From positions 1 through 39,894 of the forward strand of contig JBJEWG010000206.1 of the NCBI GenBank assembly GCA_051884935.1: a stretch of DNA of 39,894 nucleotides. Direction: 5' to 3'. The notes under the pieces are model-generated. The model made no database searches and was not told the DNA's origin. It was given only the letters and a program-made list of their open reading frames with translations. The translations under genes and the position numbers were made by a program. How positions within the stretch are numbered: position 1 is the first letter of the stretch; every line of letters starts with the position of its first letter. This document shows positions 1 through 39,894 of this stretch, piece by piece. The stretch comes from Kiritimatiellia bacterium (GTDB lineage Bacteria > Verrucomicrobiota > Kiritimatiellia > RFP12 > UBA1067).

Positions 1-2550
1 TGGAGCGAGAACGAAGACGACCTCAAGGGGGATGCGTCGGGACCCGGCGTTGGCACCTATCACCTTGGAACAGGCTATGCACATGCCAACGTGAACCAGT
101 ACGAGCTCGATCTAGGCTACTTCAGTGACAAGCTCGAGCGCGGGAAGACGTACTACGCGCGTCTGCGGGCGACGGAGTACGACGGTTCGCGCGTCGTGTA
201 CTCGCCCGAGATACGCCCGTTCACGATTCCGGACCGGCGGGTGAAGCTGTATCTGGGCGACTTCCCCGAAGAGCAGGGCAAAGTTGACGAGGGCGCGACG
301 AGGGACGGCGTCGAATACAGCGAAGGGACGTTCGCCCGCGTGCGGGCGACGCCGGGGACCGGCTATTACCTCAGCGGGTGGAAGCTGGCGGATACGGAGG
401 AGGGCCTTGCCGACGCGCAGGTGATTCTGGAGTCGTATGGCCGCACGGTCTACTCGTTCCTCATGCCGGGCAGGGACCAGTGGATTCTGCCCGTGTTCGT
501 GGTGGAGGGCTTCTCCGTGCTGCGCGGCGTCCAGCGCTACCCCTGGAACAATCTGGTGGATATCGACTACCACCTCACCACCAACTACGCCGAATGGGCC
601 AGCGCGAAGCTGACCCTTCAGGTGAGCATCGACGGGGGCGAGTACAGGGATATTGCGAACTTCCGCGACCCGGCGGATACGAACACGGTGGTCGATCTGA
701 GCGTCAGGAGCGACGCGACCACCAAGCTGTACGAGCCGGGCTGGCACCGCATCACGTGGGACGCGAACGCGGACGGCGTGGCGGTCTTCTCGCGGAACGT
801 GCGGTACCGTCTGTGCGTGCAGGGGCAGAACGGCGCCACGACGACCGACGCCTACACCGACCCGACGCCCGTGGCGATGCTCGACACGCGGCGCGGCGCG
901 GTGCGCATCGTCAAAAATCCCGCCACGGACCTGCTGCCGTTCGCCTATTCGGCGGCGGACTGGGTGTCGTACCCGTATGTGCCGGGCGCGAATCGGCCGG
1001 TGAACATCCAGCTGGCGCCGGTGGCGACGGACGCCCCCGTGGGCACGTGGCACTTCGCGATGGGCACGGCGGCCGACGAGGCCGCGAGCGACGGCTCCTA
1101 CACCTACAGTGACAACCAGCAGTCGATGAAGGAGGTCGCGGACCGCGTCATGTTCTTCGCGGGCGAGGACGAGGAGGGCCGTCAGGAGTGGGGCAGCCGC
1201 ACGGCCTACGGGCTGGTGAAGGCCATCCACACGAGCGCCAAGGGCACGCTGGTGGCCTACTTCCGCTTCCCGGATCTCACGTTCCGCGTGCTGCAGCGCT
1301 CGCCGGTGGCGGAGGACTACTGGTTCAAGGTGAGCGACGAGCTGTTGAAGTCGGTTGGCTATTCGCGCGTGAACATCACCGAGACGGATCGCGCCGACGT
1401 GCGGAACCGGCTCAATGCGTTCCAGCCGAACCATCTGCGCCGCTGGGAGACCCTCGTCACGGGCGCCGACCGGGTGCTGCCCTACACGATGGACGTCGAT
1501 CCGAAGAGCGTGGCGGGCAAGGAGCAGTCCGAAACGGAGATCACGGTGGGGATGCGTCCCGCGGTGGCGGACGAGCAGTACGGCTACTTCGTGAAGTACG
1601 ATCTGCGCAAGGCGAGGAGCGGCGAGTGGGACCCGCAGTGCGAGCCGCAGGACGACGAGACGAAGCTCACGATCAAGCTCGACGAGAACGCCTCGGGCCT
1701 CTACCGCGTCTACACGCTGATCATCCCGTTCGACAACCTGGCCATCACGAACGAGATTCCCGCGACGAACATCGTGGGCGTGCTGCGCGTGGCGAGCACG
1801 CAGGCCGACACGCTGACGGCCGTGCCGTGGCGCGCCCTCGCGACCGACCCCGTGTACGCCGCGAACGTGAGCGTGGCGAACTACCTGAAGACGGCGGGCC
1901 TGGACGCCGGGGATGAAATCCTCGCGCTCGGCTCGGACGGCACGACCTACGCGGGCTGGACGCTGAAGAGCGACCATTCGTGGGAGCCGATGACGACGAC
2001 GACCATCGACAAGGTGGCGGTGGCGCCCGGCGCGGAGAACAAGCTGCTCACGCGCGGTGTCGCCGCGTGGGTGCGCCGCAGGAATCCGCTGAAGGACGGA
2101 AAGGTGCGGCCCTACTACATCTACGGCCAGTTCGAGGAGAAGAACGTCGCGACGTTCATCGCCGGCGGCACGGCGGTCAAGCCGGGCTTCACCATTCTGG
2201 GGCGCCCCGGTCTGCGCCCGCTCGACGTCAACAAGGACCTCGACTGGCAGAACTTCGCGAACCCGCGCGGTTCCAGCGACGTGAACTTCGGCGACGTGAT
2301 CGTCGTGCCGGAGGCTCTGGTGGGTGAGGTCGCGGTGGGGCGGCTCACCCTGACGTACGAGGAGACCGCAGACGGAATGAAGTGGGGCTACTGGCGCACG
2401 TACCGCGAGGGCCGCCTGATGAAGACGAAGTTCGAGACGGATATCCACGTGGCGCCGGGGCGGGCGTTCTGGTACACGCGGCGCGGCACGCACTTCAATC
2501 TGAAATGGCTGTTGACGTGGCCGGAACTCAAGCCGGCGGGCAACAACTGA
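1..2550 (+). CDS. Large surface/secreted-type protein of unknown function; 5' end probably lies outside the window
   Basis: Frame 1 is open from nt 1, with no stop before the GTG at 91 used by the ORF track, to the TGA at 2548-2550. Amino-acid composition looks like a real protein, unlike the Arg/Pro/Ala/Gly-rich shadow ORFs typical of this window. One segment (ATPGTGYYLSGWKL) resembles the Listeria-Bacteroides/InlB-B repeat signature. No catalytic motif recognised. A strong hairpin terminator follows. Confidence 0.6.
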   Translation, partial: WSENEDDLKGDASGPGVGTYHLGTGYAHANVNQYELDLGYFSDKLERGKTYYARLRATEYDGSRVVYSPEIRPFTIPDRRVKLYLGDFPEEQGKVDEGATRDGVEYSEGTFARVRATPGTGYYLSGWKLADTEEGLADAQVILESYGRTVYSFLMPGRDQWILPVFVVEGFSVLRGVQRYPWNNLVDIDYHLTTNYAEWASAKLTLQVSIDGGEYRDIANFRDPADTNTVVDLSVRSDATTKLYEPGWHRITWDANADGVAVFSRNVRYRLCVQGQNGATTTDAYTDPTPVAMLDTRRGAVRIVKNPATDLLPFAYSAADWVSYPYVPGANRPVNIQLAPVATDAPVGTWHFAMGTAADEAASDGSYTYSDNQQSMKEVADRVMFFAGEDEEGRQEWGSRTAYGLVKAIHTSAKGTLVAYFRFPDLTFRVLQRSPVAEDYWFKVSDELLKSVGYSRVNITETDRADVRNRLNAFQPNHLRRWETLVTGADRVLPYTMDVDPKSVAGKEQSETEITVGMRPAVADEQYGYFVKYDLRKARSGEWDPQCEPQDDETKLTIKLDENASGLYRVYTLIIPFDNLAITNEIPATNIVGVLRVASTQADTLTAVPWRALATDPVYAANVSVANYLKTAGLDAGDEILALGSDGTTYAGWTLKSDHSWEPMTTTTIDKVAVAPGAENKLLTRGVAAWVRRRNPLKDGKVRPYYIYGQFEEKNVATFIAGGTAVKPGFTILGRPGLRPLDVNKDLDWQNFANPRGSSDVNFGDVIVVPEALVGEVAVGRLTLTYEETADGMKWGYWRTYREGRLMKTKFETDIHVAPGRAFWYTRRGTHFNLKWLLTWPELKPAGNN

Positions 2551-2556
2551 ATCACC

Positions 2557-2594
2557 GCCATCGCGCCGTCGGCGCGATGGCTTCGTCGTTCTTC
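2557..2594 (+). terminator. Rho-independent terminator candidate
   Basis: Perfect 11-bp stem GCCATCGCGCC / GGCGCGATGGC with loop GTC (2557-2581), followed by the T-rich tract TTCGTCGTTCTTC. It sits between two convergent genes. Confidence 0.5.
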
Positions 2595-2611
2595 GGGGGA
2601 ACGCGCCTCGG

Positions 2612-3514
2612 CTAGACGTCGATCTTGACGATCCGGCGGATGATGAGCCAGCCGGTCGTGACGAGGGCGAGGGTGACGCCGATGCAGACGGCGCCCTTGA
2701 AGGACATGAGGAAGGGCTTCATCGCGTCCGGCTTCAGCACGGTCATGGCGACGCCGAGAACGAGCGGCATGAGGGAGACGACGAGGCCCTGCAGACGACC
2801 CTGGGCGGTGAGCGTGCGCACGCGGCGCTCGATGCGCATCCGGCCGCGGATCGTGTCGGAGATCTTGTCGAAGATGTCCGTGAGGTTGCCGCCCGTCCGG
2901 CGGGCGATGTCGATGGAGGTGCAGACGAGGGTGAGGTCGTCCGAGGCGACGCGGCGGTCGAGCGAGGCGAGGGCCTCCTCGAAGGAGAGTCCCACGCGCA
3001 GCTGCTGAAGCAGGACGGTGAACTCCTGGGCGATCGGCTTCTCGCCGCTTTCGACGACGCTCTCGAAGGCCTGGTTGATCGAGAAGCCGGCGCGGAGGGC
3101 GTTGGACATGGTGCCCAGGGCCTCGACGAGCTGTTCGTTGAACTTCACGCGGCGGCGGTCCCGCAGGATGCGGACGTAGCGGCCGGGGAGGGTGAAGACG
3201 AATGCGCCGGCGCCGAGGCCGAGCAGGACGCCGGCGGCGGTGGAGGCGACGTTCGAGAAGCTGAAGAGGGGGATGAAGAAGAGGAAGAAGGCGGCGAGGG
3301 CGGCGAAGCGGCCCAGCTGGGCGATCTTCTGCGGCGAGACGAACATGAAGACGTCCTCGAACTGGCGGCTCGTCTCCGCGCCCATCTGCGAGGCGTAGTT
3401 GCCCGTGCCCTCGTGGAGCGCGGCGACGAACATCCAGGCGAAGCCGAAGAAGGCGAGGCCGACGGCGGCGATGGCGCCCCAGAAGAGGAAGGCGGGATTC
3501 AGAAGGATCGTCAT
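2612..3514 (-). CDS. Tad pilus inner-membrane platform protein (TadB/TadC, T2SS-F family)
   Basis: 300 aa. N-terminal and C-terminal TM segments flank a cytoplasmic T2SSF-like domain (LVEALGTMSNALRAGFSINQAFE ... LRVGLSFEEALASL). It lies immediately downstream of the CpaF gene in the same operon. Confidence 0.85.
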   Translation of the reverse strand: MTILLNPAFLFWGAIAAVGLAFFGFAWMFVAALHEGTGNYASQMGAETSRQFEDVFMFVSPQKIAQLGRFAALAAFFLFFIPLFSFSNVASTAAGVLLGLGAGAFVFTLPGRYVRILRDRRRVKFNEQLVEALGTMSNALRAGFSINQAFESVVESGEKPIAQEFTVLLQQLRVGLSFEEALASLDRRVASDDLTLVCTSIDIARRTGGNLTDIFDKISDTIRGRMRIERRVRTLTAQGRLQGLVVSLMPLVLGVAMTVLKPDAMKPFLMSFKGAVCIGVTLALVTTGWLIIRRIVKIDV

Positions 3515-3529
3515 GGTTTCGCTCGTTGT

Positions 3530-5221
3530 TCAGCGTCCGACGACTTCGAGGCGCACGTCACGGTGCTGGCCCGGGTCGAAGATGGCGGTGTCGAGGCGCA
3601 GACCGCAGCTCTTGAGGTGTTCGTAGAAGGTGGGCACGGCGCCGGTGGGCTGGAAGACGCCCTGCACCCTGCCGTTCGCATCGACGCCGCTCTGGCGGAA
3701 GGCGAAGATGTCCTGCATCACGATCTGCTGGCCTTCGAGGCCCGTGACCTCGGAGATGGCGACGACCTTGCGCGAACCGTCCGAGAGGCGGGACTCGTGG
3801 ATGACGATATCGACGGCGGATGCGATCTGCTCGCGGATGGCGCGGGAGGGAAGCTCCATGCCGCTCATGAGCACCATGGTCTCAAGGCGCGAGATGACGT
3901 CGCGCGGCGAGTTGGCGTGGACGGTGGTGAGGGAGCCGTCGTGGCCGGTGTTCATGGCCTGGAGCATGTCGAGCGCCTCGCCGCCGCGGCATTCGCCCAC
4001 GATGATGCGGTCGGGCCGCATGCGCAGGCAGTTCTTCACGAGGTCGCGGATCGGCACGGCGCCGCGCCCCTCGATGTTCGGCGGTCGGGCCTCAAGGCGC
4101 ACCACATGGGGCTGGGCGAGGCGAAGCTCCGCGGCGTCCTCCACGGTGACGATGCGCTCGTCGTGGGGGATGAAGCCGGAGAGGAGGTTGAGGAGGGTCG
4201 TCTTGCCGGAACCGGTGCCGCCGGCGACGATGATGTTCTTGCGCATCACGACGCAGGCCCGCATGAACTCGGCGGCGTTGCGCGTCCAGGTGCCGAAGCG
4301 GACGAAGTCCTCGACGGTGAGCGTCTTCTTCGCGAACTTGCGGATGGTGATGGTGGGGCCTGAGAGGGAGAGGGGCGGGATGATCGCGTTCACGCGCGAG
4401 CCGTCCGCGAGGCGGGCGTCCACGTAGGGCTGCGACTCGTCGATGCGGCGGCCGATGGGGGAGACGATGCGCTCGATGACGGCCATGACGCTCGCGTCGT
4501 CGGTGAACTGCATATCGGTGAGTTCGAGCTTGCCGTGGCGCTCGACGTAGACGTGGCGCGGGCCGTTGACCATGATCTCGGTGACGGACTCGTCGGCGAG
4601 CAGGTCCTCCAGCGGGCCGAGGCGCAGGGCCTCGTTGAAGACCTCGCGTTCGAGGCGGGCGGCGTCGATGCCGGCGGGCAGGCGGCCGCCGGTGCGCACC
4701 TGCTCGACGATCTCGTGGAGCTTCTCCGTGGCCTGGCGTTCGAGCCCGGCGCGGTCCACGCCGGCGACGGTGAGGCGCTTGAGGTCGAGGCGGGCGATGA
4801 GCTCCTTCTGAATCTGCTCCTTGGCCTGGCGGAGGATGGCGGCGAGGGGGTCCGGGGCCGGGGGAGGCGGCGGGGCGGGGGGCGGGGGGGCCTTCTCGGC
4901 GATGCGTGGGGCCTCGTCGCCCTTCGCGGCCGGCGAGACGCGCAGCATGGTGCCGCCGATCTGCACGACGGCGTCGGGCCGGAGGCGGAGAGGGGCGTCG
5001 AGCGACACGCCGTTCACGTAGGTGCCGTTCGAGCTGTTGAGGTCCTCCAGCGTGGCGACGCCGCCTTCGAGGGTGAGCAGGGCGTGGCGCTCGGAGACGT
5101 CGGGGAAGGGCAGGCAGATGCGGCACGTGGCCCCGCGCCCGATGAAGTAGGTGCCGTCCTCGGCGCGGACGCGCGTGGCGGAGGCCTCGCCGGCCTTGAT
5201 GATGTCGATCAGGAACGCCAT
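3530..5221 (-). CDS. cpaF: CpaF/TadA-family pilus assembly ATPase with N-terminal FHA domain and poly-proline linker
   Basis: Walker A (VAGGTGSGKTT) and CpaF-type motifs (TVEDAAELRL, RMRPDRIIVGECRG, GHDGSLTTVHANS). The N-terminus has an FHA-like signature (YFIGRGATCRICLPFPDVSERHALL ... LNSSNGTYVNG) followed by APPPPAPPPPPAPDP. I place the start at ATG 5221 (MAFLIDI), 1 nt after the upstream stop at 5223-5225. The longer track ORF starting at 5296 overlaps the CpaB gene. Confidence 0.9.
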   Translation of the reverse strand: MAFLIDIIKAGEASATRVRAEDGTYFIGRGATCRICLPFPDVSERHALLTLEGGVATLEDLNSSNGTYVNGVSLDAPLRLRPDAVVQIGGTMLRVSPAAKGDEAPRIAEKAPPPPAPPPPPAPDPLAAILRQAKEQIQKELIARLDLKRLTVAGVDRAGLERQATEKLHEIVEQVRTGGRLPAGIDAARLEREVFNEALRLGPLEDLLADESVTEIMVNGPRHVYVERHGKLELTDMQFTDDASVMAVIERIVSPIGRRIDESQPYVDARLADGSRVNAIIPPLSLSGPTITIRKFAKKTLTVEDFVRFGTWTRNAAEFMRACVVMRKNIIVAGGTGSGKTTLLNLLSGFIPHDERIVTVEDAAELRLAQPHVVRLEARPPNIEGRGAVPIRDLVKNCLRMRPDRIIVGECRGGEALDMLQAMNTGHDGSLTTVHANSPRDVISRLETMVLMSGMELPSRAIREQIASAVDIVIHESRLSDGSRKVVAISEVTGLEGQQIVMQDIFAFRQSGVDANGRVQGVFQPTGAVPTFYEHLKSCGLRLDTAIFDPGQHRDVRLEVVGR

Positions 5222-5222
5222 C

Positions 5223-6038
5223 TCACCGTCCCCCGATTTCGAGCTGGCGCTTGTTGTTGAGCTGCTCGATCTCCTCGCGGATCTTCGCGAAGTCAACCTG
5301 CGGCAGCTCCTTCTCGTAGGAGGTGTCGTTGCGGTTGCGCAGCGAGAGGGAGAGGCGGCCCTTGATCTGTTCGGCGAAGACGAGCATCTCGGCCTCGCGG
5401 GGGGTGACCTCCAGCGTCACCGTGGAGTAGGAGGTGCCGCCGAAGGAGAGGGTGGGGGCGGACTTCGCCGTCTCCTTGCCGGTCGCGAGCACCAGCACGT
5501 TCTGGAGCATCGTGCAGGTGACGAGCTCCTGGAGGACGGTCTTGCCGTCCGGCGCGGTCTTCGGGAAGGAGAACGTGCCGATCACGTCCACGTGGTCGTT
5601 GGGCTTGACCATGCCGCTGACGGCTGCGGCGCCGGAGGCGTTGATGGAGACGGCGCGCATCTTCTTGCGGATGTCGCCGGCGAGGCCGCCGCCGAACGGG
5701 TTGCCGCCCTCGATGTCGGACCAGAAGAGAATCTCCTTCGCGCGGCGGCCGTTGACGAGCTTGCGGCCAACGATGTCCGGTATGTTCTCGGTGGTGAGGG
5801 CCTGGCCGCGCAGGCCGGCGGCGGGGACGGTGCACTTGTAGAGGTCGGCCTTCTGGATGACAGTGCCGCTGGGGACGTCCTTCGCGAAGATGAGCGCGTC
5901 GAGGGTGCCGTGGCGGGCGGTGAAGTCCTGCTTGAGCTTGCGGAACTCGGCATCCTTGGTTGAGAGGTAGGTGCGCGTGAGCAGGGCGGCGAGCAGGCCG
6001 GCGACGACGGCGACGATGAGCACGATCTTCTGTTTCAT
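5223..6038 (-). CDS. cpaB: Flp pilus assembly protein CpaB/RcpC
   Basis: Start ATG at 6038 (MKQKIVLIVAVVAGLLAALL, one N-terminal TM) is preceded by GAGGA. CpaB-like motifs are present (KKMRAVSINASGAAAVSGMVKPNDHVDVIGTF). The 380-aa track ORF carries a Pro/Ser-rich shadow extension that I reject. Confidence 0.8.
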   Translation of the reverse strand: MKQKIVLIVAVVAGLLAALLTRTYLSTKDAEFRKLKQDFTARHGTLDALIFAKDVPSGTVIQKADLYKCTVPAAGLRGQALTTENIPDIVGRKLVNGRRAKEILFWSDIEGGNPFGGGLAGDIRKKMRAVSINASGAAAVSGMVKPNDHVDVIGTFSFPKTAPDGKTVLQELVTCTMLQNVLVLATGKETAKSAPTLSFGGTSYSTVTLEVTPREAEMLVFAEQIKGRLSLSLRNRNDTSYEKELPQVDFAKIREEIEQLNNKRQLEIGGR

Positions 6039-6054
6039 GTTGTCCTCGGTGTGA

Positions 6055-6381
6055 TCAGGGTTCGGGGCCGCGGCGGAACTCGGTGACGCGGGCGCCGGAA
6101 GGGGCGTCCTCGGCCAGGAGGGCGGCGGTGCGCCGGCCGCGGGCGAAGAGCCTGAAGGTGGGGGTTGAGACGGGGAGCTCCTGCCAGCCCGCGTCGCGGT
6201 AGGCGGCGGCGGCGCGGGCGGCGGCGTCCTCGGCAGCGCCGGGCTCGAAGCGCACGGCGACCTGCGCGTCCCCGGCGATCGTCCCGGCGTAGACGGGCTC
6301 GACGGTCTTCTGGACGCGGAAGATCCATCCGGCGGCGGCGAGGGCGGCGACGAGCGCGAAGGCAAGCAGGGCGCGCTTCAC
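6055..6381 (-). CDS. Small N-terminally anchored protein of unknown function within the tad operon
   Basis: 108 aa with a GTG start that overlaps the upstream stop as GTGA. Hydrophobic N-terminus MKRALLAFALVAALAAAGWIF. No G-Q class III signal motif. It lies between the TadE-like and CpaB genes. Confidence 0.5.
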   Translation of the reverse strand: MKRALLAFALVAALAAAGWIFRVQKTVEPVYAGTIAGDAQVAVRFEPGAAEDAAARAAAAYRDAGWQELPVSTPTFRLFARGRRTAALLAEDAPSGARVTEFRRGPEP

Positions 6382-6782
6382 AGGAGGCCCCCCTCCTGCG
6401 CGAAGGCGGGGACGCCCATCGCGGGCATGGAGGCCTCTTCGCTCACGCGGTACTCGTTGCCCGCGTTCGCCTCGAAGAGGTACTCGGCGGCGAGGTCGGT
6501 GAGATCGACGGTCTCGTGGCGCTGTTCGGTGACGAGTTCGAGCGCGGGGATGCCCTGCGCCGACGCGGGGAGATTGTCGAGGATGCGCGGGGGCAGGGCG
6601 CCTTCCGCACTGCCGCCGCCGACCTCGGCGGCGCAGCCGGCGGCGCGGCGCACCTCGCTCTGGAGCTGGGCCGTGCGCGGGATGATCGCCCCGAACGCGA
6701 GGAGCGCGCTCAGGATGAGCGCGAAGGCGAAGACGCAGATGGCGAACTCGACCATCGCCTGACCGGACGACCTAGCGTGCAT
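6378..6782 (-). CDS. TadE-like pseudopilin
   Basis: 134 aa. N-terminal class III signal-like motif SSG-QAMVEF followed by a hydrophobic helix. Operon context. Confidence 0.7.
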   Translation of the reverse strand: MHARSSGQAMVEFAICVFAFALILSALLAFGAIIPRTAQLQSEVRRAAGCAAEVGGGSAEGALPPRILDNLPASAQGIPALELVTEQRHETVDLTDLAAEYLFEANAGNEYRVSEEASMPAMGVPAFAQEGGLL

Positions 6783-8193
6783 GGCGCGTGCCTCCTCCGG
6801 ACGTGGGGCCGCCGCCCGTGGGGCGACGGCACTGGGCGCTGTTGAGCGAGAGCCACTGGACGCCGCGCGAGCGGAAGGCGGCGTCGTTCCAGGTGCGGAG
6901 CGTGGCGCAGTAGGCGCAGCCGTCCGAGAAGTGTCCCTCGGCGCAGCCGAGGATGTGGTCGCGGGTGTGGACGACCCAGGCGTCCTCCGCCATGTTGAGG
7001 CGCGCCTCGGATGCGCCGGCGAGCATGATGAGGCGCACGGCGGTGAAGGCGGGGGTGACGAGGGGAAACTCGCCGTCGAGCGTGACGGTGCGCCCGTCGA
7101 TCTCGCCGAAGGGCTTGGCGGCGGCGGTCCACACGTTCGCGCGGTCGGGGACGTTGGGTGTGAAGGGCGAGAGCGTGGTGGTGACGCGGGTGGCGGCGGA
7201 GGCGCCGAAGACGTCGAAGCGGGGCTGCACGTCGCCGCGCAGGGGCAGTCGGTCCTCGCCGTCGATGTGCATCTCGTGCCAGGGTCGCCAGTCGCCGCCG
7301 TAGAGATACCAGGCGTAGGCGAAGGCGTTGGTGAGCACGCCGGAGCGGTCGAAGGCGTCGTCCGTGACGCTGGCGCAGCCGTTGCGCTTCGCCGCGTCGA
7401 GCACGTGTTGGCGGATGCGGGCCGCGTCGCCGGCGGGGTCGAGGTCGCCGAGGGGCGCCTGCACGCGCCGCACGTCCACGGCGAAGAACTCCGGGTTCTG
7501 CGGGGAGGCGACGTCGCCGGGGGGCACCTCGCCCCAGCCCGTGAAACTCTGGAGCAGGTCCATCATCTCGTCGCGCAGGAAGAACCAGCACCAGTCCTCG
7601 CCATCGACGGCGTAGTAGAAGGACTTGTTGTAGAGGGGGTGGCGTGCGTCGGCGCTGTAGTTGTAGAAGCGGGCGTTCTCGCAGCCGGCGTAGACGCCGC
7701 CCTGCACGGCGCCGCGCAGCATCTCGGCGTACTCCTGCGGCTTCTGGGGCCAGCCGGGCGTGGCGGGCACAAAGCGGGCCGCGCCGGAGATGGCGTCGTC
7801 CACGAGGCGCGTCATGCCGGGGTCGGGCCGCATGCCGTTCTTCTGGGCGACGACCTGCGCGGCGTAGAGTCCGGCGAGCGGCCCCGCAAAGGCGAGGCGT
7901 TCCTGAAGGTGCTGGATGCCGGCGGCGAGGTTCGTGGCGGTGGCGGGGTCGTCGGCATAGCGGCAGGCCACATCGACCTGTGCGAGGTTGAGCGCGCCGA
8001 GGGCGTTGAGGGTGATGCCCTGCCAGCGGGCGGCGGCGAGGGCGGCGGCGTCGCCGGCGTTCTGAAGGCGGCCCTTGCCGCGGATCGCGAGGAACACGTC
8101 GGCGTTCACCAGCACCAGGAACAGCAGCCCCAGGAGCATGAACGCGAGCACGAGGACGATCTGCCCGGCCTTTCTATCGGGTGCGGCGGCCAT
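6772..8193 (-). CDS. TadG-like pilus assembly protein (TadE/G-like N-terminal domain)
   Basis: 473 aa. The N-terminus (KAGQIVLVLAFMLLGLLFLVLVNADVFLAIRGKGRLQNAGDAAALAAA) matches the TadG-type motif (hydrophobic helix followed by LQ-A-DAAALA). Operon context. Confidence 0.65.
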   Translation of the reverse strand: MAAAPDRKAGQIVLVLAFMLLGLLFLVLVNADVFLAIRGKGRLQNAGDAAALAAARWQGITLNALGALNLAQVDVACRYADDPATATNLAAGIQHLQERLAFAGPLAGLYAAQVVAQKNGMRPDPGMTRLVDDAISGAARFVPATPGWPQKPQEYAEMLRGAVQGGVYAGCENARFYNYSADARHPLYNKSFYYAVDGEDWCWFFLRDEMMDLLQSFTGWGEVPPGDVASPQNPEFFAVDVRRVQAPLGDLDPAGDAARIRQHVLDAAKRNGCASVTDDAFDRSGVLTNAFAYAWYLYGGDWRPWHEMHIDGEDRLPLRGDVQPRFDVFGASAATRVTTTLSPFTPNVPDRANVWTAAAKPFGEIDGRTVTLDGEFPLVTPAFTAVRLIMLAGASEARLNMAEDAWVVHTRDHILGCAEGHFSDGCAYCATLRTWNDAAFRSRGVQWLSLNSAQCRRPTGGGPTSGGGTRHAR

Positions 8194-8196
8194 CGG

Positions 8197-8745
8197 TCAC
8201 TGGAGGTAGAAGGGGTAGTGGCCCTCGATCTCGGCGACGCTTTCGAGGGAATGAAGCGGGGCCTCGCCGCCGGACTCCTCCGCGAAGGAGGCGCCGTAGA
8301 GGGGGCGGCGCTGCCACACGCGCATCGTGAGCGCGGAGGCGGGGCCGCCGGGTTCGGAACAGGTCCAGCCGAGCTTGTCGCCCTCCCAGAGCTCGAAGTC
8401 GAGGATGCCGCGCACGTCGGCCTCGTATTCGCTTTCGAGGTAGGAGCCCATGCGGCTGACGAGCGCGCCGGTGGAAAGCTCGCCGCCGTCGTCGTCCTGC
8501 GTGAGGCAGCGTCCGGCGGTGGAGAGGGTCGCGACGCGGACGGTCTTTGTGACCATGAAGTCGTTGAAGCCGACGGTGCGGGCGCGGGCGGCGCGGGCGG
8601 CGGCGTAGTCGAGCACGGTGCGGGCGGTGAGGAGGCTGGCGTATTCGTAGACGGCGAAGAAGACGAGGCAGGTGAAGAACAGGACGACGATCGTCTCGAT
8701 CATCGCCTGCCCCGCACGCGCCGTCCTCTTTCCCGCCGCGTTCAC
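8197..8745 (-). CDS. TadE-like pseudopilin
   Basis: 182 aa with a GTG start. N-terminal RAG-QAMIETIVVLFF motif plus a hydrophobic helix. It ends 3 nt upstream of the TadG-like gene. Confidence 0.7.
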   Translation of the reverse strand: MNAAGKRTARAGQAMIETIVVLFFTCLVFFAVYEYASLLTARTVLDYAAARAARARTVGFNDFMVTKTVRVATLSTAGRCLTQDDDGGELSTGALVSRMGSYLESEYEADVRGILDFELWEGDKLGWTCSEPGGPASALTMRVWQRRPLYGASFAEESGGEAPLHSLESVAEIEGHYPFYLQ

Positions 8746-8784
8746 GTCCGCCGCCGCCTTTCGCCTCGCACGAGGCGCGCGAAG

Positions 8785-9006
8785 CTACTCGCCGATCTTC
8801 TTGATGGTGTCGGTGTCGATGCTCTCGACGGCGGACTTGGCGTCCGCGCCCTCGGATTCGGAGATGGCCTCCGTCGCGCCGGCCACCTTCTTGCCCACGC
8901 CGCGGCTGAAGTAGGTGAAGACGGCGATGAGGGAAATGGCGATGAGCGTGACGATGATGATGTACTCGACCATCGTCTGGCCCTTCTTGAACTTTGTGCT
9001 CTTCAT
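8785..9006 (-). CDS. flp: Flp-family type IVc pilin
   Basis: 73 aa. Flp motif KKG-QTMVEY followed by the hydrophobic IIIVTLIAISLIAVF. AAGGAAAGGA Shine-Dalgarno upstream. Confidence 0.8.
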   Translation of the reverse strand: MKSTKFKKGQTMVEYIIIVTLIAISLIAVFTYFSRGVGKKVAGATEAISESEGADAKSAVESIDTDTIKKIGE

Positions 9007-9054
9007 GGTATGCGTCCTTTCCTTGTTGGGTCGATTCGCCTTGCGCGTGGCCGA

Positions 9055-9213
9055 TCAGGGATACTCGCAGGTGACGAGGGTGGTCGTCCGTTCGGCCGAA
9101 CCGCGTGCGGCGCGCGCGAAGATCCGCACCGCGAAGTAGACGCCGAGCAGGGCCACGAACACGAGGATGTATTCGAGCGCGGCCTGTCCGGACCTCCTGT
9201 CGCAGTGTTTCAT
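9055..9213 (-). CDS. Second small Flp-like pilin (first gene of the operon)
   Basis: 52 aa from ATG 9213: MKHCDRRSG-QAALEY-ILVFVALLGVYFAV, a G-X4-EY Flp motif. The longer track ORF (start 9246) would run through the predicted -10 element, so the shorter form is preferred. Confidence 0.6.
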   Translation of the reverse strand: MKHCDRRSGQAALEYILVFVALLGVYFAVRIFARAARGSAERTTTLVTCEYP

Positions 9214-9220
9214 CGGCGGT

Positions 9221-9229
9221 AGTATAGCA
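9221..9229 (-). promoter_or_regulatory. Extended -10 promoter element TGCTATACT for the tad/flp operon
   Basis: The minus strand reads TGCTATACT-ACCGCCG-ATG. Only 7 nt separate the motif from the start codon, which leaves no room for an SD and implies a leaderless transcript. Confidence 0.45.
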
Positions 9230-9473
9230 TAAATCCGCGAGGGCATGGCCGGGATATCGCTTTGGCGGTTATATGTATATATAAGGTCACGCGCGCGCGC
9301 GCGAAGCCCCGCCCCGTGGCGGAGGCTGAGGGGAGGAGCAGAGGAGGGGTCGGGGGAGGGGCGGCGACAGAAAACTTTCCCTCGGGCGACCCTCGGGCGG
9401 TGGGTCGGCGAGAGAACTTTTTTTCAGTTGGATTCTAATAAATTAAACGAACCTAAACTGAAAGGAAAGCAAC

Positions 9474-9887
9474 ATGAAGAACCAATCCCTCGCAACGCGC
9501 CTTGACTTCTATGCCAAGGTCTACGACCTCCGCCAATCCTACGCCAAAAAGCGCGCCCCATTCTGGGCCAACGCCGTCCGTCTAGATGACTGCCTCGAAA
9601 CCGAAGACGGCAGCATTACCGAAAACGCACTTTTGAGCGACAATGGAATTTGCGCGCAGAAGATTCGCACCATGGGCGAAATGGAACCGTGGCAAGTCGA
9701 ATTTGGCCGCGTGATGGCCACTTTAACCCCGACTGAACGCCGCGTCGTTGAAGCGCTCGATCAGGATACGCGCCCGACGGCGGTTGCGCGAATCACGGGC
9801 ATAAACCGCCGACAGGTCTATCGCGTACTGAATTCTTTGCGTAAACTTTTGAAAAATTGTCACACTTTACGCAATTTCTGCGAATGA
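9474..9887 (+). CDS. Small HTH protein resembling sigma-70 region 4 / LuxR-type HTH
   Basis: 137 aa. The C-terminal LTPTERRVVEALDQDTRPTAVARITGINRRQVYRVLNSLRKLL resembles ECF-sigma region 4. AAAGGAAAG SD upstream. Visibly lower GC than the surroundings. Confidence 0.55.
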   Translation: MKNQSLATRLDFYAKVYDLRQSYAKKRAPFWANAVRLDDCLETEDGSITENALLSDNGICAQKIRTMGEMEPWQVEFGRVMATLTPTERRVVEALDQDTRPTAVARITGINRRQVYRVLNSLRKLLKNCHTLRNFCE

Positions 9888-9899
9888 TATATGGGTCGA

Positions 9900-9933
9900 G
9901 GGAGATGCTGGCACCGAGTGGTGCCAGTCTCCC
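9900..9933 (+). promoter_or_regulatory. Strong intercistronic stem-loop between the HTH gene and the HU-like gene
   Basis: GGGAGA-tg-CTGGCAC-CGAGTG-GTGCCAG-TCTCCC gives 13 paired positions and no U-tail. It lies 13 nt after the stop of the upstream gene and 30 nt before ATG 9963. Confidence 0.5.
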
Positions 9934-9962
9934 GAGGCGAATATAAACAAGGAGGCCAAGAT

Positions 9963-10688
9963 ATGGCATCAGAAATAAATCAACTCAGGTACCGCGTGTA
10001 CCCATCCCGAAATCCCGTGACCGGCGGCGCGATTCTGCGCCCGGTAGTCACCCAACGGACCACGATGAACCTACGGCAACTCGTAGCATATGCGAAGACC
10101 GCCGGATTCGTCCGCGGCCAGCAGAGGGACCTCGAAGGTCTCCTCGGCGGCTTCATCGAGGCGATGCAGGACCGCGCGAAAGCCGGTTGCTCGATCAACA
10201 TCAACGGCTGGTTCGTCATCTCGGGCCAGCTCAAAGGCACAGTCGGCGAGGATCGTAAACTCACGTCCGCGAACGACTACCACGTCACGATCTCGGCCTC
10301 CAAGGACCTGAAGGTCGATATTTCGAACTTCAGCTGGTCGCGCGTGGATGACGATGTGCCGATCGCAAAGATCGAGCGACTCTGTTCGACGAATGGCACT
10401 CAGGGCGAAATCATTCGGATGCAGGAGTTCGTCGCAATCGGACGAAACTTCTCGTTCAATACCACGTGGGGTGACCGAATCATCGTGAGCTGGACGGAGG
10501 ACGAGAACGAGAAGTCGGCTGATCTGACGCCGAGTTCAAAGGGCTTGACCTATCTGCACTTCGACTGGCCGGAGGCGCTTGAGAGCGTCCCGACCGGGAC
10601 CGAGCTCACGTTCACCTTCCGTCTGCACGTCGAGGAGGGCGCGCCCGAACAGGTCTGCACGAAGACCGCGAAGCTGGTGGCGAAGTAG
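9963..10688 (+). CDS. HU-like (Bacteroidota HU-HIG type) DNA-binding domain protein with C-terminal beta-rich extension
   Basis: ATG 9963 is preceded by AAGGAGG at 7-nt spacing. The N-terminal YRVYPSRNPVTGGAILRPVVTQRTTMNLRQLVAYAKTAGFVRGQQRDLEGLLGGFIEAMQDRAKAGCSININGWFVISGQLKG resembles the HU-HIG family from memory. The C-terminal half resembles the Ig-like domain often fused to it (DUF4469-like). Not verified by search. Confidence 0.6.
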   Translation: MASEINQLRYRVYPSRNPVTGGAILRPVVTQRTTMNLRQLVAYAKTAGFVRGQQRDLEGLLGGFIEAMQDRAKAGCSININGWFVISGQLKGTVGEDRKLTSANDYHVTISASKDLKVDISNFSWSRVDDDVPIAKIERLCSTNGTQGEIIRMQEFVAIGRNFSFNTTWGDRIIVSWTEDENEKSADLTPSSKGLTYLHFDWPEALESVPTGTELTFTFRLHVEEGAPEQVCTKTAKLVAK

Positions 10689-10718
10689 TAGCCGGGCGGC
10701 GCGTAATCCGCGCCTCGC

Positions 10719-10760
10719 GGGGGCGGGTGGCCGCTGGGCCGCCCGCCCCCGTTTTCATTT
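10719..10760 (+). terminator. Rho-independent terminator
   Basis: 14-bp stem GGGGGCGGGTGGCC / GGCCGCCCGCCCCC with one U-G pair and loop GCTG, followed by GTTTTCATTT. Confidence 0.6.
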
Positions 10761-11171
10761 AACTCCGAGCGTTTGCAAATGGCTCCGCTAACGCTCCGCC
10801 TTGGGCTTCACGCTTCTTCAACGATTTCCTTTTACGAGCAAAGGAGAGAGAAGAGAATAGAAGATATAGAGAGGAGATGCTCATAACGGCGTCTCAGCCT
10901 TGCGCACGACCATAAGTGTGGCAACCAGCGTGGCTGAAGCCACGCGCCCCGATACCGCGCCTTACGCGCGCGCCATCTGAAACCAAAAACGCACAACAGA
11001 AAGGCCTGCCCTTCGCGTGTGACTTTAGTATAGACAGCGAGGCAGTGCTCTTTTAACGGTTGGGCCGTGCATTCCTTCTATGGAAGAAGATGTTTAGATG
11101 GAACGAGCCGTTGAAGAAGCGCGAAGCCTGAGGCGGAGCGTTAGCGGAGCCATTTGCAAACGTTCGGAGTT
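10761..11171. repeat. Inverted-repeat-bounded non-coding element, copy 1 (411 bp)
   Basis: Arms 10761-10823 and 11109-11171 are reverse complements with 59 of 63 positions matching. There is no credible ORF inside. A related element lies at 20609-21130. Confidence 0.7.
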
Positions 11172-11200
11172 TCTATTGGGTGGAGTTGGGGGGTGGTCTC

Positions 11201-11230
11201 TTGGCAGGGAGGGGTGGGATGTGGTATACT
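11201..11230 (+). promoter_or_regulatory. metK promoter (TTGGCA-N18-TATACT with TG extension)
   Basis: -35-like TTGGCA at 11201-11206. TGTGGTATACT at 11220-11230, the same extended -10 motif seen upstream of other genes in the window. Confidence 0.5.
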
Positions 11231-11236
11231 GGAGTG

Positions 11237-11355
11237 CATCGAAGCATCAGGAAGCGGGCGCACAGTGCGGCCGTGCCAACCGAGCGGAAACCGCCACGGT
11301 GGATAGGGGATCAGCCCCGGATGCGCTTCGCAAGTACGAAGAAAGAGAGAAGAAC
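11237..11355 (+). promoter_or_regulatory. Structured 5' leader of metK; candidate SAM-responsive riboswitch (class unassigned)
   Basis: Closing helix CGAAGCAUC (11240-11248) / GAUGC-GC-UUCG (11320-11330). Internal hairpins include GCGG-AAA-CCGC and GGGG-AUCAG-CCCC. GUGCCAA and GCGGAAAC recall the 3' half of SAM-I, but the canonical SAM-I 5' half is not seen. Confidence 0.3.
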
Positions 11356-12537
11356 ATGGCCAAACATGCCGAACGGCACGTTTTCACCTCCGAGTCGGTC
11401 TCGGAGGGGCATCCCGACAAGGTCGCGGACCAGATATCCGACGCAATCCTCGACGCCTGCATGAAGGGCGATCCGAACGCCCATGTGGGGTGTGAGACGA
11501 TGGTGGGGCCGAACCTCGTGGTGAACATGGGCGAGATCACCGCCCGGGGCTACGAGAAGATCAATCCGCAGGAGATCGCGCGGGCGGTGGTGAAGGAGAT
11601 CGGCTACGACCGTCCCGAGGAGGGCTTCAGCTGGAACACGTTCAACTACGTGAGCGCGCTGCACGGGCAGAGCCCCGACATCGCGCAGGGGGTGAACCGC
11701 GCGAAGGCCGAGAAGCAGGGGGCGGGCGACCAGGGGATGATGTTCGGGTACGCGACGAACGAGACGAAGTCCCTGATGCCGGCGCCGATCGTCTACTCGC
11801 ACGAGCTGCTGCGCGTCTTCACGAAGCTGCGCAAGTCGGGGGAGGCGGGGTATCTGCGGCCGGACTCGAAGTGCCAGCTCTCGGTGGCCTACGAGGATGG
11901 GCGGCCGGTGTCGATCGAGACGGTGGTGCTGTCGCACCAGACGACCGAGGAGGGGGCCCGGCGGGCGTGCTACGCGCAGATGGAGGAGATCGCGCGCGAC
12001 TTCCTCGCGGGCACGGGGCTGATCACGGCGCGGACGAAGTTCTACGTCAACCCCACGGGCAAGTTCGTGGTGGGGGGGCCGACGGGCGACAGCGGCCTCA
12101 CGGGACGCAAGATCATCGTGGACACCTACGGCGGCATGGCGGCGCACGGCGGCGGCGCGTTCAGCGGCAAGGACCCGTCGAAGGTGGACCGCAGCGCGGC
12201 CTACTACGCACGCTACGCGGCGAAGAACATCGTCGCGGCGGGGTTCGCCGACCGCTGCCAGATACAGGTGGCGTACGCGATCGGCGTGGACCGGCCGGTC
12301 TCCGTGTGCGTGAAGACGTTCGGCACGAACCACGGCGTGACGAACGAGCAGCTTGAGCGGGTGATCCTCGCGGGCAAGGTGTTCGACTTCCGCCCCTACG
12401 CGCTCATCAAGGACCTTGGGCTCGCGAAGCCGAAGGGGTGGAGCTACCGCGAGACGGCCAACTACGGGCACTTCGGCCGCGCCGGGTTCCCGTGGGAGAA
12501 GACCGACCGGGTGGCCGCGCTCAAAGCCGCGCTGTAA
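11356..12537 (+). CDS. metK: S-adenosylmethionine synthetase
   Basis: 393 aa from ATG 11356 ([34 protein letters not shown]). Diagnostic MetK motifs are present: [59 protein letters not shown]. The track ORF start at 11098 lies inside the repeat element and is rejected. Confidence 0.95.
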
Positions 12538-12551
12538 GGCGTTGAGGCGCC

Positions 12552-13658
12552 TCACGCATAGAGGTTGACGCGCGCGGCGAGATAGGGTTCGTGCGCGTCA
12601 ACCCAGCCGCGGATGAGGTCGCTCATGCGGCCCGAGGCCAGCGCGGCGCGCACGAGGGTGGTGCCGGCGAGCTTGTCGAGCCAGTTGGGGCGTGCGTCGG
12701 CGAGCAGGTCGCCGCCGTGACGCCGCATCAGGGCGTTGAGGATGATCGTGCCGGCGGTGACGGGGTAGAAGGCGTTCGGGTTCTCGATGGAGAAGATGAG
12801 TCCGTCGAGGACCTGGCCCTTGTAGTTGCCGCCCGCGGGGCGGTAGCGCAGCGGACGCACGCCGATGCCGCAGGAGGGGAGGACCTTGCCGATGTCGCCG
12901 AAGAGCTGCACCACGTCCAGCCAGGGTGCGCCGAGCACGCGGAAGGCGAAGGGGCCGTCCCGGTCGCAGTCCAGGGCGGGGTATGCCTCGGTGAAGACGG
13001 TGGCGGGGTAGAGGGCGGCGCAGTCCCAGTTGCGGATGGAGGGGGATGGGGGCGTGAAGTTCGGCCAGGGGCCGCGCGCGGCGTGGGACCAGTCCGCCAT
13101 GCGGATGACGGTGAGATCGAGGTCGAGCCGCTCCTCCCGCACGATGTAGGTGGCGCACTCGCCGGGGGTCATGCCGTGGCAGAGGGGGATGTCGAGCGGG
13201 GCGACGAAGGATGAGAAGACGTCCTCGCGCAGGGGGCCGTCCACGGGTCCCCCCAGGGGTATCGGGCGGTCGAGCACGGTGACGGGCAGGCGGGCGGTGG
13301 CGGCGGCCTCCAGCATGTTCTTCAGGGTGGCGAGGTAGGTGTAGCAGCGCACGCCGATATCCTGTAGATCGACGACGACGCGCGAGATGCCCGCGAACAT
13401 CTCGGGGCTGGGGCGGCGCGAGGCGCCGTAGAGGGAATGGACGGGGATGTGCCAGATGGGATGGATCTCGCTGTCGGTCCGTTCGCCCGCCGCGACGAGG
13501 CCGTACCAGCCGTGCTCCGGCGAGAAGAGGCTCTTAAGGCGGTTCCCGAAGGTCTTGCGGAGGAGTCCGGCGGTGGGGGTGGACTGCTGGGCGAGCAGGC
13601 CGAAGGGCTGGGGGGCGGTGGCGGCGAGGTGCCGCACGAGCGAGGCGTAGTCAACCAT
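12552..13658 (-). CDS. DUF1343 family protein (NamZ-like exo-beta-N-acetylmuramidase family)
   Basis: Family motifs are present: FSPEHGWYG, VHSLYG, VVDLQDIGVRCYTYLATL, TVLDRPIPLGG, PLCHGMTPGE. I prefer ATG 13658, which is preceded by AAGGA, over the TTG at 13676, which would overlap the upstream gene. Confidence 0.8.
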   Translation of the reverse strand: MVDYASLVRHLAATAPQPFGLLAQQSTPTAGLLRKTFGNRLKSLFSPEHGWYGLVAAGERTDSEIHPIWHIPVHSLYGASRRPSPEMFAGISRVVVDLQDIGVRCYTYLATLKNMLEAAATARLPVTVLDRPIPLGGPVDGPLREDVFSSFVAPLDIPLCHGMTPGECATYIVREERLDLDLTVIRMADWSHAARGPWPNFTPPSPSIRNWDCAALYPATVFTEAYPALDCDRDGPFAFRVLGAPWLDVVQLFGDIGKVLPSCGIGVRPLRYRPAGGNYKGQVLDGLIFSIENPNAFYPVTAGTIILNALMRRHGGDLLADARPNWLDKLAGTTLVRAALASGRMSDLIRGWVDAHEPYLAARVNLYA

Positions 13659-13662
13659 CGGT

Positions 13663-14523
13663 TCAGGTCCTTTCAAGCGTGACGCGCAGCGAGGCGATGG
13701 AGCGGGCGGTGTTGGAGACGGAGGGGTCGCCGGGGGGCGTGGCGGCGACCAGGGCGTCCGAGGCGGCGGCGTGGAGCCAGACGGCGGATGCGGCGGCGAG
13801 GAAGGGGTCGTCCACGCCGCGCCGGGCGAGGCCGGCCCAGCGCGCGGCGAGCACGCCGGAGAGCAGGTCGCCCATGCCGCCCATGGCCATGAAGGGATTG
13901 CCGGCCTCGCAGGTGAAGACGTCGGCGCGGCCCGGCGCGGCGACGAGCGTGCGGTGGCCCTTGAGGACGACGACGGACTGGTAGCGCGCGACGATGCGGC
14001 GCACGGCCTCCGGGCGGTCGCGCTGGACGTCGTCCGGCCTGCAGGCGAGGAGGCGGGCGGCCTCGCCCGCGTGCGGGGTGAGGACGAGGGACTGGCCCTG
14101 GGCGATGGGAAGGGGGCCGGACTTCTTGGCGTACCAGTTGGCGAGCAGGGTGAGGGCGTCGGCGTCGAGCACGAAGCGGCCCGCGCTGCCGGAAAGAAGG
14201 CGGGAGAGGAGCATCTCGGAGTTCTGCGAGGCGCCGAGGCCCATGCCGATCGCCGTGACGTCCGCCTTGGGCGGCACGCAGGCGGGCGTCTGCTTGGTGA
14301 AGGTGGCCTCGGGGAGGAGCATTCCCGTGGCGAGGCGCGAGGCGTCCGGCACCACGAGCTGGACGAGTCCGGCGCCGGCGGCGCGCGCGCCGAGGCCCGC
14401 GATGACGGGGGCGTGGATGTAGTGCGCCGAACCGCCGACGATGGTGACCGTGCCGGCCGAGTACTTGTGGAGGTCGGCGGGACGCTTCGGGAAGGCGCCG
14501 ACGAGTTGAGCGGGAAGATTCAT
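13663..14523 (-). CDS. nnrD: ADP/ATP-dependent NAD(P)H-hydrate dehydratase (YjeF C-terminal family)
   Basis: 286 aa with family motifs HKYSAGTVTIVGGS, LTPHAGEAARLL and GNPFMAMGGMGDLLSGV. Confidence 0.85.
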   Translation of the reverse strand: MNLPAQLVGAFPKRPADLHKYSAGTVTIVGGSAHYIHAPVIAGLGARAAGAGLVQLVVPDASRLATGMLLPEATFTKQTPACVPPKADVTAIGMGLGASQNSEMLLSRLLSGSAGRFVLDADALTLLANWYAKKSGPLPIAQGQSLVLTPHAGEAARLLACRPDDVQRDRPEAVRRIVARYQSVVVLKGHRTLVAAPGRADVFTCEAGNPFMAMGGMGDLLSGVLAARWAGLARRGVDDPFLAAASAVWLHAAASDALVAATPPGDPSVSNTARSIASLRVTLERT

Positions 14524-14531
14524 ACGGCGGC

Positions 14532-14542
14532 ATTATAGCACA
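14532..14542 (-). promoter_or_regulatory. Extended -10 promoter TGTGCTATAAT for nnrD (leaderless configuration)
   Basis: The minus strand reads TGTGCTATAAT-GCCGCCGT-ATG, with 8 nt between the -10 and the start codon. Confidence 0.5.
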
Positions 14543-14574
14543 AAATCGGCGTCCGCCGCCTTGGGAGGGGGAAT

Positions 14575-14585
14575 TGTGGTATACT
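14575..14585 (+). promoter_or_regulatory. Extended -10 promoter TGTGGTATACT for the oxidoreductase operon
   Basis: It lies back-to-back with the nnrD promoter, 32 bp apart. A roughly 30-nt leader with a purine-rich SD (GAGAGAGAGGACGGAACGGA) precedes ATG 14623. Confidence 0.5.
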
Positions 14586-14622
14586 CGGGCCGATTCGATC
14601 ACGAGAGAGAGGACGGAACGGA

Positions 14623-15876
14623 ATGATTCAGATCGGCAGACGGGAGTTTCTCTTCAAGGGGCTCGCGACGGCGTGCGCGCTGGGCACGCGCCGGACGTGG
14701 GCGCAGGCGGCGACGCCGCCCTCGAAGACGATCACGATGGCCATTCTCGGCGCGGGGGCGCGCGGGCGGCAGATGCTGCCCGTGTTCCTCAACCAGCCGG
14801 GCGTGCGCTTCCTCGCCGCGTGCGACGCCCTGCGCGCGCGCCGCGAGTGGGCCAAGGCCGAGATCGACGCCTACAACGGCAACACCGACTGCCGGCTCTA
14901 CGCCGACTTCCGCGAGATGCTCGCCCGTCCCGACATCGACGCCCTCTACATCGCCACCGGCGACCGCTGGCACGCCCGCCTCGCGATCGCCGCCATGCGC
15001 GCGGGCAAGGACGTCTACTGCGAGAAGCCCATCGCGCTCTCCATCGAGGAGGGCGAGGCCGTGATGCGCGCCTCGGAGCTCTACCAGCGCATCTACCAGG
15101 GCGGCGTGCAGCGGCGCAACGTGGGGAACTTCGTGACGGCGATGCGCCTCGCCACGAGCGGCCGCCTCGGGCGCGTCCACACTGTCCACGCCGGTATGGC
15201 GCCCATGGGGCGCAGCGCCGCGAACCACTACCTGCCCGAGGAGCCGCTGCCGGACAAGAGGGACTTCGACTGGGATATGTGGACGGGCCCCGCGCCGCTG
15301 CGCCCGTACAACGCGCAGTACGTGCTCAACCACAAATGGCACGACGAATACGACTACCACGGCGACCTCAGCGAATGGGGCTCGCACACCATCGACCTCT
15401 GCCAGCTGGCGCTGGGGCGCGAACTCACCGCGCCCGTGAAGTACGTGCCGGTCGGTCCGGGCGAGATCGACGCATTCTACCCGGACGGCGTGAAGCTCGT
15501 GATGCGCAGCACCGGCTTCGAGGACTCCTGCGCGATCCGCCTGGAGGGCGACGAGGGGTGGGTGGAGACGGACGACTCCGGCGGCGTGGCCGTCTCGAAC
15601 CCGCTGCTTCTTGAGGGGCACACGATCCGCCACGAGAGCTGGGCGCGGCCCGTGCAGCATCCGGCGGAGTTCATCGCGTGCGTGCGGTCGCGTCTGCGCG
15701 CGAGCGCGCCGGCGGATTCCCTGCATATGACGCACGTGGCGTGCCACGCGGCGTCCGTCGCGTTCCACCTGAACCGCGCGATGGCGTTCGACCTGAAGAC
15801 GTTCACGTTCCCGGGCCATGCGGACGCCACGCAGCTGCTGAAGCGTTCAAACCGCGCGCCCTGGGTGCTGGGCTGA
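14623..15876 (+). CDS. Gfo/Idh/MocA-family oxidoreductase with twin-arginine (Tat) signal peptide
   Basis: 417 aa. Tat motif MIQIGRREFLFKGLATACALG. Rossmann N-terminus ITMAILGAGARGRQ. EKP motif (VYCEKPIAL) typical of the family. Confidence 0.85.
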   Translation: MIQIGRREFLFKGLATACALGTRRTWAQAATPPSKTITMAILGAGARGRQMLPVFLNQPGVRFLAACDALRARREWAKAEIDAYNGNTDCRLYADFREMLARPDIDALYIATGDRWHARLAIAAMRAGKDVYCEKPIALSIEEGEAVMRASELYQRIYQGGVQRRNVGNFVTAMRLATSGRLGRVHTVHAGMAPMGRSAANHYLPEEPLPDKRDFDWDMWTGPAPLRPYNAQYVLNHKWHDEYDYHGDLSEWGSHTIDLCQLALGRELTAPVKYVPVGPGEIDAFYPDGVKLVMRSTGFEDSCAIRLEGDEGWVETDDSGGVAVSNPLLLEGHTIRHESWARPVQHPAEFIACVRSRLRASAPADSLHMTHVACHAASVAFHLNRAMAFDLKTFTFPGHADATQLLKRSNRAPWVLG

Positions 15877-15892
15877 AGGGAAAGGGAAAGAG

Positions 15893-17878
15893 ATGAGAAA
15901 GCTGATCTGGATCTGCGGCGCCGCGACGTGCGGCGCGTTGTGGGCGGGCGACCGGGATGCCGCGCTGCGGGCGGCCCAGGCGAAGGAGCGGGCGGGGCAG
16001 ACCGCCGAAGCCGTGCAGGAGTATGGAGGCGTCTACGCCGACGCGCAGGCGCCGGGCCATCAGCGCCTCGCGGCCCTCTGCGGGCTTCTGCGCACGGACG
16101 CCGCGCGCCGTCTCGAATGGAGCCGCGCGGGGCTTGGGAGCCCGGACGAGCTCTGGAGCGGCACGGTCGCGCAGGCGCTGGCCCTGTTGCCGCCGGAGGC
16201 GATCGACGCCGCCCGCGCCACGTGGATCAAGGAGCTGCCGCCCGCGTCGCTCCTCAAGGTGCTGAGGGCCGTCGTGCACGTGAAGAGCCCGGCGGCGAAG
16301 GCGTTCCTCGTGGACGCCCTCGGGAAGTCGCCGGACGCGGCCATCCGCCAGGCGGCGTTGGAGGGGACGGGGCGCGTGGGCACGGCGGAGGACGTGCCGC
16401 TGCTGCTGATCTGGATGGGCGGCGCGGATGCCGCAGCCGCCGAGGCCGCGCGCCGGGGGCTGATCCTGCTCGGCGACGCGAAGACGGACGCCGTCCTCGC
16501 CGGCCGGCTGAAGTCCTACGAGTCGAACCCCGCCTTCCTGGCGCGGCTCCTCGACGTGCTGGCGGTGCGCAACGCCCTGGGGCAGGCCGCGCAGATCGTG
16601 CCGTACCTCTGCCACGCGGACGAGGGGGTGCGCATTCAGGCGTTCCGGGCGCTCGGCCAGCAGGGGCAGTACGCCGAGCAGGCGGCCGTGCTGGCGGCGG
16701 CGATGAAGGCGAAGGGCGAGAAGGAGCGCCGCGAGGCGCGCAAGGCCGTGGCGAAGATCGCCCGGCGCGCGGGGGGCGTGCAGTTCAAGGCGCGGCGCAT
16801 CGGGAACTGCCGCACCGAGGCGTGCGGCGTGGCGGACTTCAACAACGACGGCAGGCCCGACGTGGTGGCGGGGCCGTTCCTCTACCTCGCGCCGGAGTTC
16901 CGCCCGCAGAAGGTCCGCGAGGTGAAGAGCGACGTCACGGAGGACGGCAAGGGCTACGCCCACGACTTCATGAACCTGCCGCTCGACGTGAACGCGGATG
17001 GCCGGCTCGACGTGGTGAGCGGCAACTGGTTCACGAAGGAGACGTGGTGGTTCCAGAACACGCTGCCGGGCGCGGACCTCTGGCCGACGCACGTGATCGA
17101 GCAGACGGGCAACATCGAGACGGGCATCCTCGTCGATCTCGACGGCGACGGGCGCGCGACGGACTTCCTGCCCGACACCCAGCTCACCTGCCTCTACCAG
17201 CTCGGGAAGGGCGGCGCGCTCGGTGGCTTCTTCGCGCGCGACTCGATTTCCAACGAGCGCTGCGACATGGGGCGCGGCTGCGGCGACCTCAACGGCGACG
17301 GCCGCAACGACATCCTCACGCCCGCGTACTGGTATGAGCGCTGCGCCGACGACTCCTGGAAGAGGCACCCGTATGACGTCGGCTTCTCGGACGGCGGCCG
17401 CGCGCTCGGGCACGCCTCGAACCTCATCGTGTTCGACGTGAACAAGGACGGCCTCAACGACGTGATCGTGAGCTCCGCCCACAAGTACGGCATCTTCTGG
17501 TACGAACAGCTCAAGGAGCGGGACGCCGCGGGCGAGATTCAGTTCAGGAAGCACGTGATCGACGACAGCTGGACGCAGGCGCACTACCTCGGCTGGGGCG
17601 ACATCGACGGCGACGGCGTGCCGGAGCTCATCACGGGCAAGCGCTTCATGGCGCACAACGGCAACGACCCCGACGAGTATGGCCGCCTCGGCATCTACTA
17701 CTACGACTTCACGCCGGGCGCGGACCCGGTGTTCAGGAAGTACGTGATCTCCTTCGACGCGGGCATCAGCGTAGGGCTCAACGTCGAATGCGTGGACCTC
17801 GACGGCGACGGCGACCTCGATCTGGTGACGACCGGCAAGTGGGGCGGCCCCGTGATCCTCGAAAACAAGACGAAGTAG
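15893..17878 (+). CDS. Secreted HEAT-like repeat plus FG-GAP/VCBS repeat (beta-propeller) protein
   Basis: 661 aa with a signal peptide. The N-terminal half is helical and Ala/Leu-rich. The C-terminal half carries seven Ca-binding FG-GAP-like motifs: DFNNDGRPDVV, DVNADGRLDVV, DLDGDGRATD, DLNGDGRNDIL, DVNKDGLNDVI, DIDGDGVPELI, DLDGDGDLDLV. Confidence 0.75.
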   Translation: MRKLIWICGAATCGALWAGDRDAALRAAQAKERAGQTAEAVQEYGGVYADAQAPGHQRLAALCGLLRTDAARRLEWSRAGLGSPDELWSGTVAQALALLPPEAIDAARATWIKELPPASLLKVLRAVVHVKSPAAKAFLVDALGKSPDAAIRQAALEGTGRVGTAEDVPLLLIWMGGADAAAAEAARRGLILLGDAKTDAVLAGRLKSYESNPAFLARLLDVLAVRNALGQAAQIVPYLCHADEGVRIQAFRALGQQGQYAEQAAVLAAAMKAKGEKERREARKAVAKIARRAGGVQFKARRIGNCRTEACGVADFNNDGRPDVVAGPFLYLAPEFRPQKVREVKSDVTEDGKGYAHDFMNLPLDVNADGRLDVVSGNWFTKETWWFQNTLPGADLWPTHVIEQTGNIETGILVDLDGDGRATDFLPDTQLTCLYQLGKGGALGGFFARDSISNERCDMGRGCGDLNGDGRNDILTPAYWYERCADDSWKRHPYDVGFSDGGRALGHASNLIVFDVNKDGLNDVIVSSAHKYGIFWYEQLKERDAAGEIQFRKHVIDDSWTQAHYLGWGDIDGDGVPELITGKRFMAHNGNDPDEYGRLGIYYYDFTPGADPVFRKYVISFDAGISVGLNVECVDLDGDGDLDLVTTGKWGGPVILENKTK

Positions 17879-17891
17879 GGCGGGGGACGCG

Positions 17892-18212
17892 ATGATCGGG
17901 CTTGTCGTCTCGGCCGCCGCCGGCATTCTCTCGCTGTTCCAGGACTTTGAGATCAGGCCCCGCACGGGCGAGTACTACCTTTCGACGCGGGTGCCCTACA
18001 CGGAGTCGTATGGCATGAGGTTCTACGACCTCGGCGCGGTGTGGGCCCACACGCTCGTTGCGCCGGTGGTGCTCTGTCCGCTCGGGTTGACGCTTGCCGC
18101 CGTTGACACTTACGCGCTCTCGCCGGTGTGGGATACGCTCTGCCTGCCCTACGACGCGATCAAGGCGTTCGAGCGCGATGCGGACGACGAGCCGCCCGCC
18201 GCCGTTCCCTGA
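17892..18212 (+). CDS. Small hydrophobic protein, YceK/YidQ (DUF1375)-like
   Basis: 106 aa. The C-terminal LGLTLAAVDTYALSPVWDTLCLPYD resembles the DUF1375 signature. It is tightly packed between operon genes. Confidence 0.4.
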   Translation: MIGLVVSAAAGILSLFQDFEIRPRTGEYYLSTRVPYTESYGMRFYDLGAVWAHTLVAPVVLCPLGLTLAAVDTYALSPVWDTLCLPYDAIKAFERDADDEPPAAVP

Positions 18213-18223
18213 GGCCCCTCGCC

Positions 18224-20413
18224 ATGCGCATTCCCATGTTCGGCCTCGCCGTCGCCCTCCTCTGCACGTTCGCGGCCGCCGCCGTGCCGCCCTATTCCTG
18301 CACGAGCTTCGTGCCGGGCGTGACGGGCGAGAGGACCGGGTTCATCCACATGGAGGAGAAGGACGGGCGCTGGTGGGCCATCGACCCGCTGGGGCGCGGC
18401 TTCTTCCTCGCGGGCATCCAGAGCGCGAACTACTCCGGCGTGCGGGACTTCCTCACGCAGCGCCTCTTCTACGCCGAGAACAACCGCAGGCGCTACGGAA
18501 CGCGCGCCGCCTGGGAGCGGGACTGCATCGACAAACTGACCGGCTGGGGCTTCAACATGCTCGGGCATGGCTGCGAGCGGGCCCTCGAACACCGCGGGCT
18601 CGTCCACGCCCGCCAGCTCGCCATGACGCAGCGCCTCTGCCAGAATCCGAAGGAGCCGGACCTCGCGATCTGCCTGGAGACGACGCCCGCCTGCTCGGCG
18701 TTCCCGAACGTCTTCCACCCCAACTTCGAGGCGCACTGCCGCGCGTTCGCCCAGACTCACTGCGCCCCCTCGAAGGACGACCCCTGGGTGGCGGGCTGGT
18801 TCATCGACAACGAGCTCGCCTGGTGGGGCGACCGCGAGGCGCGCTACCAGCCGCGCTGCAACGGGCTCTACGAGACGGTGGCGCGTCTGCCCGAGACGCA
18901 CAGCGCGCGCGTGGCCCTGAATGCGTTCCTCGCGGCGCGCGGCGTCAAGCCGGGTGGGACGGTGCCCGACGCACTCAAGCGCGCGTTCCTGCTCCATGTG
19001 GCCGAACGCTACTTCTCCGTCACCGCGCGGGCGATCCGGGCCGCCGACCCGAACCACATGCTGCTCGGGGCGCGCTTCGCCGGCATCTGGGGCGCGGTCG
19101 ATCCGGAGGTGTTCGCCATCGCCGCGCGCCACTCGGACGTGATCACGTTCAACTGCTACCCGTGGGTGGACCTCGACACGAACGAGGTGTTCGTCCGGCA
19201 GGGCGGCGAGCGCGTGGAGGCGGCGTTCGGCGCGGTCTACCAGATCGCGAGGAAGCCGATCCTGATCACCGAGTGGAGCTTCCCCGCCCTCGACGCGGGG
19301 CTGCCGTGCGCGGGGGGCGCGGGGCAGCGCTTCGCCACGCAGGCCCTGCGCGCGCAGGCGAGCGAGGTCTGGATGCGGACCCTGCTGGTGCTGCCCTACG
19401 TCGCCGGCTGGAACTACTTCCGCTGGGTCGATCAGCCCGCGAGCGGCATCGCGCGCCACAACCGCGAGGACACGAACTACGGCCTCGTGAACGAGCGGAA
19501 CGAGCCCTACCAGCCCCTCGTCGATGTCTTCACGCGCCTCCAGAGGAACGTCGCGGCGTATCGGAGCCAGCCGCCGCCGCAGAGGAAGGCGGCCCCGGCG
19601 GCGGAGGACCCCCGGCACGCCCTCGACGCGATCGCGCCCGCCGAGCGGGTGACGTTCAGGCAGGCGGGCGATGCGTTCACGGTGGACGCGGGCGGCGGGT
19701 TCGTCTGCCGCGGGCGGAAGGGGGCGGAACGGATGCTGGAGGCCCTGACCCTCGGGACGCGGCGGATCGGGTCCTACGGCGGGATGATGAGCTATCACCG
19801 CGACGGCGGGCGGAAGGTCTGGCTTGAGGCCCGACGTCTCACGGACGTCGCCTGGCGCGACCTCCCGAACGGGCGCGGCGAGCTCACCGTGCGCGCCGAG
19901 GCGGCGGACGAGCGAGTTTCCTTCGCGCTCACGCACCGCCTCACGTTCGTGCCGGGCGCGACGAAGTTCCTCTGCGAATGCGTCCGGGTGGAGAATCTGG
20001 GGGAGGAGCCGATCGAGATCGACCGAATCTACTTCCGGCTGTATCCGGCCTTCGCCGTCTCCCGGCAGGAGGGCGCCGTGGCCGCGCCGCCCGTCTGGAA
20101 GATGCAGCGTCAGGCCGCATGGACGAGCCCGAAGGGAATGATGCTCGGCGCATCGACCACGGCCGGAAACGTCGGCGTGTTCAGGTTCTACACGGACGCG
20201 AAGGAGGCGCCGCATCCGGATATGGGTTTCTTCCCGGGAGCGAATCGCACGCTGGCCGGGCGGACGGGTTTCACGCCGGAGACGCCGATGTGGATTCTCG
20301 CGACGGTTGCCGCCGTGGGGGATGGCCCGCTTCCGCCCGAACCGATGTTCACGCCCGAGCAGGTGAAGGCGATCGCCGACGGGTGGGAGGCGAAGAAGAG
20401 AGCGTCGAATTGA
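18224..20413 (+). CDS. Secreted glycoside hydrolase, clan GH-A (TIM-barrel)-like, family unassigned
   Basis: ATG 18224 gives a signal peptide (MRIPMFGLAVALLCTFAAAA). FIDNELAWWG is acid/base-like and ILITEWSFPALD is nucleophile-like, in the spacing typical of clan GH-A. The C-terminal half is unassigned. Confidence 0.7.
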   Translation: MRIPMFGLAVALLCTFAAAAVPPYSCTSFVPGVTGERTGFIHMEEKDGRWWAIDPLGRGFFLAGIQSANYSGVRDFLTQRLFYAENNRRRYGTRAAWERDCIDKLTGWGFNMLGHGCERALEHRGLVHARQLAMTQRLCQNPKEPDLAICLETTPACSAFPNVFHPNFEAHCRAFAQTHCAPSKDDPWVAGWFIDNELAWWGDREARYQPRCNGLYETVARLPETHSARVALNAFLAARGVKPGGTVPDALKRAFLLHVAERYFSVTARAIRAADPNHMLLGARFAGIWGAVDPEVFAIAARHSDVITFNCYPWVDLDTNEVFVRQGGERVEAAFGAVYQIARKPILITEWSFPALDAGLPCAGGAGQRFATQALRAQASEVWMRTLLVLPYVAGWNYFRWVDQPASGIARHNREDTNYGLVNERNEPYQPLVDVFTRLQRNVAAYRSQPPPQRKAAPAAEDPRHALDAIAPAERVTFRQAGDAFTVDAGGGFVCRGRKGAERMLEALTLGTRRIGSYGGMMSYHRDGGRKVWLEARRLTDVAWRDLPNGRGELTVRAEAADERVSFALTHRLTFVPGATKFLCECVRVENLGEEPIEIDRIYFRLYPAFAVSRQEGAVAAPPVWKMQRQAAWTSPKGMMLGASTTAGNVGVFRFYTDAKEAPHPDMGFFPGANRTLAGRTGFTPETPMWILATVAAVGDGPLPPEPMFTPEQVKAIADGWEAKKRASN

Positions 20414-20454
20414 CGCACATGGCCCGTGGAGTGTGTCATTCTGACACACCGACT

Positions 20455-20593
20455 CCGAGTTGTGCCGATGAGCGACCCCGAGTTATGCCGATGACCGACC
20501 CCGAGTTATGCCGATGAGCCGACCCGAGTTATGCCGATGAGCGACCCCGAGTTATGCCGATGACCAACCCCGAGTTATGCCGATGACTCGACC
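20455..20593. repeat. Six tandem copies of a 23-bp repeat (CCGAGTTATGCCGATGAsCGAcC)
   Basis: CCGAGTT recurs at 20455, 20478, 20501, 20524, 20547 and 20570, an exact 23-bp period. The units are contiguous with no unique spacers. Confidence 0.9.
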
Positions 20594-20608
20594 TCGACCG
20601 ATTTGAAG

Positions 20609-21130
20609 ACTCCGAGCGTTTGCAAAGGGCGGTTCTAACGAACCGCCTGAGGCTTCGCAACGCCACAACGACATTTATTTGACAAAACAATGGCCAAATC
20701 CACTCCTTATAATGGAGAATCGGCCTAATTCCTTATAATAAGAGGCAAACACATTCCTTATAGTAGGAGGCTGGCCCGTTCCTCATAATAGGGGGCTGGC
20801 TCGCTCCTTATAATAGAGGATTGGCTCATTCTTTCTAATAAAGGCTGCCTATACCTTATATATGCCAGCGAATACCCAGCGGCATAGTAGGGAATTGGCC
20901 TTTCCTTATATATATAGGCAGATGGCCAATAGCGGCGGACTTTCGTCCGCCGGACAGAACAACACATAAAACCCGTTTCACGCCCCGGCGTCGAAGACGC
21001 CGACCAAAGGCTTAACCCGATTCAGCCAGTCAACCCAAGACCAAACCCCATTTAAGTCCAATAAAAGTCGTTGAGGAGGCGCAAAGCATCAGGCGGTTCG
21101 TTAGAACCGCCCTTTGCAAACGCTCGGAGT
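20609..21130. repeat. Inverted-repeat-bounded non-coding element, copy 2 (522 bp)
   Basis: Arms 20609-20672 and 21067-21130 are reverse complements with 58 of 64 positions matching, and the outer 42 nt are perfect. The arms share ordered sequence blocks with copy 1. The interior is AT-rich and non-coding. Confidence 0.7.
20692..20930. repeat. About 9 phased 25-bp units (GGCY-N4-6-TCCTTATAATAGGAGG-like) inside element copy 2
   Basis: CCTTATA-like cores occur at 20705, 20731, 20756, 20781, 20806, 20831, 20854, a degenerate one near 20880, and 20904. Spacing is 23-26 bp. Confidence 0.75.
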
Positions 21131-21156
21131 TTTCATTCTCCCGGAAGCCGGCCGCC

Positions 21157-22509
21157 TCAGGTCCGCTTCTTGTAGGCATCCGCGCGCAGGTTCCAGAGCA
21201 GCAGGAAGAGCACGCCCCCCGCAAGCGCCACGCCCGTGACCACGAGCACCGGCATCTGCCATCCGCCGCCCCGCTGCGCGAGATCGCCGCAAACCTTGCC
21301 GCTCACCGATACGCCGATATACGAGAACAGCGAGATGAACCCGATCGACGTGCCCGCATACGCCTTCGTGGACGTATTGGTGGCCGTCACGCCCGTGAGC
21401 GCCTGCGGTCCGTACAGGCAGAACCCCGCCGCGCAGAGCGCCGCCGCCCCCAGAAAGCCCGTGCCGCCGCCGGAGGGCAGAAACCAGAACGCCGCGATCA
21501 GCCCGCCCGTCAGCGCCATCAGAAACACGCAGAGCCGCGGCGCGCGTCCCCCGAAGAGCCGGTCCGTCGCCCATCCCGCGAACAGCATTCCCGCGATGCC
21601 CGCGAACTCGAACCACATGATCACCGACCCCGCCTCGCTCGACGTGAGCCCCTTCGCCTCCTGCAGCAGCGTCGGCCCCCAGTCCGCCACGAGGGCCCTC
21701 ACCGCGTTGATTGCGAAGTTGCACAGCCCCAGCATCCAGATGGCCGGGTTCAGGAACACCGCCCGCGCCCGCGTCCGGTGCGTCCCCGTCGCGGGCGCGT
21801 CGTCCGCGCGCGGGGACGCCTCCTCCGTTCCCGGCAGATCGGGCAGACCCTCCTCCTTCGGCAGGCCCGGCAGGAAGAGCCACATCAGCGCCAACCCCAG
21901 CGCGCCGAGCGCGGCCATCGACCAGAAGCACCACCGCCACATCCCCACGCCCTGGTTCGCCACCCCCACCACGCCAAGCCCCATGATCACGCCGCACACC
22001 TTCGCGACGAGGCCGCCGCCGATCGAGTGGGACGTGTTCCACACGCCCATCTTCGTGGCCAGCTCCTTCGGCGGCACCCAGTGGGCGATCAGCTTCGCAC
22101 ACGGCGGGAAACCCGTCCCCTGGAAGAACTGGTTCAGCACCAGCAGGCCGCCGAACGTCCACGCGAGCGTCGTCGCGTCGCCCCCCGCGAAGCGCGGCGC
22201 GAAGCCGAAGGCCACGTTCACGAGCGTGCAGGCCGCGAGGCCGAGGCAGAGCATCTTCTTCGGGCTGCACGCATCGCCGATCACGCCGTTCAGGAACTTC
22301 GAGAGCCCGTAGACGATCCCGCCCCAGAAGAGGAAGTTCCCCAGCATCGACTTCGAGATGCCGCAGTCCTGCTGCAGGCCCGGCATCGCGAAGGAGAAGT
22401 TCTTCCGCATGAAGTAGAAGAGCGTGTAGCCCACCATCGTGGCGATCAGCATCCGCCACTGCATCCGCCCGAACGTCCGGTTCGTCCGCTCGTCGTCGAA
22501 GAGCCGCAT
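21157..22509 (-). CDS. MFS transporter, organophosphate:Pi antiporter (GlpT/UhpC) family
   Basis: 450 aa. The N-terminus (WRMLIATMVGYTLFYFMRKNFSFAMP) and overall 12-TM layout are typical of the OPA family. Confidence 0.85.
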   Translation of the reverse strand: MRLFDDERTNRTFGRMQWRMLIATMVGYTLFYFMRKNFSFAMPGLQQDCGISKSMLGNFLFWGGIVYGLSKFLNGVIGDACSPKKMLCLGLAACTLVNVAFGFAPRFAGGDATTLAWTFGGLLVLNQFFQGTGFPPCAKLIAHWVPPKELATKMGVWNTSHSIGGGLVAKVCGVIMGLGVVGVANQGVGMWRWCFWSMAALGALGLALMWLFLPGLPKEEGLPDLPGTEEASPRADDAPATGTHRTRARAVFLNPAIWMLGLCNFAINAVRALVADWGPTLLQEAKGLTSSEAGSVIMWFEFAGIAGMLFAGWATDRLFGGRAPRLCVFLMALTGGLIAAFWFLPSGGGTGFLGAAALCAAGFCLYGPQALTGVTATNTSTKAYAGTSIGFISLFSYIGVSVSGKVCGDLAQRGGGWQMPVLVVTGVALAGGVLFLLLWNLRADAYKKRT

Positions 22510-22516
22510 GGGGCGC

Positions 22517-24922
22517 CTACTCCCCGCACTCGGTGGCGTAGTCGGGCAGCCAGGTCTTCACGTCGGCCCACCGGAACGGCGGCTCGCCGTAGAGGAAGTG
22601 GTTGCGGAACGGCCGACCGTCGAGCGTCGCCTCGATCATCGCCACGCCCTGCCCCTTGAAGGGGATCGTGCCGAGCGCGCGCTTGCCGTTCGCGGGAATC
22701 TCGAAGTCCCTCTCCAGCCACACCGCGCCCGTCGCCCGGTCGAACACCTTCACCCGCCCCTTCACGGCGCGGCGCGCGTCGTTGACCGCCCAGGCCGTGT
22801 GGTCGTCCACCACGCAGACCATCTGGTCCTTCTGCGCGTTCTTGAGCGCGTAGTAGGCCTTCTTCCGGCCGCCGTAGTAGTCCACCACGGCGTCCGAGAT
22901 GATCGGCCAGCCGTCGCGCACGTTCCACCAGATGAGTCCGTTGAAGCGCGTGAACTTGCGGCTGCGGAACAGCTCGCAGAACGTCTTCATCGCCTCGGCC
23001 TGCACGACCTGGCTCTGTTCCACGAAGCCCTCCACGTCCCGCGCGACCGCGCCGAACATGATCTTCGCCTGGTTCGTCATCAGGTTGTTGCGCGTGCCGT
23101 GGCGCATCACGCCCGGCCTGAGGCCCGCGTTGCACGCCTTGAGCTGCCACTCGTCGTTCCAGTGGAAGTCCCGGTGCGGGTCGGCGCCGTCGTTCGTGAC
23201 CTCCGTCCAGGGCGAGACGCAGCCGGGCGACATCATCCTCTTCAGGGAGTCGAGGTTCGGGCAGCCGTGATACCCCATCTCGCTCGCGAACCAGCACGGG
23301 CTGTTCGTGTAGAACGGCACCTTGTAGTAGGCGCGCGCGCCCCAGAGATGGTCCTCGCTCGGCTTCGCCCGGCCCGCCGCCACGTCCGGCGAGTAGTACG
23401 GCGAGCTCGGCAGATACGGCCGCGTGAGGTCGTGTTCGAAGAGCACGTCCGGGATCGTCCGGCGCGAGTTGCGGTCGAGGTTCGGGTCGCGGTGGAGCTT
23501 CTCGCCGACGAACCAGATGAACGCGCCGTCGTTCTCGTTGTTGCCGCTCCAGAGGGCGATCGAGGGGTGGTTGCGGTGGCGGATCACCGTCGCGAGCACC
23601 TCCTCGCGCGTCGCCCGCGCGTAGTCGTCGTCCTGCGGGAACACGCCGCAGCCGGTCATGAAGTCCTGCCACACCATCACGCCGTTCGCGTCGCACCAGT
23701 CGAAGAACGCATCCGGCTCGTAGACGCCGCCGCCCCACACGCGCACCATGTTGCAATTGAGGTCGCGCCACAGCTCCAGCGTGGGGATGAGATGCCGCGC
23801 GTCGCGCCCGTGGAAGCTGTCCAGCGGCACCCAGTTGGAGCCACGCACGTAGGTGGGCTCGCCGTTGACCTTGAAGAGGAACTGCCCGGGGCGCTCCGGA
23901 CCGTACACGTCGTCGCGCACGAGCTCGATCGAGCGGATGCCGATCTTCCGCGCGTCCCGCGCGAGCACCGTGCCGTCCGCCGCCACAATCTCGGCGACGG
24001 CGTCGTAGAGCACCGGCTCGCCGCTGCCCCTCGGCCACCAGAGATCGACGTCGTCCACGCGGAAGTCCGCAATCGGATGATACGAGTACACCGGGAAGTC
24101 GGCGACCGTGCGCGTCTTCCCGCCGCAGGAGAGCGTGAGGCGCAGGTTCGCGTGGTCGATCACGCGGAACGGGGCCTCAAGGCGGGACCGGAACTTGTAC
24201 TCCGCCCGGCGCCGCTTCACGTCGAGGCTCTTCATCATCCACACGCACTCCTTCAGCCGCACGGGGTCGGAGACCTCAAGCGCCACGCTCCGCCAGAGCC
24301 CCTGCGCGAAGACGCGCGGGAAGATGTCCCAGCCGCCCATGTGCGCCGCCTTGCGGTAGCGCTCGCCGTCCGCGCCGGGCTCGCTCGCGCCCCCCATCTC
24401 GCCCACCGTCGCGAACTGCGCGTCGAGCAGCACGGGGCGCAGCAGCACCTGGACGACGTTCGCGCCCGGCTTCAGCCGCTTCGTCACGTCGAAGCGCCGC
24501 TCGATGAGCATGTTCGCGCTCTCGCCGATCTTCTCGCCGTTCAGAAACACGTCCGCCAGCGTGTCGATGCCGCCGAAGACGAGCTCCGCGCGCGCGCCGG
24601 CCTTCGCGTCCACCGCCGGCGCCTCGAAGGTCTTCGTGTAGAGCCACTGGTACGCCTCATACGGACGCAGCTTCAACACGTTGAGCCCCACCTCCGGCGG
24701 CGGCAGAAGCCCCGCCGTCACGAGGTCCAGCTCGCAGTTGCCCGGCACCGTCGCCGCGACGGACTTCGCGCCGACCTCCGCCGGCAGCGGCACCGACCTC
24801 ACCGCGCCGTCGTCCGGCTGCGGGAAGTAGTCCAGCCGCCACGACCCGTCGAGGCTCACGCGCGTCGCGCCGAACACCCCCGCCGCGCACGCGGCCACCA
24901 GCGCCAGGGCACACGCTCTCAT
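22517..24922 (-). CDS. GH2-family beta-mannosidase-like glycoside hydrolase, secreted
   Basis: ATG 24922 gives the signal peptide MRACALALVAACAAGVFG and overlaps the upstream stop as ATGA. GH2/beta-mannosidase-like blocks are present: VNGEPTYVRGSNWVPLDSF, NMVRVWGGGVYE, VWQDFM, HPSIALWSGNNE. The 1074-aa track ORF is a run-on into the upstream gene's alternative frame. Confidence 0.85.
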   Translation of the reverse strand: MRACALALVAACAAGVFGATRVSLDGSWRLDYFPQPDDGAVRSVPLPAEVGAKSVAATVPGNCELDLVTAGLLPPPEVGLNVLKLRPYEAYQWLYTKTFEAPAVDAKAGARAELVFGGIDTLADVFLNGEKIGESANMLIERRFDVTKRLKPGANVVQVLLRPVLLDAQFATVGEMGGASEPGADGERYRKAAHMGGWDIFPRVFAQGLWRSVALEVSDPVRLKECVWMMKSLDVKRRRAEYKFRSRLEAPFRVIDHANLRLTLSCGGKTRTVADFPVYSYHPIADFRVDDVDLWWPRGSGEPVLYDAVAEIVAADGTVLARDARKIGIRSIELVRDDVYGPERPGQFLFKVNGEPTYVRGSNWVPLDSFHGRDARHLIPTLELWRDLNCNMVRVWGGGVYEPDAFFDWCDANGVMVWQDFMTGCGVFPQDDDYARATREEVLATVIRHRNHPSIALWSGNNENDGAFIWFVGEKLHRDPNLDRNSRRTIPDVLFEHDLTRPYLPSSPYYSPDVAAGRAKPSEDHLWGARAYYKVPFYTNSPCWFASEMGYHGCPNLDSLKRMMSPGCVSPWTEVTNDGADPHRDFHWNDEWQLKACNAGLRPGVMRHGTRNNLMTNQAKIMFGAVARDVEGFVEQSQVVQAEAMKTFCELFRSRKFTRFNGLIWWNVRDGWPIISDAVVDYYGGRKKAYYALKNAQKDQMVCVVDDHTAWAVNDARRAVKGRVKVFDRATGAVWLERDFEIPANGKRALGTIPFKGQGVAMIEATLDGRPFRNHFLYGEPPFRWADVKTWLPDYATECGE

Positions 24923-26475
24923 GATTCGACCCGATCGAACTCGGCGACGATCTCGGCGCTCGGCTTCTTCGTGACCAGCGTCACGACAACCGTCACGACC
25001 AGCGAGAGGACGAAGCCCGGCGCGAGCTCGTAGAGCCCGAAGATCGGGTAGCTCGCCGCGTAGCCCGAGAGCCAGAACTTCCAGACGAAGCACGTCACCG
25101 CGCCCGTCACCATGCCGCTCACCGCGCCCGGCAGGTTGATGCGCCGCCAGAAGAGGGCCAGCAGGATCAGCGGGCCGAACGCCGCGCCGAAGCCCGCCCA
25201 CGCGAAGCTCACCATCTTCATCACCACCTTGAAGAAGTCGCTCTCGGTGTTCATCGCCATGCACGTCGCCACGATGGCGACCACCGCCACGGCCGCACGG
25301 GAGACCATCACGAGCTCGTGGTTCGAGGCGTTCGACTTCACGCGCCGGTAGAGGTCGTTCGTGAAGGACGAGGCCGAGACGAGCAGCTGCGAGTCGGCCG
25401 TCGACATGATCGCCGCCATGATCGCCGAGAGCAGCACACCCGCGAAGAGGCGCGCCATCACCCCCGAGCTGAAGATGCCGTTGATCATCACCATGAAGCA
25501 CTTCTCGGGGTCGTTGCCCACCTGTTCGAGCGTCAGGCCATGCTGCCTGAGGTAGATGTGGAAGACGAGGCCGAGGGTCACGGCGGCGGCGAGGGAGATG
25601 AACACCCACGTCATCGCGATGCGGCGGGAGCCCTTCACCTCGGCGGGATTGTCGATGGACATGAAGCGCACGAGGATGTGCGGCATGCCGAAGTAGCCGA
25701 GACCCCACACGAGGCTGCTCGCGAGCCCGATGAAGCCGCACGCCTTGCCGGTGGAGGCCGACGTGAAGAGGTTGAGCAGATTGCCGTTGACCGCGTTCAG
25801 CTGGTCAACCGTCTCCGCGAAGCCGCCCGCGTTGCAGACCACCACCGCCGGCACGAGCACGATCGCCACGAACATCAGCGTGCCCTGGATGAAGTCCGTC
25901 CAGCACACGGCCATGTAGCCGCCAAGAAGCGTGTAGGAGACCACCACCGCCGCGCCAATCCAGAGCGCCGTCGTATACTGCATCGGGAACATTGTGGAGA
26001 ACAGCTTGGCCGCGGCCACAAAACCAGAGGCCGTATAGAAAGTGAAGAATACGAGGATGATCAGGGCCGCCACCACGCGCGAGGCGCCCGTGGTGTCGCG
26101 GAAGCGGTTCGAGATGAAGTCGGGGATCGTGATCGAGTCGCCGCACACCTGCGAATACTTTCGCAGGCGCTGCGCGACGATCTTCCAGTTCAGATAGGTG
26201 CCGATGCCAAGTCCGATGCCGATCCAGGCCTCCGAGAAGCCCGCCAGATAGACGGCCCCCGGCAGGCCCATCAGCAGCCAGCCGCTCATGTCCGAGGCCT
26301 GGGCGGAGAGCGCGACCACCCATTTGTTCATCTTGCGCCCGCCCAGGAAGTAGTCGCCCATGCTCTCCTGCTTCTTCGAGAACACGAAGCCTATGCCGAG
26401 CATCAGAACCAGATAGAGGACAAACGAACCCAGCACGCACCAATCGATGCCACCGGCGACAATTTCAGCGAACAT
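24919..26475 (-). CDS. Sodium:solute symporter, PutP (sodium/proline symporter)-like
   Basis: ATG 26475 (MFAEIVAGG) is preceded by GGAAGG. The segment GDYFLGGRKMNKWVVALSAQASDMSGWLLMGLPGAVYLAGFSEAWIGIGL closely follows the PutP-type signature. Confidence 0.85.
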   Translation of the reverse strand: MFAEIVAGGIDWCVLGSFVLYLVLMLGIGFVFSKKQESMGDYFLGGRKMNKWVVALSAQASDMSGWLLMGLPGAVYLAGFSEAWIGIGLGIGTYLNWKIVAQRLRKYSQVCGDSITIPDFISNRFRDTTGASRVVAALIILVFFTFYTASGFVAAAKLFSTMFPMQYTTALWIGAAVVVSYTLLGGYMAVCWTDFIQGTLMFVAIVLVPAVVVCNAGGFAETVDQLNAVNGNLLNLFTSASTGKACGFIGLASSLVWGLGYFGMPHILVRFMSIDNPAEVKGSRRIAMTWVFISLAAAVTLGLVFHIYLRQHGLTLEQVGNDPEKCFMVMINGIFSSGVMARLFAGVLLSAIMAAIMSTADSQLLVSASSFTNDLYRRVKSNASNHELVMVSRAAVAVVAIVATCMAMNTESDFFKVVMKMVSFAWAGFGAAFGPLILLALFWRRINLPGAVSGMVTGAVTCFVWKFWLSGYAASYPIFGLYELAPGFVLSLVVTVVVTLVTKKPSAEIVAEFDRVES

Positions 26476-26540
26476 ATGAGGACCTTCCGTTATTGTGAGT
26501 GAGGGCCGTAGTGTATGACAAAGAAGCGGCTCCGTCAAGA

Positions 26541-29500
26541 TTATCGGCGGGCCAGCTCCTCAAGCGCACGCGCGAGCTTCAGGCGGTGCGCCTCCATCGA
26601 GGCGGGGTCCGTCGCGAACTCGGTCATGGAGGTGTAGACGTCGGCGGGCACCTTGAGCAGGGCCTCGTAGCGCGCGCGATCCGCCGGCGGCAGATTCGTC
26701 CGGGCGGCGAGGGCGCGCTTCAGCATCGCGAAGTACTCGTAGTCCTCAAGCCCGTCGCGCAGCATCTCCAGACGGAACGAGCCGACCGGGCCCTCCAGCA
26801 CGGGCTCGGCCGCCGGCTGTGCGGCCCTCCGGGGCGGATAGAGGAAGCGCCCGTCGCCGTTGCCCCAGGGCCCTCCCGTGCCCGCGCTCCAGCTCATCGC
26901 GTCCTCGTAGGGATTCTGCGGCCGGGCGGGGTCCGGGTACACGGCCGCGCTCGTCCACCACACGGTCTCCCAGATCAGCACGCCCGTGACGTTCTCGCCC
27001 CACGTCTGCCACAGCCAGAGGCGCATCTCGGTGCCGGGATGGTCGATGAACTCGGTCACGTAGGGCGCCTTCGGCCCGCAGCAGACATACCACCAGAACG
27101 TGTCGCCGGCGGCGCGCGCCTTCGCCTCGCCGGACGCATGGAGATTCGGCGTGAGCGGCACCCAGAGGTTCGGCCCGCCGAGCAGCCCCTCCAGCGGCTC
27201 CTCCGTGAGCATGCGGCGAAGCCCGGGCGCGTGCCGCTTCAGCGTGTCGAACCCCCTCATCACGAACGGGTAGTCCTTCGGCTCCGGCTCGTCGAACCAG
27301 TAGACGTAGGCCTTGTCGAGCCAGCCCTTCTCGCGCAGGTGCGCCTCCACGCCTCGGAGGTACTTGCCCATCAGGACGTCGTAGGCGGGTTCGTCGGCCG
27401 TGACGCCGCAGATGCTGGGTTCCGTGCGCCCCTCGAAGGTGCCGCCGCCCAGCCCCTGCAGGCCGATCACGAACGTGTTGAAGTGGTACGTCGCGAACGC
27501 CGCCTCCATCGCCTCGTCCCAGGCCGCCCAGTCGAAGACCGGCTCGGCGTTGGAGAGGTCGGGCTTCGCGTCGAAGTCCCCGCCGCGCACCAGCGACCGC
27601 CCCGTCTCCACGTCCGTGAAGGCGAACTCGTCCACCCAGATCGTCCCCGTGCTGCCGCCGTCGTCGCGCCAGCCGCCGGGGTAGAACGCGAGGTTCCCCG
27701 TCACGGCCCCGGCGGGATAGTTCACGTAGGTCGTCTCGAAGAGCCGCCAGTCCCGGGAGGCCGGAATGCGGAAGTCGTTGTTCCGCCCAGGCATCCAGTC
27801 CCCGTTCGCCGCGTGGTGATTGATGCTGAAGTGGAAGGGCGTATCCGTCGCCGTGCGGTAGCGGAAGGATATCTTCACGCCCTTCCGCCCCAGCGGCACG
27901 CGGGCGCTGTAGACGAGGGCGTGGTTCCGCGTCGTCGAATCGTCCACCGCGCGCATGGAGGCGGCGCCACTGAACTTAACGTCCCGATCCAGCTCTCCTC
28001 CCGACCAGATTTCGACGTCCGGCCACTTCACGCTCCACTTCACGCCCGGCGCGGGATTGTACGGCGAGATATGATGGTCGGCGAGGGCCCGCAGATACTT
28101 CGCCGTCACCGTCCGCCGCTGCTCCTCCGTCTTGAGCCCGTGGTAGCGGGCCACGGTGCCGGGGCTGAACCCGAATCCCGTCTCGCACGTCATCCGGTCG
28201 GGCAGCTCGAAGCCGAAGACCTCCACCTCCAGCGGCACCTCCTCCCGAATCACCCGCCCGTCCACTTCGCGGGCCACGAGCGAAAGCGCGCCGCGATACG
28301 TCCCTGCGAGCGTCCCCTTCGGCGGCTTCACGCGCACCCAGAACGGCTGGTTCTCGCCCGCCTTCACCGCGAGCTCGCCCTCCTGCGGCGGCAGCGGGTC
28401 CGGCCAGAGCGCACGGCACCCCGCGCCGTCCGTCGCCTGCTTCACGGGCACATACCCCACGCGCAGCACGTCGATCGCCGCCGCGGGGAGCGTGTGGCCC
28501 CGCGCATCCTTCAGGTCGGCCGCCGTCACGCGCACATCCCGCAGCACCGCCCGGGGCGTGACGACGAGCTGCACGGCTTCGGCCTCGTTCGCAGCGGTCT
28601 TCAGCGCAAGGCAGTCCGCCCGCGCCGTCGGGAGGGACCGCCCGCGCGGGATCTTCCAGCCACTGGATGCTCGCCAGAGCGTCACGGCGCCGTCGCGGCT
28701 CGGCAGCATCTCCCCGTAGCCCGATTCGTAGAACTTCGGAGACTGCGTCTCGCACACGACCTGCCCCGTCGCCTCGTCCACGAACTTCGTCGTGCCGCAG
28801 GCGGCCGCAGGCGCGCCGTCGAACGTCGCCTCGAAGGAGAGGTGGTGAATCTGGAGGGCACAGCCCGCTCCCCCGCGCAGGCACACGAACAACTCCTTCG
28901 CCGGCAGCAGCGCCGCCGGCACGTCGATCTCCACGGTGGTGGTGTTCGTGATCGACGCAAGGCTCGTCCAGGCCGAACCGTCGCGCGAGACACAGACGGT
29001 CGCGGAGCCCGCGGCGTGGTAGCCGCACGCCGCGGCCACACGCGCCGCCGTCCACGTGCGCTTCGGCAGGGCGAACCGATAGACGACGCGCGAATCCGGG
29101 GCGAGGCACAGACGACTCGTATTGTAGTCCGCGCGCAGGAATGCGAGCGGGCGCGCGTGGTTCTGCGCCACGCTTCCGAACTGCGTGGAGAAGTTATAGG
29201 CTTGTCCATCCACCTGCTCGCCGTGGCCGAGTTCAAGGTCATCGGCCTTCTGATAGACGGGCGTCACGGGGACGAGCGAGACGTCGTCGAAGTCGGCCGA
29301 GCCGTTCATCATCCACTGCCCCAGATGAATGGCGGAGGGAACGACGCCCTCCCGCGACGGCGTGCGGAGGACGCTCAGGCGACGCGTCCAGTTCGTCCCC
29401 GCCATTCCCCAGTCCACGTTCACGTCGTCGATACCGCTCACAATGCTGCCGGACCCGTCCCCGCGCGTCCAGAACGAGAAGGCGTAGCAGCGGTCCGGCT

Positions 29501-29738
29501 CCAGCGAACACGGCTTCGAGACCCACCGGCAGTCGGAAGTTCCCGCGCCCGTCACGCGAATCGCGCCGCCGGACCGGCCGCCGTTCGCGCGCCACATCCC
29601 CCCTTCGGGCTTTGTGAGCGTCCAGTCGATCGGCCGCCCGTCCCTCCCCTGCTCGAACCCGCCATTGGGCACTTCAACCGCCCCTGCGGCACACACGCCC
29701 GCCGCCAGCAGCAGCCCCGCGATCGAATCAATGTTCAT
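26541..29738 (-). CDS. Secreted DUF4091-domain protein (glycoside-hydrolase-like) with N-terminal CBM-like module
   Basis: 1065 aa with a signal peptide. The N-terminal VPNGGFEQG motif is typical of CBM4/9-like jelly rolls. The C-terminal WWYVCCGPKAPYVTEFIDHPGTEMRLWLWQTW ... GNGDGRFLYPP ... LEDYEYF matches the DUF4091 pattern from memory. Confidence 0.7.
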   Translation of the reverse strand: MNIDSIAGLLLAAGVCAAGAVEVPNGGFEQGRDGRPIDWTLTKPEGGMWRANGGRSGGAIRVTGAGTSDCRWVSKPCSLEPDRCYAFSFWTRGDGSGSIVSGIDDVNVDWGMAGTNWTRRLSVLRTPSREGVVPSAIHLGQWMMNGSADFDDVSLVPVTPVYQKADDLELGHGEQVDGQAYNFSTQFGSVAQNHARPLAFLRADYNTSRLCLAPDSRVVYRFALPKRTWTAARVAAACGYHAAGSATVCVSRDGSAWTSLASITNTTTVEIDVPAALLPAKELFVCLRGGAGCALQIHHLSFEATFDGAPAAACGTTKFVDEATGQVVCETQSPKFYESGYGEMLPSRDGAVTLWRASSGWKIPRGRSLPTARADCLALKTAANEAEAVQLVVTPRAVLRDVRVTAADLKDARGHTLPAAAIDVLRVGYVPVKQATDGAGCRALWPDPLPPQEGELAVKAGENQPFWVRVKPPKGTLAGTYRGALSLVAREVDGRVIREEVPLEVEVFGFELPDRMTCETGFGFSPGTVARYHGLKTEEQRRTVTAKYLRALADHHISPYNPAPGVKWSVKWPDVEIWSGGELDRDVKFSGAASMRAVDDSTTRNHALVYSARVPLGRKGVKISFRYRTATDTPFHFSINHHAANGDWMPGRNNDFRIPASRDWRLFETTYVNYPAGAVTGNLAFYPGGWRDDGGSTGTIWVDEFAFTDVETGRSLVRGGDFDAKPDLSNAEPVFDWAAWDEAMEAAFATYHFNTFVIGLQGLGGGTFEGRTEPSICGVTADEPAYDVLMGKYLRGVEAHLREKGWLDKAYVYWFDEPEPKDYPFVMRGFDTLKRHAPGLRRMLTEEPLEGLLGGPNLWVPLTPNLHASGEAKARAAGDTFWWYVCCGPKAPYVTEFIDHPGTEMRLWLWQTWGENVTGVLIWETVWWTSAAVYPDPARPQNPYEDAMSWSAGTGGPWGNGDGRFLYPPRRAAQPAAEPVLEGPVGSFRLEMLRDGLEDYEYFAMLKRALAARTNLPPADRARYEALLKVPADVYTSMTEFATDPASMEAHRLKLARALEELARR

Positions 29739-29750
29739 GTCGTACCTTTC

Positions 29751-32700
29751 TTACCAGTGGAAATAGCGATAGGGGTCGTCCTCCGCGCGCGGCACGTCGC
29801 CGTAGAGCACCCGCGCCGGACCACGCTTGAAGCCGAGGTTCCCCATCAGCCGCGAGAGCATCGCCTCGGCGCGGCGCTTCGAGGTGCGCAGATAGGGCCG
29901 CGTCTCGGCGTCGATCATCCACGGCGGCACCTGCCAGAAGACGAGCCGTCCCTTCCCGTGGCGAACGACCCGCACGGCCACGTTGCCGTCCTCCGCCGGC
30001 TCGGTGAACGCCGCGAAGTCCATCGCGCCGTGCCACGCCCAGTCGGCGTTCGAGAGCCCGTTCAGCTCCGGCGGCAGACGCGCGATGCGCGTGTAGTGGC
30101 AGTGATTGGTGGGCGCGACGGCGATCGGCGCCGGGCACCACGCGCGTACCTCCTCGGCGTTCAGCCCCAACAGAAGCGCCGTCCCGCCGGCGGCGATGCG
30201 GTCGAAGAAGCCATCCGGCGGTTGCCCCGCGCCGCCGCTCACGAGGTAGAGCCGCCCCGTGTCCTTCTCGGGGTCCTGCTCGATGAACCACGGTGCGCGC
30301 GGCGCCAGCCCCGCCATGTAGGCCTGCATCCCGTAGGGCTTGGCGATCGATTCGCGCGGCGCGGGGGGCGGCGTCCCCAGCGCGAGGCGGCGCACGAGCG
30401 CGTCTGCAAGCGCGTCGGGCTCGCTGCGCCCCGTCACGTCCATCTGGCAGAAGAGAACCGCGCCCGACCCGCCCAGGCGCCACTCCAGGAGCGGTGCGTA
30501 CTGCAAGTCGAACCCGCCGTCCACGAGCGCGCACCAGTCGCCGTAGGTCGGCTTCTCCGGCAGAACGCTCGCCACCGTGCCGCGGTTGCCATTGCGCCAC
30601 ACGCGGCTTGCGCCGAAGCCGGCGAACGTGCCGCTCCCCGCGCCCGTCTCCACCTCGCGGAGCGGCGTGAGCGGTTCGACAAGCGTGGAGGCGCCGCACC
30701 AGTCACGCAGCCGCTCCGCGACGAGCAGATCGTCAAGCCACCCGCTGCGGTAACGCGGGTAGGCGTGGCGCAGACCGAGCGTCTGAACCCGAAAGCCCAC
30801 GGCCTCCAGGGCGGGCTGATCCTGCTCGAAGACGACAACCCGCCCGCCCCGGCGGGCGTGGGCGGTCACGAGATTCTTGAACACGTCCGGCGTCAGCGCG
30901 CCGCGCGCGACAACCACGCGCACGCCCGCCTCGGCAGGCGGCTGCGGGGCCGCGAGTCGCTCGCAGGCGACGCCGAGTCGCTCGAACTCCTTCGCCGTCA
31001 GTCCGACGGGATCGTAGAGCGCCACGCGCCCATGCGGCACCTCGCGCGGCGGCGCGATCACCTCCACCGCGAAGGCGTCGCGCAGGACAACGCCGTCCGC
31101 GAACTCGAACGCGGCCTCGATCCGATCGCAGCCCCCCGTGGCGCCCGCCGTCCACTCGACGGGCACGAACGCGCACGCGCCCGGCGCAAGCTCCTTCTCG
31201 CCGCGCCGCGTCTCCCCCGCGAACGTCGCCTGCCAGCGTACGCGCTGGCTCTCGCGCCGGTCGTTGAGGATCACCAGCTGCTTGGCGATGCGCGCCCCCG
31301 GCGCGTAGTGGTGCCGCTTGTCGGTGAAGTTCCCCGCGCCGCCGATCCACGCGCAGTCCGTCTGATTCCAGCGCTCGAACACGAGCCCGAGCGCCGTCGG
31401 TCCATAGGCGGGCGCCTCGCCCCACGCCGGGCCGACCGTCTCGGGCATGAACCCGGGCTCCTTGCGCACGTCCGCCAGCGTCAGGCGGCGTTCCGGGACG
31501 GTGGACCCCACACGCTCGAAGAGGCCCTCCTGGTCCCACGGCAGCATCGCGGTCATCCCCCACGCGCGCATCGACCGCCAGTTGGACGCGGCGAACTGCG
31601 CCTGCACCCCCAGGTAGTTGTTGGTGATGGCGCGGCACGCGCCCGTCAGGCGGCCCCACGCGAACCCCTCGCGCGCCCGCCACAGCCGCTCCTCCAGACC
31701 CAGCGCCGCGCGGACCTCCGGCGTCGCCTCGTAGGCCGCGTCGTCTCGGTAGGCCGCCGCGTATTCGGCGCTCCACAGCGACTGGTACCCCGGCTTCCGC
31801 CAGATGAAGAGCGGCCCCCGGTAGCTCGACCAGTTGGAGATGTGCGGCAGCCCCCACTCCACGAAGAACAGCGGCTTCACGCCGACCGTCGCCCAGTGCT
31901 CCAGCCACTCGTCGCGCTCCTGGATCGGCGCCCAGTCGAGATAGCAGTTCACGCAGTGGAAGTCGTCGAGGTTCCCCGACTCGTGGTGGTAGCAGGGGCG
32001 GCTCGCGTCGAGCTCCCCGATGATCTTGCGGCAGGCCCGCGCCTTGCGGCGATTCACCCCGTTGGCCGAGGCGGGCAGCTCGTAGAGCCCGTCGATCCGC
32101 TGGGGATGCCCCGCGCCGAGGTAACCCGCCGCGTTGTGGCTCGTGCTCCACAGGATCACCGACGGATGCCGCCGCGCGAGGCGCATGATCGCCTCGGTGT
32201 CGGCACGGTAGCGCGCCAACCCCGCGGGCGTTTCAAGATCGGCGTAGTCCTTGAAGTGCGGCAGCGAGAAGCAGTAGAGCAGGCCCGTCTCGTCGGCGGC
32301 GTCGAGAATGCCCTGCAGGTAGGGCGTCGCGCCGGCGGCGAACGAGTAGTTGCCCGCGATCATCGCGTTGAAGCCCGCCTTCTGGGCGGCGCGGCACGCA
32401 CGCACCGCGTTCGTGTAGGCGTTGTGCGCGCCGTAGCGGCTGTAGGTCGAGTCGTAGAGCGCGCGCAGGTGAACCGTCGTGCCGTTCAAGAGCAGCCTGC
32501 GCCCATCGATCCCCACGTCGCGGAAACCGAACTCGAAGGGCGTCGTCTCGTCCAGCGCCTCCCCCTTCTCTCCAACGAGACGCACACGACAGGAATAGCG
32601 GTTGAACGGCGTGTGGACGTCCCAGCGCGCCGCGTCCCGCCACGACGCCGTGAACGCGACGCGCCCGGCCGCATCCACCTTCCCCGTGCCCGAGAACGCG

Positions 32701-33950
32701 CGCGTCTCGCCGGTCTTGAGGTGCGTCGCCGTGGCGCCAAGGCTCACCTCCGTCCCCGCCGCGAGCCCCCGCGTGTCGGCGATGAACGTGATCTCCCCGC
32801 ACGCCACCGAGGTCTCCGCCCACGCGAACGCGAGCTGCGGCGTCTTCGGACCAATCTCCAGCCACATGTCGCCTGTCACGCCGGGGAACTTCACGTCGCG
32901 CTTCCGCAGGTCGGCGCGCGTCGCCTCGTTGTAGTCGAGCGTCTCGCCCTCGGCGTGCGCCGAGACGTCCAGCACAAGCCGCTGCGTCGCCCCGGGCCGC
33001 ACCCACGGCGTCAGATCCACCTCCCCGCCGGGGAACTCCACCATCCCCGCGCGCGCGCCGTCTATATAGAGGATCGCGCGCGAGGCGACCATGTCGAGGG
33101 TGACGGCGACGCGCCGCCCCGCCGCATCCGCAGGCATCGTGAACGTGCGCGAATACCACGCGCGGTCCGGAAGAATCCGCTCCCGCTCGTCCGCGTGGTC
33201 CTCGAACCACGGCGCCAGCACCATCGCCGCCGGGCACGGCCCGCGCCAGGTCGCCCACACGTCCGGAATCCGCGTCCACCCCCAGTTGTCCTGTTCGCCC
33301 GGCGGCGTCTCCCCCGCCTCGCCGCGCAGGGCCGGACGCACCCGCCAGACGCCATTCAGCGAAATGCGCCGCCGCGTCGCGCTCGTTGTGACCGCGGCCC
33401 CCTCCAGCGACTCGGGATCAACCACCCCCGGCGGCAACGGCGCGTTGCCTGGGCGAAGCGCGCGCTCCCGCACCAGTTCAAGCGACACCGCGCGGAAGCG
33501 CACCTCGCCGCCCGCCGTGAGATTGCAGAGCGAAAGCGAGAACGTCGCCGCATTGGTGGGGATCGCGAAGGCGACATCGACCTCGCGCCAGTCGCTCGTG
33601 CCCGTCCAGCCCTGATTCGGCGGCCAAGGCGAAATCGTCTCCCCCGCCGCGTCGTGCCAGACCATCGCGAAGCGGGCGGTCTGCCAGCCCTGCTCCCCGG
33701 CCGGCACGTTGCGCGTCGCCATCGCGCCGCGCAGGCGCAGCACGCCCCATTCCGGACGAATCTTGTAGCTCCGCTCCAGCGACGCCCGCGGCGTCGGCAG
33801 CACCAGCACGTCGCCCTCCACGCGCGCGCCGCCACGTGCGCCCTTCCAGTCGCCCGCCTTCCACAGGAATTCCTCCGCGCCGGCCGCCAGCCCCCCCGCC
33901 AACGCCACCACGCTCACCCACAACCGCAGATTCGCCGCATTCTTCATCAT
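29751..33950 (-). CDS. Very large secreted glycoside hydrolase-like protein (GH2-type sugar-binding N-terminal region)
   Basis: 1399 aa from ATG 33950 (MMKNAANLRLWVSVVALAGGLAAGA signal peptide, AGAGGAA SD). It has a GH2-like jelly-roll block (WYSRTFTMPADAAGRRVAVTLDMVASRAILYIDGARAG) and a TIM-barrel-like block (HPSVILWSTSHN). It is the first gene of the five-gene minus-strand operon. Confidence 0.7.
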   Translation of the reverse strand: MMKNAANLRLWVSVVALAGGLAAGAEEFLWKAGDWKGARGGARVEGDVLVLPTPRASLERSYKIRPEWGVLRLRGAMATRNVPAGEQGWQTARFAMVWHDAAGETISPWPPNQGWTGTSDWREVDVAFAIPTNAATFSLSLCNLTAGGEVRFRAVSLELVRERALRPGNAPLPPGVVDPESLEGAAVTTSATRRRISLNGVWRVRPALRGEAGETPPGEQDNWGWTRIPDVWATWRGPCPAAMVLAPWFEDHADERERILPDRAWYSRTFTMPADAAGRRVAVTLDMVASRAILYIDGARAGMVEFPGGEVDLTPWVRPGATQRLVLDVSAHAEGETLDYNEATRADLRKRDVKFPGVTGDMWLEIGPKTPQLAFAWAETSVACGEITFIADTRGLAAGTEVSLGATATHLKTGETRAFSGTGKVDAAGRVAFTASWRDAARWDVHTPFNRYSCRVRLVGEKGEALDETTPFEFGFRDVGIDGRRLLLNGTTVHLRALYDSTYSRYGAHNAYTNAVRACRAAQKAGFNAMIAGNYSFAAGATPYLQGILDAADETGLLYCFSLPHFKDYADLETPAGLARYRADTEAIMRLARRHPSVILWSTSHNAAGYLGAGHPQRIDGLYELPASANGVNRRKARACRKIIGELDASRPCYHHESGNLDDFHCVNCYLDWAPIQERDEWLEHWATVGVKPLFFVEWGLPHISNWSSYRGPLFIWRKPGYQSLWSAEYAAAYRDDAAYEATPEVRAALGLEERLWRAREGFAWGRLTGACRAITNNYLGVQAQFAASNWRSMRAWGMTAMLPWDQEGLFERVGSTVPERRLTLADVRKEPGFMPETVGPAWGEAPAYGPTALGLVFERWNQTDCAWIGGAGNFTDKRHHYAPGARIAKQLVILNDRRESQRVRWQATFAGETRRGEKELAPGACAFVPVEWTAGATGGCDRIEAAFEFADGVVLRDAFAVEVIAPPREVPHGRVALYDPVGLTAKEFERLGVACERLAAPQPPAEAGVRVVVARGALTPDVFKNLVTAHARRGGRVVVFEQDQPALEAVGFRVQTLGLRHAYPRYRSGWLDDLLVAERLRDWCGASTLVEPLTPLREVETGAGSGTFAGFGASRVWRNGNRGTVASVLPEKPTYGDWCALVDGGFDLQYAPLLEWRLGGSGAVLFCQMDVTGRSEPDALADALVRRLALGTPPPAPRESIAKPYGMQAYMAGLAPRAPWFIEQDPEKDTGRLYLVSGGAGQPPDGFFDRIAAGGTALLLGLNAEEVRAWCPAPIAVAPTNHCHYTRIARLPPELNGLSNADWAWHGAMDFAAFTEPAEDGNVAVRVVRHGKGRLVFWQVPPWMIDAETRPYLRTSKRRAEAMLSRLMGNLGFKRGPARVLYGDVPRAEDDPYRYFHW

Positions 33951-34043
33951 GGTTCCTCTTTCTCTTGGACAATATCCACCGAAGACCCACCGGCCTCCCA
34001 GCTTCAAGAGGTTACCATAAGATGCGTGCCCGTGCAAGGGCAA

Positions 34044-34064
34044 TAAAAAACGCGGCGCGCCCGC
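34044..34064 (-). terminator. Weak terminator candidate downstream of tRNA-Ala
   Basis: The minus strand has a short GC hairpin (GCGGGCGCGCCGC) followed by GTTTTTTATTG. Confidence 0.4.
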
Positions 34065-34103
34065 AGATGCTGGGCGAAAGCCGCTTTCATGTTTCCCGCC
34101 GAT

Positions 34104-34179
34104 TGGTGGAGAAGAAGAGATTCGAACTCTCGACCCCCACGTTGCGAACGTGATGCTCTACCAACTGAGCTACTTCCCC
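34104..34179 (-). tRNA. tRNA-Ala (anticodon CGC), CCA encoded
   Basis: The reverse complement reads GGGGAAGTAGCTCAGTTGGTAGAGCATCACGTTCGCAACGTGGGGGTCGAGAGTTCGAATCTCTTCTTCTCCACCA. It folds as a cloverleaf with 7/4/5/5-bp stems, anticodon loop TTCGCAA, the G3:U70 alanine identity pair and a GTTCGAATC T-loop. Confidence 0.92.
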
Positions 34180-34198
34180 GTGGTGGAAAACGAGGCAT

Positions 34199-34207
34199 AG
34201 TATACCA
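34199..34207 (-). promoter_or_regulatory. Extended -10 TGGTATACT promoter for tRNA-Ala
   Basis: The minus strand reads TTGCGC-N17-TATACT with a TG extension. An A-tract (GAAAAAAG) further upstream resembles an UP element. The -10 ends about 19 nt before the mature tRNA 5' end. Confidence 0.45.
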
Positions 34208-34273
34208 CCTCCCCTCTCGGCGCGCAAGGGGGTATCGCAACTTTTTTCAGCGTCGCGCGGGATGGCCCGGCGC

Positions 34274-34311
34274 ACGAAAACACGCGGGGACGCGGCACGC
34301 GCCGCATCCCC
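34274..34311 (-). terminator. Rho-independent terminator of the OMP gene
   Basis: The minus strand forms the hairpin GGGGATGCGGC-GCGT-GCCGCGTCCCC (one U-G pair) followed by GCGTGTTTTCGTG. Confidence 0.55.
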
Positions 34312-34340
34312 GCATATCACACGCCGAACAGCGCGGCGTC

Positions 34341-35285
34341 TCAGAAGCTGAACTTCGCCTGGATTCCGCCCCACACCTGATCGGTGGAGTCGCAGCAGGA
34401 GTCCATCTTGTCGAACTCGTCGCGGGCGTCGTCGTTCAGGATGGACGTGAACGCGATCAGTCCGCCAATCGAGAAGTGGTCACACGGCGCCCACGTCAGA
34501 CCCAGCTTGGCGGTGAGACCGCCAATACCGCGGCCGATGTCGTCATCGTCCTCCGTATCCCCGTCGTAGAGGTAGGCCAGATACTTGGCCGTGCCGAAGT
34601 TCACGTTCACGTCGCCGGCGAGGGTCAGCTGCGAAAGCAGCTCGTTCTCGCTCTCCAGCAGGTCCGAAAGCGTCATCTCCTTCCGAAGGCCAAGCTCGTA
34701 GTGCACGCCGTCCACGCGGTTGTACTCGTAGCTCACCTGGGTGTAGGGCGTGACATACGGATTCTCAAGCTCGAACTTCACGTAGAGCTCGTAGGTCGTC
34801 GGGAAGTCCTTGCGCTTGCGGTAGCCGCCGTCCTCCTCGTCCCATCTGCCGTGGAGGTTGTAGGTATACCACTCGTGGCCGAACTCGAAGTTCAGCGTCG
34901 TCTCCTCGTCGTCGCTCTCCCAGAGCGTCACGCCGGCGTGGATGTTGTAGTCGGTCTCGTTCCACTCGCCCCGATAGCCGAGATTGCGGCGCCGATTGGT
35001 GAGGTCGTAGTTCTGCCACACGAAGAAGCCGATGGAGAACGGCTCGGCGACCGTCCAGTCCGCCCACACGCACGGCTGCGCGACCGGGCGGTCGTTCTGC
35101 ACCGCGTTGCGCCAGACGTACGCCGAGAACAGATCGACGTCCAGCCCCGCCTCAAGCGGAAACGCATCATCGCGCTCCTCAAGCTCGGCCTTCGTCTCGG
35201 ACGCGCCATCCGTCTTCGCCTCCTGGGCGAACACGCCGCCGCACACCAGCGCCGCAGACGCGGCCGCAATCAGCAATCTCTTCAT
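34341..35285 (-). CDS. Outer-membrane beta-barrel protein (porin-like), function unknown
   Basis: ATG 35285 gives the signal peptide MKRLLIAAASAALVCGGVFAQEA. The sequence shows an alternating amphipathic beta-strand pattern rich in Y/W/G/D/N, and the terminal residues are KFSF (C-terminal Phe). Confidence 0.65.
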   Translation of the reverse strand: MKRLLIAAASAALVCGGVFAQEAKTDGASETKAELEERDDAFPLEAGLDVDLFSAYVWRNAVQNDRPVAQPCVWADWTVAEPFSIGFFVWQNYDLTNRRRNLGYRGEWNETDYNIHAGVTLWESDDEETTLNFEFGHEWYTYNLHGRWDEEDGGYRKRKDFPTTYELYVKFELENPYVTPYTQVSYEYNRVDGVHYELGLRKEMTLSDLLESENELLSQLTLAGDVNVNFGTAKYLAYLYDGDTEDDDDIGRGIGGLTAKLGLTWAPCDHFSIGGLIAFTSILNDDARDEFDKMDSCCDSTDQVWGGIQAKFSF

Positions 35286-35325
35286 TGTCTCTCCCGTTCC
35301 TTTCTTGGTGGTGAAAAGGCCGAAA

Positions 35326-35334
35326 GTATACCAT
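35326..35334 (-). promoter_or_regulatory. Extended -10 TGGTATACT promoter for the OMP gene
   Basis: The minus strand has TGGTATACT about 40 nt upstream of ATG 35285. The leader contains a GGAACGGGAGAG SD. Confidence 0.45.
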
Positions 35335-35654
35335 AAGGGATTCCGCACCACAACACTCCAAACGCCCTCGGCGAACGAGGGAAAGTTGTACAATCAAGCG
35401 GGTCAATTCGGAAAGGCAAGGAGTCGGGATGGAGAGCGGAGGCGAAACGGAAGAAGGACAGGAACCGCAAGAGGCGGGAGAAGAGGAAAAGGAACGCCCT
35501 CTGGGGGGTGGCGCGAACAGGGGGGCGGGGATGACCGTCACCTACCGAATGGCCCGTCTCGTCGTCGAGGAGCGGCTCTCGCCCCACGATGCCATATGCT
35601 ACATGAGGAAGGACTGCCGGGACGGCGCAATCTCCCTTGTGATTTCGACTTCAC

Positions 35655-35764
35655 TTGCGCAAGTGATTGAATTCTCTTGCGCAAGCAACGGAATTCTCTT
35701 GCGCAAGCGGGGAAATTCAGTTGCGCAACCAAATCCATTCTCTTGCGCAAGAGAATCCCAGATC
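35655..35764. repeat. Five exactly phased 22-bp units with palindromic core TTGCGCAA; the last unit is a perfect 20-bp palindrome
   Basis: TTGCGCAA occurs at 35655, 35677, 35699, 35721 and 35743. The unit consensus is GAATTCTC-TTGCGCAA-G. ATTCTCTTGCGCAAGAGAAT at 35737-35756 is perfectly palindromic. Confidence 0.9.
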
Positions 35765-36039
35765 GCCCTGTCATTCGACCGAGGTGTCGCGCCTCACGCT
35801 CGACTCGGGGAGGATTGGGGCCGTCGCCGGCTCAGGCTCGAACGCATGGTCGACCCGCTCCACAGGGGGTTCGGCGGGAGGACGGCGTATATAACGCGAC
35901 GCCGCCTACGCGAGGGCGAAGGCCGCGTCGAAGTCCGCATGACGAAGGAGAAACAGAAGATGAAGGTGTTCGAACTGCCGCCGAGGCCCCTCGGAAAAAT
36001 ATTCAGGCAATTGACCCACTTGGGTGGAAATTCGCCCCC

Positions 36040-39039
36040 TCAGCGAACGGCGGTCATCATATTGCGGTCCGCGTTCGGATACCACGCCCACACCAGCTTC
36101 TTCTCGCGCGTGATCTCGAACGCCGTTGCCCGCGTGGCGTCCGGCTCGCCGTTTGCCCAGGTGCCGACGACGAGGTTCCCGGCCTTCGTCTCCTGAATGC
36201 CGCAGAGGTTCGCGAGCCTCAGGTTCGGCAGGTCCCCGCATACGAAGGACCAGACCGCCCGATGATCCGGCGCATACTCCGTCACGCCCGTGAGGTGCGA
36301 GACGAGCGTGTTGCCATTCGCGCGGCGAATGCAGTCGAACGCCAGCACCGGCACCGCCTGCTCCCACACCAGCTTCCCATCGGCCGTATACTCGCGCACG
36401 CACGCCGCTCCCGCACAGCAGACGAGATACGTGCCCTTCGCCGTCTTCCGCACCATGCGGAGATGCCCGTGCGCACCTGGCGTACCCCCCTTCGCGTTCT
36501 TCGGGTTCACCTTGAACCTCACCAGCTCGCGACCCGTGCGCGCCTCAAGCTCGATGACCTCGTCCGTGGAGTTCACCGCCATCACGACGTTGCCGTTCGG
36601 CAGCACCTCGAACCCCAGCACCCCCGCGCCCGCGCGCGTCTTCGGACGGTACACGAGCTCGGCCTGCGTGCCCGGCAGCCTACAGCGGTAGAGGTCCCCG
36701 TTCGAGTAGTAGACGTAGCCCCCGTGGCGCTGGACGCGATGGATGTTGCCGCACCCCGTCCGCTGCCAGGACACCTTGCCATCCGGTTCGAGGATGTACG
36801 CGCGCCCCGTACCGGCCACCAACAGCGGCGCGGACAGCTTACCCTCCAGCCGCGCCGACGCGCGCTTCACGGGCGCGTCTAGGGGCTTCCCCACCGCATC
36901 GACGAGCCGCACCGCCTTCCCGCCCGCGCCATCGAAGAGGCCGCGCAGCAGCTTCACACGCGCCGGCGTGGGCTCCGCCACCTGCCAGAAGTCGATCTCC
37001 TCGCTCTCCCCGAGGCCGATGAAGGCCTTCGCGAAGTCGTCCGTCGCATACACGCCGCCACCGCCGACGACCGCGCGCGGATCCGTCGCGCGGGCGACGC
37101 CGGCAACCCGCCGGACCGTTTCGAGATACTCCTGCGGCGTATCGCCCTTCGCCACCGCCACGAGCCCCGTGTGGAACGCCTGCGTCTTCAGTTCCGCCCC
37201 CGTGAAGTAGATCGGCGCGTCGCCAACCTCCAGCGTGACGGTGTTCCCCGCGCGGGCGGGGCGCACCCGCGCGCCGTTGACATCGAGGAACGAGACGTTC
37301 GCCGACGTGAATTCGAGCGTCATCGGCCCCGGCGCGCCGACCGTCCAGATCATGCCCGCCGGACGCTTCTCCGGGCGCGTCCACTGCGGGAAGTAGACCA
37401 GCCCGTCCGCGCTACGCCAGATGCCGTCCTTCTGGACGGAGTTCGGGGGGCGGCGGTCGATGAACGTCATGTAGGCCCCATAGGCCGGCTTCGGCGCGAA
37501 GTTGTCGCGCACAATTCCAAAGTAGGACTCCGGGTCGTACGGATTCTGGTCCGGCTGGCGGAACTCGTACAGGAAGAAGGCCTCGATGCGCTCCGCGAAC
37601 GCGATGCCGAGCGCGCGGGCCGTCATCTTCGCCTGGCGCGCCTCGTCGCTCGTCCCCAGAATCCGGTTGAAGAGGCAGCTCACCAGCACCGCCCCCTTCA
37701 TGTCGCTGTTGAACTTGTAGATGCCCGCGCAGACGGCCTCGACGCCGTTCGTCCGGGCCGAGAGCAGCGGGATCAGCTCGTCGCCGGGCTTGAGAAGGCT
37801 CGGCGTGATGAAGCGCTCGCCCTTGAATCCCTGCGGCGGCGGGCGCAGTCCCTTTGCCGCCGGCGCCGGCTGCACCGCGATCTCCTTGGGATAGCGCTTG
37901 TCGTTCCACCACGCGGTCTCGGCGATGCGAAGGAGACGCCGCGCATCCCATGATCTCGCCGTGTGGTCCGGCCGCATCCGCCCCGCCCCGTCGCGCACCT
38001 TCGCGTACCACATCGGCATGCCACCGAAATCAATGAGGATGCCGCCCTTTTTCACGAACTCGTAGACGGGCCCCACCGCCTCCACGTCATACTCCTCCGT
38101 GAACGGGAAGACGACCACGTCCACGTTCCCCGTGGCGAGCCGCCCCGCGAGGTCCCGCCCCGTGCAGACCTCGAAGACGGTTCCGGACGGGAACTCGCGC
38201 GCCACGCACGCCGCCTGCACGGTGTCCTCCTCGGTCGGCACGTACAGCGCCCGCCAGTTCCTCTTCGCCGGATCGAGGGCGCGCAACCCCGCGCGCAACA
38301 CTTCGCCGTCCACCACGCGCACCTGGTGCGTCGGCCAGCCGACCTCCGTGATCCAGATCGGCTTCTGCGCGTCGCCGTACTTCGCCATCATGTCCCGCAG
38401 CCGCTCCAGCTGCTCGTCCATCCGCCCCTCCGGCTGATCCGGATGCGAATAGGGATGCACGTTCATGATGTCGAAGCAGTTCGCGCCGCCGAGGCGGTAG
38501 ACCTCCTCGATGAACTCGAACGGCACGCCCGACGTCCCGCCGAACGCGATCCGCACCTTCGGCTCGATGCTCCTCGCCACCTCACGGGTCCGGCGCAGCA
38601 CCTTGAGGTAGTTCGTCGGGTTCGGGTTCTCCCAGAACCCGTTGCCGTTCTGCTCGTTCCAGACTTCGAGGACGGGCAGCCGTTGGCCGTACCGCGTCAC
38701 GACGCGGCGCACGTACTCGCCCCATTCGTCAAGATGCTCGTGCGCCGGATGCGCCCAGGGGACGGAATACCCGAGAATCGGCAGCAGCCGCACCCCCGCG
38801 CCCTCCGTTTCGAGCAGCACGCGGTCGAACGGCGTGAAGTCCCACTTGCCCTTCTCGCGCTCGATGCTCGCCCAGTCGAAGTCGCTGCGCACCCAGCCCA
38901 TGCCCGCCTGCCGCATCATCGAGCAGGTTCGCAGGGCCGGTTCGCCGCGCGTCACGTGCGCGCAGGCGCCATAGGGGTTTTCGGCAAATGAAACGGCCAC
39001 CACAGCGGCGAAGACGACGAATAGGGCTTGTGCTCTCAT
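36040..39039 (-). CDS. Secreted multidomain glycoside hydrolase (clan GH-A TIM barrel N-terminal; beta-propeller-like C-terminal region)
   Basis: 999 aa with signal peptide MRAQALFVVFAAVVAVSFA. LEVWNEQNG is acid/base-like and IWITEVGWPTH is nucleophile-like. The C-terminal roughly 300 aa have repetitive beta-strand character (YYSNGDLYRC, VMAVNSTDEVIELE, TYLVCCAGA, NLVVGTW). Confidence 0.75.
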   Translation of the reverse strand: MRAQALFVVFAAVVAVSFAENPYGACAHVTRGEPALRTCSMMRQAGMGWVRSDFDWASIEREKGKWDFTPFDRVLLETEGAGVRLLPILGYSVPWAHPAHEHLDEWGEYVRRVVTRYGQRLPVLEVWNEQNGNGFWENPNPTNYLKVLRRTREVARSIEPKVRIAFGGTSGVPFEFIEEVYRLGGANCFDIMNVHPYSHPDQPEGRMDEQLERLRDMMAKYGDAQKPIWITEVGWPTHQVRVVDGEVLRAGLRALDPAKRNWRALYVPTEEDTVQAACVAREFPSGTVFEVCTGRDLAGRLATGNVDVVVFPFTEEYDVEAVGPVYEFVKKGGILIDFGGMPMWYAKVRDGAGRMRPDHTARSWDARRLLRIAETAWWNDKRYPKEIAVQPAPAAKGLRPPPQGFKGERFITPSLLKPGDELIPLLSARTNGVEAVCAGIYKFNSDMKGAVLVSCLFNRILGTSDEARQAKMTARALGIAFAERIEAFFLYEFRQPDQNPYDPESYFGIVRDNFAPKPAYGAYMTFIDRRPPNSVQKDGIWRSADGLVYFPQWTRPEKRPAGMIWTVGAPGPMTLEFTSANVSFLDVNGARVRPARAGNTVTLEVGDAPIYFTGAELKTQAFHTGLVAVAKGDTPQEYLETVRRVAGVARATDPRAVVGGGGVYATDDFAKAFIGLGESEEIDFWQVAEPTPARVKLLRGLFDGAGGKAVRLVDAVGKPLDAPVKRASARLEGKLSAPLLVAGTGRAYILEPDGKVSWQRTGCGNIHRVQRHGGYVYYSNGDLYRCRLPGTQAELVYRPKTRAGAGVLGFEVLPNGNVVMAVNSTDEVIELEARTGRELVRFKVNPKNAKGGTPGAHGHLRMVRKTAKGTYLVCCAGAACVREYTADGKLVWEQAVPVLAFDCIRRANGNTLVSHLTGVTEYAPDHRAVWSFVCGDLPNLRLANLCGIQETKAGNLVVGTWANGEPDATRATAFEITREKKLVWAWYPNADRNMMTAVR

Positions 39040-39045
39040 GCCGAG

Positions 39046-39054
39046 AGTATAGCA
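39046..39054 (-). promoter_or_regulatory. Extended -10 TGCTATACT promoter, leaderless configuration
   Basis: The minus strand reads TGCTATACT-CTCGGC-ATG, with 6 nt between the -10 and the start codon of the signal-peptide-bearing hydrolase. Confidence 0.45.
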
Positions 39055-39069
39055 TATCCGCTTTCCAAT

Positions 39070-39095
39070 CGGGGCGGGCGGCTTCAGCCCGCCCG
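39070..39095 (-). terminator. GC-rich hairpin just downstream of the TPR gene stop (no U-tract)
   Basis: Imperfect stem CGGGCGG(G)C / GCCCGCCCG around TTCA, starting 2 nt after the TAG at 39097-39099. The lack of a U-run makes intrinsic termination uncertain. Confidence 0.3.
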
Positions 39096-39096
39096 A

Positions 39097-39894
39097 CTAC
39101 GGCCGCCAGCGGTTGCGGTCCTCGAGCTCGCGGTCAACTGCCGGCACAACGCGGTCGCTGGAATCGTCGCGCGGGTTTTCGCGGTAGCGGCGGATGGCCT
39201 CCAGCGTGCGGCGCAGCTCCGGCGAATCGGGCAGCAGCTCCACCGCGCGCACCGCGTTCGTCTCGGCCTCCGCCAGGCGCCCCTGCCGCAGCTGCGAGAC
39301 GGCGAGGTTGTTCAGCGTCGCCGGTTCGTCCGGACGCTGCTCCAGGCACCGCTTCAGATAGACCTCGGCGCGGCTGAACTGCTCCTCGACGAAATACGCC
39401 ATGCCCATCGCGAAGTTCGCCTGCGCGTTCTCGGGCTCCGCCGCGAGCACCTTCTGCGCGAACATGCGCGCGAGGCGGAAGTCGGCGCGCTCCAGCCCGA
39501 GGCGCAGCCCCTCGCGCGGCGTCAGGTTCGAGTTGCCGCGCCAGGCCACGCTGTCGAACGTGCGGCGAATCCGCGCATAGGCCGCGTTCAGGTCGTCCAG
39601 CTCCCGCGCCCGCGCGTTCTCCGCCATCGCCTGCTCCGTCTCGCGGCGCGCGTCGTGCGCGTCCGCCCGCATCTGGCACATCCGCGACAACCGCCACTGC
39701 ACGAAGATGAGCGCCCCCGCGAGACGCGGGTCGCTGCAGGCGGCGACCGCGCCCGTGCGGTAGAGCGCCACGATGCGCGCGGCGAGGTCCCGCGCCACGG
39801 CGGCCCCCTCGGCGGCGACCGCAGGCGGCATCGCGTCCCCCGGGCGCGCCGCCATCGCCCCGCACACCGGCATCGGCAGCTTGTTGTGCCGCCA
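39097..39894 (-). CDS. TPR-repeat protein; start uncertain (frame open to the window edge)
   Basis: TPR-like repeats are present (ANFAMGMAYFVEEQFSRAEVYLKRCLEQRPDEPATLNNLAVSQLRQGRLAEAETNAVRAVELLPDSPE). The track start is ATG 39873, but the frame has no stop up to nt 39894, so the gene may extend beyond the window. Confidence 0.6.
   Translation of the reverse strand, partial: WRHNKLPMPVCGAMAARPGDAMPPAVAAEGAAVARDLAARIVALYRTGAVAACSDPRLAGALIFVQWRLSRMCQMRADAHDARRETEQAMAENARARELDDLNAAYARIRRTFDSVAWRGNSNLTPREGLRLGLERADFRLARMFAQKVLAAEPENAQANFAMGMAYFVEEQFSRAEVYLKRCLEQRPDEPATLNNLAVSQLRQGRLAEAETNAVRAVELLPDSPELRRTLEAIRRYRENPRDDSSDRVVPAVDRELEDRNRWRP

Follow-up and report, generated by a model that had tools for sequence, protein, structure and literature searches.

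Two inverted-repeat elements in intergenic DNA of a Kiritimatiellia contig

The window analysed here is an entire MAG contig of 39,894 bp from a Kiritimatiellia bacterium. On the basis of codon-position GC and Pfam, its likely genes include a Tad pilus operon, metK, namZ, a carbohydrate kinase, glycoside hydrolases and transporters, and no transposase or recombinase Pfam domain was found among them, in agreement with the preliminary description of this DNA. An 813-aa plus-strand ORF (6781-9222) was rejected as PheT, being a shadow ORF opposite Tad pilus genes, and exact look-ups of a 265-aa ORF, MetK and an MFS protein returned no record. Two elements bounded by long inverted repeats, referred to below as copy 1 and copy 2, lie in intergenic DNA and interrupt no gene: copy 1 is located upstream of metK and copy 2 sits between convergent 3' gene ends. 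The features of both loci are as follows.

10717-10752, plus strand: intrinsic terminator-like hairpin with a T-rich tail, belonging to the upstream gene; its end is 8 nt from copy 1
10761-10823, no strand: left arm (terminal inverted repeat) of copy 1, 94% complementary to 11109-11171 (alignment; nhmmer E 3e-21)
10824-11108, no strand: interior of copy 1, 285 nt, non-coding, about 53% GC
11027-11056, minus strand (leftward): weak sigma-70-like site inside copy 1, TTAAAA-18-TATACT, 9/12, a consensus match only
11109-11171, no strand: right arm of copy 1 (repeat search, terminal 17-mer and four-arm nhmmer profile)
11201-11357, plus strand: metK promoter-like site (11201-11230) and SAM-I/IV riboswitch (11239-11357), where the homology of relatives starts
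20414-21156, no strand: intergenic gap of 743 bp between convergent genes, containing the 23-bp array and copy 2 and holding the skew switch
20448-20597, plus strand: tandem array of 6.5 units of 23 bp, ACCGACCCCGAGTTATGCCGATG, directly adjoining the left arm of copy 2 (TRF and repeat search)
20604-20683, no strand: left arm of copy 2, with a local palindrome GGCGGTTC-TAAC-GAACCGCC at 20628-20647
20684-21055, no strand: interior of copy 2, 372 nt, 47-49% GC, non-coding
20704-20847, plus strand: imperfect palindromes in copy 2 at 25-bp spacing, TCCTTATAATAGGAGG-like (TRF period 25, 3.5-3.8 copies)
20933-20952, no strand: perfect 8-bp GC hairpin CGGCGGAC-TTTC-GTCCGCCG in the interior of copy 2
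21056-21135, no strand: right arm of copy 2 (repeat search and four-arm nhmmer profile)

A repeat search of the window recovered the 63-nt inverted arms from which copy 1 had originally been recognised (10761-10823 and 11109-11171), 94% complementary and 285 nt apart, within an element of 411 bp in total. Its interior contains a polypurine tract (at approximately 10842-10877), the short hairpin at 10928-10945 that had been noted before, and ORFs of no more than 54 aa, consistent with the earlier view that it encodes nothing credible. A second element had been placed at 20609-21130; it is real and its arms are homologous to those of copy 1, but its limits extend further (20604-21135), with arms of 80 nt that are 89% complementary and 372 nt apart and a total size of 532 bp. 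Units of the 25-bp palindrome in copy 2 start at 20730, 20755, 20780 and 20805 and are accompanied by weaker units on either side, and a weak promoter-like site is found on the minus strand of the same interior (20837->20810). The largest ORF of copy 2 (69 aa) had 0 homologues among 1.84 billion representative proteins by HMMER, and neither copy 1 nor copy 2 gave a credible Rfam match, whether at gathering thresholds or at E up to 10. When read by eye, the unit of the adjoining 23-bp array and the arm terminus both have GAC(C/T)CCGAG..TT(A)TGC, and the array may belong to the copy 2 element. Scans of viral sequences with the 23-bp unit and the 25-bp repeat gave chance singletons only. A partial 23-bp unit is present at the extreme contig end of a distant relative (locus L037).

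The terminator with its T-rich tail and the metK promoter-like site at 11201, previously described on either side of copy 1, are both present. Copy 1 is preceded by a lower-GC gene pair that encodes a 137-aa HTH protein (9474-9887) and a 241-aa protein (9963-10688). The latter, initially called HU-like, has no Pfam, PHROG or PDB sequence match that would sustain this name; it is nonetheless a plausible one by virtue of the AlphaFold model (pLDDT 90.6), whose best match is 4fmr, BVU_2165 of Bacteroides, deposited as a 'putative bacterial DNA binding protein'. The family of the 241-aa protein is found in Kiritimatiellia only, with several paralogues per MAG, mostly on short contigs. A PADLOC search with the neighbouring proteins gave nothing significant, and no att-like direct repeats bound the low-GC island at 9250-11171. 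Window positions 9511-10799 (1,289 bp) are matched at 100% identity by a Logan contig from SRR10097268, which breaks off after 39 nt of the left arm of copy 1. Since this contig is independent, the junction between gene, terminator and arm is not the artefact of a single assembly, and a break at this point would be expected if the repeat had interrupted assembly.

The four arms are homologous and the interiors are not

Several lines of evidence relate the arms of the two loci. First, an 18-nt terminus, ACTCCGA(G/A)CGTTTGCAAA, which contains the palindrome TTTGCAAA, is common to 4/4 arms, conserved blocks of the form GGC....CTAACG..CCGCCT follow beyond the terminus in 4/4 arms, and 43 of the 81 columns compared are invariant across the four. 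Second, the terminal 17-mer CTCCGAGCGTTTGCAAA, allowing up to 3 mismatches, occurs four times in the window and exactly at the four arm ends, compared to an expectation of 0.09 from shuffled sequence (0/100 shuffles reached 4), in line with the earlier proposal of a repeat family rather than a one-off palindrome. Third, an nhmmer profile built from the four arms and run on the window returned these four arms only (E 3e-21 to 6e-24). Arm identity amounts to 94% and 90% within the copies versus 74-79% between them, and the similarity between copies declines toward the inner arm ends. The alignment of the arms of the two loci shows common descent over at least 45 nt.

The differences between the arms are themselves patterned. 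Nine arm columns differ between copy 1 and copy 2 and agree between both arms of each copy, and one block of such concerted differences creates the perfect local palindrome GGCGGTTC-TAAC-GAACCGCC in each arm of copy 2, whereas the same block forms a direct repeat, GCTCCGC-TAAC-GCTCCGCC, in the arms of copy 1. Ends that are matched within each copy are expected for two subfamilies in which both ends serve one protein. By contrast, alignment detected no similarity between the interiors of copy 1 and copy 2, whose GC content (47-53%) is lower than that of the contig (68%). The amount of shared arm sequence, along with the unrelated interiors, argues that the ends were duplicated and spread and that they are not independent binding sites.

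Relatives carry metK without the element

Homologues of MetK place the host within Kiritimatiellia, the best match being 89% identical. Relatives with 87-89% identical MetK retain the promoter and the riboswitch and have no element upstream; in three groups of relatives (L027-L032, L033 and L071) homology to the window begins only at the metK promoter/riboswitch and continues onward. The spacer upstream of metK measures 141-265 bp in relatives versus 667 bp here, and every relative has another gene upstream of metK, such that no precise empty site was found among L027-L033 and L071. Because the regions upstream of metK in relatives are shorter, are preceded by other genes and contain no element, the element appears to be specific to this lineage. 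The HTH/241-aa gene pair likewise occurs in relatives that lack the arms, and no arm is adjacent to the homologues of the 241-aa gene at 14 loci (L034-L047), indicating that the element is not part of a module with this gene (14/14 homologous loci without an arm).

We also searched more widely for the arms. Neither element matched plasmid or phage records by BLASTN (word 11), and exact-pattern scans of IMG/VR with two arm patterns gave 0 matches. The exact arm pattern matched GTDB species genomes three times; none of these matches, one of which (L003) lies inside a coding sequence, was scored as an arm by the nhmmer profile and we judged them to be due to chance. In JGI metagenomes the same kind of search produced 23 single matches with neither downstream similarity nor an inverted partner. 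Over 71 fetched loci and the window, the four-arm nhmmer profile recognised the four known arms only and no insert-free short version of them, no comparable long inverted repeat was found in the loci of relatives, and a peptide search with all arm ORFs concatenated, designed to capture spurious gene calls over related arms, returned nothing at E up to 10. The copy count by BLASTN and nhmmer that had been recommended at the outset stands, as run, at two copies, both within the 39.9 kb window, with no match in plasmid or phage records or in the fetched loci. Similarly, the arm had not been recognised as any described element, and no family was matched here by BLASTN against plasmid and phage records or by the pattern scans. 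Literature on Kiritimatiellia together with the term 'inverted repeat' yielded no papers. We conclude that the elements are a real and previously undescribed repeat family.

Possible inversion of the interiors

Long inverted repeats around non-coding segments of typical inverton size raise the question of whether the 285-nt and 372-nt interiors are flipped between their arms by a recombinase encoded elsewhere, thereby switching internal promoters. Weak promoter-like sites on the minus strand of both interiors (11056->11027 and 20837->20810) would be in keeping with such a switch, and the lack of a recombinase in the window is compatible with it, as global invertases can act in trans. Read on the opposite strand, the arm terminus (GCAAACG(C/T)TCGG) resembles the B. 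fragilis Mpi site ARACGTWCGT at 8-9/10 positions, a resemblance that serves as a lead only. The elements have in common with promoter invertons (B. fragilis Mpi-type, fimS, hin) that inverted repeats enclose a few hundred bp of non-coding DNA and that the recombinase is possibly distant. On the other hand, no neighbouring gene to be switched by an internal promoter or coding segment was found: copy 1 offers just the 9/12 site, metK is already served by a promoter and a riboswitch that lie outside this element, and copy 2 faces 3' ends only, so that a switchable promoter there would have no gene to drive. Characterised non-coding invertons have much shorter arms, with inverted repeats of roughly 10-35 bp that drive an adjacent gene, compared to the 63-80 nt found here. 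Importantly, the similarity of the arms between loci over at least 45 nt extends far past a recombinase core site, as would be the case for duplicated ends. No orientation variants were seen, the sole other assembly ending within an arm. On balance, we regard inversion as unlikely, albeit still worth consideration.

A GC-skew switch coincides with copy 2

GC skew of the top strand is +0.10 over positions 1-20447 and -0.086 from 21136 to the end, and cumulative G-C peaks at 20435. Minus-strand genes have skews of +0.04 to +0.22 to the left of copy 2 and of -0.03 to -0.16 to its right, and plus-strand genes up to 20413 are still left-like in skew, which together place the switch within 20414-21156, that is, within the gap between convergent genes that holds copy 2. 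All GGGNAGGG motifs in the window (10/10) point toward this gap, 7 to 0 on the left and 0 to 3 on the right. However, approximately 80% of them are expected to be oriented gap-ward from the skew alone, which gives 10/10 a probability of about 0.1. The skew pattern, seen on this single 40-kb contig, looks like a replication terminus, and it could also be a repeat-mediated inversion or a mis-join at the repeat, which would look alike.

These observations suggest a reading in which the arms are paired, oppositely oriented sites for a lineage-specific DNA-binding protein, forming a palindromic module of the host and not a transposon. Along with the skew switch, the gene convergence and the gap-ward motifs at copy 2, the location of copy 1 directly after the genes for the HTH protein and the BVU_2165-like putative DNA-binding protein fits this reading, and so does the resemblance of the 23-bp and 25-bp repeat arrays to protein-binding sites. 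A formal analogue exists in B. subtilis, where two 32-bp Ter sites of opposite orientation, terI and terII, are separated by about 0.1 kb next to rtp (PMC13220808). As in that system, there are two opposed sites at short spacing, at a skew switch in the case of copy 2 and beside a (putative) DNA-binding protein gene in the case of copy 1; here, however, arms of 63-80 nt lie 285-372 nt apart around repeat-rich interiors, their conservation does not extend to relatives, and neither an RTP nor a Tus homologue was found. Further arguments oppose a host module. Copy 1 is 10 kb away from the switch, and by our own estimate (two elements, about 25 intergenic gaps) an element would fall at the switch by chance in some 1 of 12 cases. 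No arm was found in any relative examined, among them those that possess the neighbouring gene pair, or in the GTDB species genomes. In addition, the orientation of the G-rich motif is largely expected from GC skew itself, no dif-like site was found in the window, and a skew switch at a repeat is equally expected from a repeat-mediated inversion or an assembly join. We therefore consider a protein-binding module of the host improbable. A more specific form of it, in which the arms would act as a fork trap resembling Ter or would organise the terminus, copy 2 and the 23-bp array would mark this terminus, and the HTH/BVU_2165-like or other Kiritimatiellia-specific proteins would be candidate binders, is rated very low, given that relatives do not share the arms and that copy 1 lies at a distance of 10 kb.

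The stability of the predicted RNA fold is due to the arms

The arms could in principle close a structured RNA of about 400-530 nt by a helix of 63-80 bp. The entire copy 1 folds at -214.6 kcal/mol (z = -13.9), and in the alignment three of the four mismatches between its arms read as G-U pairs in a plus-strand RNA. Yet the z-score of the whole element is due to the arms alone: the interior of copy 1 (z = -1.65 on the plus and -1.85 on the minus strand) is not distinguishable from shuffles. Mismatches between the copy 2 arms include several transversions, by which pairing is broken, and the interiors of the two copies are unrelated. A strong terminator precedes the left arm by 8 nt, and the search for promoter-like sites outside the copy 1 arms, conducted on both strands, found none except the metK promoter, which points away. 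A near-perfect RNA duplex of 63 bp would be a substrate of RNase III. Neither a promoter and terminator of its own nor a conserved, covarying structure was found for such an RNA, and Rfam provided no match at the permissive threshold given above, making this reading highly improbable.

That the elements are an assembly artefact, either a fold-back chimera or a mis-join at a repeat, as might be surmised from a window that is one complete MAG contig with its skew switch at copy 2, is scarcely credible in view of the imperfect arms (94% and 89%), which form two distinct and internally consistent variants at two loci, the independent Logan assembly, which crosses into the left arm of copy 1 with 100% identity, and the similar GC content on both sides of copy 2.

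Discussion

We tentatively favour the interpretation that both elements represent a new, lineage-restricted family of non-autonomous cassettes with long terminal inverted repeats (TIRs), of the MITE, MIC or TIME kind, mobilised in trans. This interpretation is the best supported, though unproven, of the three that the preliminary description had considered; the inverton is weaker and the structured RNA is disfavoured. Within it, the two cassettes are most likely relics of such a family, which would be a low-copy one. We infer the mobility, the trans-acting enzyme and the mechanism as follows. Each cassette would consist of two long TIRs around unrelated, non-coding DNA of lower GC content. The outer ~45 nt of the arm, comprising the 18-nt terminus and GGC....CTAACG..CCGCCT, would be recognised in trans by a transposase or recombinase that may be encoded elsewhere in the genome or may now be lost, and the two copies would correspond to two subfamilies, each with its own matched ends. 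A mobile origin fits with the foreign-looking composition of the elements, their intergenic placement and their absence from relatives.

Both copies are short elements bounded by TIRs and devoid of a transposase gene, and both display the mosaic feature of MICs and TIMEs, namely ends of an identical type around different cargo, with arms that are 74-79% alike and interiors that are unrelated. No ORF, Rfam family or structured interior that would offer another function was found. Conversely, the absence of a target-site duplication that had been remarked upon for copy 1 holds for the pair, as no duplication of at least 3 bp fits both copies at any boundary offset; the best candidate is TTTCATTT / TTTCTATT (6/8) around copy 1. 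Likewise, neither Pfam analysis of the window nor BLASTN against plasmid and phage records revealed an autonomous IS or transposon with related ends. As the tests for a target duplication and for a partner transposase were both negative, we withhold the strict MITE label.

Compared to a textbook MITE, the elements depart in the missing target duplication, the low visible copy number, the different cargo and the 63-80-nt arms. Arms of this length exceed most bacterial TIRs. Precedents for the first three departures are found in TIMEs and mobile insertion cassettes (PMC4133298). In the databases, most TIMEs have no direct repeats at their flanks; they tend to be present as single copies and can combine into mosaics that differ in cargo. 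Flanking direct repeats are common but not universal in MITE-like elements, for which a size definition of about 30-300 bp has been quoted (PMC4133298). With bacterial MITEs such as Correia/CREE and IS-derived elements the cassettes share that they are small, non-coding, intergenic, bounded by TIRs and AT-richer than the host, would form a long hairpin if transcribed and have no transposase of their own. They differ from these MITEs in their size (411 and 532 bp) and arm length (63-80 nt), in that no direct repeat was found and only two copies were seen, with unrelated interiors, and in arms that match no IS in the plasmid and phage records searched. The ends of TIMEs are recognisable Tn3-family inverted repeats of about 38 bp, whereas the arms described here match no known family and have no known cognate transposase. 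In other respects TIMEs are closely comparable, having the same ends with different cargo, a single or low copy number, mostly no direct repeats, and mobilisation in trans (PMC4133298). Palindromic repeats of the ERIC/IRU type resemble the cassettes in their imperfect palindromic arms, variable internal inserts and intergenic location; however, ERICs measure about 127 bp, occur in many copies and are conserved within a whole bacterial family, while the present arms had no insert-free version in the loci searched. ERIC/IRU repeats are located in intergenic, transcribed regions.

The elements most likely belong to a familiar type, the non-autonomous TIR cassette, with some atypical features and one intriguing positional coincidence. 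That coincidence, of copy 2 with the skew switch, may denote either a terminus-associated element or a breakpoint of rearrangement or assembly. Repeats of this sort break assemblies, as illustrated by the Logan contig that ends in an arm, and can mediate inversions. If the cassette interpretation is true, the elements would provide an example of long-TIR cassettes with unrelated non-coding cargo and no target duplication, which would point to an unidentified mobilising enzyme, and no family of repeats or mobile elements would have been described earlier from Kiritimatiellia, a PVC-group phylum that has received little study.

The metK 5' flank and an inversion polymorphism in a relative

The DNA around copy 1, the inverted-repeat non-coding element between the terminator of the upstream gene and the metK promoter, and around copy 2, the second such element, contains the following features.

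Features of the window near the two elements and further downstream
9474-9887: HTH gene, inside a lower-GC island
9910-9925: hairpin GGCACCGAGTGGTGCC, 5' leader of the BVU_2165-like gene
9963-10688: BVU_2165-like gene, inside the same island
11239-11357: SAM-I/IV riboswitch, 5' of metK (42.9 bits, narrowly over the gathering score of 41.1)
20448-20597: tandem array of 6.5 23-bp units, adjoining copy 2
35650-35751: third tandem array, intergenic, ~4.6 copies of the 22-bp unit TTCTCTTGCGCAAGCAACGGAA

In each of the three relatives examined (L027, L033 and L071), metK retained the leader DNA at the position of the riboswitch, while the genes located further 5', beyond the leader, differed in each lineage. 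On the basis that the leader is conserved and the more distant upstream genes vary, the metK 5' flank looks like a recurrent rearrangement point. Comparison of two contigs from separate samples of one relative revealed that a four-gene segment of PEP-CTERM-type paralogous genes lies in opposite orientation in L043 (12681-15259) and L045 (7998-10576), with inverted repeats of 383-787 nt at its borders. The segment is a large, natural inversion polymorphism.

The lower-GC island upstream of copy 1

An island of reduced GC content (46-64%, window ~9250-10760), flanked by copy 1 and the gene for the Flp pilin, harbors the HTH and BVU_2165-like genes. In L043-L047, a gene pair with a similar arrangement (encoding 151 aa and 245 aa) has toxin-antitoxin, Fic and AAA_14 genes as neighbors, and the 241-aa family of the BVU_2165-like product has several paralogues per MAG, located mainly on short contigs. 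Hairpins of the GGC(A/G)CCG.GTGGTG(C/T)C type occur at the matching position in the loci of two relatives (L034, ~1110-1125; L037, ~263-278), and the leader hairpin may be a regulatory structure. An 813-aa ORF at 6781-9222 (+) was rejected as a shadow ORF lying opposite the real Tad pilus genes (TadE/TadG-like and Flp), which are encoded on the minus strand; it matched no Pfam family and did not resemble PheT, the gene at the analogous position in relatives.

Tandem arrays and the skew switch at copy 2

A partial 23-bp unit (CCGATGAGCCGACCCGAGT) lies at a contig end of a distant Kiritimatiellia relative (L037, 1-22), where a BVU_2165-like paralogue follows ~300 bp downstream. The 22-bp array has a tRNA gene in its vicinity (minus strand, 34107-34179); every unit contains the palindrome TTGCGCAA, and the array resembles a row of operator sites.

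The intergenic gap at 20414-21156, which is occupied by the 23-bp array and copy 2, is where the GC skew changes sign (+0.10 before it, -0.086 after it), and over the whole contig the cumulative skew peaks at 20435. Gene directions converge on this gap, as do the orientations of the GGGNAGGG motifs (10/10). The switch is either terminus-like or else a rearrangement or assembly breakpoint.

Follow-up and report, generated by a model that had tools for sequence, protein, structure and literature searches.

Bacterial MITEs, represented by the Correia element of Neisseria, ERIC of enterobacteria and Nezha of cyanobacteria, and the mobile insertion cassette MIC231 of Bacillus cereus are non-coding, intergenic elements of less than 600 bp that are AT-richer than their hosts and bounded by terminal inverted repeats (TIRs) in which the outermost bases are best conserved. 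Their arms typically measure 10-40 bp; in mobile insertion cassettes, the same ends surround unrelated cargo. Three further systems share some of these features: (i) invertons, such as the Mpi regions of Bacteroides fragilis (an inverton regulon under one master invertase) and fimS of Escherichia coli, in which inverted repeats surround a few hundred intergenic bp and one repeat consensus occurs at more than one locus; (ii) REPINs and BIMEs, RAYT-mobilized doublets of REP sequences, which recur in extragenic DNA as inverted sequences capable of hairpin formation and span about 100 nt, comprising palindromes of 20-40 nt tagged with GTAG or CGTC and separated by short spacers; and (iii) integron attC sites, imperfect inverted repeats of 57-141 nt in total that have conserved outer cores and variable inner parts, keep pairing more than sequence, and flank ORF-bearing cassettes near an integrase and attI.

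Here we describe two intergenic elements from an uncultured Kiritimatiellia bacterium, both occurring in a single 39,894-bp contig that was analyzed in its entirety (hereafter, the window). Like MITEs and mobile insertion cassettes, they are short (411 bp for copy 1 and 532 bp for copy 2), lack transposase coding capacity, are AT-richer than the host, and bear TIRs with best-conserved outermost bases around unrelated non-coding cargo; unlike them, they show no target-site duplication, are known in two copies, have no autonomous partner in the collections searched, and carry arms of 63-80 bp, longer than those of most described bacterial MITEs. They resemble invertons in having inverted repeats of one consensus, at more than one locus, around a few hundred intergenic bp, but the repeats are several times longer, no recombinase is encoded nearby, copy 2 has no downstream gene to control, and the gene downstream of copy 1 has a promoter of its own. 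Like REPINs they are repeated, extragenic and inverted; their spacers, in contrast, extend to 285-372 nt, they carry no tag, and their arms (63-80 nt) are not REP-like palindromes. The arms recall attC sites in their imperfect pairing, conserved outer sequence and variable inner parts, whereas the cargo is non-coding and no integrase is present; the strict RYYYAAC and GTTRRRY cores, read by eye, were not found, and an assignment to attC was rejected. A full-text search of the literature found no paper pairing Kiritimatiellia with inverted repeats.

The host contig

The window has an overall G+C content of 68%, with GC3 of about 0.9 in real genes. Its gene content includes a Tad/Flp pilus operon, metK with a SAM-I/IV riboswitch, NamZ, several glycoside hydrolases, a solute symporter, an MFS transporter and a tRNA-Ala. 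The MFS transporter, encoded beside copy 2, has its top non-self matches in Kiritimatiellia MAGs, at identities of 85% or less. None of the plausible genes in this 40-kb contig showed a transposase, integrase, invertase or recombinase domain; such a domain may be encoded elsewhere in the genome. A 350-aa ORF adjoining the tRNA-Ala was considered as a candidate integrase and rejected, its product having a signal peptide, an outer-membrane-type C-terminus and no recombinase domain. In another part of the window, a stretch of about 600 nt that is apparently non-coding contains a cluster of overlapping direct and inverted repeats (35641-35764) built on the palindrome CTTGCGCAAG, with a period of 22 nt and about 4.6 units, resembling an array of operator sites.

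Anatomy of the two elements

The arms of copy 1 and copy 2 are the two longest inverted repeats of the window, and no others of this strength occur there. Repeat searches delineated arms of 63 nt with 94% identity and 285 nt between them in copy 1, and arms extending to 80 nt with 89% identity and 372 nt between them in copy 2, where the repeat grows outward by TGAA(G/A). By direct count, 58 of 64 positions are identical between the left core of copy 2 and the reverse complement of its right counterpart (21067-21130), the outer 42 nt being perfect and position 43 the first mismatch. Features of the elements are located in Table 1.

Table 1. Positions of the two elements and associated repeats in the window
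Feature	Position	Strand	Remarks
Copy 1, left arm	10761-10823	+	Begins 8 nt past the upstream gene's intrinsic terminator stem (10717-10752)
Copy 1, interior	10824-11108		285 nt, 52% G+C, non-coding; unalignable with the copy 2 interior
Copy 1, right arm	11109-11171	-	30 nt separate its outer end from the -35 box of the downstream metK promoter (11201-11230)
Tandem array, 23 nt x 6.5, consensus ACCGACCCCGAGTTATGCCGATG	20448-20597	+	Follows the GH stop and abuts the copy 2 left arm
Copy 2, left arm	20604-20683	+	Core 20609-20672, starting ACTCCGAGCGTTTGCAAA
Copy 2, left-arm perfect local palindrome, GGCGGTTC-TAAC-GAACCGCC	20628-20647	+	Mirrored in the right arm at 21092-21111
Copy 2, interior	20684-21055		372 nt, 47% G+C, non-coding
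Copy 2, about 6 tandem units of about 25 nt, near-palindromic TCCTTATAATAGGAG core	20704-20847	+	Left part of the interior
Copy 2, right arm	21056-21135	-	Outer end 22 nt from the MFS stop codon (21157)

These counts for copy 2 agree with those of an initial, sequence-only reading of the window, which had further proposed that the arms of both copies share an 18-mer and a set of ordered inner blocks, and that a perfect local hairpin in copy 2 has as its counterpart in copy 1 a direct repeat that cannot form one. All of these features were recovered as described. The blocks CTAACG, CCGCCT, GGCTTC and CAACG occur in that order in the arms of both elements; the hairpin of copy 2 is the local palindrome GGCGGTTCTAACGAACCGCC, and the direct repeat of copy 1, GCTCCGC-TAAC-GCTCCGC, is present in both of its arms. 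The terminal 18-mer, ACTCCGAGCGTTTGCAAA, is confined within the window to the four arm ends, three of them identical and the fourth with one mismatch; allowing up to three mismatches, the window holds four matches, against 0.02 expected. The conserved outermost 18-19 bp, (A)ACTCCGAGCGTTTGCAAA, contain an 8-bp palindrome, TTTGCAAA. A family of two elements, whose arms have conserved blocks in a fixed order, is supported.

The interiors have G+C contents 16-21 points under that of the genome (47-52% versus 68%). When they were compared in either orientation, the best local score was 21, against 18 +/- 2.2 in shuffled sequences, in keeping with the initial impression by eye that the two cannot be aligned. 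Within the copy 2 interior, the tandem units on the left are followed by two short GC hairpins and then by an A/C-rich right part, and the plus strand of this interior folds better than shuffled sequences (z = -4.5). AT-rich stretches occur at either end of the copy 1 interior. A common polarity had been ascribed to the two copies, with the AT-rich side next to the left arm; this holds for copy 2, in which the left half is AT-richer (42% versus 52% G+C), and fails for copy 1, in which the halves are nearly equal (53% and 51%). Only short ORFs with non-genic GC3 occur in either interior, and the single ORF of at least 60 aa in copy 2 has a GC3 of 0.49, versus at least 0.86 in real genes.

Genomic setting

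Both copies are intergenic and break neither genes nor signals. Copy 1 is placed between the strong intrinsic terminator of the upstream gene and the metK promoter. The latter (11201-11230), with an extended -10, is followed by the SAM-I/IV riboswitch (11239-11357, plus strand; 42.9 bits versus a gathering score of 41.1) and by metK itself (11356-12537). Promoter and riboswitch are kept in related Kiritimatiellia contigs (L022-L024), which are without the element.

Beside copy 1 lies a pair of low-GC genes (9474-10688) with GC3 values of 0.62 and 0.76, versus about 0.9 for the genome. One product, of 137 aa, has a helix-turn-helix resembling either sigma-70 region 4 or that of a transposase; the other, of 241 aa, has no Pfam domain and belongs to a small family found only in Kiritimatiellia (63 matches), of which a single MAG may encode as many as four members and which is often located on very short contigs. 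Horizontal acquisition of the pair is probable. A link between this pair and copy 1 was considered and rejected, the examined contexts of 241-aa homologues containing neither arms nor a comparable inverted repeat. Short repeats of the CCCTCGGGCGA / GGGTCGCGCGACCC type occur upstream of the pair (9379-9399), and related repeats lie upstream of a 241-aa homologue in another genome (L027, 770-867); these may represent a shared regulatory motif.

Copy 2 lies between the convergent 3' ends of a glycoside hydrolase-like gene (GH), with its stop at 20413, and the MFS gene, which ends at 21157, both gene ends having been verified as first read. GH (18128-20413) encodes no Pfam domain; its closest homologue, P0140 (936 aa), is 71% identical. 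GH is without the C-terminal part of about 200 aa present in P0140 and in most other homologues (about 900 aa), with homology ending at 20395, and synteny is broken at copy 2 relative to relatives. The comparison with these homologues suggests a truncation or rearrangement where the repeats now sit. The 23-nt tandem array that abuts the left arm is of uncertain membership in the element. Its first unit has a 9-mer, GACTCCGAG, in common with the arm terminus; a similarity of the array to that terminus was considered and set aside, the likeness being confined to this one 9-mer, with p of about 0.01 for the first unit alone and no significance for the consensus. The 23-mer had no matches in viral contigs.

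No target-site duplication is evident at either copy, as no direct repeat longer than about 2 nt stands beside the arm ends (flanks TTTCATTT / TCTATTGG for copy 1 and CCGATT / TTCTCC for copy 2), a reading limited by the uncertainty of about 5 nt in the element ends.

Variation among the arms

An ungapped, four-way comparison of the arms over 64 columns yielded 43 invariant columns, nine in which the two copies differ concordantly, 11 with single-arm changes and one mixed. Not one of the 64 columns groups left arms against right arms, and the closest relative of each arm is the partner arm in its own element. Seven of the nine concordant columns fall in one 16-nt cluster (columns 19, 23-26 and 33-34), comprising the half-sites that are inverted in copy 2 and direct in copy 1; one or two templated events, rather than many independent compensations, may account for most of the concordant columns. 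Mismatches between partner arms differ in kind: in copy 2, four of six are transversions that break pairing, and in copy 1 all four are transitions, three of which would make G-U pairs on the plus strand.

These results bear on the earlier proposal that the two arms of each element co-varied under selection or gene conversion acting on arm pairing. The arms are concordant within elements, as that proposal holds, in nine columns; selection on pairing is unsupported. Concordant differences do not imply such selection, because the same pattern would be given by copies derived from different source elements and, equally, by arm-to-arm gene conversion free of any function. Judged from the alignment, either the arms would have changed in concert or been re-copied from one another, or the copies would descend from different source elements; in the latter alternative, the two ends of each source element would have co-evolved with one binding protein. 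The arm mismatches of copy 2, mostly pairing-breaking transversions, give no indication that an RNA stem is under selection. Conservation of the outermost 18-19 nt is of a fixed sequence, which argues against pairing alone and suggests recognition of the arm ends by a protein.

Occurrence in a second data set

Sequence from the same species was located, via cluster look-ups, in Logan run SRR10097268, which may itself be the source of the MAG. One unitig (L026) corresponds to positions 9511-10799 at 100% identity and ends 38 nt into the left arm of copy 1, at the exact point where 31-mers cease to include the single G/A difference between the two arms. Another (L021), matching positions 22603-21106 at 99.3% identity, breaks off 30 nt inside the right arm of copy 2. 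Breaks of this kind are expected from a de Bruijn graph at inverted repeats; these breaks, together with the junctions, show that the elements exist in that data set too, both copies being present in this sample of the species. The repeats are not an assembly artefact, because flank-to-arm junctions recur in these unitigs, and an artefactual or chance origin is excluded. A third copy of the arm, considered from the end point of L021, proved unnecessary, since one differing arm base in that strain would account for the break just as well.

Distribution in databases and related genomes

Two copies are known, both in the 40 kb of the window. An exact search for the terminal 18-mer across one genome per GTDB species returned 18 single matches from unrelated phyla, none extending past the 18-mer; these are taken as chance occurrences, about 35 being the number calculated by chance for a database of that size. 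No matches were obtained with the outer 22 nt of the arm and the inner blocks in JGI metagenomes, with the arm and its inner blocks in the viral collection IMG/VR, or with the copy 2 region, by blastn, in PLSDB and phage records. A profile of the four arms, searched by nhmmer against the window and all retrieved loci, recovered the four arms and the unitig ends only, and no solo arms were found in either set. Nor was an element with the same ends and encoding a partner enzyme found in GTDB species genomes, JGI metagenomes, IMG/VR, PLSDB or phage records. The sequence-only reading had suggested a search of Rfam with the arm; this led to no known family, no match over either element reaching the gathering score and noise alone appearing at E up to 10.

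Neither the element nor any comparable long inverted repeat with a short spacer was present in about 217 kb of sequence from related Kiritimatiellia. The arms are missing beside orthologous MFS genes (L019, L020 and L034-L036), whose products are 79-85% identical, and beside metK (L022-L024) from members of a 90%-identity cluster; these loci are not strict empty sites, because downstream synteny is broken.

Repeats of other kinds were seen in these relatives. REPIN-like, GTAG-tagged palindromic doublets of about 74 nt (TTGGTAGGGTCGGCTCTCCGAGCCGACCGC ... GCGGACCGCACGGAGTGCGGTCCCTACCAA) occur around a GH2 gene (L019, 7311-7385; L020, 6988-7062 and 9541-9614), and are missing from the window. In another Kiritimatiellia, a 2750-nt segment of four genes, including those of PEP-CTERM proteins, is inverted between metagenome samples at 100% identity (L037, 12622-15371, versus L039, 7886-10635). 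Its borders are formed by a perfect 33-nt inverted repeat, CTGCGCCACAGTAGGCCTCTGCGTCGAATCGGC, which continues into the starts of paralogous genes; this inversion is a gene-swapping, shufflon-like arrangement behind one fixed upstream region.

Interpretation

The anatomy of the elements, the homology of their arms, their unrelated cargos, their intergenic and non-disruptive sites, their absence from relatives and the concordant differences between their arms are the observations from which any interpretation must proceed. Our preferred reading, tentative at a probability of about 0.4, is that both loci represent a lineage-private, non-autonomous, TIR-bounded element family, similar to MITEs or mobile insertion cassettes. 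The family is apparently private to the species and new, and it probably belongs to the known class of miniature mobile elements, some of its traits being atypical. Favoring this reading are the conserved ends, the exchangeable, AT-rich, non-coding cargo, the intergenic sites, the absence from relatives and the position adjoining a rearrangement; it is weakened by the lack of a target-site duplication, the two known copies, the unusually long arms and the missing partner enzyme.

From this combination of features we infer mobility, an enzyme acting in trans, and a cause of the concerted arm change, which would operate as follows. TIRs of 63-80 bp would enclose short, AT-rich, non-coding cargo (285-372 bp) differing between copies. 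Recognition of the outermost 18-19 bp would fall to a transposase, or to some other recombinase that binds the ends, whose gene would lie elsewhere in the genome; this enzyme may also use the inner blocks CTAACG, CCGCCT, GGCTTC and CAACG, and would move whatever stands between two inverted ends into intergenic DNA. The likeness of partner arms could reflect the origin of each copy from a different source element or, alternatively, arm-to-arm gene conversion, which 42-63 bp of identity would allow. As a lead only, GTTTGCAAAG resembles GGCACTGTTGCAAA, which we take to be the IS6/IS26 end.

The main rival to mobility is inversion in place, in which either an invertase acting in trans or RecA-dependent recombination would use the arms as substrates, flipping the interiors between two orientations. 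Repeated crossing-over in the arms would homogenize them, explaining both the nine concordant columns and the absence of any left- or right-specific column; conserved repeats at several loci, around unrelated, AT-rich interiors with promoter-like sequences, would also be in character for a regulon under one master invertase. A promoter-like site on the minus strand of the copy 1 interior (11056 to 11027) would face metK if flipped, and inversion polymorphism does occur in the class, as the 2750-nt segment attests. Invertible segments fit the gene context poorly, however, since copy 2 has no switchable gene and metK keeps its own promoter. The sequence-only reading had already judged a simple promoter switch improbable for copy 2, given the convergent 3' gene ends, and copy 1 bears this out, with the conserved metK promoter and riboswitch lying outside the element. 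At neither copy does the sequence indicate an internal promoter driving an adjacent gene. Promoter-like matches are not enriched in copy 2 (1 versus 0.6 expected from shuffled sequences), and of two in the copy 1 region (versus 0.2 expected) one lies inside the element. The arms are also two to four times the length of inverton repeats as these are generally known, and no invertase gene lies within the 40 kb, although one could be encoded elsewhere.

The structural interpretation first advanced for these elements, that the arms are complementary because a long RNA stem or DNA cruciform is the functional unit, is more weakly supported than inversion. Such a unit could signal processing, stability or termination, or could bind protein as a cruciform. 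The strong stem it calls for is confirmed insofar as the whole of copy 2 folds with its arms in a near-continuous stem (-245.5 kcal/mol, z = -15.6), and the additional plus-strand folding of its interior, together with the transitions and potential G-U pairs of copy 1, would be in accord; yet any long inverted repeat necessarily folds with low energy. Pairing is broken by four of the six mismatches in copy 2, whose local hairpin is not kept in copy 1, and the outer 18-19 nt are conserved as sequence in a manner that pairing alone does not require. Neither element has a plus-strand promoter within or just upstream of it, copy 1 stands behind a strong terminator, and Rfam contains no match; with two copies, moreover, covariation is inseparable from shared descent. 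We regard a structural function as improbable.

An undescribed type of long-arm cassette, to which we likewise give little credence, would have ends of 60-80 bp kept matched by a templated process, and would capture unrelated non-coding cargo and move without target duplication. The templated process may be hairpin- or cruciform-based copying or gene conversion, and the switch of the inner 8-mers from inverted to direct, copied into both arms, would be its footprint. Its cargo may include arrays of putative protein-binding sites, such as the 25-nt palindromic units of copy 2, and the enzyme that moves it may recognize the TTTGCAAA-containing terminus.

Least probable of all is that dispersed repeats of about 65-80 nt, each an independent unit as in REP or REPIN elements, happen to be paired around ordinary intergenic DNA, for although relatives have REPIN-like GTAG palindromes of about 74 nt, two inverted copies of which flank a gene in L020, the four arms of the window form two tight inverted pairs with no solo arms, are not themselves palindromes (an inner hairpin occurring in copy 2 only), have their partners as closest relatives, which would be unexpected of independently inserted units, and enclose interiors strikingly AT-rich relative to the genome.

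Implications

With two copies and no enzyme, the family described here is a modest curiosity. Repeats of this kind do break short-read assemblies, as in the Logan unitigs, and mark points of rearrangement. If the elements are mobile, as our preferred reading holds, no family of repeat elements would have been described before them in Kiritimatiellia, a gut and rumen lineage that has received little study, and they would provide a clean case for the co-evolution of TIRs, in which the two ends of an element changed together while its cargo was swapped.
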